A stretch of DNA of 64,000 bases, taken from positions 39,340 to 103,339 of the forward strand of contig LBRD01000006.1 in assembly GCA_000991245.1 (NCBI GenBank). The letters are read 5' to 3'. This document shows positions 1 to 64,000 of the stretch, in pieces. Made by a program: the position numbers and the translations under genes. Below the pieces are notes generated by a model that had not been told where the DNA came from, made no database searches, and worked only from the letters and a program-made list of their open reading frames with translations. The first letter of the stretch is position 1; each line of letters opens with the position of its first letter. Source of the DNA: Parcubacteria group bacterium GW2011_GWC1_36_108. Lineage in GTDB: Bacteria > Patescibacteriota > Minisyncoccia > Moranbacterales > GWC2-37-73.

Positions 1-410
1 ACAAGTGAGCCTACTTCAACGCTTAATTCAGGCTGTTTTGAGAGTTTCTTAATAAATGATCTATTATTGCCTGTAAAGTCGAAATTATCCATCTCACAGG
101 CCCTAATCCACCTTATTTCATCATGCTCCCTTAATTCAAATTCCCCATTGAAACAATCAACCGAATAAGCAATTATCTTCAAAATTCCTGTTCTATAATG
201 ATGAATATTCTCATCAAAAAATTCGCCAACAACAACATCAATGTCAAGCTCCTCCTTAAGTTCCCTTTTTAGACATTCCTGGGGGGATTCATTATGTTCC
301 ATTTTTCCACCCGGAAATTCCCATTTGCCACCAACAACACCGCCAGCTTTTCTCTTGGCAATCAAAAATTTTTCATCCTTTTTAATTATGGCCACTGTAA
401 CGAGTTGCAT
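1..410 (-). CDS. Nudix (MutT-like) hydrolase, partial. The C-terminus lies beyond the window start. Not in the ORF track because there is no in-window stop.
   Basis: Minus-strand translation from the ATG at 410-408 reads MQLVTVAIIKKDEKFLIAKRKAGGVVGGKWEFPGGKMEHNESPQECLKRELKEELDI, which contains a Nudix box (G-x5-E-x7-REUxEE). Confidence 0.6.
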   Translation of the reverse strand, partial: MQLVTVAIIKKDEKFLIAKRKAGGVVGGKWEFPGGKMEHNESPQECLKRELKEELDIDVVVGEFFDENIHHYRTGILKIIAYSVDCFNGEFELREHDEIRWIRACEMDNFDFTGNNRSFIKKLSKQPELSVEVGSL

Positions 411-482
411 AATATTATATCAATTATGATACACTATAAAATATTATACAGTCTCTAGGCAATAATATTGCATCATTTCAAG

Positions 483-2294
483 CTAGTCTACATCCCCCAT
501 TTGTTGCAGATCAAGAAGTTTTTTATAAAGGCCATCGTTGGTCTTGGAAAGTTCGGCGTGAGAACCAGTCTCAACAACCATTCCTTTTTCCAACACCACA
601 ATCTTGTCAGCTTTTTTGATCGTGCTTAATCTGTGCGCAATAATAATAACTGTTCTGTTTTTGGTAATCTTATCCATTGCATTTTGAATAAGATATTCAC
701 TTTGCGAATCAAGATTACTGGTTGCCTCATCAAAAATGAGCACTTTCGGATTTGCCAAAATGGCTCGCGCAATTCCAATGCGTTGCCTTTGCCCGCCTGA
801 TAATTTTATTCCTCGCTCGCCAACAATCGTGTCGTAACCATCATTCAATTGCTTGATGAATTCTTCTGCATTAGCAATTTTAGCCGCGGCTTGAATTTCA
901 AGTTTACTAGCACTGGGTTTTGCATAAGCAATATTTTCGCTCACACTAGCATTGAATATCTCAACATCTTGCGGAACAATCGCAAAAAATTTACGAAATC
1001 CATACAAATCATATTCTCGTAAATCTTTTCCATCCAAAAGAACTTGTCCGCCAGTTGGATCATAATGACGATATATCATCCTAGCCAAAGTTGTTTTTCC
1101 ACCGCCCGATGGTCCAATCAAAGCTGTCGTGGCTCCTTCAGGAATAATTAAATTAATATTTTTCAGTGCCCTAAGTTTGCTATCCGCATAAGCAAAGCTC
1201 ATATCTTTAAATTCCAAAACTCCTTTAAGATTCTTCGGGGAGAGTCCTGAGCTTGGATTTTCAATATCAATTTCTTCTTTTAAGAGTTGATGGATCCTTT
1301 CCACTGCTTCAGAACTTTCCATAATCTTGTCATATAGTCTAGATATACGATACAAAGATATTAAAGCCTTTTCTGAAATTGTGAATACAAAAACCAGCGT
1401 TCCTAGTGTGATGCTTCCCTTCCAAACAAAATAAGCGCCGAAAAGCATAATAAATAATCGTCCCAAATCAATCACCAAATTTCTCTTGAGATTTTGATTC
1501 ATAATGCCTCCATATTCAAGCAGGAGGGCACCTTTTATTTCTTCGCGCAATTTTCCGAAGCGAACACATTCCCTTTTTTCCTGCGTGAATGACTTCACGG
1601 TATTAATATTCACAATTGATTGAGTCATCATTCCTGCAGCTTTTTCATATGAATCATATCGCTTTTTCCTATATGGAAAAACCTTGCGATTTACGCGTAT
1701 AGTTAAATACAAAAAAATCGGAACAAAGAAAATGACAACCATACCAAATCTCCAATCAACCCAGAACAAGACTACGGTTGTAAAGATAATTTGCAAAATT
1801 GTCGGTGCAACGTCCCATGAGAGATTACCAATCAGGTCGCCAATTTTATCAATACCTCGCTGGACCTTGCTAGCCTTACTGCCAGAATTTTCTTTTTCGT
1901 GATATTTAAGTCCCAAATAAATAAGTTTTTCATGCGCCTGTTGAAAAAGATGGGATTCCGTATTGGCAAATATTTGAAAAATTCTCTTATCATTAAAATA
2001 TTGCAAGACAGAAACTGTTTCATTAACCAAAAACATCAAAGCAATCAGAATGATAATATAACCAACCTTATCCAAAGAAAAATTAGTGATTGAATCTATA
2101 ATCAATTTGAGCACGTAAGGACCACCAAGACGCATAATTTCCACCAATAACATCCAAGACAAAACTTTTTTAATCATTTTGTGCGTTGGAAATAGCAATT
2201 CCCAAAGACGCACCCAAAAACCACGGATATCAAAGCCGCGCTCAGGATTTTCAAATTGTTGCTTTTTTTCTGTCATATTATTATATTGTATCAC
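483..2294 (-). CDS. ABC transporter, fused permease and ATPase (MsbA-like exporter)
   Basis: 603 aa. N-terminal transmembrane domain, Walker A GPSGGGKTT, ABC signature LSGGQRQRIGIARA, Walker B LIFDEATSNLD. True start may be the internal Met (MTEKKQQ). Confidence 0.85.
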   Translation of the reverse strand: MIQYNNMTEKKQQFENPERGFDIRGFWVRLWELLFPTHKMIKKVLSWMLLVEIMRLGGPYVLKLIIDSITNFSLDKVGYIIILIALMFLVNETVSVLQYFNDKRIFQIFANTESHLFQQAHEKLIYLGLKYHEKENSGSKASKVQRGIDKIGDLIGNLSWDVAPTILQIIFTTVVLFWVDWRFGMVVIFFVPIFLYLTIRVNRKVFPYRKKRYDSYEKAAGMMTQSIVNINTVKSFTQEKRECVRFGKLREEIKGALLLEYGGIMNQNLKRNLVIDLGRLFIMLFGAYFVWKGSITLGTLVFVFTISEKALISLYRISRLYDKIMESSEAVERIHQLLKEEIDIENPSSGLSPKNLKGVLEFKDMSFAYADSKLRALKNINLIIPEGATTALIGPSGGGKTTLARMIYRHYDPTGGQVLLDGKDLREYDLYGFRKFFAIVPQDVEIFNASVSENIAYAKPSASKLEIQAAAKIANAEEFIKQLNDGYDTIVGERGIKLSGGQRQRIGIARAILANPKVLIFDEATSNLDSQSEYLIQNAMDKITKNRTVIIIAHRLSTIKKADKIVVLEKGMVVETGSHAELSKTNDGLYKKLLDLQQMGDVD

Positions 2295-2580
2295 GATTGC
2301 TTTTGCACATCAAAAAACATTCCCACAAGAGAATGCTTCCACAACCATAGAGCAAAATTAGGGTCATACTCAATTTATGGTTCAAAAAAAATAAAGATTT
2401 ATTTTTTGTTTTGCCTGTTTTCTTTCGAGGCAACAGAGAGCGACAGCGAACTCTTAGCGAGCAATCATAGTTCTTCGATTGCGAAGCGTGCCTAGAAAGG
2501 AAGCAGGCAAAACAAAATTGCACCAATCTTTTGAAGCTTAGAACTATAGATTACGCACAATTCCAAAATTACAGCTTTTG

Positions 2581-2775
2581 TTACTTTTTATGAGCAGCCA
2601 GTGCCTTTATTTTTTCTAGTTCCTCCTTTGGCACATTTTCTTCGATTCGCCTGACAATCTGATGAGCCCTGGTGGCAGAAATTTTGCATTCCTTTGCAAT
2701 ATCACGAAAAAACTTACCTTCAGCGTGAAGTTTATATATCTTTTTCCTTTCCTTTGTAAAATTATATGCTCCCAT
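2581..2775 (-). CDS. Small helix-turn-helix protein (sigma-70 region-4-like) at the 3' end of the R-M cassette. Possible controller or regulator.
   Basis: 64 aa. FFRDIAKECKISATRAHQIVRR resembles a sigma region 4 / LuxR-type HTH. Directly follows the Dam-like MTase gene. Confidence 0.4.
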   Translation of the reverse strand: MGAYNFTKERKKIYKLHAEGKFFRDIAKECKISATRAHQIVRRIEENVPKEELEKIKALAAHKK

Positions 2776-2795
2776 AATGTTTATATGTAACGAAT

Positions 2796-3866
2796 TTACT
2801 CACAGCAAACGTAATGTAAATATTCCACAGTTTTATTTGCGGAGTAATCCCTGTTTTTATCCTTGTCAGCTTTAAATCTGTTATATTCTTTTTTGAAACA
2901 TCCGTATTTTCCACGCAATCCCATTATGTCTCTCACTTCTTGAGGAGTCATTAGTCCTTCATTGTTATAGCTTAAAAATATATACTTCGCCTTAATATTC
3001 AAAATTAAATCCTTAAATGATTTCTTAACTTCATTTTTAGAACAATACAATGATTTTTGCTTGGAATATTCTCTTAAGCCAGTTTTTCCCTTCAACTCTG
3101 GATTATCATATTTTGCGATAGTTTCCAATACGTGATAATTAGAAGCATATTGTCTTTGATTGTATGGTGGATCCAAATAAACAATATCCCCTTTAATCTT
3201 TTTAGTTAACGTATTTATATCTTCATTATAAACCTGATGTTCATGATCATTAATAAAAAACGGGGCGGGCTTTAATAGCATTGTTTTCTGCGCTGTTTTT
3301 TTCAATTTCTTTAAAAAAGCACCATATACTGAGGCAGTATTTGCACATTTATCAATAGATTCGATCAAACTTGTAAGTAAAAAGAAATATTCGTTTTCAT
3401 TTATTATTTTTTTATTTCTCCACCGCTCAAGCTGTTGCCTAATGACATCACATTTCATTCCATTCTCATCAGAAAAATATAATCTCTGGATTTTCTTATT
3501 TTTAGTTCCACCCTGACAATAGTTTTTATAAACGAAACCCTTGTTTCCTTTCAGATTAGAAAGATATTCACAAACAAATTCTTTTTTATTTTTTACATCA
3601 ACACTCCTTAATTCTGGCAACACACTCTCCAATTTTTTAAACCTAAATTCCTTATGATTACCGATATAATGCCTATTTAAAACATAGCTATAATACTGAA
3701 TATCATTTGCAATAACTTTATATCCCTTTTTCTTAAAATGCGCCCCAACAGCTCCTGTACCAGCAAATAAATCACAAAAAACATGGTTATCATCATTCTT
3801 AACCACCTTACTAATTGAATCTTCCAAAAATTCCAACAGGGATAATTTACTTCCTATGTAATTCAT
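2796..3866 (-). CDS. Dam-like (D12 / alpha class) N6-adenine DNA methyltransferase
   Basis: N-terminal YIGSK...DLFAGTGAVG (motif I) and a later DPPY (motif IV). This order is typical of the Dam/DpnM family. Confidence 0.8.
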   Translation of the reverse strand: MNYIGSKLSLLEFLEDSISKVVKNDDNHVFCDLFAGTGAVGAHFKKKGYKVIANDIQYYSYVLNRHYIGNHKEFRFKKLESVLPELRSVDVKNKKEFVCEYLSNLKGNKGFVYKNYCQGGTKNKKIQRLYFSDENGMKCDVIRQQLERWRNKKIINENEYFFLLTSLIESIDKCANTASVYGAFLKKLKKTAQKTMLLKPAPFFINDHEHQVYNEDINTLTKKIKGDIVYLDPPYNQRQYASNYHVLETIAKYDNPELKGKTGLREYSKQKSLYCSKNEVKKSFKDLILNIKAKYIFLSYNNEGLMTPQEVRDIMGLRGKYGCFKKEYNRFKADKDKNRDYSANKTVEYLHYVCCE

Positions 3867-3869
3867 AAT

Positions 3870-4739
3870 TTATTTTACAATAAACAAAACCTTGGAATGA
3901 GCTTGGTATTGTTTTTTCTGTTTTTTACCATAACTAAAATTTACCGCGTCTAATTCCACCTTTTGTTCAAAAAATTCACCCACATTTTTTTTGATTAATT
4001 CATAATCGCGCTTAATTTTCCAGCTTTCTGACGGATTGCTCTTGTCGTAAATTAAAATAAACAAACGATTATCATCTCCAAATCTAGCTTCTCCCTGATA
4101 TTCATACAAATATTTTGCAACAAGAATGGGATTTTTTATGGCTTCATCAATTGTTCGCTTGTCCTTAAACCACTCCTTGGGTAGATTTGTAACCTTTATA
4201 TCAACTGGCTGTTCATTCCAGATTACATCGACACCTTTTACTTTTTTTATTATTGGAACAACGTTTTTATTTTCACAAATTAAATCCTCCAAAAACACGG
4301 TACTCCAATGATTATACCAAGTACACAGAGTATAGGATTTGATTGTATCATAAAGCCTGCTGCTGACCGCATTAACAATATCATTATATAAAAAATATTT
4401 TCTCACATAATTTGCTTGAATGTGAGAATCAACAGCACCCTGAATCATTCCCCAGATATGAGAATCAACCTTATCCAACTCTTCAATAATTTTTTGGTGA
4501 GTTGCACCTGTTAAACCAATTTCACCCTCCCTCATCTCTTTATAAAGATCTCTAATATAATCATTTATTTGAGTTGTTGTAACTTTTTTATTATCAAATG
4601 CCTCAAGAATATTGGCTATCGTTTGTGTTACATCCCTTGAAGATTCAATGATAAATTTATTGCAAAATTTAAATAAATCGGCCTTTTTTAAGGATTTTAA
4701 TTTTATAAAATTTACATCACGAGAACTTGAAATAGCCAT
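3870..4739 (-). CDS. Candidate type II restriction endonuclease (289 aa) sandwiched between two MTase genes
   Basis: Position between the two methyltransferases with 4-19 nt spacing. Possible PD-(D/E)xK-like GVDVIWNEQPVDIKV. No recognisable family from sequence alone. Confidence 0.4.
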   Translation of the reverse strand: MAISSSRDVNFIKLKSLKKADLFKFCNKFIIESSRDVTQTIANILEAFDNKKVTTTQINDYIRDLYKEMREGEIGLTGATHQKIIEELDKVDSHIWGMIQGAVDSHIQANYVRKYFLYNDIVNAVSSRLYDTIKSYTLCTWYNHWSTVFLEDLICENKNVVPIIKKVKGVDVIWNEQPVDIKVTNLPKEWFKDKRTIDEAIKNPILVAKYLYEYQGEARFGDDNRLFILIYDKSNPSESWKIKRDYELIKKNVGEFFEQKVELDAVNFSYGKKQKKQYQAHSKVLFIVK

Positions 4740-4757
4740 GCCATTTTCTATTAAAAT

Positions 4758-5543
4758 TTAGATATTTTTGAAAATAAAAATATATTCATGTTTAAAGATA
4801 TAATAATCGCTGGAAAGTGCTCGGTATCTCCAAATAGATTCCTTGTTTTGCTTTGCGCGATTACCTCCCATATTTTTAACTATAACACTTTTTAGTGTTA
4901 ATCCTAATTTTTGTGCTTCGGCCATACAATAAAATCCTAGTGGAATCCATTGCCCTTGTGTATATTTATCGCCTATTATAATAGCCAAATAACCATCCTT
5001 TGCCAAAACTGAAATGGTGTTTTCCAAAACTCCTGAAAATTTTTCTAAAAACGCTTTCAATGAAGTCGCGTTCGATAAATCCTCTCTGTGATCGCTAAAT
5101 TTTATAATATCAGCATATGGTGGATGCAAAATAGCCAACTGAACATTATTTTTATTATTTTCTTCTAAAATATTTTGAACTTTTAAAAAAGTTTTTTTAT
5201 CTCCACTATCTCCCGTCAATAATTTAAGAAAGTTTCTTTTGCTATCTAATTTCTCCTCAACATGCTTAATGATATCCTCCTTAATATCTATGCCTATAAA
5301 ATTCCTGCCAAGACTTTCAGCTTCATATGCAGCAGTTCCACTCCCTACGAATGGATCCATCACAACATCATTTTTTTTACTATACCTTAAAATCAATTGG
5401 TGTGGAATCTGTGGGACAAAATTTCCATGATAAAAGCCATCGTGCTTACCACTTTTATCTCTTTCAGGAATAACCCAGAGACTATCCGTCCACACCTCAG
5501 AATCTTTCCAATTTTCCAAATCTATATCATTAAATTTTGGCAT
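4758..5543 (-). CDS. Second DNA methyltransferase (amino-MTase, N6A or N4C), motif I before motif IV
   Basis: DPFVGSGTAAYEAESLGRNFIGID (AdoMet motif) followed by HPPY about 75 residues later. 261 aa. Confidence 0.7.
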   Translation of the reverse strand: MPKFNDIDLENWKDSEVWTDSLWVIPERDKSGKHDGFYHGNFVPQIPHQLILRYSKKNDVVMDPFVGSGTAAYEAESLGRNFIGIDIKEDIIKHVEEKLDSKRNFLKLLTGDSGDKKTFLKVQNILEENNKNNVQLAILHPPYADIIKFSDHREDLSNATSLKAFLEKFSGVLENTISVLAKDGYLAIIIGDKYTQGQWIPLGFYCMAEAQKLGLTLKSVIVKNMGGNRAKQNKESIWRYRALSSDYYIFKHEYIFIFKNI

Positions 5544-5712
5544 ACTATCTTGTTTTTATTTTATTATAGTGATATTTTAACACTATAAATATTCCCGCGC
5601 AACTGTGGACAACTTTTTCAAAAATAAAGCACTACCACGTGCAACACACAACGCACTAATATCCTCATTATCCCACATCCCAAGCCCAAAATCAACCAAA
5701 TTTTTGGATATT

Positions 5713-5738
5713 AAAAACCCCGCCGGGGCGGGGTTTTT
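5713..5738. terminator. Bidirectional rho-independent terminator between hup and the R-M cassette
   Basis: AAAAACCCCGCCGGGGCGGGGTTTTT: a GC hairpin flanked by an A-run and a T-run. Confidence 0.7.
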
Positions 5739-5764
5739 GGTGTGTGTATTGAAAACCGTTTTTA

Positions 5765-6061
5765 TTACAATACTGCTTCTTTTGCAGCTTTTGCAAGACG
5801 GAATTTAACAACAGTTTTTGCAGCAATTTTGATTTTTGCTCCAGTTGCTGGGTTTACACCCATTCGTGCCTTTCGTTTTGCTTTAACCATTTTACCAAAT
5901 CCAGGAAGAACGAATTCTCCAGTTTTTTTAACTTCTTTGTAAGCGATTGCAACTAGTTCATCGAAGAATCCAGTTACTTCTTTTTTAGCCAAGCCTGTTT
6001 TTTCAGACAAGACTGTCACTAGTTGTGACTTTGTCATTTTTGCCATAGCGTGTGTTTTCAT
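5765..6061 (-). CDS. hup: DNA-binding protein HU
   Basis: MTKSQLVTVLSEKTGLAKKEVTGFFDEL...PGFGKMVKAKRKARMGVNPATGAKIKIAAKTVVKF. Confidence 0.9.
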   Translation of the reverse strand: MKTHAMAKMTKSQLVTVLSEKTGLAKKEVTGFFDELVAIAYKEVKKTGEFVLPGFGKMVKAKRKARMGVNPATGAKIKIAAKTVVKFRLAKAAKEAVL

Positions 6062-6143
6062 TTTTAGTCCGTTTTTATGCGGGCAAAAAACAAATTATTT
6101 ATTATTTATTTATTACTTTGCATGTTGGCTCATGCATATCACA

Positions 6144-6153
6144 ATTATACACC
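6144..6153 (-). promoter_or_regulatory. Candidate extended -10 (TGTGTATAAT) for hup
   Basis: Minus strand reads GGTGTATAAT about 80 nt upstream of the hup ATG. No good -35. Confidence 0.35.
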
Positions 6154-6225
6154 ATTATTAAAAGCTTTGCTAGTGCTATTTAAAATATTGTCAATAGTAA
6201 TGGGGTGCATATCCCCTCTCGCAAA

Positions 6226-7212
6226 CTATTTGACTGCTGGCTGCGGAATATCTGTCTTTTTCAAAGCAACGCGCTTGAAACAAAAGTTGCCCCCGTCATG
6301 CTTCCAGCTTTTCATATACGGATCATTTTGAGATTGAATGTCATTCAAACTTGAACGCATAAAATCTGCACATAAGGAGTATCCATCAGTGTTTTCCACT
6401 TTATATTCAATAGCTTTAACATTCTGAATTTCTATCGAAAATTTTGTTGAACCCAAATCATCCAATTTTTGTGGCAACTTTCCAGTCTCGCTGAAATAGC
6501 TTTGAATAGAATTATCAACAGATTGCAAATCATTAACAACTTGCTGATCAATATTTTTCTGCCTAGAAACTGCTGGAGAATCAATAATGAAAAATCCAGA
6601 AATAAAGGTCACGATTACCACCGCAATAGCAACATAGGCTGAAATCTTATTCATTGGAGAAGAAATTTCTGTTCTACGCATATCCCAGAAATAGTAACCG
6701 AAAATTCCACCGGCAATCAACAAAATTGCAAAAACTTTAAGCAAGAAACTTGCGGCATAATCTCCACTCAAAAAGTTCACAACGAGAGTGATGAGATCGC
6801 CGATGATGGTTGCCGATGCAAAAAATAACACCAAATATGTGAGCCATTTTCTGACTTTTGATTCAAGCGATATTTTCTGCTCATTGATTCTTTTGGTAAT
6901 AATTCGCGAAATCGCAAAGAAAATCGGTCCAGCGATTATAAGAGCCGCGATCCCAAATTTTACCATTCCCTGATTAAAAGCAGGAAACATCCTAGACTCA
7001 GCATCGGTAACAAATTTATCAATAAAACCAAACAAAATAGAGCCCTCGCCAAAAGCCACAAAGGCTAGAGAAAAGAAAACTACGAGATACAAAAAGAAAT
7101 CCTGCGCACTACCTTCTTGATCCTGCCTGCCAAAACCAGTTTCTTGATTATTCATAAGTGTAAAAAAAATAATTAAAAAAATTATTAAAAACAGTATCAT
7201 TAATACAACCAT
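6226..7212 (-). CDS. Hypothetical multi-pass membrane protein with a C-terminal soluble domain
   Basis: Several hydrophobic helices. No catalytic motif recognised. Confidence 0.5.
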   Translation of the reverse strand: MVVLMILFLIIFLIIFFTLMNNQETGFGRQDQEGSAQDFFLYLVVFFSLAFVAFGEGSILFGFIDKFVTDAESRMFPAFNQGMVKFGIAALIIAGPIFFAISRIITKRINEQKISLESKVRKWLTYLVLFFASATIIGDLITLVVNFLSGDYAASFLLKVFAILLIAGGIFGYYFWDMRRTEISSPMNKISAYVAIAVVIVTFISGFFIIDSPAVSRQKNIDQQVVNDLQSVDNSIQSYFSETGKLPQKLDDLGSTKFSIEIQNVKAIEYKVENTDGYSLCADFMRSSLNDIQSQNDPYMKSWKHDGGNFCFKRVALKKTDIPQPAVK

Positions 7213-7385
7213 ATTATAACATTATTACGAATTTAAGACTTACGCATTTTCTCAACTATTTCTTTTTTGGCACGCTTTTGGATAAATACTCAATATCCAA
7301 AAGCTCAAGAGTCGCTGTCGCCAACAATTGGCCAAAAAAGAAATGTTTCGAAATGCGTAACTTCTTGAGTTAATAAAAAATCAAC

Positions 7386-7415
7386 CAAAAAAACAGAGTC
7401 TGAACTCTGTTTTTA
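7386..7415. terminator. Bidirectional terminator downstream of smc
   Basis: AAAAAAACAGAGTCTGAACTCTGTTTTT. Confidence 0.6.
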
Positions 7416-7420
7416 AAATT

Positions 7421-9730
7421 TCATTTCGCGATAATCTTACCACCTTGTCCTACTTGGTCCAATTTTACTGAAAGAAGTTTTGAAATTCCATCATCGCCCA
7501 TAGTCACACCATATAGAAGTGAGGCTTGGCGCATAGTTTCGCGATTATGAGTGATAGCAATAAATTGCGTAGTTCCAGAAAGCTCTTGAAGAATCTTGCT
7601 AAAGCGAGCTGAATTTGCTTCATCAAGCGCTGCTTCAACTTCATCAAGAATTGCGAATGGTGGTGGATTATGAGCAATAATTGCAAACAAAAGAGCTAGC
7701 GATGTCAGTGAACGTTCGCCACCTGAAAGCATAGACAAATTAGCAATCTTCTTCCCCGGAGGACACGCGAAAATATCAACACCAACTTCATCCCTTTGAT
7801 CATCTTGATCTTCTTGGTTTTCATTTTCAGCATCTTGTTCAGAAATATTTTCTTCCTCTAAAACTTTCGACTTTCTACTTTTAACTTTCAACTTAATGAG
7901 GTGTGCATTTCCACCACCAAAAATAATACGGAAATATTTAGTAAATTCTTTGTTTATTTGTTCAAAAGCTTCTTCAAATTCAATCTTAATACGCTGATCC
8001 ATTTCTTTAATAATTGCCTCCAGTGAAATAAGCGCGTCTGCCAAATCCTTAAGTTCTTGTGTTAGAAAATCAAAGCGCGCCGTGGTTTCATTGTATTCAT
8101 CAACAATCATCGGATCAATACCACCAATTTGTTCCATTTGCAATTTAAGTTTTGAAATTTCTCGCTCAAGCATTTCCTTGTCGATTACTTCTCCATCAAA
8201 CTTAAGTGCACTAACTTCGCATTTAAGCTCATCCTTAATTTCATTAGTCAAATCTTCCTCTCGCACCTCCACTCGAGCCAATTTAATTTTTGCATCATTA
8301 AACTGATCTTTAAGGACATTCAATTGTTCTTGCTTAACGCGAGATTCACGTTCCAATTGAAAAAATCTTTCACGAAGCTGTCTAACCCTTTGCACTTCTT
8401 GTCCAATTTCTTTTTCAATTTTTTCAAATTGAGCTTTTAATTCAATTTCATTAGCCTTAAAACCTTTCTTTTTTTCTTCAAGCTCTTCAATATTTTTGTT
8501 GATCTCTCCAACTTCTTTTGAATTGTCTTTCTTAATGGAAACTTCTCCTTTGCCAGATTCTTCATACAAATCAAAAAGTTGTTGTTGAATTGCGCGAGCA
8601 GATTCCTTGATGTCCTGCAAATCATCCATATTTTCAGCTTCTTCAACTCGAAGAATCAAACGCTCTTGCGCCATTCTGATGTTAGAAAGTTTTGTCTGAA
8701 CATATTTCAAATCAACCGGAATAATTTCGATAACCTTCTGATTGGCCAATTTTTCTCTTTCCACCACCACGCGCCCTTCTGAAATAATCAGCTCGCGTTC
8801 AACATTATTAAGCTCATGTCTAATTTGTGTTTTTTTTCTATCCAATTCCTGCTCAGCTCCAGAGTCCTGCGCTTTACCAGATTCACGATTAAGCTCGTCA
8901 GTCATTTTATCCACCTCGCGCTGCATATTCATCATCGTTGCGCCAAGAGCTTCTTTTTCGCTTGAAAATTGCTGACGCTGCGTCTGAAATTCATGCCACA
9001 AAAATGAAAACAATTTTGTTTGTTTTTCCTTAAGCTCATCAGCTACCACTCTGCCCTGCTGTGCTTTTTCAGCTTGACGCTTCAACATTCGAAGATGCGG
9101 TTCAATCTCACGAATAAGCCCAGCGGTGCGTTCCATATTCTCTCGCGTTGAATCAAGCTTCTTGAGCGCTCTGTCTTTCTTGATTTGATATTGTTTCACT
9201 CCAGCAGCATCTTCAAGCACACTGCGACGATCAGTCGGCGACGCATTTAAAAGAGCATCGGACATTCCTTGATTAATCACGCAATAGCTTTCCTTGCCAA
9301 CTCCAGCCTTAGCCAATAAGTCGCTAACATCCAGTAATCTTGAACGATTTCCATTAATCAAATATTCTGATTCGCCAGAGCGATACAATTTTCTAGTAAT
9401 AATAACCTCCGTAAACTCCAATGGTATTCTTTTATCTGAATTGTCAAAATGCAGCGACACTTGCGCGCTTGAAAGTCTAGCCTTTGTCCCAGAGCCAGCA
9501 AAAATAATATCCTCAGCTTTTTTCCCGCGCAGTGTTTTCATGGACTGTTCTCCCATCGCCCATTTGATCGCATCAGATGCATTTGATTTTCCAGATCCAT
9601 TGGGTCCAACAATTGCGGTGATTCCCTTGGCATCACTTCCAGCATTAAAATTCCCCGCTGGCAAAAATTCCAGCGTGGTCTTATTAGCAAACGATTTAAA
9701 TCCTAATATTTCAACTTTCTTTAAGTACAT
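7421..9730 (-). CDS. smc: SMC-family chromosome segregation ATPase (short form, 769 aa)
   Basis: N-terminal Walker A GPNGSGKSN, central coiled coil, C-terminal LSGGERSLTSLALLFAI and Walker B FAILDEVEAALD. Confidence 0.85.
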   Translation of the reverse strand: MYLKKVEILGFKSFANKTTLEFLPAGNFNAGSDAKGITAIVGPNGSGKSNASDAIKWAMGEQSMKTLRGKKAEDIIFAGSGTKARLSSAQVSLHFDNSDKRIPLEFTEVIITRKLYRSGESEYLINGNRSRLLDVSDLLAKAGVGKESYCVINQGMSDALLNASPTDRRSVLEDAAGVKQYQIKKDRALKKLDSTRENMERTAGLIREIEPHLRMLKRQAEKAQQGRVVADELKEKQTKLFSFLWHEFQTQRQQFSSEKEALGATMMNMQREVDKMTDELNRESGKAQDSGAEQELDRKKTQIRHELNNVERELIISEGRVVVEREKLANQKVIEIIPVDLKYVQTKLSNIRMAQERLILRVEEAENMDDLQDIKESARAIQQQLFDLYEESGKGEVSIKKDNSKEVGEINKNIEELEEKKKGFKANEIELKAQFEKIEKEIGQEVQRVRQLRERFFQLERESRVKQEQLNVLKDQFNDAKIKLARVEVREEDLTNEIKDELKCEVSALKFDGEVIDKEMLEREISKLKLQMEQIGGIDPMIVDEYNETTARFDFLTQELKDLADALISLEAIIKEMDQRIKIEFEEAFEQINKEFTKYFRIIFGGGNAHLIKLKVKSRKSKVLEEENISEQDAENENQEDQDDQRDEVGVDIFACPPGKKIANLSMLSGGERSLTSLALLFAIIAHNPPPFAILDEVEAALDEANSARFSKILQELSGTTQFIAITHNRETMRQASLLYGVTMGDDGISKLLSVKLDQVGQGGKIIAK

Positions 9731-11256
9731 GGCGCGCAGCGCAAGTTAAAAGTATAAAGTTTTTAAAGTTTATAAAGTAAAATGCAAACAAAATCCATCC
9801 ATGGACTTTATGAACTTTCAACTTTATGAACTTTATAACTTCTTTATTGTACTACACTTTTTTATTTTGGGAAAGAAAACAGCACTATAAAGAAATCTTT
9901 ATAGTGCTGTATTTGGATCGGGAATTATTATGGTTGTTTTTGAGGTTTTGTTGAGTGTTCTAATTCTCAACTATAATAATTCCCAATTGAATTTGGTTCC
10001 CGTGCTGATTGCCTCGTGAATCACGTGACCTGTCAGCACGGGTGCAGATTTTGGGTGTTGCGGAAATTAGATCAGAGTAATCGTCGAATTTTTTGCCTAA
10101 GCAAGTTTGTCCACGTCATATGGGACAATGTTATCGACATTCCTTACCAATTCCCTGGCCAAAATAACTTTACGTCCCTCTCACTGGCTCTTAGACCTAG
10201 AGGATACTCAACGCTATTTAAGTATAACCCCACATCAATACTTGTCAAGCGATTTTATACAAATTAAAAAGGCATGTCTGGATAGATCATGCCTTCGTGC
10301 CTCCGTGGAGGTTATGTGAGTTGAAGCAAATTCAGAAAAATGGTTTCATTTTCTTGCCTCCTTTTTTGAGTTTTGAGATTTTTTGTACCGACCCGAGGGA
10401 ATGTTTTCCCTCGGGCCATATTATACACCAAATTTGAGAAAATTTTGCGGAGGCACGGGGAATTTTTCATCCCCGAGCCTTTCCGCGGTCAGATTTTTGC
10501 GGAGGTCGTGAGCGATTCGCTATCCCGAGCGAGGCAACCAATGTCTTGGTGCCGATGGGTCCATGATCAGCATGACCCGTGGGAGATGCTCCCGACCGTC
10601 CGCGTTTACTACCTGGCAAGTTGATATATATCAGTCATTTGCTGATATATATTTTATGCCAAGCTAGACAAAGCCACTGGTATACATTTCTGCCTCCTTC
10701 CGAGGATATCTTTACGAATCTCCTCGTAAACTCTGGTTGGCCGCGGCTCAGGCGCCGGCGATCAGGGCGGTAATCTTGGCGGCTATGTTTGTTCCAAAGG
10801 TTGCCACGGGCTGTCTTCGTTTCATGTTACACCTCCGATTTTTTGGTCCTCCCTCTACGAGGCGAGGTTGTTAATGCCTTCCTTTTGGGATTTGGAAGGT
10901 ACAAACAGAAAAGTATTTATATTGTCTTTTTCTCTAATGATTTCTTACAAAAATACCTTTCCCGTTTGTGCCTTCCAAAATTTTCTCTTTTCCAAAGAAC
11001 TTTTTAACTTTTTATCGTTAAAGACCAGTATAGCAAATAAAATCGATGTTGTCAAGGGCTTACTATACACAATCCATTTTTTGGCTTAAATAAAGCAAAT
11101 AATAAGAATTTTATAATTTTTAATTTTGTAATTTTATAAATAAATCAAAATTTTTAATGTTTAAAACATTTAAAAATTAAGAAATTATTTAAAAATTAAA
11201 AATTGGAAATTAAAAATTTAAAGTCAATAAGTTACCAAAAAGATAACAATGACTTA

Positions 11257-12267
11257 TTATTTTGATATATATTCCGCCATCTCAACCAATCTATTGGAAT
11301 ATCCCCATTCATTGTCATACCAACCCACGATTTTAACCTGATTTCCCATCGACATTGTTAGTGGCAGATCGACAATTGAAGAATGCGGGTTCATCTTATA
11401 ATCCATAGAAACTAATTCTTTTCTGGTTGCATCAAGAATGTTGAGCATGTTTCCGAGAGCTGCCTTTTCAAAAGCAGCATTAATTTCCTCCACGGTTTTT
11501 GGTTTTTCTACTGTGCAGATAAAATCGACAATCGAAACAACTGGGGTTGGAACGCGAAGCGCTATTCCATCAAGCTTGCCTTTTAAATGTGGAATAACCT
11601 TCCCTACCGTTTTGGCAGCACCTGTGGTGGTTGGGATAATTGAAAGTGCGGCAGCCCGAGCGCGGCGCAGGTCGCGATGTGGCAAATCTAAAAGATTCTG
11701 ATCGTTGGTGTAAGAATGCGTGGTGGTCATGAAACCTTGCTCAACATTGCAAAGATCATCCAATACTTTAATCATTGGAGCTAAACAGTTTGTTGTGCAA
11801 GAACCATTAGAAACAATCGTTTCACCTTTATATTCCTTTTCATTAATTCCTAAAAGAAACACCGGCACATCATCTTTTGGAGGAGCTGACAAAACAACTT
11901 TTTTTGCGCCGGCCTCAATATGCTTTCCAGCGCCTTCTTGATCCAAAAATATTCCAGTGCAATCAAGCACAACATCAACCTCCATTTTTTTCCAAGGCAA
12001 ATTTAATGGATCTTTTTCAGAAAAATATTTGATTGGCTTTCCATCAATAATGAGCTCACTGTTTTCCTTGTCCACATCAACATTGCGCTGCCAAATACCG
12101 TATGATGAATCATATTTAAGAAGATGCGCACTTGTTTCAATATCAGTCAAATCATTAATCGCCACAACCTCCATTCCCTTTTTCTCAAACGCGATTTTTA
12201 ATGATGGTCTTCCTATTCTCCCAAAACCATTAATTGCAACTTTCAACATACAATATTCAACAGTCAA
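11257..12267 (-). CDS. gap: Glyceraldehyde-3-phosphate dehydrogenase
   Basis: INGFGRIGR NAD-binding motif, catalytic SCTTNCLAP. Confidence 0.9.
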   Translation of the reverse strand: MTVEYCMLKVAINGFGRIGRPSLKIAFEKKGMEVVAINDLTDIETSAHLLKYDSSYGIWQRNVDVDKENSELIIDGKPIKYFSEKDPLNLPWKKMEVDVVLDCTGIFLDQEGAGKHIEAGAKKVVLSAPPKDDVPVFLLGINEKEYKGETIVSNGSCTTNCLAPMIKVLDDLCNVEQGFMTTTHSYTNDQNLLDLPHRDLRRARAAALSIIPTTTGAAKTVGKVIPHLKGKLDGIALRVPTPVVSIVDFICTVEKPKTVEEINAAFEKAALGNMLNILDATRKELVSMDYKMNPHSSIVDLPLTMSMGNQVKIVGWYDNEWGYSNRLVEMAEYISK

Positions 12268-12374
12268 TATACAAAATGCAATAATTAATTTTGTATAATA
12301 ATTGTTTTTTATTTTAAATTTTTATTTATAGTATCCATACTAGACCAGAGCATCTTGCTAACCTCCTCCGCATC

Positions 12375-12650
12375 TTATTCTCCATCAATACTAACCAAGT
12401 GCCAATGATCGCCTTGAACTTTTTTGATATTGAATTTTGTTTTTTCTAAAATTGTTCCTTTGACAATATTTTTGATTCCAAATTTCAAATTGTCCACACT
12501 AATATCTTCCACGTGTTCGTCGTGACCATCGTGCGCCAAAGCAATCTGTCCAATCTCAAGAGAAGCAGAATTAACCTGCGAAAGTTTTTCACTTTTTACA
12601 ATCTTCATCAAATCATCAACAATTTCCTTGGCTAACATAAAATCATGCAT
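12375..12650 (-). CDS. HypA-like hydrogenase nickel-insertion protein with only the N-terminal Ni-binding domain (no Zn-finger cysteines)
   Basis: The trimmed start gives MHDFMLAKEIVDDL (MHE-like N-terminus) and the LEIGQIA core. There are no CxxC pairs. The ORF-track N-terminus MLHAICYMLHEL is the translation of an intergenic repeat. Confidence 0.4.
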   Translation of the reverse strand: MHDFMLAKEIVDDLMKIVKSEKLSQVNSASLEIGQIALAHDGHDEHVEDISVDNLKFGIKNIVKGTILEKTKFNIKKVQGDHWHLVSIDGE

Positions 12651-12751
12651 GAGCTCATGTAACATGTAGCATATAGCATGTAGCATTTTTGAATTCAGGA
12701 ACCCAAATGCATTTTTGTTATATGTTATATGTTGTATGTTATATGTTTAAT

Positions 12752-14014
12752 TTAGTGGACTGCGCAGCTGATACAAGGATCATATGCGCGAATGAATGCG
12801 CGCATCTTTCGCTCCATAGCTTTTTCATCTTTCTCAATAATTCCAGGAATAAACGCCGCAATATCATCCTCCAGATGTGTCAAAAATTGAGCGGTTGGGG
12901 TGATGATGTTCACGTTTTTAATATAACCCTTTGGATCAATATCAACCCAATAATAAAGCGTTCCGCGTGGAGCTTCAACAGCGGCTGCAGCTGTTCCCTC
13001 ACGCACCACGTAATCCTTTGTAATCGCATTGGCAAGATCCAGATGAGTAAGCTCCTTCAATAATTGCACAGATTCCTCAACACAATGAATCACTTCCACC
13101 ATTTGATACAGAACATTGTGAAATGGATTATAATCCGGAAGATTAAAGTTAAGCGACTTTAAATACTTCTGAGCGGCCGAGCTTAATTTTTCGTGATTAT
13201 TATTAACCCTTGCAATTGCCCCAACCATATAACTTGTTTTACCATCGCGCTGTACCCGCTTAACAATTTCATTGGGTCGCTGAAATTCATGAAAATTATC
13301 TTCAAAGTGTTGGACATCAACATGAAGTCCTTTATTAGAAGTCACATCTCCGTCATAAATCGCGTATTCCCCTTTTGTTTTCAAACAGACATATTCAGTG
13401 GGACGAGAAAAATTTGGAGTTTTAATAGTCTTAAAAAATGCTGCTAATTCTAAGGCTATTGGCATCGTTTCTTCACCCTTAGTAATTAAGAGTTTTAACT
13501 CTTCAGCTGTTGGAACTTTTTTAAAGCCACCAATTTCATTAGTCAGAGGATGCACCACTCGTCCACCAATAATTTTAATAAGTTCCATTCCATATTCTCG
13601 AATTTTCACAGCTTTTTTTGTTTCTTCTGGATATTCCTTCACTAGTTGCAAATCATTTTCAATATCCAAAAAATCAGCCAACGACAAGAAAAACAAATGC
13701 AAAGCATGCGAATGAATAAATTGGGCATGCTCCATAACTCTTCGCAATTTTTCAGTTTCCGGCGTAACCTCAATCTTCATCGCGTTTTCAATAGCCTTTA
13801 TTGCGGTTAAATTATGCACCACAGGACAAATGCCACAAATACGCTGAGCGATTACTGGCATGTCTTTATAATGTCGTCCGATTAAAATTCCCTCAATCAA
13901 ACGAATTCCTTCTTGCACTTCAAACTTAGCACTTTTAACATCACCTTTAATAACACTCGCCATAAAGCCAGTGTGTCCTTCAATTTTTGCAATGTGGTTT
14001 ATTTTTATATTCAT
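12752..14014 (-). CDS. [NiFe] hydrogenase large subunit (group 3-like, 420 aa)
   Basis: N-terminal RICGICPVVH and C-terminal DPCISCAVH Ni-Fe ligand motifs. The protein ends at the His with no C-terminal extension. Confidence 0.85.
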   Translation of the reverse strand: MNIKINHIAKIEGHTGFMASVIKGDVKSAKFEVQEGIRLIEGILIGRHYKDMPVIAQRICGICPVVHNLTAIKAIENAMKIEVTPETEKLRRVMEHAQFIHSHALHLFFLSLADFLDIENDLQLVKEYPEETKKAVKIREYGMELIKIIGGRVVHPLTNEIGGFKKVPTAEELKLLITKGEETMPIALELAAFFKTIKTPNFSRPTEYVCLKTKGEYAIYDGDVTSNKGLHVDVQHFEDNFHEFQRPNEIVKRVQRDGKTSYMVGAIARVNNNHEKLSSAAQKYLKSLNFNLPDYNPFHNVLYQMVEVIHCVEESVQLLKELTHLDLANAITKDYVVREGTAAAAVEAPRGTLYYWVDIDPKGYIKNVNIITPTAQFLTHLEDDIAAFIPGIIEKDEKAMERKMRAFIRAYDPCISCAVH

Positions 14015-14141
14015 AACACAGTTTATAAAGTTATATTAAATATTTTCTGCATTCGCTCGGAAATAAAAACTTTTTTTATTTCGCTCGCTTCATTTGAAAA
14101 TAAAGTTCGTAAAGTTTATAAAGTAAGAGCTGAGAATAGTT

Positions 14142-14936
14142 CTATTTATCCGTATGATCTGATTCCCACTTTTCGATATCGTCACGCAATCCGTAGATTT
14201 CAGTTGTGTTTTCAAATTCTTCGTCGGTCATCATTGTTTTCAAAGTCATTTTCATAGCTTTCACATTTCCTGTTGGACGAAGTCCTCGACAACCCTGACA
14301 ACCCATGCGCGAAGTTGGACAAACAGCATCACAACCACCCAAAATCATTGGTCCAAAACAAGGTTTCTTATCCAAAAGCAAACAGCGATTGCCTTTCTTT
14401 TTACATTCAACGCAAACAGGACTATCAGGAATTGTTGGCAACTCGCCCTCACCTTTCACATTAGCAAGAAGTATTGGAAAATATTTTAAGAATTCTTCAC
14501 CCGTAATAGGACAACCCGGAAAAGTAAAATCAACTTTCACAAAATTATCAACTTCCTGAACTTCTTCAGTTTCAATGCCTTGAATATATTTATACACATG
14601 TTTTGCTGTTTGCTGCTTTTCATGATAATTTCTAATTTCAGGGATTCCACCCATTGCCGCACAGTTACCAATCACCACCAAAAGTTTACTGCGCTTTCGA
14701 AGTTCCATTAAAGTTTTTTTATTGGCCGCCGTCATTGGGTTACCTTCCACAAATCCAATATCAATTGGCTCGCCAGCATCCTCATCATCTTCAAGTAAAC
14801 GAAAATCAACCATCTCAACTAAACTCATAGCTTCCAAAAACTTCTCACCCAAATCCAGCAGCGCAAACTGACAACCCTCGCAAGACGTCAAAGAAACGAT
14901 AGCAATTTTAGGCTTTTTAATCTCCTCAATTTCCAT
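14142..14936 (-). CDS. [NiFe] hydrogenase small (delta-type) subunit with proximal plus two additional Fe-S clusters
   Basis: SCEGCQ near the N-terminus, GNCA, GCP, then CVECKKKGNRC...CFGP...GCDAVCP...CQGC. Confidence 0.8.
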   Translation of the reverse strand: MEIEEIKKPKIAIVSLTSCEGCQFALLDLGEKFLEAMSLVEMVDFRLLEDDEDAGEPIDIGFVEGNPMTAANKKTLMELRKRSKLLVVIGNCAAMGGIPEIRNYHEKQQTAKHVYKYIQGIETEEVQEVDNFVKVDFTFPGCPITGEEFLKYFPILLANVKGEGELPTIPDSPVCVECKKKGNRCLLLDKKPCFGPMILGGCDAVCPTSRMGCQGCRGLRPTGNVKAMKMTLKTMMTDEEFENTTEIYGLRDDIEKWESDHTDK

Positions 14937-15026
14937 ATCTTTTATTTTTATATTCCCATTAATAAGATCATTGTAACATATTTTTTACAATAAAAAAATG
15001 GAGAACTTGTTTATTAGTTCTCCATA

Positions 15027-15692
15027 TTATTTTCCAGCCATTTTTAGTGACCGTGGATAATAATGCATAGTTGCAAAATCCATTTTTTCCTTTATAACAT
15101 CAATCGCATCATTATAAAGAAAACTTTTCTTGTTTATAGTATGCAAAATATCCATTTTTGCACCGGAAGTCATTCCGATAATAAAACCATAATGCATAAG
15201 CACAACATCCCCCTGCAAATACAAAGTTTTATCACCATCAATTGTAAGCAAATGCTCAATTGTTATGCCATTACTATCAACAGCAGTTTTTTCTTCTGAG
15301 TCATTGATAATAATCGGTATAAGCAAATGACCATAAACTACTTTTAATGAATACGCCAAATGAAGTCCATCCCTTTGCGCGTTAGCCAGTATTTTTTCGG
15401 CATGGATATTTCCACCAAAATATTCCATTATTTCAAGCTCATCAATCTTATTTTTTTGCGTGTTTTCCAGTAAATGCGTATATACATCCATTTCACCTTC
15501 GCATCTGCAAAGAAGCTCTTTGTCTACCACTGCACGAAGTTCACAGCCAAGAATATCTCCTCCTTTTTTACAAAGTTTTTGCAAATGTTTTTTTGCATGT
15601 TCACCACCATTAAGTGGCGTTGCTGGACATGTTTGCATTATCTTCAAAAGAAGTTCCAATCCTGCGGGTGTAATCACTTTTTTATCAATCAT
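15027..15692 (-). CDS. Hypothetical Cys-containing protein translationally coupled to hypC (hydrogenase-associated, function unknown)
   Basis: 4-nt overlap with hypC. Cys pattern C22, C41, C50, C62xC64. No known maturation motif recognised. Confidence 0.3.
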   Translation of the reverse strand: MIDKKVITPAGLELLLKIMQTCPATPLNGGEHAKKHLQKLCKKGGDILGCELRAVVDKELLCRCEGEMDVYTHLLENTQKNKIDELEIMEYFGGNIHAEKILANAQRDGLHLAYSLKVVYGHLLIPIIINDSEEKTAVDSNGITIEHLLTIDGDKTLYLQGDVVLMHYGFIIGMTSGAKMDILHTINKKSFLYNDAIDVIKEKMDFATMHYYPRSLKMAGK

Positions 15693-15904
15693 ATTGTGCC
15701 TCCTTGTTCTTGTAAGATGTTAAGGATCTCTTTGGCTTGCTCAATATCCATGATTTCAATGATTATTCCTCTTTGAGAAATAACGAAATCACCGATTGCT
15801 AAGTCTACAATGGTTTTTAATTCCTGTCTAGCTCCATCGTGATTTTCCACGATAACAGAATTTTCTTTTATTTCAATAACTTTTTTAGGTAAAGTTAGAC
15901 ACAT
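15689..15904 (-). CDS. hypC: Hydrogenase maturation chaperone HypC/HupF
   Basis: Starts MCLTLP (the MC(L/I)(A/G)(I/V)P signature). 71 aa. Confidence 0.8.
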   Translation of the reverse strand: MCLTLPKKVIEIKENSVIVENHDGARQELKTIVDLAIGDFVISQRGIIIEIMDIEQAKEILNILQEQGGTI

Positions 15905-16023
15905 AGCGCTTTGCGCAAGTCAAAAGCAGAAAGTCAAAAGCTAAAAGCATTACAAAACTGCATTTTTCTTTATGGACTTTACAGACTTGAGACTTTACAG
16001 ACTAATTATTATTTTCTAGTGAA

Positions 16024-16075
16024 GTCGAGAGAAATAAAAGTAATCTTTTATTTCCGAGCGAACGACGAAACCAAG
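16024..16075. other. Conserved ~55-nt intra-operon element (GAGAGAAATAAAAG...TTTTATTTCCGAGCGAACGACGAAAC)
   Basis: Near-identical copy at 27284-27345. Variants at 14048-14097 and 49247-49276. Confidence 0.6.
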
Positions 16076-16088
16076 AGTTTACTAACTC

Positions 16089-17030
16089 TTATTCTTCATC
16101 AATAGCGGTATCAACAGCAGTTAACTTATTTATCGGAGCAACAAAGTCAGCTGGATGAGATGAAATTGAGCATTTTCCACTACTGCAAAAATCAATCATC
16201 TTTTGAGCAACAGTTTTTTTAACTTCATCTTGAGCATCTCCTAGTATTTTTCTGATATCAAAAGCGATTTCTTCTTTTTTGTGCACAGTTTTAATGATGC
16301 TGTTTACAAAAGCCACGCGGGTCGCTGTGTCAACATTGAAACAACAAATCCCGTTAGCCACAGCTTCTTTCACTCTTCCGTTTTCCCAATCAGAAGCGCC
16401 ATGCAAAATAAGTGGCACAGAAACAAGCTCACAAATTTTTGCCAACCTTTCATAATCTGGCTCTTTTCTCTCTTTAACAAAACCATGCGCATTTCCAATT
16501 GCGACAGCCAAAGCATCAATTCCTGTTCGCTGCACAAATTCAGCAGCTTGCTCCGGAACTGTCATATATTTATCCCAGTCAACCTCACCTGATTCCATTT
16601 CTCCAATATATGGAACGCTTCCCAATTCGCCTTGAACATCAACGCCTTTTTCATGACAATAATCTACTATTTTTTTTGTAATTGCAACATTATCATCGAA
16701 ATCTTTTCTTGATCCGTCAATCATAACAGATGTGAATCCGATATCAACACAGCGTTGAACGATATCAAAATTTTTGCCATGATCAAGATGTATTCCAACA
16801 GGAATTTCCGGAGCATAACATTCAACCATATTTTTTATAATGTTAAATATCATTCTTCCGCCAGCATAATCCATGGTTTTTTCAGTGATTTGCAAAATAA
16901 CCGGACTTTTCATTTCTTGAGCCGCTTCAATAATAGCCCTGGTTGTTTCCATGTTTGTGGTATTAAACGCTCCCACAGCATATCCTTCTTCTTGTGCCTT
17001 TGTAAGAATTTCTTTTACTGATGTTATCAT
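16089..17030 (-). CDS. fba: Class II fructose-bisphosphate aldolase
   Basis: EGYAVGAFN, HLDHG and related motifs. 313 aa. Confidence 0.85.
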   Translation of the reverse strand: MITSVKEILTKAQEEGYAVGAFNTTNMETTRAIIEAAQEMKSPVILQITEKTMDYAGGRMIFNIIKNMVECYAPEIPVGIHLDHGKNFDIVQRCVDIGFTSVMIDGSRKDFDDNVAITKKIVDYCHEKGVDVQGELGSVPYIGEMESGEVDWDKYMTVPEQAAEFVQRTGIDALAVAIGNAHGFVKERKEPDYERLAKICELVSVPLILHGASDWENGRVKEAVANGICCFNVDTATRVAFVNSIIKTVHKKEEIAFDIRKILGDAQDEVKKTVAQKMIDFCSSGKCSISSHPADFVAPINKLTAVDTAIDEE

Positions 17031-17120
17031 TAGTCATGTAACATATAGCATATAGCATGCAACAAACAGTGACATCAACAATGTGTGTTTGAATTTTTGT
17101 TATATGTTGTATGTTTTATG

Positions 17121-17891
17121 TTATATGTTTTGATTTATTATTTCTGCAATTTTAACAAACTCCATTGGAATCAAGCTTTCTCTTCCAACCAAGACACCAT
17201 CCATTCCTGGATCAATGCAAAGTTGTTTGGCAGTTGCAGCTTTCACACTGCCTCCGTATAAAATCTTGATTTTTTCAGCCACTGGTTGACCAAAAGTATC
17301 GGCAAATATTTTCTTAATCAAAATCCTAACTTCCATAATTTCATCGCTGGTTGGAACACTATCACTACCAACAGCCCACACCGGTTCATATGCAATAACC
17401 ACTGTTGCAATTTTTGAAACTGGAACATCAGCAAGTCCTTCATGAATCTGTTTGATTATAACATCGGTTGTTTTTCCATTTTGTCTATCTTCAAGTGTTT
17501 CGCCTACACAACAAATTGGAGCAAGACCCGCATTTAAAATGCTATTTATTTTCATCTTTACAACCTCATTTGTTTCATTAAAATTTTTCCTTCGCTCACT
17601 GTGCCCAACAATAGCATACTCACCGCCAATGTTTTTCACCATTGGTGCAGAAATTTCACCCGTAAAAGATCCGCGATCTTCCCAGAAAATATTTTGCGCT
17701 CCTACGGAAAAATCATTTTTTTCAATTTTACCAACAAATGATTCGAGATGAATTGATGGTGGGCAAAGAACAATTTCACACTCAGAAACATTTTTTCCTT
17801 GCAACTCTTTTTTAAAAGACTCCAAATAGCGATCCCGTTCAGCAACGGTAAGAAGGTTCATTTTTAAATTTCCCACAATCAATTTACCCAT
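17121..17891 (-). CDS. tpiA: Triosephosphate isomerase
   Basis: VGNLKMN, AIVGHSERR and YEPVWAVG motifs. Confidence 0.9.
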   Translation of the reverse strand: MGKLIVGNLKMNLLTVAERDRYLESFKKELQGKNVSECEIVLCPPSIHLESFVGKIEKNDFSVGAQNIFWEDRGSFTGEISAPMVKNIGGEYAIVGHSERRKNFNETNEVVKMKINSILNAGLAPICCVGETLEDRQNGKTTDVIIKQIHEGLADVPVSKIATVVIAYEPVWAVGSDSVPTSDEIMEVRILIKKIFADTFGQPVAEKIKILYGGSVKAATAKQLCIDPGMDGVLVGRESLIPMEFVKIAEIINQNI

Positions 17892-17910
17892 AGTTATTTT
17901 ATCTTTAAGC

Positions 17911-18390
17911 TTAAAAATACAAAGTGATTGCTAAAACTATCGCCCCAGCTACCATTGTCCCAGCGAGTAAGAGAGGTAGAGATTTTTTTAGTTTAACATC
18001 AAAAACAAAAGCTGCAAGTGCGCCTGTCATCCCACCCAAAAGTGGAATTGGAGTTGCAGCCAAAATAAAAATTGCCCATTCTCCATATTTTTCCATTTTT
18101 CCATTAGCGCGTTTTCTAGTATGTTCGAAAAGCCAAACAAAAAACTTTTCAAAAATAGGAATATATTTTGACAAAAGTTTTGCAATTGGATCAAGTAATA
18201 AAACGATGATAACCATCACAAAATATGTTCCCGCGACCGAATAAAACCAAGCAGCTAAAGGACTTAGACCATAAACCTTAACTGCCAATGGTATTGAGGC
18301 CCGAAGTTCCGTTACTGGAATAAAGGCAATCAGAAACGTTGCCAGCTCACGAGGAACGTTCGAAAATAAACTAATAATATATTCTGACAT
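17911..18390 (-). CDS. Small integral membrane protein (Sm_multidrug_ex-like)
   Basis: PVTELRASIP motif. Four predicted helices. Confidence 0.45.
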   Translation of the reverse strand: MSEYIISLFSNVPRELATFLIAFIPVTELRASIPLAVKVYGLSPLAAWFYSVAGTYFVMVIIVLLLDPIAKLLSKYIPIFEKFFVWLFEHTRKRANGKMEKYGEWAIFILAATPIPLLGGMTGALAAFVFDVKLKKSLPLLLAGTMVAGAIVLAITLYF

Positions 18391-18475
18391 AAATAAAAAG
18401 TTTATAAAGTAAAAAGTTTTTAAAGTTTATAAGGAAAATTCAAAATACTTTATGAACTTTATAAACTTGATGAAC

Positions 18476-19582
18476 TTATTTCTCCAGTTGTTTTCTTAAA
18501 AATTCTGCTGCTACTTCTGGCTGAAGTGTTGAAATTTCAATGCCAGTGTCCAATTCAAATCCAGCCCAAGTTGCAGTATGAGGCAAAATTTCAATATGCC
18601 AATGAAAATGAGGATAATCTCTCCCATCACACGGAGCGGAATGAATATAAAAATTGTAAGGAGGATCGTTGAGCGCTTTATAAATTGCGCCAAGAGCTTT
18701 ACCAAAGACTTCCGCCAACTTCACTTTCTGCTCATCATTAATTCTTTCAAAATATGGACTATGTTTTTTTGGCATCACATGAACTTCAAATGCTGCTCTT
18801 GAAGCAAACGGACAAAATGCAATAAACTCCTCATTTTCAAAAATCGTACGCTTTCCTTCTTCACTTTCATATTCAGCCATGGTGCAAAAAACACACTCTT
18901 TATTACTTTTATAATATTTTTCCGCACCATCTAATTCTAACTTGATATATGGAGCAACAACGGGAATAGCCATTAATTGTGAATGTGGATGTGAAATTGA
19001 AGCTCCCGCTTCCTTGCCATGATTATGAAAAACTGTTACATAATTGACACCTTTTTTATTCATATGCTCAAGATATCTATCTTGATAAGCGTCAAAAACC
19101 TCGGCAATCTCCATCGTATCCATCATTGCTAATTGACGATAATGATCACGAGTTACAACAATCTCATGATATCCAACACCAGACATTGCAAAATATGGTC
19201 CCTCAGAAATAGGATGTGGCAATTCTCCTTGAGAAAATGCGGGGTATTTATTAGGAAAAACACGCAGCGTCCAATCACCATCAGCTTTGTGATAAATCAA
19301 AACATCCTTTTCCTGACCACTTGCCACAGGATCTTCAAAAAGACATTCCTCAATCCCCTTATCATCTTTATTTCTTTCAAAATTAGCAAAATCACCAGGA
19401 CGCTTTGCGCGTCCCGTTGCAATAACAACCCAATCACCAGAAACAATATCTTGCCTCAACTCTGAAGCTGAGACTTCTTTTGTTTCCTCTTTGGGTTCGT
19501 TTTCTTTTGAATTGTTAATGGAAATATTCACAATTTCTTGCCCTGTTAAATTGTTTACCCAGTTGAATTTATTTATATTCAA
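18476..19582 (-). CDS. galT: Galactose-1-phosphate uridylyltransferase-family (HIT superfamily) enzyme. Start codon uncertain.
   Basis: SHPHSQLMA (HxHxQ) and the CVFC zinc motif. The first ~14 codons of the ORF overlap a conserved leader element, so a downstream (possibly GTG) start is likely. Confidence 0.7.
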   Translation of the reverse strand: MNINKFNWVNNLTGQEIVNISINNSKENEPKEETKEVSASELRQDIVSGDWVVIATGRAKRPGDFANFERNKDDKGIEECLFEDPVASGQEKDVLIYHKADGDWTLRVFPNKYPAFSQGELPHPISEGPYFAMSGVGYHEIVVTRDHYRQLAMMDTMEIAEVFDAYQDRYLEHMNKKGVNYVTVFHNHGKEAGASISHPHSQLMAIPVVAPYIKLELDGAEKYYKSNKECVFCTMAEYESEEGKRTIFENEEFIAFCPFASRAAFEVHVMPKKHSPYFERINDEQKVKLAEVFGKALGAIYKALNDPPYNFYIHSAPCDGRDYPHFHWHIEILPHTATWAGFELDTGIEISTLQPEVAAEFLRKQLEK

Positions 19583-19609
19583 CAGGGCGGAAACACTATT
19601 TAACTGGGG
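19541..19609. other. Structured leader element, copy a (overlaps the annotated galT start)
   Basis: CCCTGTTAAAT...[CCCAGTTGAAT-loop-ATTCAACAGGG]...ATTTAACTGGGG. Confidence 0.7.
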
Positions 19610-19678
19610 TTGTTTTTATTTTTGATTTTGTATTTTTCAATTTGCCAGTTACCAGTTATTGATTACTGGTTACTATTC

Positions 19679-20428
19679 CTACTTCCCAATATTGTATTTT
19701 CCGGTAATCAGTCTCCATTTTGTCTTAAACAAATCAATCAACACCTGAATAAATCCATTTGGTCCGGTCAGACTCACTGTTGAACCTTCTTCATTGAGCC
19801 ATCTTACTGGCATTTGTTTAATCTTGAAACCAAGCTCTTTTGCTAAAATAATCAATTCAAAATCAAAACCGAAACGATCAACAACCATGCGCTGCGCAAC
19901 TTCGTGAGCAGCTTTGCCGGTCAACATTTTAAAACCACATTGAGTATCTGGAAAACTCCAGAGCCCCAATATAATCCTAATAAGCCAATTTCCACCTTCG
20001 CCCATAAATTCTCGATATTTTGGTTGATGAATTTGAACAAATGCTCCTTTTATTTTTCGTGAACCAACAACGACATCAACACCAGACTCCAATTCTGGTA
20101 GACACTTCTCCACATGCGTAATTGAAGTTGAACCATCAGCATCTAAAAATACAACGTACTTACCTTTAGCTTCAAGTAATCCCTGACGAACAACATAACC
20201 CTTACCATGATTAACTTCGTTGTTTATAACACGAAGGTTTTTTATTTGTTTTGCATAATTTCGCGCCACCTCAGCCGTATTATCAGGTGAGCCATCAATA
20301 ACAATAATAACCTCATATTCAAAATTCTTGTCTGACAAAAATTTTTCAATTTCCAATAAGTTAGCACCTATTCTTTCTTTTTCTTTATATGCCGGAATCA
20401 CCACCGACAAGTATGGCTGCTGTTCCAT
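19679..20428 (-). CDS. Family 2 glycosyltransferase (polyprenyl-phosphate sugar transferase-like)
   Basis: SVVIPAYKE...IIVIDGSPDNT...FLDADG motifs. Confidence 0.75.
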   Translation of the reverse strand: MEQQPYLSVVIPAYKEKERIGANLLEIEKFLSDKNFEYEVIIVIDGSPDNTAEVARNYAKQIKNLRVINNEVNHGKGYVVRQGLLEAKGKYVVFLDADGSTSITHVEKCLPELESGVDVVVGSRKIKGAFVQIHQPKYREFMGEGGNWLIRIILGLWSFPDTQCGFKMLTGKAAHEVAQRMVVDRFGFDFELIILAKELGFKIKQMPVRWLNEEGSTVSLTGPNGFIQVLIDLFKTKWRLITGKYNIGK

Positions 20429-20486
20429 TTTTTTTAAATATTACTGATTAAACACCTTTTAAACTATTTTAATTATAACACATGAT

Positions 20487-20915
20487 TTAATTTGTATCTA
20501 GCCATGATTGGAGGATTATCCTAGCAGCTTCTTGATCATCAGTTTTAGCAATATCTCGTCCTCCACGCATTTTAATGTTTGCCTGTGCCATTTTAGTTGT
20601 GAACATTTCTTCTTGAAACATAACACTAATTCCGGATTCTTTCTCAATCTTTTTTGCAAAATCCATTTTCTCTTGCTCACTTTGCTTGTCATTAGTATGC
20701 TTTGTCATTCCAAGTACAATCATTTTTATATCTTCTTTTTTGATAATCTCTTTTAATTTTTGCAAAAACTCACCATCATTCTTGATTGTGTCATATGCGA
20801 AAGCCATTTTCGTTTCACTGTCAGCAATTGCTAATCCAATTTTAGACTTACCAAAATCTACCCCCAAAATGTGGCTTACTTCAGCCATATCTGACTGGTC
20901 TATTGACTTATTCAT
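20487..20915 (-). CDS. ruvX: RuvX/YqgF Holliday-junction-resolvase-like nuclease
   Basis: ILGVDFGKSKIGLAIAD N-terminal RNase H-like motif. Confidence 0.8.
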   Translation of the reverse strand: MNKSIDQSDMAEVSHILGVDFGKSKIGLAIADSETKMAFAYDTIKNDGEFLQKLKEIIKKEDIKMIVLGMTKHTNDKQSEQEKMDFAKKIEKESGISVMFQEEMFTTKMAQANIKMRGGRDIAKTDDQEAARIILQSWLDTN

Positions 20916-20996
20916 AAATATATGCTATTATTAATCATCGATATACGTAGTATATCATATATCCTAAATTTCAGTTCTTACAAAAAGGAGAATGCT

Positions 20997-21302
20997 ATGG
21001 AAAAGTTCAGACCGGAATCACAATACATGCGCAAAGGCGTTATGGCATTATTTGCAGTAGCAATACCTCTGGCCATATTTTTTTGCTGGTACTGGGTAAG
21101 CTACATATTCCGCGTTTCAAATGAGGCGTTCTATGAATCTGTACCAGGAGGTATTCCCTGGTGGATGCCAACACTCGCTATGTTTATTGCCAGCTACATA
21201 ATAAGTATAGCTCGTAAGATACAAATAAGAGATGCTCGAAAGAATAAATATATCTCTTATGACGGAAAAGATTCGAGGTTTCATAGCTGTCTCCTTAAAT
21301 AA
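20997..21302 (+). CDS. Small two-helix membrane protein (hypothetical). The only plus-strand gene in this stretch.
   Basis: AAGGAG RBS 8 nt upstream of the ATG at 20997. Followed by a strong terminator. GC visibly higher than the neighbours. Confidence 0.5.
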   Translation: MEKFRPESQYMRKGVMALFAVAIPLAIFFCWYWVSYIFRVSNEAFYESVPGGIPWWMPTLAMFIASYIISIARKIQIRDARKNKYISYDGKDSRFHSCLLK

Positions 21303-21325
21303 GGCCGCTACTCAGCAAGTATTCA

Positions 21326-21368
21326 GAACCCCACCTCCAGAACATCGGAGACTAGGGGTTCTTTTTTT
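21326..21368 (+). terminator. Rho-independent terminator
   Basis: GAACCCC...GGGGTTC stem followed by TTTTTTT. Confidence 0.7.
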
Positions 21369-21508
21369 ATTTCAAAATATCCTTTTTTGTCATTCTCAGC
21401 TTGACTGGGAATCCAGCCCTTATCAGCCTCGGTAAATTTATTATTTCAAATATGTAGTAACGATTAGTGTCGGGTCTGGATTCCCGTTTTCACGGGAATG
21501 ACAATGAC

Positions 21509-22273
21509 CTACACCGTCAGAACTTCCACTCCGTTTTTCGTGATTAAAATTGTGTTTTCATAGTGGGCGCTGAGTTTTCGGTCAGCAGTCAAATATGCCC
21601 AACCATCGGGGCTCATAACAGTAAGATGGGTTCCAACATTAACCATTGGTTCCAGCGCCAAAGTCATCCCCTGCTCCAATACCAAATCCCTGAAACCTTT
21701 TTCGAAATAATTTGGAACTTGTGGATCTTCGTGAAGATTTTTTCCAATACCGTGACCAACCAAATTTTTCACTACTGAAAAACCAGCATCCTCAGCAATC
21801 TTTTGCGCAGTTTTGCAATATTCGCTAAGCATTGATCCGGCTTTTAAATTTTTAATTCCTTTCCAAAAAGCTTTTTCAGTAATTTCCATTAATTTCTGAG
21901 CTTCTGCGCTAATTTCTCCAACAGCAAAGGTGCGTGCCATATCAGAATAAAAACCTTCTATTTCAATACCAATATCAATCTTAAAAATGTCGCCATTTTT
22001 CAAGATTTTGTCTTCGCTGGGAATACCGTGCACAATTTCATCATTAATCGAAGCGCAAATTGTGGCAGGAAAAGGATTGCTGCCTCCGCCATATCCCTTA
22101 AAAGCTGGGGTTCCACCAGCATTTAAAACAAGCTCCTCGGCGAGCTTGTCAATTTCTATTGTGCTCACGCCAGGTCTAACTTGCTCACCAATTTCTCGCA
22201 TAATTTCAGCCAGCATTTTGCCAGCGCGACGCATAATAGCTATTTCTGATTCAGTTTTAATTGAAATACTCAT
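21509..22273 (-). CDS. map: Methionine aminopeptidase type I
   Basis: IKTESEIAIMRRAG and metal-ligand motifs. Start trimmed to MSISIK. Confidence 0.85.
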   Translation of the reverse strand: MSISIKTESEIAIMRRAGKMLAEIMREIGEQVRPGVSTIEIDKLAEELVLNAGGTPAFKGYGGGSNPFPATICASINDEIVHGIPSEDKILKNGDIFKIDIGIEIEGFYSDMARTFAVGEISAEAQKLMEITEKAFWKGIKNLKAGSMLSEYCKTAQKIAEDAGFSVVKNLVGHGIGKNLHEDPQVPNYFEKGFRDLVLEQGMTLALEPMVNVGTHLTVMSPDGWAYLTADRKLSAHYENTILITKNGVEVLTV

Positions 22274-22414
22274 AATATTATTTAAAACTCGAAATTCGAA
22301 TATCGAAACTCGAAACAAATTTTAATATCAAATTTTCAAAATTCAAAACATTTTTAATTATTTGAATTTATTATTTTGATATTGTTTCGGATTTCGGATT
22401 TCGTGCTTCGGATT

Positions 22415-23053
22415 TTAAAACTCTTCAATAATATCTTCAAAAACTTTCTCCACACTTTGGTTTCCATCCACTTCAATAAGCATTCCTTTTTCTCTGTATT
22501 TTTCAATAACTGGAACTGTGACTTCATAAAAAGTTTTTAGTCTTTTGGCCACGCCATCGGGAGTGTCATCGCCTCGTTGCATCACAGGTCCACCACAAGT
22601 AGGACAAGGATCTTCATCACCGGAAATGTGTTTACCTAAAATGAAATGCCGATAGCAAACTGTGCAAGCATAACGTTTTGTGATGCGAGCAACAGATTCA
22701 TCATATGGAAGAGTAATGTAAATTGCCTTATCTATCGGCCTGTTGAGCTCTTGCAGCATTTTTTCAATAGGCTCAATTTGTCCTATTGTTCGCGGCGCAC
22801 TGTCCAATATGACGCCCTTTTGGGAAGAAACTTTTTCTAAACTATTTTTAATAACATCAACCGTGATTTCATCCGGGATCATTTCCTTATGATCATTTAA
22901 TTCTTTGATTTTCTTTCCCAACTCTGAATTTTCTCTGCCAATTTCACGAAAAATTTGCCCTGTTTCAATATGCGCAAGATTATATTTTTCAGCCAAAAGA
23001 TCTGCTTGTGTGCCCTTGCCGGAGCCTTGAGGACCGAAGATAATTAGATTCAT
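22415..23053 (-). CDS. adk: Adenylate kinase with a Zn lid (CxxC...CxxC)
   Basis: MNLIIFGPQGSGKGTQA, CTVCYRH and CPTCGG. Start trimmed because the ORF N-terminus overlaps a repeat. Confidence 0.9.
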   Translation of the reverse strand: MNLIIFGPQGSGKGTQADLLAEKYNLAHIETGQIFREIGRENSELGKKIKELNDHKEMIPDEITVDVIKNSLEKVSSQKGVILDSAPRTIGQIEPIEKMLQELNRPIDKAIYITLPYDESVARITKRYACTVCYRHFILGKHISGDEDPCPTCGGPVMQRGDDTPDGVAKRLKTFYEVTVPVIEKYREKGMLIEVDGNQSVEKVFEDIIEEF

Positions 23054-23074
23054 GCAGCATGTATCATATAGCAT

Positions 23075-23148
23075 GTAACATAAGACTCAAAGAAAAAAGC
23101 TGAATCTGTATTTTTGTTATATGTTATATGTTGTATGTTATATGTTTT
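23075..23148. repeat. Representative intergenic tandem-heptamer inverted array (CATATAG-type arm, AT spacer, TTATATG-type arm)
   Basis: CATGTATCATATAGCATGTAACAT...TTGTTATATGTTATATGTTGTATGTTATATG. Same architecture at about 19 other intergenic sites. Confidence 0.8.
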
Positions 23149-24420
23149 TTAGAATCCTTCGTAATCTCTCATCACGAGTTGACCTTCAATTTGCTTGATT
23201 GTCTCAATCACAACTGAAACAACAATAAGAATGCTTGTGCCACCAATTTGAATAGCTTGAATATTGGTTAATCCCTGAACTATAAACGGAAGCACAGCAA
23301 TGATTCCTAGAAATATTGACCCCGTAAGGGTAATGCGATTCATAATCTTATAAAGAAAATCTGCGGTTGTTGCCCCCGGTCTGATGCCTGGAATATATCC
23401 TCCTTGTTTTTGCAAATTTTCTGCAATTTTAACTGGATCAAAAACGACAGCAGTATAAAAATATGTAAACATCACAATCAAAACAAAATACATACTACTA
23501 TAAAAAACTTGATTTTGGAAAAGAGTGTTCACGAAAGTTGCTGCATTGGCAATCATTGGGCTGCTAGCTTTCATTAAAAAAGTTGCAATCATTCCAGGAA
23601 AAAGCATAATGGACATCGCAAAAATGATTGGAATCACACCAGCTTGATTAACCCTAAGTGGCAAATGTGAAGATGAACCGCCATAAGTTTTGTCCCCTCT
23701 AACTCTCTTTGCATATGAAACTGGGATATTTCTTTGACCCTCTGTTACCATCACAACTCCACTAATAGTAATGAGCGTTACTACCAAAAGTCCGATGTAA
23801 ATGAATATTTGGGTGGAATCAAATGTCAAAAACAATTTTGACATACTTGAAGGCAAGCCACTGACAATTCCGGCAAAGATAATCAAGGAAACCCCGTTTC
23901 CAATTCCCTTTTCTGTGATAAGTTCTCCAAGCCACATCAAAAAAACTGTTCCTGCGGTTGCAATAACAACGATAACAAAAATTTCAAAAGTTGAAGTTAT
24001 TGAAAGCACTCCTTGGGAGCGAAGAAGTGTTACCATAGAAAAAGTCTGAATTACCGCCAAAGGAACAGTGAGCCACCTTGTCCACATATTAAATTTCTGA
24101 CGACCAGCTTCACCCTCTTCTTTGTATAATTGTTCTACTCGTGGCACAATCATCGTCAAAAGCTGCATAATAATTGACGCAGTAATATACGGTCCAACAC
24201 CGAGCATTACGATTGAAATATTTGTCAAACCTCCTCCAGAAAAAACATTCAACATCCCCAAAAATTGATTGCCTTCAAAAAGTCTTCGAAGTTGTTCGAT
24301 ATTCACACCTGGAAGAGGAATGTTGGCGGCTATGCGGAAAACAATAAGAATCCCCAAGATAAAGAGGATTTTATTGCGAAGCTCGGTTATTTTAAATATT
24401 TGTGTTATTTTTTCAAGCAT
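23149..24420 (-). CDS. secY: Preprotein translocase SecY
   Basis: Ten-helix profile and conserved SecY segments. Confidence 0.9.
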   Translation of the reverse strand: MLEKITQIFKITELRNKILFILGILIVFRIAANIPLPGVNIEQLRRLFEGNQFLGMLNVFSGGGLTNISIVMLGVGPYITASIIMQLLTMIVPRVEQLYKEEGEAGRQKFNMWTRWLTVPLAVIQTFSMVTLLRSQGVLSITSTFEIFVIVVIATAGTVFLMWLGELITEKGIGNGVSLIIFAGIVSGLPSSMSKLFLTFDSTQIFIYIGLLVVTLITISGVVMVTEGQRNIPVSYAKRVRGDKTYGGSSSHLPLRVNQAGVIPIIFAMSIMLFPGMIATFLMKASSPMIANAATFVNTLFQNQVFYSSMYFVLIVMFTYFYTAVVFDPVKIAENLQKQGGYIPGIRPGATTADFLYKIMNRITLTGSIFLGIIAVLPFIVQGLTNIQAIQIGGTSILIVVSVVIETIKQIEGQLVMRDYEGF

Positions 24421-24519
24421 AAAAGACAGCTTTTTAGGCTTTAGCTTCTTAGCTTCTTAGCCGTTAAATTAAATATAATTTTAATTTCCTGAAAAGCTGC
24501 GAAGCTGATGCCTGAGAAG

Positions 24520-24957
24520 CTATTCTAGGATTTTTCCGCCTGCTTTGATTATAGCATCTTTTGCAGTTTGAGAGCAAAGAAGCTCTGCTGAAATAGTAAG
24601 TTTTTTAGTAACAGTTCCAGTAGCTAAGATTTTCACACCATCTTTCGCATCAGCTTTATCAATAAGCTTAGTTTTGAGCAATGTTTCAACAGAAACAACA
24701 TCTCCATCTTTGTAAAATTTTTCCAAAGCTTCCAATTTTACAACTGTTTTCTTGGCAGCAAGAGATTTAAATCCACGAACTTTTTTCAAACGTTCAACAA
24801 GTGAAGATCGTCCACCTTCAAACAATGGATCAATAGATGCTCCAGAGCGAGCTTTCTGACCCTTGTTTCCTTTTCCAGAATAAGTTCCGCGTTTTCCTCC
24901 GCGACCAACGGTTTTTTTATCCTTTCGTTTTTTTACTGTAAGTTGATGAATTTGCAT
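24520..24957 (-). CDS. rplO: Ribosomal protein uL15
   Basis: GRGGKRGTYSGKGNKGQKARSG. Confidence 0.9.
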   Translation of the reverse strand: MQIHQLTVKKRKDKKTVGRGGKRGTYSGKGNKGQKARSGASIDPLFEGGRSSLVERLKKVRGFKSLAAKKTVVKLEALEKFYKDGDVVSVETLLKTKLIDKADAKDGVKILATGTVTKKLTISAELLCSQTAKDAIIKAGGKILE

Positions 24958-24958
24958 A

Positions 24959-25489
24959 TTATTTTACTGCTTTAATTTCCTTAGCTTCTTTAACTTCAAC
25001 GTCTTTAGTCATTTTAATGCGTGGAGCCTTGAGAGCTTTCAAAGCTTCAATTGTTGCTCGCGCAACATTAAGCTTATTCGCTGTTCCCAAAGATTTTGAA
25101 ACAATGTCGCGAATACCAGCCAAATCAACCACTGCTCGCACAGCACCTCCAGCAATAACACCTCGTCCCTCTGAAGCTGGCTTAAGCAAAACTTTTGCGC
25201 TTCCCAATTTCATTCTAATGTCATGAGGAATAGTATTGTCGGACAAATTAACCGTGATCATACATTTCTTTGCATCATTGTAAGCCTTGGTAATAGCATC
25301 AGAAACATCCGATCCCTTAGACACACCAACACCAACTCTTCCTTTGCGATCACCGATCACCAAAGTTGCACGAAAACGAAATCTTCGTCCTCCTTTTACT
25401 ACACGAGTAACACGAGCTAAATCCAAAAGTTTTTGTTCAAATTCTGGTTTCTCTCTGCGTGTATTTTTTTTGCCTGGTCTCTTATTCAT
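24959..25489 (-). CDS. rpsE: Ribosomal protein uS5
   Basis: GRRFRFRATLVIGDRKGRVGVGVSKG. Confidence 0.9.
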   Translation of the reverse strand: MNKRPGKKNTRREKPEFEQKLLDLARVTRVVKGGRRFRFRATLVIGDRKGRVGVGVSKGSDVSDAITKAYNDAKKCMITVNLSDNTIPHDIRMKLGSAKVLLKPASEGRGVIAGGAVRAVVDLAGIRDIVSKSLGTANKLNVARATIEALKALKAPRIKMTKDVEVKEAKEIKAVK

Positions 25490-25519
25490 AGGATAATATA
25501 GTATTTATAATTCAAAACA

Positions 25520-25870
25520 TTAAAACTGCAGTCCGCCTTCTCTAGCACCATCAGCTAAAGATTTAACTTTTCCATGATATTGATATCCTGCTCTATCAAA
25601 TGTCACTGATTCAATTTTAAGTGCAACGCATTTCTTAGCAATAAGCTTTCCAACTTCTTTTGCACCCTCAATTGTATTGGCTGCCTTTTTTATTTCTGCA
25701 AGATTTGCGCTTGCGAGAGTCTTTCCAACAGTGTCATCAATAACTTGAACATAAATGCCCTTCAGGCTTTTAAACACGGCTAACCTCGGCCTGCTTGCAG
25801 ATCCTGAGATCTTTGCGCGAACTCTACGTTTTCTTTGTAATCGGCCGCTATTGCTACTTAATTTGTTCAT
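25520..25870 (-). CDS. rplR: Ribosomal protein uL18
   Basis: RPRLAVFKSLKGIYVQVIDD. Confidence 0.9.
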   Translation of the reverse strand: MNKLSSNSGRLQRKRRVRAKISGSASRPRLAVFKSLKGIYVQVIDDTVGKTLASANLAEIKKAANTIEGAKEVGKLIAKKCVALKIESVTFDRAGYQYHGKVKSLADGAREGGLQF

Positions 25871-25989
25871 AAAATTATACTAATTATGCGAATTTATGCT
25901 AATACACGAATATGCGAATTACGAATGTTATATTTGCGTCATTTGCATATTTGCAGCATTCGCATTCATTCGTGTATTCGTATCGCTAA

Positions 25990-26526
25990 TTATTTACTTG
26001 ATTTTTTACCTTCTTTTCTTCGTACATGCTCTCCAACATATTTAAATCCTTTTCCCTTGTACGGTTCAACTGGCTTAAGTGCTCTAATATTAGCAGAAAA
26101 TTGCCCAACCTTGTGTTTGTCAATTCCTGATACTGTCATCACATTTCCCTCAATCACAACATCCAAATCTGCAGGAACTTCAACAACTACAGGATGTGAA
26201 AATCCGAGCGCAAGAGTAATGGTCTTTCCTGCAATCGCCATACGAAAACCAACTCCATTAAGTTCAAGTTGTTTCTTGAATCCAGTTACCACTCCTTCGA
26301 TCATATTTTCAATCACACGAGCTGTTGTGCCCCAAAGAGCAGGAACATTTTTACCTTTAGCTTCTTTTTCAACCGTAAATTCTTTTTCTCCAAATTTAAT
26401 CGAAACATCAAAATGATGCTGAAATGTCATCGTGCCTTTTGGACCAACAACAGTAACCAGATTTTTATCTGTTGTTACAGTTACGCCTTCTGGGATAGCT
26501 ACAGATTTTTTTCCAATTCTACTCAT
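25990..26526 (-). CDS. rplF: Ribosomal protein uL6
   Basis: MSRIGKKSVAIPEGVTV. Confidence 0.9.
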   Translation of the reverse strand: MSRIGKKSVAIPEGVTVTTDKNLVTVVGPKGTMTFQHHFDVSIKFGEKEFTVEKEAKGKNVPALWGTTARVIENMIEGVVTGFKKQLELNGVGFRMAIAGKTITLALGFSHPVVVEVPADLDVVIEGNVMTVSGIDKHKVGQFSANIRALKPVEPYKGKGFKYVGEHVRRKEGKKSSK

Positions 26527-26623
26527 ATATATTTAACTTACAACTCATAACTTATAACTTATAACGTGCCATGCTTGAGTTTTTTAAGTTGTTTGTTATT
26601 GGTTATTAGTTATTAGTTATTTC

Positions 26624-27028
26624 TTACCAAACTTCACAAATTACTTCACCACCGAGACCAAGTTTTTTTGCCTTATCGCCTGTCATCATTCCTTGCGATG
26701 TTGATATCACTGAAATTCCATATCCATTCTTAACACGCTTTATATCAGTCTTTTTCACATAAATTCTCTGACCTTGGCGACTTACACGCTTGATTTCAGA
26801 AATTGCAGGATTCTTTTCAGTATTTGAAACAACTTCATATCGAAGGACAATTCTAAGCACTGGAAATGTTTCTCCCATTTCTTTTTTCACAGATTCGATG
26901 AAATTTCTTTGCTCTAAAATTTTAGCGATAGACAGTTTCAATTTCGAAAAAGGCACTAACACTTCTTTGTGTTTAACCATTTGCGCATTTCGAATTCTTG
27001 TAAGCATGTCTGCTATTGGATCTAACAT
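26624..27028 (-). CDS. rpsH: Ribosomal protein uS8
   Basis: DPIADMLTRIRNA. Confidence 0.9.
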   Translation of the reverse strand: MLDPIADMLTRIRNAQMVKHKEVLVPFSKLKLSIAKILEQRNFIESVKKEMGETFPVLRIVLRYEVVSNTEKNPAISEIKRVSRQGQRIYVKKTDIKRVKNGYGISVISTSQGMMTGDKAKKLGLGGEVICEVW

Positions 27029-27070
27029 ATTCTAATTCTTTATCCTAATTATAATTATACTAATTCAAAT

Positions 27071-27256
27071 TTACCAACTACTCTTTGTTACTCCCGGTAG
27101 CTCACCCTTGCTTGCTAATTCTCGGAAGCAGATTCTGCAGATATCGTATGCACGAAGATAGCCATGCTTACGACCACATCGCCAACAACGGCGCACAATT
27201 CTGGTTGAAAACTTTGGTTTCTTCTCTGCTCGAGCTTCTGTAGATGTTTTTGCCAT
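27071..27256 (-). CDS. rpsZ: Ribosomal protein uS14, zinc-binding type Z
   Basis: 61 aa. [20 protein letters not shown]. Confidence 0.9.
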
Positions 27257-27283
27257 AAAATTCTTGTGTTAATTCTTATTGTC

Positions 27284-27345
27284 TAGCGGAGCGAGAGAAA
27301 TGAAAATTCTTTTTCATTTCCGAGCGAGCGACGACAACAAAACGT
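27284..27345. other. Second copy of the TTTCCGAGCGARCGACGA element, between rplE and rpsZ
   Basis: GAGCGAGAGAAATGAAAATTCTTTTTCATTTCCGAGCGAGCGACGACAAC. Confidence 0.6.
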
Positions 27346-27352
27346 ACTCGTT

Positions 27353-27910
27353 TTATTCGCTTTTTAGTGGAAATCCTAATAATTTAAATAATTCTAATCC
27401 TTCTGCTTGTGTGTGTGCATTTGTTGAAACTGTGATCTGCATTCCGAACGTATGCTTTACTTTTTCTGGAGAAATTTCAGGAAAAATCATATGCTCCTTG
27501 AGTCCAATATTCAGATTACCTCCCGTATCAACAGCTTTTCTATTTAACCCTTGAAAATCTCTGGTTCGTGGAAGTGTTGCTGCTACAATCCTATCGATAA
27601 ACTGCCACATCCTAGCTCCACGCAAAGTAACTTTGACACCAATCTCCATCCCCTCTCTAATTTTAAATCCAGAAATAGCTTTCTTCGCTTTTGTCTTTAC
27701 AGGTTTTTGACCAGTAATTGCAGTAAGCGCAGTTACAATTTCTTCTATTTTGTCATTTTCCTTAACAATCTTTCCAATTCCAACATTAACAACAACCTTC
27801 TGAATTCGAGGTACAGCCATAACACTTTTATAGCTAAACTTCTTCTTCATCTCAGCTACAGCTATTTTGGTATATTTATCTTTTGCTGGAGTTATATTCA
27901 TACAATTCAC
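27353..27910 (-). CDS. rplE: Ribosomal protein uL5
   Basis: Conserved uL5 core. Confidence 0.9.
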   Translation of the reverse strand: MNCMNITPAKDKYTKIAVAEMKKKFSYKSVMAVPRIQKVVVNVGIGKIVKENDKIEEIVTALTAITGQKPVKTKAKKAISGFKIREGMEIGVKVTLRGARMWQFIDRIVAATLPRTRDFQGLNRKAVDTGGNLNIGLKEHMIFPEISPEKVKHTFGMQITVSTNAHTQAEGLELFKLLGFPLKSE

Positions 27911-27968
27911 TTAAAACGAATAAATTAAGGGCTATTTACTATATTAAAACATTTTCTCAAAATTCAAA

Positions 27969-28274
27969 TTATATTTCTTTTCCGCATTTCTTGCATACCC
28001 GAACTTTCTTTCCATTAGTTGTTTGATATGAAACTCGAGTTGTCTTTCCGCATCCTGGGCAAATAATCATTGCATTGGAAGCATCGAATGGGGCTGCGAT
28101 TTCAACACGTTGTCCTCGCTGTCCTTCTCGACGAGACTTTTGATGTTTCGTCACAATATTCAATTTTTCAACCACAATTTTTCCCTCGCTTGGCACAGTA
28201 CGAACAACCTTTCCTTGCTTTCCCTTATCTTTGCCAGCTATTTTTTTTACGAGGTCTCCTTTTTTAATTCTCAT
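27969..28274 (-). CDS. rplX: Ribosomal protein uL24 carrying a C4 zinc-ribbon in its C-terminal half
   Basis: MRIKKGDLVKKIAGKDKGKQGKV, then CPGCGKTTRV...VCKKCGK. Confidence 0.85.
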   Translation of the reverse strand: MRIKKGDLVKKIAGKDKGKQGKVVRTVPSEGKIVVEKLNIVTKHQKSRREGQRGQRVEIAAPFDASNAMIICPGCGKTTRVSYQTTNGKKVRVCKKCGKEI

Positions 28275-28303
28275 ATATATATCTTATTTATGGACTGCAA
28301 TTA

Positions 28304-28669
28304 TTATAATACCTCTGGTGCTAATGAAACGATCTTTGAGAAACCTTTTTCACGAAGTTCTCGAGCAATCGGTCCAAAAATACGAGTTCCTTTTGGCTCT
28401 TTATCATTCAAAACCACAGCAGCATTTTCATCAAATCGAATATATGAACCATCTTTTCTGCGAATAGCTTTCTTCGTTCTAACAACCACAGCGCGAATCT
28501 TATCACCTTTTTTTACCAATCCTCGCGGTTCTGAAGATTTTACAGAGCAAACAATAATATCACCAACAGAAGCATAGCGTCTTCTGGTTCCACCAAGAAC
28601 TTTAAAACACTCAATGATTTTTGCTCCTGAGTTATCAGCTGCCTTTAATTTTGTTTCTGCTTGAATCAT
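28304..28669 (-). CDS. rplN: Ribosomal protein uL14
   Basis: [17 protein letters not shown]. Confidence 0.9.
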
Positions 28670-28691
28670 ATATTTACTACTATACTAAATG

Positions 28692-28943
28692 TTATGCTAT
28701 TACTGTGTGGCTCTTATCTTTACTGATTGGTCGACACTGAATAAATTCAACCTTTTCGCCTTTCTTAAATTTATTCTCAGCGTCGTGAACCTTATATTTC
28801 ACTGTTGATTTATATTTCTTATGATACTTGGGATGAGTTTTCAATGACTGAACAGCAACAACAATTGTTTTGTCCATTTTATCACTAACAACAACTCCCT
28901 TTTTCTTTGCTAAATTTTTTGTAACATTTGTCATAATAGTCAC
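28692..28943 (-). CDS. rpsQ: Ribosomal protein uS17
   Basis: KGVVVSDKMDKTIVVAV. Confidence 0.9.
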   Translation of the reverse strand: MTIMTNVTKNLAKKKGVVVSDKMDKTIVVAVQSLKTHPKYHKKYKSTVKYKVHDAENKFKKGEKVEFIQCRPISKDKSHTVIA

Positions 28944-28982
28944 TTCGCTAAATTTTAAATTTGAAATTTGAAATTATTGTAA

Positions 28983-29177
28983 TTACTTTTGCTCAGCTCT
29001 TTCTTTTAAGATAGTCAGTGTGCGAGCAATATCAGTTTTTAATGCTCGATATTGTCGATGATTCTTAAGCTGCCGAGCAGCAATATCAAACCTAAGCTTA
29101 ACAGCTTGAGTTCTTTTTTCAGCGAGCATCTTTTTCAGTTGCTCAATATTCATATCTCTAATTTCCTGAATTTTCAT
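28983..29177 (-). CDS. rpmC: Ribosomal protein uL29
   Basis: 64 aa. EIRDMNIEQLKKML. Confidence 0.85.
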   Translation of the reverse strand: MKIQEIRDMNIEQLKKMLAEKRTQAVKLRFDIAARQLKNHRQYRALKTDIARTLTILKERAEQK

Positions 29178-29187
29178 ATATGATTTC

Positions 29188-29601
29188 TTATTTTTCTTTA
29201 ACTACAAACTTTGTCTTAACATTAAGCTTATGAGAGGCTAGTCGCATTGCTTCTTTGGCAATTGCTTCTGTTATACCATCCATTTCAAATAAAACTCTTC
29301 CTTGCTTAGTTTTTGCTACGAAATGATCAACACTTCCTTTTCCCTTACCCATAGGTGTTTCATCACCCTTCTTTGTCATTGGCTTGTCAGGAAAAATTCT
29401 AATCCAAATTTTGCCTCCTCGCTTGACATATCTTGTCATCGCACGACGAGCAGCTTCGATTTGACGTGCAGAAATCAATCCAGAAGTCATAGCCTTGAGT
29501 CCAAAGCTACCAAAACTAACAGTGTTACCAGTTTGGGCAACTCCGCGGATTTCTCCACCTCGATGAATCTTTCTGTGTTTAACTTTTTTCGGCATCAACA
29601 T
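29188..29601 (-). CDS. rplP: Ribosomal protein uL16
   Basis: [16 protein letters not shown]. Confidence 0.9.
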
Positions 29602-29639
29602 ATGCGTATCTTTTAATCAAAATGTAAAATTTTTCTTGG

Positions 29640-30287
29640 TTACTCCTTATCAAATACTTCTCCTTTGTACAACCATGTCTTTACTCCAATTGCTCCATAA
29701 GTTGTAAACGCAGTAGCTTTTGAGAAATCAATGTCAGCACGAAGTGTGTGAAGTGGAACTGTTCCACGTGACAACCATTCTCTTCGTGACATTTCTGCTC
29801 CTCCCAATCGTCCAGAAACTTCAATCTTCACTCCTTTAATGTTCTTGTTCTTTTCAACTTGATCCAACATTGATTTTAGAATCCTTCTAAAAGGCACACG
29901 TTTTTCAAGTTGTTCTGCAACATTTTGAGCAACCAATGAAGCATTCTCTTCAAATTGTCTAACTTCTTGAGCTTCAATTCTTAGATCAATCTTCTTTCCT
30001 GCAAAAAATTTAGTTTTAATTGCTGCACTCATATCGCCAATCCCTGTCCCACCTCTTCCAATCAAAACTCCCGGACGAGATGTTTTTATGATCAATTTCA
30101 GCGTATTAGCGCTTCTTTCAATTTCAACATCAGCAATAGCTGCAGATTTCCATTTTTTCATCACAAACTCACGAACCTGAACATCCTCTTTGAGTTTTTT
30201 GGTGTAATCTTTACCAGCAAACCACCTTGATTTCCAAGTTGTTGTGATTCCTAGACGCAGCCCTGTTGGATTGACTTTATGTCCCAT
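29640..30287 (-). CDS. rpsC: Ribosomal protein uS3
   Basis: MGHKVNPTGLRLG and a KH domain. Confidence 0.9.
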   Translation of the reverse strand: MGHKVNPTGLRLGITTTWKSRWFAGKDYTKKLKEDVQVREFVMKKWKSAAIADVEIERSANTLKLIIKTSRPGVLIGRGGTGIGDMSAAIKTKFFAGKKIDLRIEAQEVRQFEENASLVAQNVAEQLEKRVPFRRILKSMLDQVEKNKNIKGVKIEVSGRLGGAEMSRREWLSRGTVPLHTLRADIDFSKATAFTTYGAIGVKTWLYKGEVFDKE

Positions 30288-30350
30288 AATTTTATCTCTA
30301 ATTAACTGTATTTTTTATCATTTATTATCTCTAAAATTCAATGTTTCAAT

Positions 30351-30920
30351 TTATGCTCCAGATTTTCTTTGAAAAACTTTTTTCAAAAATCCACTATCTT
30401 GTCCTTTCTTTATTGTTTCTTTGCTAGCGGTAGTTTTTTTAGCAACAGTTTTTTCCTGAACAACTTCCTCACCAGCTTCTGCTTTTTCCATTTCCGCTAC
30501 AGCTTCTTTCATCGCTTTGGTTCTAGCAGCTTCATTTTCAGCTTTTTGTTTATCCAATTCGGCTTTTGTCTTCTTGTTTTTTCCTTCTATTCTTTCTTCC
30601 AATTCCAGTTTAATATGAGATGTTCTTTTCAAAAGCAATGTTGCTCGTCCCTGAGCTCTCGGAAGCCATCTCTTAAGTTTAGCTCCTTCTCCCACGAGAA
30701 TACTGCTAACAAACATATTTTCTTTGTCCAATCCAAAATTATTTTCAGCATTTGACAAAGCACTGTTCAATAGTTTCTCCAAAGGTTCACTTGTCTTTTT
30801 TACAAGATGATGAAGCTGAACAAGAGCTGCGCTTGCATTCATTCCGACAATGCTGTTTGTTACCAAACGAACTTTTCGCGGAGATGTTCTTAAATTGTTG
30901 AGTGATGCTATTACTTTCAT
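30351..30920 (-). CDS. rplV: Ribosomal protein uL22 with a ~75-aa Lys/Glu-rich C-terminal extension
   Basis: uL22 core in the first ~110 aa, then a KAELDKQKAENEAARTKAMKEA...-type tail. Confidence 0.85.
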   Translation of the reverse strand: MKVIASLNNLRTSPRKVRLVTNSIVGMNASAALVQLHHLVKKTSEPLEKLLNSALSNAENNFGLDKENMFVSSILVGEGAKLKRWLPRAQGRATLLLKRTSHIKLELEERIEGKNKKTKAELDKQKAENEAARTKAMKEAVAEMEKAEAGEEVVQEKTVAKKTTASKETIKKGQDSGFLKKVFQRKSGA

Positions 30921-30972
30921 AATAATATATATGTCTCTAATTTACACTAATTTCTAATTATATCCTTCCAAT

Positions 30973-31314
30973 TTATTTCTTTTTTGCTGGAGCATCATTC
31001 TTAGCGGCCTTTACAGCATCTTGTTGTTTCTGTTTAGCTGCTTGTTCCATTTCTTTCTGCATCTTACCTCCATGACGAGTGAACTTACGAGTTGGAGAAA
31101 ACTCTCCAAGTCTGTGTCCAACCATTTCTTCGGTAACATATACTGCAGTGTGCTCTCGTCCATTGTGAACTCCGAATGTAAATCCGATCATTTCAGGTGC
31201 AATTGTACAAGCTCGAGACCAAGTTTTAATTGTTCCTTCACCAGCTTTTGCATTTAAAACTTTTTTCATTACTCGTGGATCAACGTATGGTCCTTTCTTT
31301 AAACTTCTTGACAT
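30973..31314 (-). CDS. rpsS: Ribosomal protein uS19 (C-terminal basic extension)
   Basis: [12 protein letters not shown]...GHRLGEF. Confidence 0.9.
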
Positions 31315-31374
31315 ATTTTTCTTTAATTAGTTCATTAATCTCTCTAAAAGAGAAATCATTTTAACTATTTTTAA

Positions 31375-32205
31375 CTATTTCTTAATCCTTCGTTTTACAA
31401 TAAATTTATCACTATATCTATTCTTCTTTCTTGTTTTCTTTCCAAGTGCAGGTTTTCCCCAAGGAGTTTTAGGATATTTAAGTCCAATTCCTTGTTTACC
31501 TTCTCCTCCTCCGTGTGGATGATCAACAGGATTCATTGCTGATCCTCGAACTTCCGGTCTCTTTCCTTTCCACCTGTTTCTTCCAGCTTTACCAAGTGTT
31601 TCAGCACTATGTTCAAAATTGCTCACTTTTCCAATGGTTGCGTAACATTCTTTGCTTACAATTCTGATTTCTCCAGATGACATCTTAAGTTGTGCCATTT
31701 TTTCATCAATAGCCATCAGAATTGCACCAGATCCAGCGCTACGAGTGATTTGTCCACCTTTTCCAGCAATCAATTCAATATTTGAAATAGCTGTTCCTGA
31801 TGGAATATTTTTCAAAACCGTACGATTTCCTTTTTTAATCGGAGCGTCCACGCCAGACATAATTTCCATTCCAGCTTTCATCCCTTCCGTAGCTAAGATA
31901 TATTTTTTGTCTCCATCAATATATGAGATAAGAGCAATCAGCGCGCTTCTGTTAGGATCTTTTTCAATTGCAACAACTCGTCCAAGCACACCAAATTTCT
32001 GTTGCTTGAAATCTACCAAACGATATCGTCTTTTGTGTCCACCTCCTTGATGACGGGTTGAGATCTTTCCGTGAGATCGTCCAGCTTTCTGAGTCATCGG
32101 TGCAAGCAGGGATTTCTCAGGTTTTTTGTCAGTCAAATTATCAGGTTTAACAATAGACATATTTCGTCTACCAGCTGTATTTTTTTTGTATACTTTAATT
32201 GCCAT
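31375..32205 (-). CDS. rplB: Ribosomal protein uL2
   Basis: 276 aa. Conserved uL2 C-terminal HPHGGGEGK. Confidence 0.9.
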
Positions 32206-32282
32206 ATCTTTCTTAACTCATGGAACATGGAGCATGGAACATGCATTCTTGCTCTATGTTTTATGTTATGTGTTCTATGTTA

Positions 32283-32681
32283 TTATGCTCCTTGAAATAA
32301 TTCAATCTTATCTCCCTGTTTCAATGTTACTGTTGCTTTTTTGAATCCTGCCTTTGTCCCCATATGACGACCATATGCTTTCTTTTTAGACTTGATGTTC
32401 ACAACACTAACTTTTTCAACTTTCACACTATACATTCCCTCAATTGCCAATTTCACTTGTTTTTTTGTTGCGCTGTGGATAACCTTGAAAGTATACTTAT
32501 TGTCAGCCATTGCTTTGTGAGTCTTTTCAGTAATCCAAGGTTCAGTAAGAACACGATATGCAATATCCGAATTTTTTGCAGCAACAATCACTTCTTTTTT
32601 GTCAGCAGCCTTTTTAACTGCTTTCTTAACAGTCGGCTTTGAAGGGGTTGCTAATTCTTTTTTTTCTTCTATTACTGCCAT
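32283..32681 (-). CDS. rplW: Ribosomal protein uL23 (N-terminal extension)
   Basis: YRVLTEPWITEKTH...KVIHSATKKQVKLAIE. Confidence 0.85.
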   Translation of the reverse strand: MAVIEEKKELATPSKPTVKKAVKKAADKKEVIVAAKNSDIAYRVLTEPWITEKTHKAMADNKYTFKVIHSATKKQVKLAIEGMYSVKVEKVSVVNIKSKKKAYGRHMGTKAGFKKATVTLKQGDKIELFQGA

Positions 32682-32782
32682 ATATTTAACTTATAACTCA
32701 CAACTTACAACCGACAACGGTCTTCTCATCTTAATTGTGATTTTTCTTGTTGTTAGTTGTTAGTTGTTAGTGGTTTGTTAAT

Positions 32783-33412
32783 TTATTTTGCAAACTTTTC
32801 TTCCAAAAATGCAATCGAGGCTTTGCTCAAAAGCAAAAACTTATTGTTCAGCAAATCCATTACATTTAAATCTTTCGTTTCAATATTTGAAATATTCTTA
32901 AGGTTTCTGCTGATAACTGAAGTTTTCTTTTCCTCCTCAGAGAAAGAAACTAAAACTTTTCCAGTCAACTTAAGATTTTTCAAAATCTGATCAAACTCTT
33001 TTGTCTTTGCTTTCGCAACTGCCAATGAATCAATCGCAATCAAAGTTCCACTGCGAAGTTTTTCACTGATCGCAATAACAACTGCTTTTTGCTTCATTTT
33101 CTTATTTAAATCTCTCTTGAAATTTCTTTCATTAGTTGGACCAAAAGCAACACCTCCGCCTTTCATCACAGGATTTCTCTTTTGCCCTTGTCTAGCTGAG
33201 CCAGTTCCTTTTTGTTTAAAAGGTTTCTTGCCAGATCCTGCAACTTCACTTTTATCCTTGGTGTGTGCAATTGGATTTCGCTGATTTCCAGCAATAACCA
33301 TAAAAACCTGATGCAGCAACTCATCATTTGCTTTTGCACCAAAAACAGCATCCTTGACTTCCAGATCTTCTATTTTTTTTCCTTCTTGATTGTGAATAGC
33401 AATTGTAGCCAT
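32783..33412 (-). CDS. rplD: Ribosomal protein uL4
   Basis: KPFKQKGTGSARQG. Confidence 0.9.
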   Translation of the reverse strand: MATIAIHNQEGKKIEDLEVKDAVFGAKANDELLHQVFMVIAGNQRNPIAHTKDKSEVAGSGKKPFKQKGTGSARQGQKRNPVMKGGGVAFGPTNERNFKRDLNKKMKQKAVVIAISEKLRSGTLIAIDSLAVAKAKTKEFDQILKNLKLTGKVLVSFSEEEKKTSVISRNLKNISNIETKDLNVMDLLNNKFLLLSKASIAFLEEKFAK

Positions 33413-33467
33413 AATATTCTCGCTTCGCTAAATTTTAAATTCTAAATTCTAAATTTTAAATTGATAT

Positions 33468-34034
33468 CTATGCTCTTACTTCAACGATTCTTCCAACAAC
33501 TCCTGGCACTGCACCTAAAACTCCCATAATGCTTCTTTCGGTGTCAATATATACAATTTTGATTCCCTTGGTTGTTGATCTTTTTCCTCCCATTCGTCCA
33601 GCCATTCTCTTTCCTTTGATAACGTGTTGTGGTTGCTGAGCACCAATTGATCCAGGAGCTCTGTTGTCATGCTTATGACCGTGTGTTGCAGGAGAACCAG
33701 CAAATCCATGTCGTTTTACAACTCCTTGAAATCCCTTTCCTTTTGCAATACCACTGATTTGAACTTCATCCCCGATTGCGAAAGTTTCAACTGTGATTTG
33801 GTCACCAACAGCAACTTTTGCATCTTCGTCCAAACGAAATTCTTTTCTATGAGTAACATTCTTAGTTTTAGCAAGTTCCAATTGAACTGCAGAATAACCA
33901 TTTTTTTCCTGTGTTCGAATTACTGAAACAGTATTCACTGGACATTCAATCAAAGTCACATTAAGTGCTCCCTGCTCTTTGTCATACAGTGTGGTCATTC
34001 CCAATTTTTTCCCTAAAATATATTTTATATACAT
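33468..34034 (-). CDS. rplC: Ribosomal protein uL3
   Basis: Start trimmed to MYIKYILGKKLGMTTLYD. The upstream 19 codons of the ORF are likely spurious. Confidence 0.85.
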   Translation of the reverse strand: MYIKYILGKKLGMTTLYDKEQGALNVTLIECPVNTVSVIRTQEKNGYSAVQLELAKTKNVTHRKEFRLDEDAKVAVGDQITVETFAIGDEVQISGIAKGKGFQGVVKRHGFAGSPATHGHKHDNRAPGSIGAQQPQHVIKGKRMAGRMGGKRSTTKGIKIVYIDTERSIMGVLGAVPGVVGRIVEVRA

Positions 34035-34258
34035 ATTGTTCTTTATAAAGCGTTTCTTGATAAAAAAAATCTGGCTTCTCAGCCAGCACAACTCAAGATT
34101 TCTCTCGTATTGGCTAGTTGAGTATCCCGATTTATCAGGACTTTAACTAGTATTTCTTCTGTTTTTTCTAACTTATCTATATTAAACCATTTTCTAAAAT
34201 AATGCAAGCCCTCGGCTTATCCGTGAAAATTCGTCTGCAATTCGTAAAATTCGTGTTT

Positions 34259-34591
34259 TTACATCTTTATCTCAACATCAACTCCAGCTGGCAAGTCAAG
34301 ACTTGTTAGATTTTCAATCGTTTTTGGAGTTGGATCCCAGATATCAATCAAACGTTTGTGAATTCGCATTTCGTATTGGTCTCGAGCATCCTTATACACA
34401 AATGTTGACTTATTCACAGTAACTTTATGAATTTCTGTAGGAAGTGGTACAGGACCAGTGAAACTAGAGCCAGAGCGCTCAACCGTTTCTGCAATTTTAC
34501 GAGCAGACTGATCAATAACCTTACTATCGTAAGCCTTGATCTTGATTCTGATTCTTGTAGCTTGTTCGTTTTCTGTTTTTTTCGCAGCCAT
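34259..34591 (-). CDS. rpsJ: Ribosomal protein uS10
   Basis: [10 protein letters not shown]...SGPVPLPT. Confidence 0.9.
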
Positions 34592-34692
34592 CTGATTCTT
34601 TTGTGATAAACAATTTAAATTACAATTTTTACTTTATTCTAGTAAACACTAGCAGACACAAGCTAATTGTGTCTGCAAAGTTTTCTCGAACC

Positions 34693-35886
34693 TTATTTTA
34701 TGATTTTTGTTGCAACTCCAGCACCAACAGTCTTTCCACCTTCGCGAATTGCGAATCTCATTCCTTCTGCCATAGCTACAGGAGCGATCAATTTGATAAC
34801 CAAGTTGATTGTGTCTCCAGGCATAACCATCTCAGTTCCTTCTGGAAGCACAACTTCTCCAGTTACATCAGTTGTTCGGATGTAGAATTGAGGTTTATAT
34901 CCTTTGAAGAATGGAGTATGTCGTCCACCTTCTTCTTTTGTCAAAATGTAAATTTCACCTTCGAATTCAGTATGAGGAGTGATTGAACCAGTCTTAGCCA
35001 AAACTTGTCCGCGTTCAACATCTTCCTTTTTAATTCCACGAATCAAAAGTCCAGCATTGTCTCCAGCTTGTCCCTTATCAAGTGATTTGTTGAACATTTC
35101 GATTCCAGTCACAACTGTTTTTGCAGTTGGACGAAGACCAACGATTTCAACTTCTTCATTGATGTTGATTGTTCCTGATTCGATTCTTCCAGTTACCACT
35201 GTTCCACGACCTTCAATTGAGAAGATATCTTCAATAGGCATAAGGAAAGGTTTTTCTGTTTCACGAACAGGTTCTGGAATTTGAGCATCCAAAGCAGCCA
35301 TAAGGTCATAGATTGGCTTCACAACTGCATCATCAATTGATTTTGCTGTCAAAGCTTGAGTTGCTGATCCACGGATAACTGCTGCGTTATCACCATCAAA
35401 TTCATATTTTGAAAGAAGTTCACGAACTTCAGCTTCAACAAGCTCAATAAGTTCCTCATCATCAACCATATCAACCTTATTGATGAAAACAACGATTGCA
35501 GGTACACCAATTTGTTTTGCAAGCAAGATGTGTTCACGTGTTTGAGGCATAGGACCATCAGTAGCAGAAACTACCAAGATTGCTCCATCCATTTGAGCAG
35601 CACCAGTAATCATGTTTTTGATGTAATCAGCATGTCCTGGGCAGTCTACGTGAGCGTAATGACGAACGTCTGTTTCGTATTCACAATGTGAAGTAGCGAT
35701 AGTAATTCCACGTTCTCTTTCTTCTGGAGCATTATCAATTTCACCAACTCCTCTTTCTTTTGCAAATCCTTTCAAAAATTGACCATGAAGAATAGCCGCG
35801 GTCAAAGTTGTCTTGCCGTGGTCAACGTGTCCAATTGTTCCTACGTTTACATGTGGTTTTGTTCGTTCAAACTTTTCTACTGCCAT
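34693..35886 (-). CDS. tuf: Elongation factor Tu
   Basis: [26 protein letters not shown]. Confidence 0.95.
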
Positions 35887-36223
35887 AGTGTTTTTTTCGC
35901 TATTCCCTGCGAGCTATTTTTGCTCAAGAGTGCGATTGTTTAAAGATGATTTATTATTTAATATAACATGGATTTACTCTTAATTGCAAATCCAAAAAAT
36001 TCCTTTTGCGGAAATTAGATACTTAATTACTTTACACGAATAGAAAATATCTGTCAAGGGCTGAAGATTAGCTTTTTAGGCATTAGCTTTTTAGCTTTTC
36101 AGTTAACGAATTTTTTGGCTTATTTAAAGCATCTTTTACAGATAATAGTTCATGCCAAATTCAAAATATCCACACATCTGCATAGTTATATATTGTTATT
36201 AAAATCATTGACTAAATATTGAT

Positions 36224-36259
36224 ACAAAAAGCTATCAACCCAATAAGGCCGATAGCTTT
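36224..36259 (-). terminator. Terminator for the coiled-coil gene
   Basis: AAAGCTATC...GATAGCTTT 9-bp stem, followed by a T-run on the minus strand. Confidence 0.6.
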
Positions 36260-36285
36260 ATAAAAGAAAGGTGTTTTTACTGTGC

Positions 36286-36642
36286 TTACTGAGAATATGA
36301 ATGTTTTTCCAGTTTGACGACGCGTTTTTCAAGTTTCTCAAATTGTTCAGCGTCAACCTTGCGTTTCAGTTCAAATTTCACCTCTACCATATCGTCTTGC
36401 AATCTGTCGATTTTTGTTTCGACTAATTCGAGTCGACCCTCAACACCACCAAGCCTAACTTCCACCTTTTCAAGTCTGTTCTCAACTTTTTCCAGCCTAT
36501 TATCTATACCATCAAGACGAACATTAGTCCCTGATTGAGCTTCAGCCAGTATCTTAATAGAATCATCCATTCTTTCAAGAATAGAGCCGATTTGATTTAC
36601 TGTGAAAACTTTTTCTTCTTTTGTTTGAGATGTATTTTTCAT
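36286..36642 (-). CDS. Hypothetical coiled-coil protein with RLEKVE-type heptad repeats
   Basis: IDNRLEKVENRLEKVEVRLGGVEGRLELVETKIDRL. Confidence 0.5.
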   Translation of the reverse strand: MKNTSQTKEEKVFTVNQIGSILERMDDSIKILAEAQSGTNVRLDGIDNRLEKVENRLEKVEVRLGGVEGRLELVETKIDRLQDDMVEVKFELKRKVDAEQFEKLEKRVVKLEKHSYSQ

Positions 36643-36681
36643 GTTTGTATTTTATAACTATAAATTAGGTGCGTCAAACCT

Positions 36682-36753
36682 GCCCCGTGAAATTGTTTAC
36701 CCTATTGAATTTATTTTATTCAATAGGGCGGTACTCAGCACTATTTCACTGGG
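36682..36753. other. Structured leader element, copy b (40 nt upstream of the coiled-coil gene)
   Basis: CCCCGTGAAAT...[CCCTATTGAAT-loop-ATTCAATAGGG]...ATTTCACTGGGG. Confidence 0.7.
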
Positions 36754-36764
36754 GTCAATTTTAA

Positions 36765-37031
36765 TCACTGCAAATAAGTTTTTGCTTCTTCGAGCGTTGC
36801 AATGAAATTTGCAGTGTGATCCTTAAAAATCATCACGCGATTGGTCACATTTTCACCCTTTTGATTCTTATACGAATCAGTAATGGTCAGATAGTTGCTA
36901 CCATTACTAGCTTTTTTCACATCAAAGAAATAATTTTTACCCCCAGCGCGCAGCATTTTTGAAAACACGCTTTCTTTGATTTTGTTTTCTCCGTTATAGG
37001 TGGCTGATTGGTTTTGATTTTGGTTATACAT
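36765..37031 (-). CDS. Small nucleic-acid-binding-like protein (PUR-alpha / DUF3276-like). Tentative.
   Basis: GGKNYFFDVKKASNGSNYLTITDS...RVMIFKDH...ATLEEA repeat pattern. Start trimmed to MYNQNQ. Confidence 0.3.
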   Translation of the reverse strand: MYNQNQNQSATYNGENKIKESVFSKMLRAGGKNYFFDVKKASNGSNYLTITDSYKNQKGENVTNRVMIFKDHTANFIATLEEAKTYLQ

Positions 37032-37328
37032 ATAAATTGACTTACAACTAACAATTCCCAACCAACAACACACTAATGCAAACTAGCTGCACACATGTAT
37101 TGTGGTTAAAAGTTATTAGTTATGAGTTGTGAATTATTGGTTGTTAGTTGTTTGTTATAAGTTGTTAGTTATTCATAAGCCTGGCCACTGCTCATAGTGA
37201 TATCATAGCACTTACCCAATATCACTGCAAGCATCAACGGCTGTGGATAACTTGGGGTAGGTTTTAGGTGTTAGGTTGTAGCTATTAGGTTTACAAAAAA
37301 ACAGCCCTTGCGAGCTGATTTTAGAGAT

Positions 37329-37349
37329 GGGTATTTAAATGGGTATTTA
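37329..37349. repeat. GGGTATTTAAAT(GGGTATTTA) near-palindromic motif, copy 1
   Basis: Direct reading. Confidence 0.8.
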
Positions 37350-37351
37350 TT

Positions 37352-37738
37352 TTATAAAGTCTCTATCCATTTGTCATCAATGAGTTTAAGCACTGACTGA
37401 CCACTGATTGGAATTTCATCCTCATTAAAATATGTGACATGAACTGCGGTCTCAGATGCAGAGCCTCCTGCAAGCCCCCTCGCTTTATAATCACCTTTTC
37501 TGATGTATGAATATTCCACGCTGCCTCCATCTTCTTGCGTAATTTTAATTTCCCAAAGATAAAGTCCTTGCTCATCTTCCAATTTACGACGAGTTTCAAA
37601 TTTAAGCTCACCCAATATTTTTTCAAATAATGAGCAAACCTCTTCCAAATTTGGAATATGCTCAGGAGTTGGAATATTTTCCGGTATAAAATTTTTAAGC
37701 GGTTCAGCAAATGGATTGTTTGAAAATTTTTCAGACAT
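37352..37738 (-). CDS. Hypothetical protein (island cassette gene)
   Basis: Start trimmed to MSEKFSNNPF. The ORF N-terminus MMIIVQLNTHLNTHL is a translation of the repeat motif. Flanked on both sides by the GGTGGGTATTTAAAT motif. Confidence 0.4.
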   Translation of the reverse strand: MSEKFSNNPFAEPLKNFIPENIPTPEHIPNLEEVCSLFEKILGELKFETRRKLEDEQGLYLWEIKITQEDGGSVEYSYIRKGDYKARGLAGGSASETAVHVTYFNEDEIPISGQSVLKLIDDKWIETL

Positions 37739-37758
37739 ATTTTTTTCTAAAATTTTTA

Positions 37759-37782
37759 GGTGGGTATTTAAATGAGTATTTA
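37759..37782. repeat. GGTGGGTATTTAAATGAGTATTTA motif, copy 2
   Basis: Direct reading. Confidence 0.8.
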
Positions 37783-37797
37783 ATTGCACAATAATCA

Positions 37798-38505
37798 TCA
37801 TTTCAGACCTATGATTGCAATCATCGCATCAACGAATGGCGTTTTATCCCTTCGAAAAGAGAACAGATTATCCGCTTCAAAAGTACAGGTCTCATTATTT
37901 TCAATATTGGTTTCTTTTATGCCCAGCCCCGTAAGTTGTTTTTTGATTATACTCTTGAGGTCTACAAACATTTTGCCGTCTCTTTTAGTGATAAATTCAT
38001 GATAATCCGCAAACGATTCCAACGCATCAGCCTTTATCTCAAAATGGCATTCATTTATTCCTGGTCCTAGTGCAACAAACAAATCATTTTTATTTCCACC
38101 CAAGCTTGAAATTCCATCCACTGTGTTTTTCAATACATCCCCAACAATACCTCTCCAACCAGCATGCGCAAGAGCAACAATTCCCTTTTCTTTTTCATAG
38201 AAAAATACCGGCACGCAGTCAGCAATCGTTATTGCAAGAAACGCGCCTTTTTCAGTTGTGATTAAGGCATCGGTCTTTGTGATGATTTTCGTTTCGGCAT
38301 CAGTCACAACTTCAACATGATTACCGTGAACCAAATTGGCACTGACCACCGCACCACCATCAATTCCAAACTTTTCAAAAAATAATTCTCGATTTTTCTG
38401 ATTTTTCCTTCTAATTGCCTCATCTGAAGCAATTCTCAATGAGCCGTCTTCCTTTTCGGACATAATAGCTGTGAGTTCGGGAAATTGTTCAAAAAAATTC
38501 AACAT
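37798..38505 (-). CDS. pgeF: YfiH/PgeF (DUF152) laccase-domain protein
   Basis: HGNHVEVV and CVPVFFYEKEKGIVALAHAGWRG. Confidence 0.8.
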   Translation of the reverse strand: MLNFFEQFPELTAIMSEKEDGSLRIASDEAIRRKNQKNRELFFEKFGIDGGAVVSANLVHGNHVEVVTDAETKIITKTDALITTEKGAFLAITIADCVPVFFYEKEKGIVALAHAGWRGIVGDVLKNTVDGISSLGGNKNDLFVALGPGINECHFEIKADALESFADYHEFITKRDGKMFVDLKSIIKKQLTGLGIKETNIENNETCTFEADNLFSFRRDKTPFVDAMIAIIGLK

Positions 38506-38526
38506 ATTATTTTAGCAGATAGGTGT

Positions 38527-39111
38527 TTAATTATCTATTATGACAAACTCATCTTCACGAATCGCATAGGCTGGTAATTTTTCTTTATAATCTTCCAACA
38601 TCTTAAATTTATCATCACCACTCATAGCAGCGTATTCTCCATTGGACATGTAATGCGTAATCATCTTAACTGACAAAAAATTCAAACCATCGAACACTCT
38701 ATCATAATCCTGATCATAATAATATTTGGCAAACACCAATGACCCAGCCGAAGAACCTATGACGATTTTATTCTCCAAGAGCTTTTCTGGGTCAGAAATC
38801 TCTTCCAATTTTTTCTGAAGCATCGGAGTGTCACCTCCCCTAAAATAAACAACTTCACATTTTTTTATTTGGTTGGCAAATTCAGATGGATTATCTGATG
38901 CCAAAATGTAATCAATATCCCAACGAGCCAAAACAAGCCTGAATCTTTTCGTTTCCAGCAAAAGATCTTCCCAATTTTCTTTAGGTCTAGCGAAAAATAC
39001 CAACAAGACTTTTGACTCTCTTGGAATCAAACTTAAGAGCTTCCAAAGATTGAAGTATTTCTTAATCGAGAATTTTTTTGTCGAGCCACCCTGCAGGATA
39101 TATTTTGTCAT
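38527..39111 (-). CDS. Peptidase S51 (PepE/cyanophycinase-like) family protein
   Basis: GGSTKK, VYFRGGDTPML, IGSSAGSLVF. Confidence 0.55.
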   Translation of the reverse strand: MTKYILQGGSTKKFSIKKYFNLWKLLSLIPRESKVLLVFFARPKENWEDLLLETKRFRLVLARWDIDYILASDNPSEFANQIKKCEVVYFRGGDTPMLQKKLEEISDPEKLLENKIVIGSSAGSLVFAKYYYDQDYDRVFDGLNFLSVKMITHYMSNGEYAAMSGDDKFKMLEDYKEKLPAYAIREDEFVIIDN

Positions 39112-39113
39112 AA

Positions 39114-39527
39114 TTATTTTTCTAAATTATCAACCAAAAACTTTTTCAAGCTCTCCAAATCTTTTCTCTCTGCGTCGTAAAAATATGTTTTAATGCCGAC
39201 TGACTCCGCGCTTTTGACGGCTTCGGCGCCATGTTCGAAATAAATGACATCATCTGCTTTTAGGTCAAAATGTTCCAGCATCATTTCATGGTATTTCGGA
39301 TCAGTCTTTTCGGGATCGTGTTTCAAAGTAAAAACTTCATATGGCGCATCATGCAGCTTGAATGTTTCCATCTGCTCATCATTTGCTCCGGTTAGAATTA
39401 TTTTCCTGTTTGGAAATTCCTCAAGAAGCTCGTGCATTTCTTCAAATACATTTCCATCTTCCTCGATTAATGTAAAAACCGCGTCTACTAAGATTGTTTT
39501 CATAGAATTTTTAATTATTTTTATCAA
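39114..39527 (-). CDS. Small HAD-superfamily hydrolase
   Basis: ILVDAVFTL (motif I-like), ILTGAND and a terminal D motif. Confidence 0.5.
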   Translation of the reverse strand: MIKIIKNSMKTILVDAVFTLIEEDGNVFEEMHELLEEFPNRKIILTGANDEQMETFKLHDAPYEVFTLKHDPEKTDPKYHEMMLEHFDLKADDVIYFEHGAEAVKSAESVGIKTYFYDAERKDLESLKKFLVDNLEK

Positions 39528-39792
39528 AGGTTGTGCCTAAAGTATACCCAATTATTCCACTAAATATCGTTGCAACCAATGAGCCTTCCAGTATTCCAAG
39601 AACAGCCAAGGCTAGCGTACCTATTGTTATAAATATAATTGCAACACTTTTTAAGGTATTATTTGGAGTAAGCCAATGCTTCAATTCGCCAGTAGTTGCC
39701 TTCATTGCCCACATTAAAGTAATCCACCAAATTGTAACTGCAGAAAATGGCACCACCAACATTATTAATAGTAACCAAAAGTTTTTTTCCAT
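39511..39792 (-). CDS. Small two-helix membrane protein
   Basis: Hydrophobic profile only. Confidence 0.35.
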   Translation of the reverse strand: MEKNFWLLLIMLVVPFSAVTIWWITLMWAMKATTGELKHWLTPNNTLKSVAIIFITIGTLALAVLGILEGSLVATIFSGIIGYTLGTTFDKNN

Positions 39793-39815
39793 ACTTCTTT
39801 AAATTAGTTTAAATA

Positions 39816-39992
39816 TTATTTCTTCCAATCTTTAATCTCAATTCCACCGTGGATTCTTTTAACTACGACTTTCTGTTTTGTTTTCCAACCCAATTCCCGC
39901 ACCATTTCAACTGGCAAAGTTAAACCAACTGACTGTTTGCCGATTTTGCACAGCTTGCGGATGTTTTTATCTTCTGATTTTCGAACTGCCAT
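39816..39992 (-). CDS. AbrB/MazE/SpoVT-fold small DNA-binding protein (58 aa). Not in the ORF track.
   Basis: Minus-strand translation MAVRKSEDKNIRKLCKIGKQSVGLTLPVEMVRELGWKTKQKVVVKRIHGGIEIKDWKK. The looped-hinge-helix pattern is typical of MazE/AbrB antitoxin-like proteins. Confidence 0.55.
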   Translation of the reverse strand: MAVRKSEDKNIRKLCKIGKQSVGLTLPVEMVRELGWKTKQKVVVKRIHGGIEIKDWKK

Positions 39993-40054
39993 ATGTTTTT
40001 TGCCATACCCTCGTTACAATATACTGAAATATTGTAATGAAGTCTGTATAATTT

Positions 40055-41008
40055 TTATTTTTTCAATAATAACAAAACAAGGCCAATAACTCTATCCTTG
40101 TCTTTTGGATTGCTTTCGGCAATAAGTAAAGTGAGTGCAGTAAGCGCTTCTGGGGTGATTTTTTTTCTGAAATCAAAACCAGCTTTTTGCAAAAACCAAA
40201 TAAAAGAAAACGCACCGCTTCTTTTGTTGCCATCAACAAATGGATGGTTCTTCACCACAAAATAAAGCAGATGCACAGCTTTTTCCTCGATTGTTGGATA
40301 CAAATCTTTTCCGCCAAAAGCCTGGAAAACATTTCCCACAATTCCAGCCAAACTGCTTCCCTTGCGCTCGATGGCAAAAATTTCAGTCGCCTGCCCTTTT
40401 CGAATAAGTTCTTTTTTGAGTTGTCCAATGGAATCTTCCAATTCTTCCCCGGTCAAAGCAACTTTCTTTTTTGTGGCGCCCTTAACTGGAAGCGCTTCTT
40501 TGTCATACGCATCCAATGAAAACCAGGTTCCTGCAAACATCTTCACGAGCTCCATCGCATCTCGAGCTGTGATACGGTCGTCCGACGGAAGCAACTTTTT
40601 TGTCTCCTCAACTGCAATCAAAAACTTTTCGTAATTTTGTTCAATACGGGAAGGGTTGATTACAAAGCCATTCGTAATATAGTTACGAAGAATTTTAGAA
40701 GCCCACTTTCTAAAAATTATAGCATTGCTGGAATTTGCCCTATATCCCACAGCCAGAATCATATCCAGTGAGTAAAACGACACCGGCTTATCAGAATTTG
40801 CAATGTGCATTTTTTGCACATTGCTTTTTTCATCAACTTCTTTGTTTTTTAAAATATTACCAATATGCTTTGTGACTACTGATCTTTCTAGATTAAAAAC
40901 GTCGGCGATCTGTTGCTGAGATGCCCAGATTGTTTCTTTTTTCGCATCAACAGAAAGCTCAATAGCTCCATTTTTCGCTTGATAAATTTCAATGTTTTTT
41001 TGTTTCAT
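40055..41008 (-). CDS. Fic/Doc-family protein of the RhuM type
   Basis: C-terminal HPFVDGNKRSGAFS (the Fic motif HPFx[DE]GNxR). N-terminal RhuM-like IEIYQAKNGAIELSVD...TIWASQQQIADVF. Confidence 0.75.
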   Translation of the reverse strand: MKQKNIEIYQAKNGAIELSVDAKKETIWASQQQIADVFNLERSVVTKHIGNILKNKEVDEKSNVQKMHIANSDKPVSFYSLDMILAVGYRANSSNAIIFRKWASKILRNYITNGFVINPSRIEQNYEKFLIAVEETKKLLPSDDRITARDAMELVKMFAGTWFSLDAYDKEALPVKGATKKKVALTGEELEDSIGQLKKELIRKGQATEIFAIERKGSSLAGIVGNVFQAFGGKDLYPTIEEKAVHLLYFVVKNHPFVDGNKRSGAFSFIWFLQKAGFDFRKKITPEALTALTLLIAESNPKDKDRVIGLVLLLLKK

Positions 41009-41045
41009 TTTTTAATGAATTATTGATTATAATGATATTATATCA

Positions 41046-41054
41046 CTATATATT
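41046..41054 (-). promoter_or_regulatory. Candidate extended -10 (TGATATAAT) for the Fic gene
   Basis: Minus strand reads TAGTGATATAAT about 38 nt upstream of the ATG. Confidence 0.35.
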
Positions 41055-41093
41055 TTTTATGCAATACCTAACATATTTTTTATATTAGTATTT

Positions 41094-41115
41094 AATACCT
41101 ATTTAAATACCCACC
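41094..41115. repeat. Motif copy 3, opposite orientation (AATACCTATTTAAATACCCACC)
   Basis: Direct reading. Confidence 0.8.
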
Positions 41116-41215
41116 TCGTCGCAACTGCTTCAAGTTTACTCCTATAATCCTTGATATTCAAGCATTAAAAAAGGACCGGAAAATACTATTTCCCGGTCCT
41201 GAGGCGTTGTGTGAT

Positions 41216-41404
41216 TTATTCACTGTACGATTTAAGCAATCTTGCCATCGCCCTGTGCCCGTCTGGATCGTACCTGCGATGGATCGCAGCTAGACGCCTA
41301 GTAACGTCAACACCTTCCAAAACTTTACGTCTGTCTGTTGCAGCAGCCAATGCCCAACTGAAGTTTTTGGCTCTTGGTTTTTCAGGAACTTTTTCTTTAC
41401 TCAT
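41216..41404 (-). CDS. Small basic Ala/Arg-rich protein (62 aa). GC-rich cassette gene.
   Basis: GGGAGG RBS 7 nt upstream of the MSKEKVPEKP start. Overlaps the stop of the upstream ORF (ATGA). Confidence 0.3.
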   Translation of the reverse strand: MSKEKVPEKPRAKNFSWALAAATDRRKVLEGVDVTRRLAAIHRRYDPDGHRAMARLLKSYSE

Positions 41405-41421
41405 TTTAATCCCTCCCATCT

Positions 41422-41637
41422 TCATGGCCAAGCATTTAATATTGTCTGGATTTCAGACTCCCGACATCCAAGACAATTTCCTTGACCACCACAGGTGCAA
41501 ACCCCATAATCAGGGTCGTTACGCATACGAGGCATTTCATCTGCATTCTTTCTGCAAAATCGTGCTAGCTCAAGATTCACAGTGTATGCTTGTTTTTTTT
41601 CTGGTTCAGCTTGAAATCCACGACATCCGCAATGCAT
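41422..41637 (-). CDS. Small Cys-rich protein (71 aa). GC-rich cassette gene.
   Basis: AGGAGGTG RBS immediately upstream of MHCGCRGFQ. The sequence contains CGC, CRK and CTCGGQGNCLGC. Confidence 0.3.
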   Translation of the reverse strand: MHCGCRGFQAEPEKKQAYTVNLELARFCRKNADEMPRMRNDPDYGVCTCGGQGNCLGCRESEIQTILNAWP

Positions 41638-41664
41638 AACCCACCTCCTGTGTTTTTTGTATAG

Positions 41665-41680
41665 ATTTAAATACCCACCC
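41665..41680. repeat. Motif copy 4, opposite orientation (GATTTAAATACCCACC)
   Basis: Direct reading. Confidence 0.8.
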
Positions 41681-41731
41681 AACCCAAGTCTAAACCTAAA
41701 CTGATATTTGGACAAGAAAAAGGGTTCTTTT

Positions 41732-42307
41732 TCACATGAACACATTTTCTGCATTGTTTCTATCGCGATGCCACATTTCGGGATTGATTTTTATGTATTC
41801 TCTGATTTTATTCAGTGATTCGTCGTCGCGAATTATGTGATCATAGAAACGAGGCTGCCAAGCAAAATTCATAGTTTGACCAATATGATTTATTTCAAAT
41901 GAACATCGACCCTTATACCATCTAATTATTTTTGACAAAGAATATGGGTTATTCATAGGATTATTTTTTCCCGTGATACCACCCGTAGAGACGCGATTAA
42001 TCGCGTCTCTACGCATTGCCATGTTAATATCATTTTTGCAAATTTCAATTATCCCATGAACATGATTAGGCATCACAACAAATTCATCCAAAACAATAAA
42101 TGGAAAATGATCTGGAATTCCCTTCCAACATTCTTCTGCGATTTTTCCAATTTTATTCAACACCATTTTTCCATCCACAATCTCGCCAAAAAATTCCTCG
42201 CGATTTTTTGTGCAGATAGTCACGAAATACATCCCATTTTGAGAATAATCATAACCCTCTAATCTTGCAGATTTAATTGTGTATTTATTTTTAAATTTTT
42301 CTTGCAT
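41732..42307 (-). CDS. HuH tyrosine transposase, IS200-like / REP-associated (RAYT) type
   Basis: HuH motif MPNHVHGII and a downstream IIRWYKGRCS (Y-KG-S pattern). No tnpB partner. REP-like palindromes sit inside the gene and upstream. Confidence 0.65.
   Translation of the reverse strand: MQEKFKNKYTIKSARLEGYDYSQNGMYFVTICTKNREEFFGEIVDGKMVLNKIGKIAEECWKGIPDHFPFIVLDEFVVMPNHVHGIIEICKNDINMAMRRDAINRVSTGGITGKNNPMNNPYSLSKIIRWYKGRCSFEINHIGQTMNFAWQPRFYDHIIRDDESLNKIREYIKINPEMWHRDRNNAENVFM
41985..42012. repeat. REP-like 28-bp perfect palindrome GTAGAGACGCGATTAATCGCGTCTCTAC (copy inside the RAYT coding sequence, in frame)
   Basis: Direct reading. Identical to the copy at 42400-42427. Confidence 0.85.
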
Positions 42308-42399
42308 TTTTGTTTATTTTATATATCCATTATTGCATAAAAATTAATATAACAAAAAACGATTTCATTAGGAAATCGTTTTTTGTATAGAAACGTTGC

Positions 42400-42427
42400 G
42401 TAGAGACGCGATTAATCGCGTCTCTAC
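42400..42427. repeat. REP-like 28-bp palindrome, second copy, between fusA and the RAYT gene
   Basis: Direct reading. Confidence 0.85.
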
Positions 42428-42440
42428 CACAAATTGAAAT

Positions 42441-44534
42441 TTATTTTTTAGCAATAATCTCATCAGCAACATTCTTTGGAACTTCTGAATAATTTGAAAA
42501 TTCCATTGAATAACTGGCGCGTCCTTGAGTCATTGATCGCATTTGAGTTGCGTAACCAAACATATTTGCAAGAGGAACTTCTGATTCAATTTCTTTCACG
42601 CGAGCGTTTCCTTCTCCGCGATCATTGATTTCTTTGATCATTCCACGACGTGAGTTGATGTCACCAACAATGTCTCCCATAAATTGTTCTGGGCAAGTCA
42701 CTACCACTTTCATGATAGGTTCAAGAATAACTGGGTTGGCGCGCTTTACTGCTTCCTGCACTGCCATTGAACCAGCGATTTTGAAAGCTGCTTCGTTGGA
42801 GTCAACTTCATGGAAGGATCCGTCATACAAAGTTACAACCACATCAACCATTGGATATCCAGCCAAAACTCCATTTTCCAAAGCTTCCTTGGCTCCAACA
42901 GAAATAGGTTTGATGTATTCTTGTGGAATAACACCACCTTTAATTTCGTCAAAGAATTCAAAGCCTTTACCTTTTTCTTCTTGAGGACGAACTTTAAGCC
43001 AACAATGACCATACTGTCCGCGACCTCCAGATTGTTTAACATATTTTCCTTCAGCTTGAGCTTCAGCTTTGATTGTTTCGCGATATGCAACTTGAGGCTG
43101 ACCGATATTTGCTTCAACACCAAATTCTCGTTTCATACGATCAACAATAATATCAAGATGAAGTTCACCCATTCCTGAGATAATCGTTTGTCCTGATTCT
43201 TCATCAGTGCGAAGTCGTAGTGTTGGGTCTTCGCCAGCAAGTTTGCGAAGAGCAACTCCCATTTTTTCTTGATCAGCTTTTGTCTTTGGTTCAACTGCAA
43301 TATCAATCACAGGTTCTGGGAAAACAATATTTTCAAGTTGAATTGGGTTTGCTTCATCACAAAGAGTGTCTCCAGTTGTTGTATTCTTAAGTCCAACCAA
43401 AGCTCCAATTCCACCAGCGCGAATCTCATCAATTTCTTCACGATGATTTGCATGCATTTGAAGAATTCGTCCAATTCTTTCTCTTTCTCCATTGGTTGAA
43501 TTGATAACATATGAGCCAGCTTTAAGTGTTCCTGAATATACGCGGAAGAATGTTAGTTGTCCTACAAATGGATCAGTTGCGACTTTGAAAGCCAAAGCAG
43601 AAAATGGTTCGTTGTCATCAGCGTGACGTTCAATTTCCAATTCTGTTTTTGGATCAATTCCTTTGATAGAAGTAACATCCAATGGAGATGGAAGATAATC
43701 AACCACAGCATCCAAAACTAATTGCACACCTTTGTTACGAAGAGCAGTTCCAGTAAAAACTGGCACAAGTTTTGCATCGATAACTCCTTGGCGTAGTGCA
43801 ACTTTCAATTCATCAATAGAAATTTCCTCTCCGTTTAAATATTTTTCAGTCAAAGCATCATTGGTTTCAGAAACTTTTTCAATCATTTTTTCTCTCCAAG
43901 CTTGCGCCTTTTCCAAAAGCTCTGCAGGAATTTCACTTTCAACCACGATTTCACCCATCGGACCATCAAAAGAATATGCTTTCATTTTGATCAAATCAAC
44001 CACGCCAGAAAAATCATTACGTTCTCCGATTGGCATTTGAAGAGCGATTGCATTTGGGGTTAAACGATTCCAAATTGAATTGATCACGTAATCAAAATCA
44101 GCACCTTCTTTGTCAATCTTATTGATAAAACAAATTCGAGGCACCTTATATTTGTCAGCTTGACGCCAAACAGTTTCAGATTGTGGCTCAACACCTTCTT
44201 TACCATCAAAAATAACAACAGCACCATCAAGCACTCGTAGTGAGCGTTCAACTTCTACTGTGAAGTCCACATGTCCCGGGGTGTCAATAATATTAATTGG
44301 ATGACCCTTCCAGAAACATTTGGTTGCAGCGGATGTGATGGTGATTCCACGCTCCTGTTCTTGAGCCATCCAGTCCATTGTGGCTGAGCCATCATGAACT
44401 TCACCAATCTTATGAGTGATTCCAGTATAAAACAAAATACGCTCAGTGGTTGTTGTTTTTCCACCGTCGATATGAGCAATAATACCAATATTTCTTAATT
44501 TTGCGATTTCACTTTCTGTGGATACTATAGACAT
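42441..44534 (-). CDS. fusA: Elongation factor G
   Basis: [20 protein letters not shown] and a full five-domain length (697 aa). Confidence 0.95.
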
Positions 44535-44675
44535 AAAGATAAATTTAACTTTTTATTTAATTTAGTTTGATCCAGTTTATAGCAAATGTCCCAACTAATG
44601 TACGAATAAATTACTAATATACTAATAGGGTTTGTACATTAGTATATTCGTAAAAGATTCGTATTTTAGCGGGGA

Positions 44676-45143
44676 TTAAGCGAAATGAGCAAACGCTTTG
44701 TTTGCTTCAGCCATTCGGTGAGTATCGTCACGCTTTTTCATTGCAGATCCAACTTTATTTGATCCATCAATAAGTTCATCAGCGAGTTTTTCAGCCATTC
44801 TTTTTCCTTTCTTAGCCCGACATGCTGTCAAAATCCATCTAACTGCAAGTGTTTGACGACGTTCTCCAGAAACTTGAATCGGAACTTGATAGTTTGCGCC
44901 ACCAATTCTTTTTGATTTAAGTTCAAGTAGTGGAGAAATATTTTTAATTGCTTGTTCAAAAACATTAAGACCACCTTTTTTGGTTCGTTCGTGAATCACA
45001 TCAAAACAATCATAGATCACTCTTTCTGCAACACTTCTTTTTCCGTCTTGCATCACGTTACCAATAAAGCGTCCCACCAAAATGTTTCCATATCGTGAGT
45101 CTGGTTTCCATTGTTTTACAAATGTTCGTTTTCTTCGTGCCAT
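44676..45143 (-). CDS. rpsG: Ribosomal protein uS7
   Basis: Conserved uS7 sequence. Confidence 0.95.
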   Translation of the reverse strand: MARRKRTFVKQWKPDSRYGNILVGRFIGNVMQDGKRSVAERVIYDCFDVIHERTKKGGLNVFEQAIKNISPLLELKSKRIGGANYQVPIQVSGERRQTLAVRWILTACRAKKGKRMAEKLADELIDGSNKVGSAMKKRDDTHRMAEANKAFAHFA

Positions 45144-45328
45144 ATATGCAATTAATTTTTAATTTTGTAATTTTATAATTTTTAAATAATTTCTAATTTA
45201 TAAATGTTTAAACATTAAAAATTTTGATTTATTTATAAAATTAAAAATTGTAAAAATTAAAAATTGTAAGTCCTAATCTTTAATTATAATATATTTAATT
45301 CAGATATCTTTTTTATAAATCCAGCTAA

Positions 45329-45751
45329 CTACTCTGTTTTTGCCTTTGGACGTTTTGCGCCATATTTAGAGCGAGATCGATTTCTTCCCTCAACTCCAGC
45401 ACTGTCCAAAACTCCGCGAACAATGTGATATCGAACACCAGGAAGATCTTTCACGCGTCCTCCGCGAATCATAACGATTGAATGTTCTTGCAAATTGTGT
45501 CCAACTCCTGGAATGTATGCGGTAACTTCCATTCCGTTTGTTAATCGAACTCTAGCAATCTTTCGAAGAGCAGAGTTAGGTTTCTTTGGAGTGGTTGTGC
45601 TTACCTTAATACAAACTCCTCGCTTAAAAGGGTTTACAGTTTTCTTTGGCTTATTTTGCAAAGTGTTAAAAGTCATTGTCATTGCTGGCGACTTTGTTTT
45701 CTTCACTGCTGATTTTCGGCTTTTTTTCACTAACTGATTTATTGTTGGCAT
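45329..45751 (-). CDS. rpsL: Ribosomal protein uS12
   Basis: PTINQLVKK...[10 protein letters not shown]. Confidence 0.95.
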
Positions 45752-45999
45752 ACTCTTCAGATTTATTTATTCATTTATATATACAATACTAAACATTTGA
45801 TATTATATTGAAATCCCAACCAGAACGAAGTGAGCTTCAATTAATACCTTTCTAACCCAAAATAGCCAAGAAATTGGCTATTTCACTAGCAAAACTATTC
45901 TACACAATATTTAAAAATGTGTCAAACACATGCACCCACCCAAACCTCACTCCAACCCTCTCCTTTTCTAAGGAGAGGGAGAAACTTGGAAGGAAACTT

Positions 46000-46644
46000 T
46001 TAGACCGCGAGTCCAAAGAACAGATTAAGCATTGTATTTAAGAAAAAACCAAGTGGCGCGGAGAAAATAAATATGAACAACAAAAGCAGCATAAAGCCGT
46101 ATTGCTCAAGCATTATCATCACTTCTGTTCTAAGTGGAAAAACCGCAAACAGCAATTTTGAACCATCAAGCGGTGGAAATGGAATTAAATTGAAAAAGGC
46201 CAAAATAACATTCCAAAAAATAACCAGCATTGAAATTTCAAAAAATATTGAACCAATTGACCCAGAAATCAAAGTTGAAACGTCTGCCCAATTATTGAAG
46301 TTATGAATTATTTCAAGTTTAATTGAAGCTGGAATCGAAATCATGCGAGCTATAATTGCAAAAACAAAAGCGATTAAAATGTTTGATCCTGGACCACCAA
46401 GCGCCACCAACGCTGGTCCCCATTTTTGATTTTTAAGATTATATGGGTTGTAAGGCACAGGTTTTGCCCATCCAAAAGCAAACCCCGTGGTCATTATCAT
46501 AAACAAAGGAACCACGATTGAGCCCCAGGGGTCAATATGTTTAATTGGATTGAAATTAAGACGACCTGCATATTTTGCAGTACTGTCACCAAGCCAAAGA
46601 GCCACAAAGCCATGCGCGACCTCGTGTACTATGATTGTAAGCAT
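46000..46644 (-). CDS. M50-family (site-2-protease-like) membrane zinc metalloprotease
   Basis: HEVAHG (HExxH) inside a transmembrane helix. Multi-pass membrane profile. Confidence 0.6.
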   Translation of the reverse strand: MLTIIVHEVAHGFVALWLGDSTAKYAGRLNFNPIKHIDPWGSIVVPLFMIMTTGFAFGWAKPVPYNPYNLKNQKWGPALVALGGPGSNILIAFVFAIIARMISIPASIKLEIIHNFNNWADVSTLISGSIGSIFFEISMLVIFWNVILAFFNLIPFPPLDGSKLLFAVFPLRTEVMIMLEQYGFMLLLLFIFIFSAPLGFFLNTMLNLFFGLAV

Positions 46645-46855
46645 GTAGCAAATCTGAAAGATATAAATTTTTTCAAATTTGAAGCATTGTTATATATTAT
46701 ACGTTGTATGTTAAACGATTAACTCTTGCCAATTCATAACATCCATGATATATTAAAACTTGTAATAAATCAAATGGTTATGGCATACAATTTATAGTGT
46801 TTAGCAAGAGATTGTTATATGTTATATGTTATATGTTATATGTTGTCTAAATATG

Positions 46856-47026
46856 AGTAAAACATGCAGCGTGTGTGGCCGAGGAACAATTGCTGGAAAT
46901 TCTCGAAGTCATTCAAATATCGCATCTAAAAGAAAATTTTCAATCAATATCCAGACTAAAAAAGTTGATGGGAAAAAAGCTAAGGTTTGCACTAAGTGCA
47001 TCAAAACTGAAAACAAAGAAGCTTAA
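46856..47026 (+). CDS. rpmB: Ribosomal protein bL28 (zinc-binding form)
   Basis: MSKTCSVCGRGTIAGNSRSHSNIASKRKF...CTKC. The ORF-track N-terminus MLYVICCLN translates a repeat and was trimmed. Confidence 0.85.
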   Translation, partial: SKTCSVCGRGTIAGNSRSHSNIASKRKFSINIQTKKVDGKKAKVCTKCIKTENKEA

Positions 47027-47054
47027 TCCCATATGCCTTTTCTAACGAAAAATT

Positions 47055-47082
47055 CCCTGACATATTGTCGGGGGATTTTTTT
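47055..47082 (+). terminator. Terminator after rpmB
   Basis: CCCTGACA-TAT-TGTCGGGG followed by a T-run. Confidence 0.6.
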
Positions 47083-47130
47083 ATTTGCTAAGTATTTGCT
47101 ACGTAACATGCTACGTAGCAAAATAAAAAT

Positions 47131-47172
47131 AAAAAGACAGGAGAGAAAATTCTAATTCTCCTGTCTTTTTTT
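47131..47172. terminator. Bidirectional terminator (serves the 619-aa gene on the minus strand)
   Basis: AGACAGGAGA...TCTCCTGTCT 10-bp stem, A-run on the 5' side and T-run on the 3' side. Confidence 0.65.
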
Positions 47173-47187
47173 GCAATACTTGACTGC

Positions 47188-49047
47188 TTACCCGACGGCG
47201 ATGACCTCAATCTCGCCTCTGCGAGAATTTATCATTTCAAGCAATGCTTTTTTCGCTTTTTCTCCTTGCGCATAATTCCATGCCTCAAGAAGCTTTTTAA
47301 TTGAGATGCGATTGCTTTTTTTCTTAATGCGAGCAATCACTTCAGCCTCGGCCTTTCCTTTTGCACACACAGCCATTTCAAGCAGATAACCAATTGTGAG
47401 ATCATTGCGATCGCCAACAGCAGAAAGAATACTAAGCTGAACGTCTTCATTGCTGCTAGAAAGAAAATCATTCAATCCAATATGTGTCTTATAACTTGGC
47501 AATGAAGAAATTGCGATCGTCTTTGCATTCATCACACTCATGAAACCACCGTTCTCAATTTCTCCAAAGTCGATTGCTTCGACATTCTGACATGAGCGCA
47601 ATTTTTCAATCATGCAAAAAATGGTTTGTTCATGTTTTTTCATCATCTCGGGAATTTTACCGAAATTCTTCAAGAGCAACTTCGGTTCACATTCCTCAAG
47701 ACTCACCATTGATGACAAAATTTCCTTAACAACTTCGGAAGCTATGGCATATGGAAGAGCTTTCTCAAGCATGCCCATGGTTGCTCCAGCACGCTCTTTA
47801 CAACCGGTCACGATTGCCATTTGAACCATGCTGTTTTTTGCCTTTTCCATCAGAAGAAAAATGTCACGGGTCGAACAGGTTCCATGTTCATACATCTCCT
47901 TGATTATCTTCACCTGCAAATTTGGAATATCACATTCAAAAAGTTTCCAGAGCTTGTCTGTCTGAATGCGACTCAAAAGATGCTCGATCATATACGGAGC
48001 AAGCTTCTGCAATCCACTTTTTTCCTCCTGATTCATGCATGCAGAAAAAATCTCGTTCGTATTGATGTCATCACGACTTACCAATGCTTCAGCAAATTTC
48101 TCATCATTGCCAACAATGTGAATTATCCATGATAACTCGCACAGATCACGAAAACTGTATTCATTATTTTTCGCCACTGTAATGAGAACAGTTGCCTCAT
48201 GCGGACCACTGAGTCGACCACTCTGTAAGGATTTTTTCACCACATCAAAGGGACAATCAGGAAGCTTTACCACATCAAGTATAAATTCCCATAAATTATT
48301 TGCGCAGTAGCAAGCCTCAATAAAAGGCGCCAATTGCTCTTTTGGGATAAGATGAATTTTTTCCCTTGCCAACCTGACCAACCCGCTTCGTATGTCAACA
48401 TTGGCAGGCGTTGCATAGAGCAAAATCGGGTTCACAATATCGGCAATTTCATAATCACCTTTCTGTAAAAGAACTGCTACGTAAATCCCGGTAAGATTAT
48501 GGTCGTCCGAATTGAGCAAATATTCCATCACTTTTTTTGTCGGCATGTTATGTAGCCTTTTTTTGAAACCAATTTCGAGAGCATCACTTATTTCGCAGGA
48601 ATAATTTTTTTTCCAGATCGGGTACATATCCTCGATTGTAAACTCATCAAAGGACGCAATAGCCACAGCCAACTTTCGAGTTGCTGGGTAGTTACCCTTC
48701 ATCAAGTCAATCATTTCGAGCAAATATTTTCCAGGACGCTTTTCAGCCACTTCAGCAATACTTTCACGAACAGAAAGCTCATTCCAGCTGTTACGCATCA
48801 ATTTCACAAGATGCACTGGATTGTAGTCATCCCTTTTTGCCAGCGTACGAACGACGGAAACTTTTGCCTGCGGAACGCCGAAGACAAGATCGAAAAGCTC
48901 AAAAAGTACCGGTGTGGAACACTGATCAAGCTTCTTGTACAGTTTCAGCCACTCCTCCTTAGTCCACCATTTCATCTCCAGAAGTGCAAATGTTGCCAGC
49001 CATTGAAACTTTGCCTTTTGCGAAAGTTGCTGTTTTGCAGTTTTCAT
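47188..49047 (-). CDS. Large (619 aa) predicted alpha-helical-repeat protein of unknown function
   Basis: Long uninterrupted ORF with moderately elevated GC. No nucleotide-binding or catalytic motif recognised. Confidence 0.5.
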   Translation of the reverse strand: MKTAKQQLSQKAKFQWLATFALLEMKWWTKEEWLKLYKKLDQCSTPVLFELFDLVFGVPQAKVSVVRTLAKRDDYNPVHLVKLMRNSWNELSVRESIAEVAEKRPGKYLLEMIDLMKGNYPATRKLAVAIASFDEFTIEDMYPIWKKNYSCEISDALEIGFKKRLHNMPTKKVMEYLLNSDDHNLTGIYVAVLLQKGDYEIADIVNPILLYATPANVDIRSGLVRLAREKIHLIPKEQLAPFIEACYCANNLWEFILDVVKLPDCPFDVVKKSLQSGRLSGPHEATVLITVAKNNEYSFRDLCELSWIIHIVGNDEKFAEALVSRDDINTNEIFSACMNQEEKSGLQKLAPYMIEHLLSRIQTDKLWKLFECDIPNLQVKIIKEMYEHGTCSTRDIFLLMEKAKNSMVQMAIVTGCKERAGATMGMLEKALPYAIASEVVKEILSSMVSLEECEPKLLLKNFGKIPEMMKKHEQTIFCMIEKLRSCQNVEAIDFGEIENGGFMSVMNAKTIAISSLPSYKTHIGLNDFLSSSNEDVQLSILSAVGDRNDLTIGYLLEMAVCAKGKAEAEVIARIKKKSNRISIKKLLEAWNYAQGEKAKKALLEMINSRRGEIEVIAVG

Positions 49048-49289
49048 GCTGTCTCTCCCTTTTTTGGTTAGATGTGAAATCTATATGTGTTTTTGCCTAT
49101 TCAACTGTCAAAAAACTTAGTTATTTATTAAATCATTTTATATCCATTAATGCAAGGGTTTCTAAAAACAAAAAATTCCCAACTTTGTAGTGGGGATTTT
49201 TTGTTATAATTGCTAGTGATTCAGTAAATGAAAGTAACAGCAAATATTTTCATTTGTGACGAGCGACGCAATTTCCAAGCACGAAGTGA

Positions 49290-49625
49290 TTATTTCTTTT
49301 CTGTTGAAGTTGTAGTGATAACCTCTTTTACTATTTCATCTCCCTTCTTTTTCTTTTCAACTTTGAAAATTCTGGCCAAATACAAAGAAATAGCCACGAC
49401 AGCGACTGTCACAATAGTGGCATATAGAAATTTAGCCTTAAGCCCATCCCCCGGTTCAGCAAAAAATCTCTCGATGAAAGCTTTAATAGCATCATTCCAA
49501 GCAAGACCCGCCACGAGTCCAAAACTGGTAATGATATATCCCAAGGTTTTTTCGCGAATCTCTCTTTCAAGTTCCGCACCCTTGTCCTTTATTGTGACTA
49601 TTTTTTCAGTAATTTTTTTCATCAT
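49290..49625 (-). CDS. Small protein with a C-terminal transmembrane helix (hypothetical)
   Basis: Charged N-terminal half and a hydrophobic helix LYATIVTVAVVAISLYLA. Preferred over the antisense plus-strand ORF. Confidence 0.35.
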   Translation of the reverse strand: MMKKITEKIVTIKDKGAELEREIREKTLGYIITSFGLVAGLAWNDAIKAFIERFFAEPGDGLKAKFLYATIVTVAVVAISLYLARIFKVEKKKKGDEIVKEVITTTSTEKK

Positions 49626-49683
49626 GGTTTAGTTTACGCGGTTTATATCAGCTTTCTTTCAAAAATATATTACACAAGTCACT

Positions 49684-49750
49684 CGAATACATTTTTCTTT
49701 TTGTCCCGTGGAAGTACTCTTCCAAGCGAAAAAAGAAAAAGTATTCTCGC
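49684..49750. repeat. Hairpin repeat R2, inverted copy
   Basis: CGAATACATTTTTCTTTTTG-[CCCGTGGAAGTACTCTTCCAAGC]-GAAAAAAGAAAAAGTATTCTCG is the reverse complement of 50696-50767. Confidence 0.8.
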
Positions 49751-49761
49751 TCCAACTTTTG

Positions 49762-50424
49762 CTAAAATAATCGACTTGCGGGTTTTTCAAAAGTCATCTT
49801 ACGATAAACGTCGCGAGTAGTTTGCACGTCGCGTTTGCAATATTCCAAAATGTCATTCACTTTTCCATCGGCAAAAAATTGAGCAACTTGCGATCCATCA
49901 ATGCCATCTTTTGGCGAAGGAATGTCGAGAGCTAGTGCCAAATATTCCAAACCAATACTTGAATTTGACCATTTTACCCACTCCTTCATCGTGTCATAAA
50001 TTGGATAACCTCTGTAGCGTGCAAAGTTCAATTCATATGCAGGTTTAACTCCAAGCACAATTGAGCGTTGATAGATGAAGCGCAAATCAAAATCCATCAC
50101 ATTGTGCCCGATAAATTGCAGATCATAATCTGGATATTGCATATTGCGCGGAGTCGAACTAAGCGCATCAACCAAATGCCAAAATTGCTGCAGGGTTTCC
50201 TTTTCGTTATTTTCGTTATAAAAATTTTGCGGCGCATCGTCGTCCACAGCATATCCAATGCAAAGGATTCTTCCAAAAGCTCCGTCAAAGTTTGTCTTTT
50301 GAACAAATTCATCGAATTTTTCCTGATCAAATTCAGGATTTTTTTTATCAAAAAGAAGTCGCAATGTTTCCATTTTGCTTTCTTCAGCCGGCAAAGTTTC
50401 AATATCCAAAAATAGTTTTCGCAT
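49762..50424 (-). CDS. RNase H-fold 3'-5' exonuclease related to the PolB exonuclease domain (COG3298-like)
   Basis: Exo I LFLDIETLP, Exo II FIGHNVMDFDLRF, Exo III YCKRDVQTT. Confidence 0.6.
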   Translation of the reverse strand: MRKLFLDIETLPAEESKMETLRLLFDKKNPEFDQEKFDEFVQKTNFDGAFGRILCIGYAVDDDAPQNFYNENNEKETLQQFWHLVDALSSTPRNMQYPDYDLQFIGHNVMDFDLRFIYQRSIVLGVKPAYELNFARYRGYPIYDTMKEWVKWSNSSIGLEYLALALDIPSPKDGIDGSQVAQFFADGKVNDILEYCKRDVQTTRDVYRKMTFEKPASRLF

Positions 50425-50471
50425 AAATATTTTTTCAATGATTACCTAGATAGTATAACACAAAAGACTCT

Positions 50472-50767
50472 TTTCCACATTTCTTTTTCCGCAAAAGAAA
50501 CGTGGAGCAAAGAAAACTCGCACCTGATGAAGGTACTGTGGCAAAAACTTCGCTCTTCGCTAAAATTTACACTTCGCGCCTACGCTTGCTAGCGGGCGCT
50601 ACGTTTTAAAATTTCTTAACGCGAAATCGCTTGTTTTTCGCCTACGTACTTCATATGGTGCAAAGGGAATGCGGGATGCAAATGCAACTAAGTAAGAGTG
50701 AGAATACTTTTTATTTTTTCGCTTGGAAGAGCACTTCCACGGGAAAAAATAAAAATGTATTCGAACG
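50472..50767. repeat. Composite intergenic repeat element (R1 module, 92-nt insertion, R2 hairpin module)
   Basis: Homologous at roughly 85-90% identity to 54661-54892 apart from the insertion. Confidence 0.8.
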
Positions 50768-50837
50768 ACACAAAAAATATAACTACGCTACACTAAATTA
50801 GAAAACAATAAAAAAACATTTCCCAAAGAAAATGTTT

Positions 50838-51548
50838 TTAGAGAACTTTCAATTGTTTTACAATCCTTTCATATTCAGGGATTGTCTGACCAACGAGATT
50901 CCAGAAACGCTTGCCGTGGTTAAATTCTTTCAAATGGCAAAGCTCATGAACGATAATGTAATCCGCGTGGCGTTGCGGCAAAAGCAAAATCTTGTAATTA
51001 AAATTCAAATTGCCCTTTGAAGAACATGAGCCCCAACGAGTTTTTTGATTTCTAATTGCAACCCCATTATATTGAAAACCATAAAATTCAGCATACTTTT
51101 CCAAACGACTTTTTACCATTTCGCGAGCAGTTTCCTTAAGTTTCAGATATTCAGCTTGATCATGACGTGCAAAAAGACTATTTCGTCCGATTTTTTTCAT
51201 GGTCTTCATTTTTTCAAGCACCCACTCAGCATTTTTTCGGATAAAATCATCAGCGCTAACAAACCCCATGCGCCATGGCAAGGTTACAGTACAATTTCCA
51301 TCACAAGAAATGACTAATTTAAGCCTTTTTGCGGTTCTGTGCTTTCTTACGGTATATTCAATTTTCTCGCTTCGCAGCGTCATTTTTTTCTGAATAGTCA
51401 TCTTGGTTTCATCAACTGGTTTATTGTTTTCTTCATCAATATCAAGCCAATCTTGCAATGAAATACCCTCTTTTAAGGAAAAACTTTCCCCAAAATTGGT
51501 TAGGTTTGACAAATATACATTAAAATGTTTTAATATGTATTTTTTCAT
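50838..51548 (-). CDS. YgjP-like (DUF45) metal-dependent hydrolase
   Basis: HELCHLKEFNHGKRFWNLV (HExxH plus a downstream H). Confidence 0.65.
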   Translation of the reverse strand: MKKYILKHFNVYLSNLTNFGESFSLKEGISLQDWLDIDEENNKPVDETKMTIQKKMTLRSEKIEYTVRKHRTAKRLKLVISCDGNCTVTLPWRMGFVSADDFIRKNAEWVLEKMKTMKKIGRNSLFARHDQAEYLKLKETAREMVKSRLEKYAEFYGFQYNGVAIRNQKTRWGSCSSKGNLNFNYKILLLPQRHADYIIVHELCHLKEFNHGKRFWNLVGQTIPEYERIVKQLKVL

Positions 51549-51735
51549 GAGCCTGTTTAAAATCTCATGCCTTGATAAAATGTTCTGATTTCGAGCGAAA
51601 ACCGTGAAAAGCGAGGAGGGCTATCGAGATAACCCGACGAGTTTTGAGCGGTTTGCAGCCGAAATCAGGACATTTTAGCAGGCAAGCGATGTAATTCCGA
51701 CCCTACATAAGAGCGATGAGACTTTAAACAGGCTC

Positions 51736-52950
51736 CTATTGCTTGATCAATATGTTATACCTCGCGACAGATTTGTTGTAAAGTGCCACCTTTTCGTTAT
51801 ACTTTTTCACATCTTTTTTATAATTATCCAAATAATTATTATATTCTTTGACGAGTTCATTATATTTTTCAACATTTTGATCATTTTGAAATGCATCAAG
51901 CTCCTTTTTCATATCCCCCAGTTTTTTTTCTTCTTTTGCAATTGTTTTTTTCTGCGCTTGAAGCTGCGGCAACAGTGTTGCTATACTTTTTTTGAGACTA
52001 TCAATTTCGGCAATGATTTTTTTTGTTTCAATTATTCCTAAATACTGTCGCCCAGAAGTTTTTTGATAGATCGTCACCAGTGTTAGTTGTTGCAATACTG
52101 CTTGCTGAGCCTGCTGAGAATCAAGAGCGGTCAATTCATCCGCACCAACAGCCTTGTTACTAGCTGAATCAAATGATGGAATGATTCCAATCTTGTTTCC
52201 CACACTAGTTGTTTCTGCGTAACAATACCCGCTACCATAAGTAGAAGAATCTTTCGGACAAGCAATTCCAATTGCCATATGATTATCCTGCTCATAAGCA
52301 AAGATAGCCGTCCCATATCCCATCTCTCTAAGCAGTGCTACGGCAAGCAGGCTCTTGTCCGAACAAACACCGGCTTGCTCAAACAATGTTTCGTATGGAT
52401 ACAAAATTGTTTCAGAATTTGTTTGTGCCAAAATATTTTTAGCCTTGGCATCGTCATAAACAATTGCTTGTACAAAAGCCAACGTCAAATCAACAATTTG
52501 ATCATCCGAAAGTTTGTGCTTAAGGCCGAGCTCCTGAAGCTTGGCAGCGAGACTAGCAATTGATTTATCATTTTCATCGCGAGTCAAAAACATTCCGTAG
52601 TATTCTTCTTGCCAATTCTGCTTGAGTTCGCCAGTATAAGAAAACATTTTTGGTGCTGTTTTGTAATATTCATAAACTGATTGATACAATGTTTCAGTCA
52701 GTTTATATTTCGCACCTTTATATTCCCAATTAAATTCGCGAGAAACAGGATTTTGCAACTCCGGAAAAGGGTTTGTCTTTTTTTCTATTTCCAATTGGGT
52801 TTTTGTTTCCGACACAAGCTCTTGCAAAGCAGGAATAATCTGAGAGGGAGACTCCAAACCTTTCTTTTGATACACATACAAAAGCAACCCCGCAATAACT
52901 GCGAGTTCTATCAATATTATTCCTATTTTTTTCAGCCAACTCGTAAACAT
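51736..52950 (-). CDS. Membrane-anchored transglutaminase-like protein with a C-terminal coiled coil
   Basis: N-terminal transmembrane helix. GVCSDKSLLAVALLREMGY...NHMAIGI resembles a Cys-His transglutaminase core. The C-terminus is Lys/Glu-rich. Confidence 0.45.
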   Translation of the reverse strand: MFTSWLKKIGIILIELAVIAGLLLYVYQKKGLESPSQIIPALQELVSETKTQLEIEKKTNPFPELQNPVSREFNWEYKGAKYKLTETLYQSVYEYYKTAPKMFSYTGELKQNWQEEYYGMFLTRDENDKSIASLAAKLQELGLKHKLSDDQIVDLTLAFVQAIVYDDAKAKNILAQTNSETILYPYETLFEQAGVCSDKSLLAVALLREMGYGTAIFAYEQDNHMAIGIACPKDSSTYGSGYCYAETTSVGNKIGIIPSFDSASNKAVGADELTALDSQQAQQAVLQQLTLVTIYQKTSGRQYLGIIETKKIIAEIDSLKKSIATLLPQLQAQKKTIAKEEKKLGDMKKELDAFQNDQNVEKYNELVKEYNNYLDNYKKDVKKYNEKVALYNKSVARYNILIKQ

Positions 52951-53084
52951 TAGGATTTAGGAATTAGGAGTTAGAATTTGGAAGTTAGGGCATTAATAAG
53001 TATTGTTAGAGGTCAGTTTATATTAATACGAAAACAGCATTAACTTTCTTTAATATGCTCCAATCATAGCAAAATTAAGGCAAA

Positions 53085-53121
53085 GAAAAAAGGGGCGTCG
53101 CATTTATTGCAAACACCCCTT
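53085..53121 (-). terminator. Terminator for the 90-aa gene
   Basis: AAGGGG...CCCCTT stem, with a T-run on the minus strand. Confidence 0.5.
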
Positions 53122-53212
53122 ATATTTTATCCATTACTTTTTAAGTAATACGCCTCCTTGTAATTGGCGCCGCCATATCTGCATTGTGGTGCAGACTGAC
53201 TGGGATAAAAAA

Positions 53213-53485
53213 TTACGAAATAATCAGCTGAGAACACTGCCTCTGAAGATTGTTTGGCAGCGGCACATTGAGCTCCCTGAATCTTTTTACGGTAGTGATA
53301 ATATTTTTCAAGATTGGAACAATGTTGCGTCGCCCTATTCTTTTTGCTTTATCAAGCTTTGCGAGATTGTTATGAAGATTTTGACGCATTTTTCCGAGTT
53401 CACGATTTTCGATTTTGGCAACTATTGCTTGCCTTGCCAATCCTGGATCCCCAACAAAAGAAATCTGTTGCTTGAACATAATCAT
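53213..53485 (-). CDS. Hypothetical 90-aa protein
   Basis: AAGGGGGAA RBS upstream of the ATG and a terminator downstream. Confidence 0.4.
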   Translation of the reverse strand: MIMFKQQISFVGDPGLARQAIVAKIENRELGKMRQNLHNNLAKLDKAKRIGRRNIVPILKNIITTVKRFRELNVPLPNNLQRQCSQLIIS

Positions 53486-53915
53486 TTCCCCCTTTTCATT
53501 TGAAAGTGTGCTGCCTAACTATTTGTCATTTTTAATTATAACTGAACATTTATCTCCTGCGATTACTTGTAAATTGTTTACTAAGTTTAAATTTTGAGAG
53601 GGCAAAGATTCTTGTGTTACTATTAAATCATTGCCGTATCTGACAACACAAAAATCAACATCCACATTATTCAAGTTCTCTTTAGCTCGATCTGCCATCG
53701 CAGTATCCCCCTTCTTAGTTGTTAAAAAACAAAAAACCAGCTTTCGCTGGGTGGTTTTTACATAAATTCTGCTAACAATTTTTATGCAATATTACCCAAC
53801 GAAAATTTGCCTCCGACTAGGAGAATGTTCAGGTCCAAGAGGACAATCGCAAATTTTATTGAGAAATTATTCATATACAGTCATTATAGCTGGTTTTTAC
53901 TGATTGTCAATAGCA

Positions 53916-53945
53916 AAAAGCTGGCCATCAAAGGCCAGCTTTTTA
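53916..53945. terminator. Bidirectional terminator downstream of ndk
   Basis: AAAAAGCTGGCC-ATCAAA-GGCCAGCTTTTT. Confidence 0.75.
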
Positions 53946-53966
53946 AATCTTCCTAATACCTAATAC

Positions 53967-54569
53967 CTATTCCAGTATTCCATCAAGGTTTACATCATAC
54001 AACATTGCTTCTGAAATTGAACGATATGCAATGATCTCACTTTCATCAAACCAAATTTTAATTTCTCTTTCTGCTTCTTCTGGTTTGTCGGAGCAATGGA
54101 TCAAGTTTCGCACGGCGCGACCATCCATCCCTGCCAAGTCATATGAATCCAAAGTGAGGTCGCCACGAATTGTTCCGATATCAGAAGTCAATGGTTCAGT
54201 TCCACCAACCAATTTTGTCACAATTCCAACTGCAGAATTTCCCTCAATTACCATTGCAAGCACTGGCCCAGAAGTCATAAATGTTACCAACTGACCAATA
54301 ATATCACGACCATACTCAATCGCCTCTTTTTCAACAGGAAGTTTCATTTCTTCTCGTCCTTTCACAATTCGTTCCCCTTTTGATTGAAACCACGCCTCAT
54401 CTTTATTATAATGCGTCCAGCATTGCTCAGCTTTGGGAACCAACATTTTCATTGCAGTAAGTTTAAGACCAACTCTTTCAAAACGAGAAATGATCTCGCC
54501 AACCATAGAACGTTGAATTCCATCGGGTTTGATAATTACAAATGTTCTTTCTTTTTTTGGATGTTGCAT
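53967..54569 (-). CDS. ndk: Nucleoside diphosphate kinase (with internal insertions and a C-terminal extension)
   Basis: ERTFVIIKPDGIQRSMVGEIISRFE and the active-site NLIHCSD. Start trimmed to MQHPKK. Confidence 0.8.
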   Translation of the reverse strand: MQHPKKERTFVIIKPDGIQRSMVGEIISRFERVGLKLTAMKMLVPKAEQCWTHYNKDEAWFQSKGERIVKGREEMKLPVEKEAIEYGRDIIGQLVTFMTSGPVLAMVIEGNSAVGIVTKLVGGTEPLTSDIGTIRGDLTLDSYDLAGMDGRAVRNLIHCSDKPEEAEREIKIWFDESEIIAYRSISEAMLYDVNLDGILE

Positions 54570-54660
54570 ATTACTTTGTCTTTTATAAATTAAAAAGCGA
54601 TTATCTCGCTGAATATTCATATTTTAGCAGAAAATTGAGATTAATCAAGAGCCGTGCTTA

Positions 54661-54892
54661 TTTCCACATTTCTTTTTCCCGCAAAAAGAAACCTGGAGGA
54701 AAGAAAAGCTCGCACCGGATGAAGATACTGTGGCAAAAACTTCGTTCTTCACTAAAATCAAAGGGATGCGGAATGCAAAAAAAGCAAGAGTGAGAATGAT
54801 TTTTGTTTTTTCGCTTAAAACAAGTCTCATTGGCGTTATGTCAAAAGTTGCAATTGTTTTTCTGTGACAAAAACAAAAAGGCATTCTCACGA
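54661..54892. repeat. Composite intergenic repeat element (R1 plus R2 with a nested insertion)
   Basis: See 50472-50767. The R2 loop carries the insert AAAACAAGTCTCATTGGCGTTATGTCAAAAGTTGCAATTGTTTTTCTGTGACAAAAAC, which is also present at 61871-61927. Confidence 0.8.
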
Positions 54893-54902
54893 TTTTCAAA
54901 AA

Positions 54903-55775
54903 TCAATTAGCACCCTTTAAAACACATTTCGAAGAATTATTCATACATTCATAAACAATGTTACCCAACTCATCTGTTCTGAGAATGTTTGCTCGATGTT
55001 GTGTAAGTCTTTGCAAGACTTCAGGATTTGGATGTCCGTAGGAATTATTTTTGCTGACAGAAATGATTGCATCGGTTGGGGTCACTTTATCCAAAAATTC
55101 ATTACCGGTTGCATATTTTGACCCGTGATGTGCAACTTTCAAAAAGTCTGCATCGATATCGATATTTTTTGCCAACAGCTCATTCTCCTGCTCACTTGTC
55201 AAATCCCCTGTGAACAAAAATTCATTCTCCCCAATTGTTAATTTTACCAACACACTATTACTATTTGTATCCTTGTCATTAACATTAGCAACCGTTTCAA
55301 GTGGATATAAAATTTCAGCCGCAGCTCCATTGGAAAACTTGATACTAACATTTTTCTTAGCTTCAATTTTTTCCACTTTATTCTTTTCAATTTCCTCTTC
55401 CAATTTTTTATAGGTCTGAGATTCACTTTGTATTTTTGTTTCCAAAATAGAATTGACATTATACGCATTTATAACATCCACCAGTCCTCCAATATGATCT
55501 TGATCTGGATGCGAAACAATAATCGCTTCAATATTACGATCCCAAAATGGAATATACTTGCCCATTTTTTCCAGAAGCAACTTGCCATCTTTCCCACCAT
55601 CAATCAAAAGTTGCTGAGAACCATTAGAAATCAAAATTGCATCTCCCTGCCCAACATTCAAAAAAACCACGGCAAGCGGAGAATTTTTACTATGAAAAAT
55701 AATTGCAATCAAAATAATTGCAATCGCGGCAAGCGATGCCAGCACTGTGTAAATTAATTTTCTATTATTTTTCAT
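54903..55775 (-). CDS. Metallo-beta-lactamase-fold protein corresponding to the ComEC C-terminal domain (own N-terminal transmembrane helix)
   Basis: LNVGQGDAILI and SHPDQDHIGG. 4-nt overlap with the upstream comEC ORF. Confidence 0.7.
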   Translation of the reverse strand: MKNNRKLIYTVLASLAAIAIILIAIIFHSKNSPLAVVFLNVGQGDAILISNGSQQLLIDGGKDGKLLLEKMGKYIPFWDRNIEAIIVSHPDQDHIGGLVDVINAYNVNSILETKIQSESQTYKKLEEEIEKNKVEKIEAKKNVSIKFSNGAAAEILYPLETVANVNDKDTNSNSVLVKLTIGENEFLFTGDLTSEQENELLAKNIDIDADFLKVAHHGSKYATGNEFLDKVTPTDAIISVSKNNSYGHPNPEVLQRLTQHRANILRTDELGNIVYECMNNSSKCVLKGAN

Positions 55776-57295
55776 TTTCCATTTTTTGTCCTACTTGTCA
55801 AAAGATCGTTATACAACATTTCCTCCTCAAGTTTAATTCTAGCATATTCCTGCTTCTTTTTTATCCAGAAAATAACTATCGCAAGTGTTACATAATACAA
55901 AAAAACCTGCCACGGCGTAACTTTTTCTATTTCAACACTTGCCCAAGGAAACTGCGCTAGAATATGAATTAGTTTTATCTCATAAAATAAGAGTACAAAC
56001 GCCAGCCAAGAAAAAACCAGCGAAAGTGGCGAAAAAATAAAACCGAAAAGACACACAAGAAAAACTAGCAGCATCGAGAGCGGAACGATTGGCAAAATAA
56101 AAACATTAGCCAAGAGTGAAATTGGCGACACAATATTGAAATTATATGCAATTATTGGAAGCACAAAAATCTGCGCACTGAGAGACAACAATATAATTTC
56201 AGAAATCCCAAAGGCTTTATGATTTTTAATGAAACTTTTTTCCCAAAAAGATGCGCTCGCAACAATTCCAAGAGTTGCCAAAAATGACAATTGAAAACCA
56301 ACATCCCACCGGAGTAATAGTGGATTAATCGCGAGCATAATTGCACCCGCGAAAATAATCGCATTTTCGCAGTTTGCCAACCGCCCATTTTTCATCGCCC
56401 AAAGTAAAATAGAGCTCATCACCCCCGCTCGCACTGCTGAAGAAGGAAATCCCACCATAACAACAAACAAAAATATTCCAACAATTGCAAACCAAATTGC
56501 TTGCTTGCGCCAAAGTCCCAAAAAAATTCCCAGCATTATTAAATATTCCGCAATGATTGTCACATTATATCCAGAAACAGCTACAATGTGTGTCATCCCA
56601 GTGCGAGAAAAATCATTTTGAATTTCTTTTGAAAGTCCGCTTCCACCACCAAACAAAAGTCCACTGGCCAATGCGCCATAAGGCTGTGGAACAACCTTTG
56701 TTATCTTATTTTCAAACGTTGTTCGCGCTAAAATTATTTTAGAATAAATCCAATTACCTTTTTTCTCAGCAATCTTTTCTATTTTTCCCTTGCATTGATA
56801 CAGCACGCCTTCTTTTGCCATATACATCTTGTAATCAAAACTGGCATTCAAATTTTCAATTGGTTTTAATATGCAAGAAACATCCAATAGATCGCCATAA
56901 AAATATTCTGGATATTTCGCGGATTGAATTAAGACTAAAATTTTTTCCTTTGAAAATTCTGCAACAATATTCTGTCCGAAAGCTGAGGGAGTAACTTTTT
57001 CAACTATTGCAGTTTCCTTGAATGTTTTGCCTGAATAAATTAAGTTTTTTGTTCTTTCAATTTCTTTGTCAGTAATCCACCCACCCAAAACAAAAGCGAG
57101 CGCAAAAAAAGCAGCCAGCGCTGCGAATTTATTTTTGCCTGCCTGCCGGTAGGCAGGTAAAAAAATAAACAACATTATCAAAGAAAAAAGTGCTAGCAGA
57201 AAAAAATAATATTGATTTATTTCAAAAAACGACCGCACAAAAACACCCCCAACAAAATTCAACAGCACAAACAAAAAGACGCGTGATCTACTCAT
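55772..57295 (-). CDS. comEC: ComEC/Rec2 competence channel protein (DUF4131 plus competence domains, no lactamase domain)
   Basis: Multi-pass membrane protein with MTHIVAVSGYNVTIIAEYL, the typical ComEC segment. Confidence 0.7.
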   Translation of the reverse strand: MSRSRVFLFVLLNFVGGVFVRSFFEINQYYFFLLALFSLIMLFIFLPAYRQAGKNKFAALAAFFALAFVLGGWITDKEIERTKNLIYSGKTFKETAIVEKVTPSAFGQNIVAEFSKEKILVLIQSAKYPEYFYGDLLDVSCILKPIENLNASFDYKMYMAKEGVLYQCKGKIEKIAEKKGNWIYSKIILARTTFENKITKVVPQPYGALASGLLFGGGSGLSKEIQNDFSRTGMTHIVAVSGYNVTIIAEYLIMLGIFLGLWRKQAIWFAIVGIFLFVVMVGFPSSAVRAGVMSSILLWAMKNGRLANCENAIIFAGAIMLAINPLLLRWDVGFQLSFLATLGIVASASFWEKSFIKNHKAFGISEIILLSLSAQIFVLPIIAYNFNIVSPISLLANVFILPIVPLSMLLVFLVCLFGFIFSPLSLVFSWLAFVLLFYEIKLIHILAQFPWASVEIEKVTPWQVFLYYVTLAIVIFWIKKKQEYARIKLEEEMLYNDLLTSRTKNGK

Positions 57296-57329
57296 ACGTC
57301 TATTATATCAAATTTATTAAATATATCCA

Positions 57330-57548
57330 TCAACCAATATCAACCATTTTTATCTTGGTAGTTTTTCCTCCGACAATATTTATCATGCTTTTGGAAACTT
57401 TAAAATGTTGTGACAACAATTTTATCAGAGCCTCATTGGCTTTGCCGTCGACTGGCGGAGCTGTAAGCTTCACTTTATATTCGCCCTCAGAAACTTTGAT
57501 GATTTCATTTTTGGAAGATTTGGGGGAAACTTTTATATATATTCTCAT
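57330..57548 (-). CDS. yggU: YggU/DUF167 family protein
   Basis: KVSPKSSKNEI...LTAPPVDGKANEALIKLL. Confidence 0.7.
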   Translation of the reverse strand: MRIYIKVSPKSSKNEIIKVSEGEYKVKLTAPPVDGKANEALIKLLSQHFKVSKSMINIVGGKTTKIKMVDIG

Positions 57549-58480
57549 CGTACTATATCTCCATTATTAATACTTTCAACATTTCTTCTGGCAATATTTT
57601 GTTTAATGCGAATAAACATATTAACAAGCATCAAGATAATCAAAAATATGTTTGCATAAACAAATATATTTCGTATGATTTCATTTTTCATATCAGTACC
57701 CAAAAAATAAGCGTGGACAATAACTCCGACGTATAAAATAATATTTAAGAAATGCACAGCTCGCCATAATTTAAATGAAAGGTGTTTGCGAGCATACGAT
57801 GTGACAACTAAAATTAGCATCAAATAAAATCCGATGATTCCCATCGCTACAAGTGCTGGCTCGTAAGTTGAAGCAAGCGGCACCAAAACATCAATCAGGT
57901 TGAATCCCATAAACTTGTCAAAAATCAAAACCGTGCCATGAACAAGCGCAAACAAAGTTGCTTGCAGTGCAATCCAACCATGCGCGTTCAGCGCATATAC
58001 AGGTGCAAAAACTTTTCGCAAAAATGGAACTCTTATTGTTAACGCTAAAAATATAGAAATATACAAAAGAGTAAAACCAAGCAAGCCACTAGCGCGAGAA
58101 ACGTACCAAGCCCAAGGAGTTTCATTTTGAGATTGGTTTATATCATCTTGAGTCACTGCCGGCTTTCCTGGGATTGAAATAGCGTCTAACGGATCACTTT
58201 TAGCCAAGATTTCCGTGCCATCATAATATCCATCATTATCACTGTCCGGGTTTTTAGGATCAGTTTTGTATATCTGATCTTCAGCCTGATCAGTGAGTCC
58301 ATCCAAATCCAAATCAACTATTGGCTGCCCTTGATAATCAATTTGCTGTTGCCCTGTTTCAACTTGCTGAGCATTTGCATACCAAAAAGAAAACAACCCA
58401 AAAAACACAACGGTCAAGAGCATTTTTCTCCCGTCAAAAGTATTTCTTTTTTGCTGCAATGTTTTTTCAGCTTTTTTCAT
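57545..58480 (-). CDS. Membrane protein with N-terminal Asp-rich (thrombospondin-type-3-like) repeats and a C-terminal multi-helix domain with conserved His residues
   Basis: DLDLDGLTDQAEDQ...DSDNDGYYDG. Helices containing AHGWIALQATLFALVHG. Confidence 0.35.
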   Translation of the reverse strand: MKKAEKTLQQKRNTFDGRKMLLTVVFFGLFSFWYANAQQVETGQQQIDYQGQPIVDLDLDGLTDQAEDQIYKTDPKNPDSDNDGYYDGTEILAKSDPLDAISIPGKPAVTQDDINQSQNETPWAWYVSRASGLLGFTLLYISIFLALTIRVPFLRKVFAPVYALNAHGWIALQATLFALVHGTVLIFDKFMGFNLIDVLVPLASTYEPALVAMGIIGFYLMLILVVTSYARKHLSFKLWRAVHFLNIILYVGVIVHAYFLGTDMKNEIIRNIFVYANIFLIILMLVNMFIRIKQNIARRNVESINNGDIVR

Positions 58481-58512
58481 TTTTTCAATATTATATTAAA
58501 TTAACTGGATGT

Positions 58513-58539
58513 GTCATTCCCGTGAAAACGGGAATCCAG
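58513..58539. repeat. Hairpin repeat GTCATTCCCGTGAAAACGGGAATCCAG
   Basis: Reverse-complement copy at 21476-21502. Variant at 21389-21419. Confidence 0.8.
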
Positions 58540-58615
58540 GGCTGGGCATCGCTCTGGATCCCCAGTCCCTCCAGAGGCGGGCACGGCAAGCTGAGGATGA
58601 CAACACAAAAAAATA

Positions 58616-59560
58616 TTACAAATTATGCAAATATTTTTTAGCTTCAGGAGAAATCCAGGCGCTGCCGCGACAATCCAAAAAGACTGCTGCTACATTATTT
58701 TCTCTTGCATATATTATACCATTTTTCTTTCCCATTAAAAACAGGCTCTTTGCCCACACGTCAGCCTCGGTGGTTGAATCCGCAATAACAGAAAACGATT
58801 TTATATCAAATAAAAACTGATTTGCATTCTTTGGGTTGATAATGTGATGCATCATCTTGCCATCAATCTCCCACCTTCTTTTTCCTATACCAGATGTTGC
58901 AATTGCCATATTTGAAAGTGCAAACATTATTTTTTCAGCAGAAATACCTTCAACATCAACTGTCCACAATTTTCCATCCTCATCGTTTCCTCGCATAAAA
59001 ATATCCCCGCCGGAATCAATCAGAAAATTTTCCCATCCTTTGCTATCAAAGAAATTAACGACTTTGTCAGTAACATATCCCTTAACAATTCCTGAAAAAT
59101 CCATTTTTACTCCAAAAAAAACTTTGTCGTCTTTTATTTTTAAATCTTCATTTAACTTCTTATTTGAAAGCAGTGTTTGGTTTTGAATATTTTTTCCCAA
59201 TTTACGTGTTCCCATTTCAAAATCATCAGCATAACCAATATTCTCAAGCACGCCTAATATTCTTGGATCAAACAACCCCTCGGTTTTTTTGTTATATTCT
59301 AAGGAGAGCGAAGCAACTTCTCTCATAACATCAGAAGCAAAATTCCAATCTCCAACAGCCAGATTTAACTTTGATAATTCACTTTCAAAAATGAAGCGAC
59401 TGAACGTATTTGTGAAATCAACATACATTTCTTTTGCTTGCGCAATGTTTTCAATGGCATTTTTTTGCTGCACTTCATCAAGCGCAACTACCTGAAAAAC
59501 AATATCCGTCCCAAGTGCACGAAATTGTTCTCGAATGATGCAAGGAAATTTCATATCCAT
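58616..59560 (-). CDS. apbE: ApbE-family FAD:protein FMN transferase
   Basis: ALGTDIV, IVKGYVTDK, FLIDSGGDIFMRG, AIATSG. Confidence 0.7.
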   Translation of the reverse strand: MDMKFPCIIREQFRALGTDIVFQVVALDEVQQKNAIENIAQAKEMYVDFTNTFSRFIFESELSKLNLAVGDWNFASDVMREVASLSLEYNKKTEGLFDPRILGVLENIGYADDFEMGTRKLGKNIQNQTLLSNKKLNEDLKIKDDKVFFGVKMDFSGIVKGYVTDKVVNFFDSKGWENFLIDSGGDIFMRGNDEDGKLWTVDVEGISAEKIMFALSNMAIATSGIGKRRWEIDGKMMHHIINPKNANQFLFDIKSFSVIADSTTEADVWAKSLFLMGKKNGIIYARENNVAAVFLDCRGSAWISPEAKKYLHNL

Positions 59561-59563
59561 TTT

Positions 59564-59926
59564 TTAATTTTCAAATGTATCAACGATTCCGTTTAGATCA
59601 TCGTCTTTTACGATATATATTTCTGCGATGTCCGGATGTTTGTCCTCATCATCAGGAATACCGTCGCGATCACGATCTGAAAGTGAAATTGTTTGCAGCT
59701 GATTTTCTGTAACTATTTTTGCAGGCTCAACAACAATCGTTTCTTCGACCGTTACAGTTTTTTCCGATGATGAAGAAGGTTCAACTTTGACATCTTCATT
59801 TTCATCATCATCTTCTTCGTATTCTTCCTCATCATCATCGGCATTTGCAAAATGAAAAACACTTAAGCCTCCGCCAAAAACCAAAGAAAAAACCATAAAC
59901 AGAACTGCAAATTTTTTCTTGAACAT
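59564..59926 (-). CDS. Secreted acidic protein (signal peptide plus an Asp/Glu-rich segment)
   Basis: MFKKKFAVLFMVFSLVFGG, then DDDEEEYEEDDDENED. Confidence 0.4.
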   Translation of the reverse strand: MFKKKFAVLFMVFSLVFGGGLSVFHFANADDDEEEYEEDDDENEDVKVEPSSSSEKTVTVEETIVVEPAKIVTENQLQTISLSDRDRDGIPDDEDKHPDIAEIYIVKDDDLNGIVDTFEN

Positions 59927-59955
59927 AATTTATATGTTTTTAAATATTTTAAACT

Positions 59956-60357
59956 TTATGATTTTTTTGTGGTTGTTTTTGAGGAAGTTGAGCTTGATGC
60001 TGGTTTTGTCACTGTCACTGTTTTTGTTACTGCTGGAATAGTTTTTGTTACCGACACGCCAACTTGCCGCTCCACCGTGCCCGGATTGTTAGCAACGCTA
60101 TTAACTTTTGTCGCCTTATCCGTCAAGATACGCTGCTGAGCATCAAGAGCATAATCAGTTGCTGATTTATAATTTTGCAAGTCAGCCTCAGCAATCACAC
60201 TTTTTGCTTCTTCAACATTTTTTTGACGCATAAAAAGAACAGCCGAAAACACAAGCACGGCATTCATAACAAAAAACATTAATTTCCCGCCATGTTTTTT
60301 TAATTTTTCTAATAACATTGTTTTATTTTTTATTGTTAAACAATTAATCACACACAA
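59956..60357 (-). CDS. Membrane-anchored Thr/Ser-rich protein (hypothetical). Start uncertain.
   Basis: One hydrophobic helix, then VTKTIPAVTKTVTVTKPASSSTSSKTTTKKS. Confidence 0.3.
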   Translation of the reverse strand: MCVINCLTIKNKTMLLEKLKKHGGKLMFFVMNAVLVFSAVLFMRQKNVEEAKSVIAEADLQNYKSATDYALDAQQRILTDKATKVNSVANNPGTVERQVGVSVTKTIPAVTKTVTVTKPASSSTSSKTTTKKS

Positions 60358-60564
60358 TTTATGACTTTAAACACTGAGTTCAGCGCTTAATTTTTGTTTG
60401 CCTATTTCCTTTTTGAGCACGTTCTTGACCCAAGACTATGGTCAAGAACTCAAAGAATTGCTGTCGCAATAATTGGCCAACCGCCTATTTGATATTACGC
60501 CTTGTGAGTATATTTTATTCATTTTTTTGATATATTCAAAAAAATGCCCGCGCAAGAGCATTTT

Positions 60565-61263
60565 TTAGTTATTTTCGCGTATTCCACAAATATCAAAATT
60601 GTTCTCAATGCTTTTCTTTATTTTTTCCAAATCAAGTGTTTTTCCGCTTGTTATTTTTTTCATATTTGGGTTAATGGTTCGCATTTCACGATATTCTTGC
60701 AAATAATATGCCTTTGCACCCTTGATCCATTTGGCAATTTTTAAAAAATCATCTTCACTATGAATCCCTGGAACAACCGTGGTGCGAAACTCATATGGAA
60801 CACCACTTTGCATAATCATAATCACACTCATTTTTATTCTTGCAATATCGGTAGTGAGTCCTGTTGCTATGCTGTACTTTTTAGGCGAATGTTTTATGTC
60901 CATCGCAATAAAATCAACGAGCTTTTCTTTTATAATTCTTCTCAAAACATCTGGGCGTGTTCCATTGGAATCAAGTTTTACCTTATATCCCATCGCTTTT
61001 ATTTTTTTGATAAACTCAATAATATCCGGTTGTATTGTTGGTTCTCCACCAGTAATGCAAACTCCCTCAAGTCTACCCTTACGTTTTTCCAAATGCTGAA
61101 AAAATTCTTCTTCCAATTTATTCAAAGCTGGAAACTGAGACCTGATTACCAGCTCTGGATTATGACAAAAGGGACAACGAAAACTGCAACCAACAGTAAA
61201 AACCGTTGTTGCAATTGTCCCCGGAAAATCTATTAAAGTTAGTTTTTGAAACCCACCGATGCG
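60565..61263 (-). CDS. nrdG: Anaerobic ribonucleotide reductase activating protein (radical SAM)
   Basis: GCSFRCPFCHN (CxxxCxxC). Start trimmed to MRIGGF. Confidence 0.8.
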   Translation of the reverse strand, partial: RIGGFQKLTLIDFPGTIATTVFTVGCSFRCPFCHNPELVIRSQFPALNKLEEEFFQHLEKRKGRLEGVCITGGEPTIQPDIIEFIKKIKAMGYKVKLDSNGTRPDVLRRIIKEKLVDFIAMDIKHSPKKYSIATGLTTDIARIKMSVIMIMQSGVPYEFRTTVVPGIHSEDDFLKIAKWIKGAKAYYLQEYREMRTINPNMKKITSGKTLDLEKIKKSIENNFDICGIRENN

Positions 61264-61349
61264 CATATTTGTTTTTTTCTTTATCAAAAAGGAAATTTGA
61301 GGCAATTGCAAGCTGTGCGCAATTGCCTCATCATCATCCTTGCGAATTC

Positions 61350-61616
61350 TTAGCAAGAAGCGCAAGCTCCGTCGGTTACAACATATTCATTGCGATCTGC
61401 AAATTCTGCTTGTTTGCCCTTGTTCCATTGTGTCACTGGACGAATGTATCCAACAACACGAGAATAAACTTCTGTTTGTTGAAAATTCTTAAGAACAGGA
61501 TCTTTTTGATGACAAGCTTTGCATTTAGTGTAAACTTCACTACCAACTTTGTACGGCATATATTCCTCATTGTTTTCGATTGATTTGCCACAATCATGGC
61601 ATGTGTATTTTTCCAT
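61350..61616 (-). CDS. Stand-alone Zn-ribbon plus glycyl-radical domain protein, paralogous to the NrdD C-terminus
   Basis: CHDCGK...CKAC, then TEVYSRVVGYIRPVTQWNKGKQAEFADRNEY. This nearly matches the NrdD C-terminus TEVYSRVVGYIRPVEQWNKGKQAEFGDRKEY. Confidence 0.6.
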   Translation of the reverse strand: MEKYTCHDCGKSIENNEEYMPYKVGSEVYTKCKACHQKDPVLKNFQQTEVYSRVVGYIRPVTQWNKGKQAEFADRNEYVVTDGACASC

Positions 61617-61627
61617 ATTTTTTCTTG

Positions 61628-61723
61628 CCCCGTTAAATTGCGGTAATCCGCAATATTTAACTGGGGTTTTTTATTTTAATTTTTAGACCCCAGTGAAATA
61701 GTTGCTTCGCAAATTTCACGGGG
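61628..61723. other. Two tandem copies (opposite polarity) of the CCCCNGTNAAAT...ATTTNACNGGGG structured element in the leader of the small nrd ORF
   Basis: 61628-61666 and 61688-61723. Related to 19541-19609 and 36682-36753. Confidence 0.7.
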
Positions 61724-61753
61724 TAAATATTTAATCATCTCAATCAAGAACGT

Positions 61754-61945
61754 CTTCTTGATTAAAATGCTGTTTTAATAACAAGGAGTGAAAATACTTT
61801 TTATTTTTTCACTTGCACCCTCCGGGTATATATTGTCTGGACAAAATCAAAGATTTTGAAAGCCAATTAAAACAAGTCTCATTGGTGTTATGTCAAAGGT
61901 TGCAATTGTTTTTCTGTGACAAAAATAAAAATGTATTCTCACGAC
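61754..61945. repeat. Partial R1 tail plus R2 hairpin module with a nested insertion, downstream of nrdD
   Basis: GAGTGAAAATACTTTTTATTTTTTCACTTGC...AAAACAAGTCTCATTGGTGTTATGTCAAAGGTTGCAATTGTTTTTCTGTGACAAAAATAAAAATGTATTCTCACGA. Confidence 0.75.
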
Positions 61946-61953
61946 GCTAATCA

Positions 61954-64000
61954 TTATTTCTTCTTCCCCACTTTTTCAAGCTTCTTGGCGGGAACTGTGC
62001 CGCAATTTCCATTTGTATACTCTTTACGATCACCAAATTCTGCTTGCTTACCTTTGTTCCATTGCTCCACAGGACGGATATATCCTACTACGCGTGAATA
62101 CACTTCTGTTTTCTGCTCAATCACACATTTTGGACAAATAGGTTGTTCCCCTGGAATGTATCCATGCACAGGACAAATGCTAAAGGTTGGCGTAAGCGTG
62201 AAATATGGAAGTGCATAATTTTCAGCAATTTTTCTTACCAAATTTTTTACCATTTCAATGTCCCAAATACGTTCGCCCAAGAAGCCATGCAAAACTGTTC
62301 CACCTGTATATTTTGTTTGCAATTTTTCTTGCAAATCAAGAGCCTCGAACAAATCTTCAGTGAATTGCACTGGCAATTGAGATGAGTTTGTATAATACGG
62401 CTCAGCTCCATTTGTTCGAACAGCCAAATCATTGGCAAAAATAATATCTGGGTATTTCTCACGATCCTTTCTTGCCAAGCGATATGAGGTTCCTTCTGCA
62501 GGAGTAGCTTCCAAGTTATACATACTGCCAGTTTCTTCTTGGAATTTGAGCATTTTTTCTCTCATATGTGACAAGATTTCTTCTGCCAAAGCTTGTCCTT
62601 CTTTGGTGGTAATATCTTTGCCAATCAAATTAACCAAAGCTTCATTCAATCCAACCAAGCCAATGGTTGAAAAATGATTTGACCAATAAGCTCCTTGTCG
62701 CATCTTGATCGCATCTAAATAAAATTTTGTGTATGGATACAATCCTTTTTCAGTTAAACTTTCAACAAGTTTACGTTTAGTTTCCAAACTTTCTTTTGCA
62801 ATGTCCATCAAGGAATCAAGTTGTTTGAAAAATTCTTTTTTGTTTTTAGCAACATAACCAATTCGCGGCATATTAATCGTCACCACTCCAACACTACCAG
62901 TAAGTGGATTTGCTCCAAACAATCCTCCTCCACGCTTACGCAATTCGCGGTTATCAAGACGAAGTCGACAACACATTGAACGAGCATCGTCAGGATCCAT
63001 ATCTGAATTTACGAAGTTTGCAAAATATGGAATACCATATTTGGCTGTCATTTCCCAAACTGCATCAAAACGTTTGTCGCTCCAGTCGAAATTCTTAGAA
63101 ATATTGTAAGTTGGAATTGGGAAAGTGAAAATTCTTCCACTTGCATCTCCTTCAGTCATAACCTCAGCAAAAGCACGGTTGATGATGTTCATTTCCTCTT
63201 GAAATTCTCCATATGTTTCTTTTTGCGGTACACCTCCGGCAATCACAGCTTCTTTTGCCAGCGCAGTTGGAGCTGTCATATCCATTGTGATGTTAGAAAA
63301 TGGAGTTTGAAATCCAACACGAGTAGAAACATTCATATTGAAAACGAAAGACTGAATTTCTTGTTTTACTTGTGCATAAGTCAATTTATCATAGCGTACA
63401 AACGGAGCAAGCAAGGTGTCAAAATTTGAAAATGCTTGCGCTCCAGCAACTTCTCCTTGAAGAGTATAAATAAAATTAACCATTTGTCCCAAAATTGAAC
63501 CGAGATGTTTGGCAGGCTTGCAAGCAACTTTCCCCGGAACGCCAGTGAAACCTCTTCGAAGCAAATCTTGCAAATCCCAACCGCAACAATATGCTGCCAC
63601 CAATTGCAAATCATGAATGTGAAAATCTCCACTTTCATTAGCTTCGCGAATTTCTTTGGAATAAACACGATTCATCCAATATTTACTACTAACAATTGAA
63701 GCGATGTAATTATTAAGACCTTGCAAAGAATATGCCATATTAGCATTTTCCTTCACTTGCCAATCAATTTCTTGAATATATTTATCCACCAAACTTACCG
63801 CCTCATCCAATGAATGTTCCGTTTCACGAATTTTTCTGTGTTGTTCGCGATAAAGAATATATGACTTGGCAGTTTCATCAAAATCCAAAATCATCAGCAC
63901 GCGCTCAACCAAATCTTGCAATTGTTCGATGGCTGGAATTTCACCTTTTTTGAAATTTTTATTAAGCAACTGCACAACCTTATCTGCAACTCTTTTTGCG
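61954..64000 (-). CDS. nrdD: Anaerobic ribonucleoside-triphosphate reductase (class III). The N-terminus continues beyond the window end.
   Basis: C-terminal CPVHGY...CPKC zinc site and the glycyl-radical motif RVVGY. The first in-window residues (LQDLVERVLMILDFDETAKSYILYREQHRK) look like the end of an ATP cone, so the true start is upstream of 64000. Confidence 0.85.
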   Translation of the reverse strand, partial: AKRVADKVVQLLNKNFKKGEIPAIEQLQDLVERVLMILDFDETAKSYILYREQHRKIRETEHSLDEAVSLVDKYIQEIDWQVKENANMAYSLQGLNNYIASIVSSKYWMNRVYSKEIREANESGDFHIHDLQLVAAYCCGWDLQDLLRRGFTGVPGKVACKPAKHLGSILGQMVNFIYTLQGEVAGAQAFSNFDTLLAPFVRYDKLTYAQVKQEIQSFVFNMNVSTRVGFQTPFSNITMDMTAPTALAKEAVIAGGVPQKETYGEFQEEMNIINRAFAEVMTEGDASGRIFTFPIPTYNISKNFDWSDKRFDAVWEMTAKYGIPYFANFVNSDMDPDDARSMCCRLRLDNRELRKRGGGLFGANPLTGSVGVVTINMPRIGYVAKNKKEFFKQLDSLMDIAKESLETKRKLVESLTEKGLYPYTKFYLDAIKMRQGAYWSNHFSTIGLVGLNEALVNLIGKDITTKEGQALAEEILSHMREKMLKFQEETGSMYNLEATPAEGTSYRLARKDREKYPDIIFANDLAVRTNGAEPYYTNSSQLPVQFTEDLFEALDLQEKLQTKYTGGTVLHGFLGERIWDIEMVKNLVRKIAENYALPYFTLTPTFSICPVHGYIPGEQPICPKCVIEQKTEVYSRVVGYIRPVEQWNKGKQAEFGDRKEYTNGNCGTVPAKKLEKVGKKK

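Follow-up and report, generated by a model that had tools for sequence, protein, structure and literature searches.

Does the ribonucleotide reductase (RNR) of class III, the anaerobic type, have a spare part for its oxygen-sensitive glycyl-radical domain? NrdD, the catalytic subunit, is cleaved by oxygen at the glycyl radical (PMC5704485; PMC12288474), and a 2026 review of glycyl-radical enzymes describes spare parts as known for formate lyases only, those for other glycyl-radical enzymes being ‘yet to be determined’ (PMC13450708). Our literature search found no description of a spare part for NrdD, nor of a class III radical domain that is split or stands alone. The question is raised by an 88-aa ORF between nrdD and nrdG in the window, the whole stretch of 64,000 nucleotides analysed here from Parcubacteria group bacterium GW2011_GWC1_36_108 (contig LBRD01000006.1). 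Overall, its product is best explained as a radical module that serves class III RNR, is activated by NrdG and can be replaced; we hold this reading to be probable, and it would make the protein the first good spare-part candidate for any enzyme but pyruvate formate-lyase (PFL).

The initial annotation was correct in describing a stand-alone ORF combining a predicted zinc ribbon with a glycyl-radical segment, in the order nrdD, small ORF, nrdG. The features of the small ORF are:

61350..61616, minus strand: small ORF, autonomous zinc-ribbon plus glycyl-radical protein, 88 aa plus stop
61509..61601, minus strand: predicted zinc-ribbon part, C6-H-D-C9 ... K31-C32-K-A-C35-H36
61383..61481, minus strand: glycyl-radical segment of the small protein, aa 46-78, QQTEVYSRVVGYIRPVTQWNKGKQAEFADRNEY
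61449-61451, minus strand: codon of Gly56
61353..61364, minus strand: C-terminal Cys pair C85-A-S-C88, conserved in the subfamily

Translation from the ATG start (61616..61350, minus strand) gives the 88-aa product MEKYTCHDCGKSIENNEEYMPYKVGSEVYTKCKACHQKDPVLKNFQQTEVYSRVVGYIRPVTQWNKGKQAEFADRNEYVVTDGACASC. Homologues number 615, and the best 120 are 80-113 aa long, 60-89% identical and named Moranbacteria or Parcubacteria. In an alignment of 121 sequences, the four ribbon cysteines (C6, C9, C32 and C35), Y22 and the RVVGY motif are present without exception, and E49, Y51, S52, R53, V55, G56, R59 and P60 are invariant together with Q63, W64, N65, K68, E71, D74 and R75; a conserved EEYMPY motif lies in the hairpin between the two Cys knuckles. 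Comparison with the relative L008 gives a dN/dS of 0.10 for the whole ORF; the ribbon by itself reaches 0.11 and the Gly segment 0.04. These rates mark the small ORF as a real gene under strong purifying selection. The protein had been thought to end with the Gly motif; ten further residues follow it, ending in ACASC with the conserved Cys pair. An AF2 model is of moderate confidence (overall pLDDT 68), with the beta-hairpins of the ribbon at ~80. Foldseek comparison of this model with the PDB returned only weak matches (E > 0.04) to generic zinc ribbons and ribosomal zinc-ribbon proteins, and searching PDB sequences with a profile of the family yielded zero matches at E<=0.01.

Is the small ORF simply a detached piece of its neighbour? 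The corresponding features of NrdD are:

61954..64000, minus strand: nrdD, class III RNR catalytic subunit, running past the window end
62962..62979, minus strand: NrdD finger-loop motif SMCCRL, double-cysteine type
62125..62175, minus strand: NrdD’s own metal site, CPVH, 9 aa, CPKC
62017..62112, minus strand: NrdD cis glycyl-radical segment, KTEVYSRVVGYIRPVEQWNKGKQAEFGDRKEY
62083-62085, minus strand: codon of the NrdD radical glycine

The gene reaches the window end without a stop, with ~50 N-terminal residues lying outside the window, and is not truncated. Its product covers Pfam NRDD positions 1-562 of 562 (E 1.6e-200), carries a partial ATP-cone and scores 1045 bits against NCBIfam NF006126. 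The CPVH and CPKC residues are invariant across aligned NrdD C-termini, and every motif residue of the cis loop is intact. The initial annotation had conceded that an nrdD without its own glycyl-radical domain would reduce the small ORF to half of a split gene; the C-terminal domain of the window NrdD is complete, so the small ORF is not a simple split gene here, nor does the window hold a two-chain RNR in which the catalytic chain lacks the module. The small protein in turn is no full-length NrdD (PF13597; TIGR02487): it matches Pfam NRDD at positions 510-562 of 562 only and scores 41 bits against TIGR02487, whose cut-off is 326. What it shares with the NrdD type is a C-terminal predicted metal site followed by the RVxGY motif.

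The likeness between the two proteins is concentrated in the radical loop. BLASTP aligns residues 46-88 of the small protein with NrdD 621-661 (32/43 identical, E 1e-19), residues 46-77 are ~88% identical to the resident loop, and hhalign against NrdD C-termini reaches a probability of 99.8% with 65% identity over 48 columns. Homology by hhalign can be demonstrated for residues 40-88 only, although MAFFT also pairs EEYMPY..KC of the small protein with YALPYFT..IC of NrdD. The ribbons differ, with CHDC, 22 aa, CKAC in the small protein against CPVH, 9 aa, CPKC in NrdD, that is, other knuckles and a longer insert, and the small protein has 6 more residues in the linker that joins the last Cys to the Gly. 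The proposal that the protein was duplicated from the NrdD C-terminus finds support in the Gly segment alone; the ribbon may or may not share this origin. At the DNA level, the two paralogous stretches (61383-61477 and 62017-62111, family D4) agree at 80% over 95 nt, and no paralogy was detectable between the small ORF and nrdD beyond this core. Among positions with identical residues, 14/27 share the same codon in the window, close to the background of 43%, which argues for an old, separately maintained copy and agrees with the earlier view of a diverged paralogue that is not a recent assembly duplication. Recent gene conversion as the source of the likeness in the window is rejected on the same codon count. 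Conversion appears episodically in other genomes (L001, L007 and L068), with 28/30 identical codons in L001.

What the small protein does is best seen in relatives. The initial annotation had suggested looking for the same ORF beside nrdDG in related genomes, with absence or pseudogenisation in close relatives counting against a function. Neither objection applies to this genome: Candidatus Moranbacteria hold more than 120 clusters of the small protein (about 85-88 aa, dN/dS ~0.1), and the order nrdR-nrdD-small-nrdG is conserved in the Moranbacteria loci that carry the gene. The cis Gly loop of NrdD is lost in 29/66 assessable metagenome loci and kept in 37/66, scored per locus, so that a second full-length nrdD elsewhere in those genomes is possible. 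It is also lost in 7 genome loci. In both sets NrdD stops after its ribbon and decayed remnants are visible; one, for example, ends in CPKCVIEQKTEVFLKVGEEELREK. TGA recoding or read-through was considered for the 7 genome loci and rejected, since the stops are TAA or TAG and the decay precedes them. The loop-less NrdDs keep the finger loop of the window NrdD unchanged, ARSMCCRLRLDNR, have an intact catalytic core, still carry their own ribbon and are accompanied by nrdG. At these loci the small protein provides the only radical loop, and all of them keep its RVVGY. On a neighbour-joining NrdD tree, built without support values, losses of the cis loop fall in at least three places and those of the small gene in at least two, which suggests that cis-loop loss arose at least three times. 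Because the small protein holds the sole loop at these loci and the loss is repeated, it most likely works in trans, and we regard a functional trans-acting radical module for NrdD as a very likely identity of this protein on the comparative sequence evidence.

The same losses give weight to another reading: class III RNR would be a two-chain enzyme here, with the small protein as its principal and obligate radical subunit and the cis loop as a redundant relic. The loss of the cis loop at the metagenome and genome loci, never matched by loss of the small-protein loop, and its recurrence on the tree speak for this, as do plain split NrdDs in several other phyla, whose Gly loop sits on a separate, ribbon-less ORF of 50-80 aa, and the established precedent of split class II RNRs (NrdJa/NrdJb; PMC9669993). 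Yet the cis loop is intact at all motif residues in the window and is maintained in those 37 loci, and the lineages L037, L055 and L062 retain the cis loop after losing the small gene, which shows that loop to be functional and not vestigial. Moreover, the cis and trans Gly segments of one genome co-vary: identity is 0.88 in cognate pairs and 0.78 in non-cognate ones, the observed value being reached by 0/20,000 permutations. We therefore consider an obligate principal subunit unlikely, if a serious contender. Loss of the cis loop in ~40% of relatives, taken by itself, fits a principal subunit of a split enzyme and a spare part equally.

A decoy or regulator competing for NrdG or for the barrel, or a non-functional leftover of partial duplication, is a far less plausible account. 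The sole point in its favour is that a Gly segment so nearly identical might, in principle, compete with that of NrdD for shared partners. Strong purifying selection over the more than 120 clusters contradicts it, as do the many lineages that retain nrdG and an intact nrdD core but have their sole Gly loop on the small protein, where an inhibitor would leave the cell without a working RNR at that locus. We rate it as highly improbable.

Attention must also be paid to the C-terminal Cys pair, through which the protein might serve mainly in electron delivery or as an accessory, its Gly copy being a docking handle on NrdD. C85 is found in 109/121 and C88 in 101/121 sequences of the alignment, and the tail of the window’s own NrdD has no such pair. 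Furthermore, the finger loop of NrdD is of the double-cysteine type: of the classes described, MGCR and MCCR, the double-Cys one has been linked to redoxin-dependent, not formate-dependent, reduction (PMC9669993). In class II RNRs, too, a zinc finger at the C-terminus goes together with a redox Cys pair, and this pair has been shown to re-reduce the active site (Loderer et al. 2017, PMC5704485). The idea takes its model from class I and II RNRs, whose tails carry Cys pairs. Against it, no variation is seen in the radical glycine or anywhere in its motif, and loop-less relatives have no other motif of this kind, whereas the pair is absent from 8/26 small-protein entries at nrdD-linked genome loci (L001-L022, L029 and L068) and is present in only 8/106 members of the wider family. 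Being so often missing, the pair has at most an added function; it may confer an extra redox or metal role, and a mainly electron-delivering protein is improbable.

Under the replaceable-module reading, a mechanism can be proposed. NrdG, encoded directly downstream, would take an H atom from Gly56 of the small protein, whose ribbon would present the radical loop as the NrdD ribbon presumably does for the cis loop. The radical-bearing hairpin would then take over the position of the resident C-terminal loop in the NrdD barrel; given the close match of residues 46-77 to that loop, it should fit the same socket. Once inserted, it would generate the thiyl radical on the MCCR finger loop. Comparative genomics indicates that the trans arrangement is enough for an essential enzyme, as loop-less NrdDs with an intact core and nrdG occur. 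A point against the mechanism is that these NrdDs keep their own ribbon, so that two ribbons would have to be accommodated. Because both loops are intact in the present genome, the small protein would most likely serve as a low-cost radical part that can be exchanged: once oxygen has cut the backbone at the glycyl radical, an 88-aa module would be remade and re-activated, sparing the cell from rebuilding the 730-aa enzyme.

Is the small gene regulated separately? Three features flank or follow it:

61617..61953, minus strand: structured spacer between nrdD and the small ORF, 337 nt, dispersed intergenic repeat modules (MITE/REP-like)
61298..61330, minus strand: terminator-like hairpin lying between the small ORF and nrdG; its 13-bp stem precedes a T-rich tail
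60565..61266, minus strand: nrdG, radical-SAM activase, NrdG2 type, TIGR02495

The spacer folds strongly (MFE -95.9 kcal/mol, z -7.5) and had been taken for a leader element of the small gene. By repeat search and alignment, it consists of repeats of families D6, D8 and D12, which also occur elsewhere in the window; these are absent in relatives, the nrdD-to-small-ORF spacer being 34-65 nt in the three inspected (L001, L004 and L007), and a leader specific to the small gene is rejected on these grounds. Searching the whole window against Rfam at gathering thresholds gave no match, hence the spacer corresponds to no known riboswitch or leader, and a sigma-70 scan found no convincing promoter within it. 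The hairpin downstream (z -3.6 in the window) is, from its alignment, the local version of one conserved in Moranbacteria, where 14 pairs were predicted over 15 loci, 9 of them with compensatory changes, alongside a 5' AAAAGATAG motif. The nrdG product scores 212 bits against TIGR02495 NrdG2 (cut-off 131). Its start is most likely the ATG at 61266 (MRIGGF...) and not the TTG at 61365, since relatives begin MKIGGY, MIIGGY or MLIGGY.

Does the module respond to oxygen? More distant homologues are solitary genes; clustering at 50% identity divides them into at least about 100 distinct groups. In CPR bacteria, solitary copies adjoin Fur-family regulators, rubrerythrin and desulfoferrodoxin; in all, 6/17 solitary homologues adjoin Fur-family, rubrerythrin, desulfoferrodoxin, Rrf2, hemerythrin or rubredoxin genes, against 0/67 nrdD-linked loci (Fisher p 3e-5), an enrichment test that is partly circular because the stress-gene queries were drawn from the tested loci. 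These oxidative-stress neighbourhoods belong to the distant homologues (about 45-55% identity) and not to the nrdD-linked subfamily. Four Desulfobacterales-type loci have unrelated genes and no oxidative-stress or nrd neighbours, so the stress link does not hold family-wide. That the protein acts in this genome specifically as a spare part after oxygen damage is suggested by the analogy to GrcA and by the gene context of these more distant homologues, and we give it an even chance. Viruses carry the combination too: 43 IMG/VR loci hold a ribbon-plus-Gly ORF with neither NrdD nor NrdG detected within 4 kb, and the archaeal virus ANMV-1 also encodes a ribbon-plus-Gly protein.

No Pfam, NCBIfam or PHROG model is dedicated to the family, and PHROGs returned a match to the NrdD large-subunit C-terminus only. 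Public records call such small proteins ‘anaerobic ribonucleoside-triphosphate reductase’, which is misleading; many homologues are labelled hypothetical or carry that name, including the ANMV-1 CDS, and similar ORFs of viral contigs are unannotated. The reading set out here corrects the annotation of many small proteins labelled hypothetical or reductase. It also makes the locus a concrete candidate through which the spare-part question becomes testable for anaerobic RNR, an essential enzyme, and natural controls exist in genomes with both loops, with the trans loop only and with the cis loop only. The module may help minimal, oxygen-sensitive CPR bacteria to survive transient oxygen, and it suggests an engineering route, in which a sacrificial radical module could ease the repair of glycyl-radical enzymes.

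A broader reading holds that in many anaerobes and their viruses class III RNR uses a detachable, disposable glycyl-radical subunit; taken jointly, all its parts could about as well be wrong as right. If it is true, these 50-150 aa proteins would form a family of at least about 100 clusters (50% identity) that is unnamed or misannotated as NrdD, NrdG would radicalise the modules and the NrdD barrel would take them up, and oxygen would destroy only a cheap ‘fuse’. Moranbacteria would have been driven repeatedly to a full two-chain enzyme, the gene would form part of a Fur/PerR-type oxidative-stress cluster in other CPR bacteria, and phages would carry the module to sustain host dNTP synthesis. 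Additionally, the Cys-pair tail would add a re-reduction shuttle like those of classes I and II, and among glycyl-radical enzymes RNR would be the first after PFL to have a spare-part system.

How does the small protein compare with known systems? With the NrdD C-terminal domain (phage T4, 1H7A; T. maritima, 4COI/4U3E; P. copri, 8P23) it shares the radical motif with its following helix and, by prediction, the placing of a zinc-binding ribbon before the loop; it differs in being a separate polypeptide and in its extra C-terminal Cys pair. The C-terminal domain of class II RNR also has a zinc finger and, close by at the very end of the chain, a Cys pair (Loderer et al. 2017, PMC5704485), although it has no detectable homology to the small protein, for whose pair re-reduction is a hypothesis. 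Split class II RNR NrdJa/NrdJb, for instance in Pseudomonas aeruginosa, carries the C-terminal zinc-finger module on a separate chain (PMC9669993). The loop-less NrdDs would be the class III counterpart of these split enzymes, enlarging RNR diversity, with the difference that the detached part bears the radical site and not reducing cysteines. In the window itself the catalytic chain is complete and the small module hence a duplicate, not a fragment, unlike in NrdJa/NrdJb.

Closest in design are GrcA/YfiD of E. coli and Y06I of phage T4, likewise small stand-alone proteins with a C-terminal near-copy of the radical loop of a big enzyme. The small protein belongs to another sequence family, with no PF01228 or GrcA match at E<=0.01 (Pfam and NCBIfam, where only NrdD models matched), and would serve class III RNR instead of PFL. 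Its N-terminal part is a predicted folded four-Cys zinc ribbon, whereas that of GrcA is disordered, and it is encoded inside the nrdD-nrdG operon. The parent NrdD has also lost its own loop in many relatives of the small protein, and we know of no PFL that has done so. Common to both systems are homologues in viruses, the viral copies of the small protein paralleling T4 Y06I for PFL, and a linkage of some homologues to stress genes. As with GrcA, the parent enzyme, NrdD, retains its own loop in the window beside the stand-alone copy, and the same logic is proposed: an activase would radicalise the small protein, which would then replace the damaged domain of its large partner.

Between nrdD and the radical-SAM activase gene nrdG, the window holds a small gene encoding a predicted four-cysteine zinc ribbon followed by a glycyl-radical segment:

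64000..61954, minus strand: nrdD, covering NRDD positions 1-562 of 562 plus a partial ATP-cone (Pfam) and running past the window end
61616..61350, minus strand: the small ORF, 88 aa
from 61266 (likely ATG start, chosen as in relatives), minus strand: nrdG, NrdG2 type (TIGR02495, 212 bits)

The encoded protein (MEKYTCHDCGKSIENNEEYMPYKVGSEVYTKCKACHQKDPVLKNFQQTEVYSRVVGYIRPVTQWNKGKQAEFADRNEYVVTDGACASC) confirms, with minor corrections, the ribbon-plus-loop copy of the NrdD C-terminus described in the initial annotation: residues 46-88 are identical to NrdD 621-661 at 32 of 43 positions, and only the final ~50 positions of NrdD models are matched, far under the family cut-offs (Pfam, NCBIfam). At the DNA level, the two genes are alignable in the core of the glycyl-radical (Gly) segment alone (95 nt, 80%). 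As both a metal site (CPVH...CPKC) and a Gly loop (the cis loop) are retained within NrdD itself in the window, the gene is not split in this genome, and a plain split gene, the alternative raised with that annotation, does not apply. On the metagenome contig L173 (Ga0209319_1000078, 173 kb), the first 46 residues of the small ORF are identical to those in the window, and NrdD has the same tail; L173 is probably the contig of origin or a close duplicate of it.

A search covering 5.8 billion proteins found 615 homologues of the small protein, the best 120 of which are 80-113 aa long (most 85-89), 60-89% identical and, where named, from Candidatus Moranbacteria, Parcubacteria or Patescibacteria. 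Across 121 aligned sequences, the ribbon C6-H-D-C9 ... K-C32-x-x-C35, Y22 of an EEYMPY motif and the entire radical motif E-V-Y-S-R-V-V-G-Y-I-R-P-x-x-Q-W-N-x-G-K-x-x-E-x-x-D-R-x-E are invariant or nearly so. Comparison with the closest genome relative gives a dN/dS of 0.10 for the whole small gene (ribbon 0.11; Gly segment 0.04), and the order nrdR-nrdD-small-nrdG is kept in relatives. The small gene is a real, conserved gene, and the absence or decay in close relatives that would have spoken against it is not what these data reveal.

The clearest functional indication comes from relatives that have lost the cis loop. ORF analysis took in species-representative genomes and 80 metagenome loci retrieved with the ribbon half only, and 66 of the metagenome loci had a readable nrdD 3' end. 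An intact cis loop accompanies the small gene in 37 of these; in the other 29, NrdD ends soon after its own ribbon, the tails preserving the old loop at every stage of decay (...CPKCVIEQKTEVYSRKIKNK; ...EQKTEVFLKVGEEELREK...; ...EQKTEMYFKVGEEG...; ...AEQSSTVYLKVVMAD). Seven truncated NrdDs come from the genomes; apart from the missing end, they are intact ORFs of ~690-770 aa with an identical finger loop (ARSMCCRLRLDNR) and TAA or TAG stops. Every small protein beside a truncated NrdD retains RVVGY, and in metagenome loci nrdG almost always follows the small gene. The cis loop is dispensable where the small protein is present. A neighbour-joining tree of the NrdD core, drawn with no support values, puts loss of the cis loop at three or more places, and loss of the small gene from lineages that kept the cis loop at two or more. 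Such reciprocal loss is expected where either of two parts can provide the same essential function, making a strong, though indirect, case that the small protein supplies NrdD with its glycyl radical in trans. Pseudogene and decoy readings are excluded by conservation, selection and retention beside truncated NrdDs.

In the main rival explanation, NrdD normally takes its radical from the small protein, and the cis loop is a relic. Two observations speak against a relic: the cis loop is intact and co-varying in 37 loci, and in cis-only lineages it was retained when the small gene was lost. Co-variation is evident from the Gly segment of the small protein, which scores 0.88 against its own NrdD vs 0.78 against other NrdDs (0/20,000 permutations reached the observed value). 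The Gly segments of both copies have near-identical codons in the related loci L001 (28/30), L007 (27/29) and L068 (27/29), and share almost all synonymous codons in L014 and L029, which points to gene conversion acting recently on nrdD and the small gene in these lineages. Codon comparison of the two Gly segments gave no such signal in the window, where identity (14/27) is near the 43% background, as in L009, L012 and L018; the copies are thus old and separately maintained in this genome, in keeping with the recognizable but diverged paralogy first noted. For a small protein acting in trans, the same data fit both a ‘spare’ and a ‘co-equal’ part.

The zinc site of NrdD keeps the Gly loop correctly oriented. 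At the glycyl radical, oxygen cuts the backbone (PMC5704485; PMC12288474), and GrcA/YfiD, radicalized by the activase of pyruvate formate-lyase (PFL), substitutes for the damaged domain of that enzyme (PMC13450708). From the GrcA analogy and the cis-loop loss in relatives, we infer a three-step model: NrdG would radicalize Gly56 of the small protein, the small-protein hairpin would take the place of the cis loop in the NrdD barrel, and oxygen damage would be made good by swapping an 88-aa part. An AF2 model of the small protein has ribbon hairpins (pLDDT ~80), a beta-hairpin tipped by the glycine (pLDDT ~62) and a disordered tail. A terminator-like hairpin conserved in Moranbacteria lies 3' of the small ORF, before nrdG (61298-61330, minus strand), and also in the 6278-6300 region of L001 and at 13 other loci (5' motif AAAAGATAG); over 15 loci, 14 pairs are predicted, 9 with compensatory changes. 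It has no Rfam family and resembles a terminator, an attenuator or a palindromic protein-binding site (GGGGCAAT...ATTGCCC). Such a hairpin would allow higher expression of nrdD and the small gene than of nrdG, in line with a stoichiometric rather than a regulatory role for the small protein.

The ‘own leader element’ previously ascribed to the small gene does not hold. The 337-nt spacer after nrdD (61617-61953; strong fold, z -7.5; no Rfam match) is a local insertion of dispersed repeats, outside the system: its modules recur in the window at 54781-54892, 50689-50725, 19594-19620 and 36739-36765, and the spacer is only 34-65 nt in three relatives inspected. Modules 61779-61815 and 61867-61944 pair as a long, MITE/REP-like inverted repeat, and other intergenic regions also contain hairpins of the CCCCxGTxAAAT...GGGG type. 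The window also carries 7-mer-like repeat arrays (TTATATG/TTGTATG and complement) every 4-9 kb (12655-12749, 17034-17139, 23050-23148, 32218-32283, 37106-37173, 46667-46846), and an exact 29-nt palindrome, CGTAGAGACGCGATTAATCGCGTCTCTAC, twice (41984-42012 and 42399-42427, spaced 415 nt).

A Cys pair marks the small-protein C-terminus in 101-109 of 121 sequences, and its recurrence suggests an unrecognized redox or metal function. A redox role is possible as an addition to the radical function: NrdD carries an MCCR finger loop, a feature associated with redoxin-dependent reduction (PMC9669993). Redox cannot be the main function, since ~10-17% of subfamily members and most of the wider family lack the pair. 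The pair (CxxC, CxC or CC) lies 8-12 residues past the Gly domain (61353-61364 in the window); it is carried by small proteins, some ribbon-less split Gly ORFs and some cis NrdDs, and is absent from the window NrdD. Such tails occur at L007, L010-L019, L025, L026, L034, L038, L042, L043, L045, L058, L063, L069 and L071.

Beyond this subfamily, 392 of 1.84 billion cluster representatives matched in a profile search at E<=1e-10, and the best 150 of these are all short (42-159 aa). A C(H/W/Y)DC...KCxxC ribbon plus Gly loop is present in 106 of the 148 representatives inspected (median 113 aa), and the loop only in 42. Searching again with these sequences reached 5321 clusters at E<=1e-8. Among them, the top 120 measure 110-138 aa and bear the name ‘hypothetical’ or, wrongly, NrdD; full-length NrdDs are expected among the lower-ranked matches. 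Of 17 solitary copies examined, which lack nrdD and nrdG within 4 kb, six adjoin oxidative-stress-type genes (Pfam): a Fur-family regulator, the small gene, rubrerythrin and desulfoferrodoxin (L035); Rrf2, the small gene, rubrerythrin and a flavin reductase-rubredoxin (L036); the small gene and rubrerythrin (L026); Fur and the small gene (L024, L025); and the small gene and hemerythrin (L034). The nrdD-linked loci have no such neighbours (0/67 vs 6/17, Fisher p 3e-5, a partly circular comparison since the queries came from the same loci). Four solitary copies of Desulfobacterales type have unrelated genes as neighbours. In one Desulfobacterales MAG, a solitary small gene (L030) sits on one contig and a full-length nrdD-nrdG (L051) on another.

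On viral contigs, 43 ribbon-plus-loop ORFs and 29 with the loop only have no NrdD detected in their vicinity; ribbon-plus-Gly mini-proteins of this kind are encoded on L092-L142. For example, ANMV-1, a published virus of ANME-1 archaea (L172, KP703175.1), has a 144-aa member (CDS AJP62049.1, locus 3887-4321) annotated as a full ‘anaerobic ribonucleoside triphosphate reductase’ (NrdD). Plain split NrdDs, which stop after the ribbon and have the loop on a separate ribbon-less ORF of 50-80 aa, occur in several phyla (L039, L042, L047, L056, L058, L066, L067, L072, L076, L078, L081, L082); hosts include Saccharibacteria, other Patescibacteria, Thermotogae, Desulfuromonadales and Leptospirales, and at L078 the two ORFs are 1.5 kb apart. 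Additionally, nrdD is broken close to its finger loop by a further ~1 kb, possibly inteins or introns, at archaeal, CPR and viral loci (L040, L075 and L085, at NrdD residue 343/344; viral L144, L146, L149 and L171).

The small-protein family has no model in Pfam, NCBIfam or PHROG and is undescribed in the literature by full-text search; according to a 2026 review, whether enzymes other than PFL have spare parts is an open question (PMC13450708). The small protein would work like GrcA, but the lack of a PF01228 match places it outside the GrcA family. Although its homology is with the C-terminal domain of NrdD, it is itself no NrdD. Relatives with a loop-less NrdD form a class III counterpart to the split RNRs of class II.
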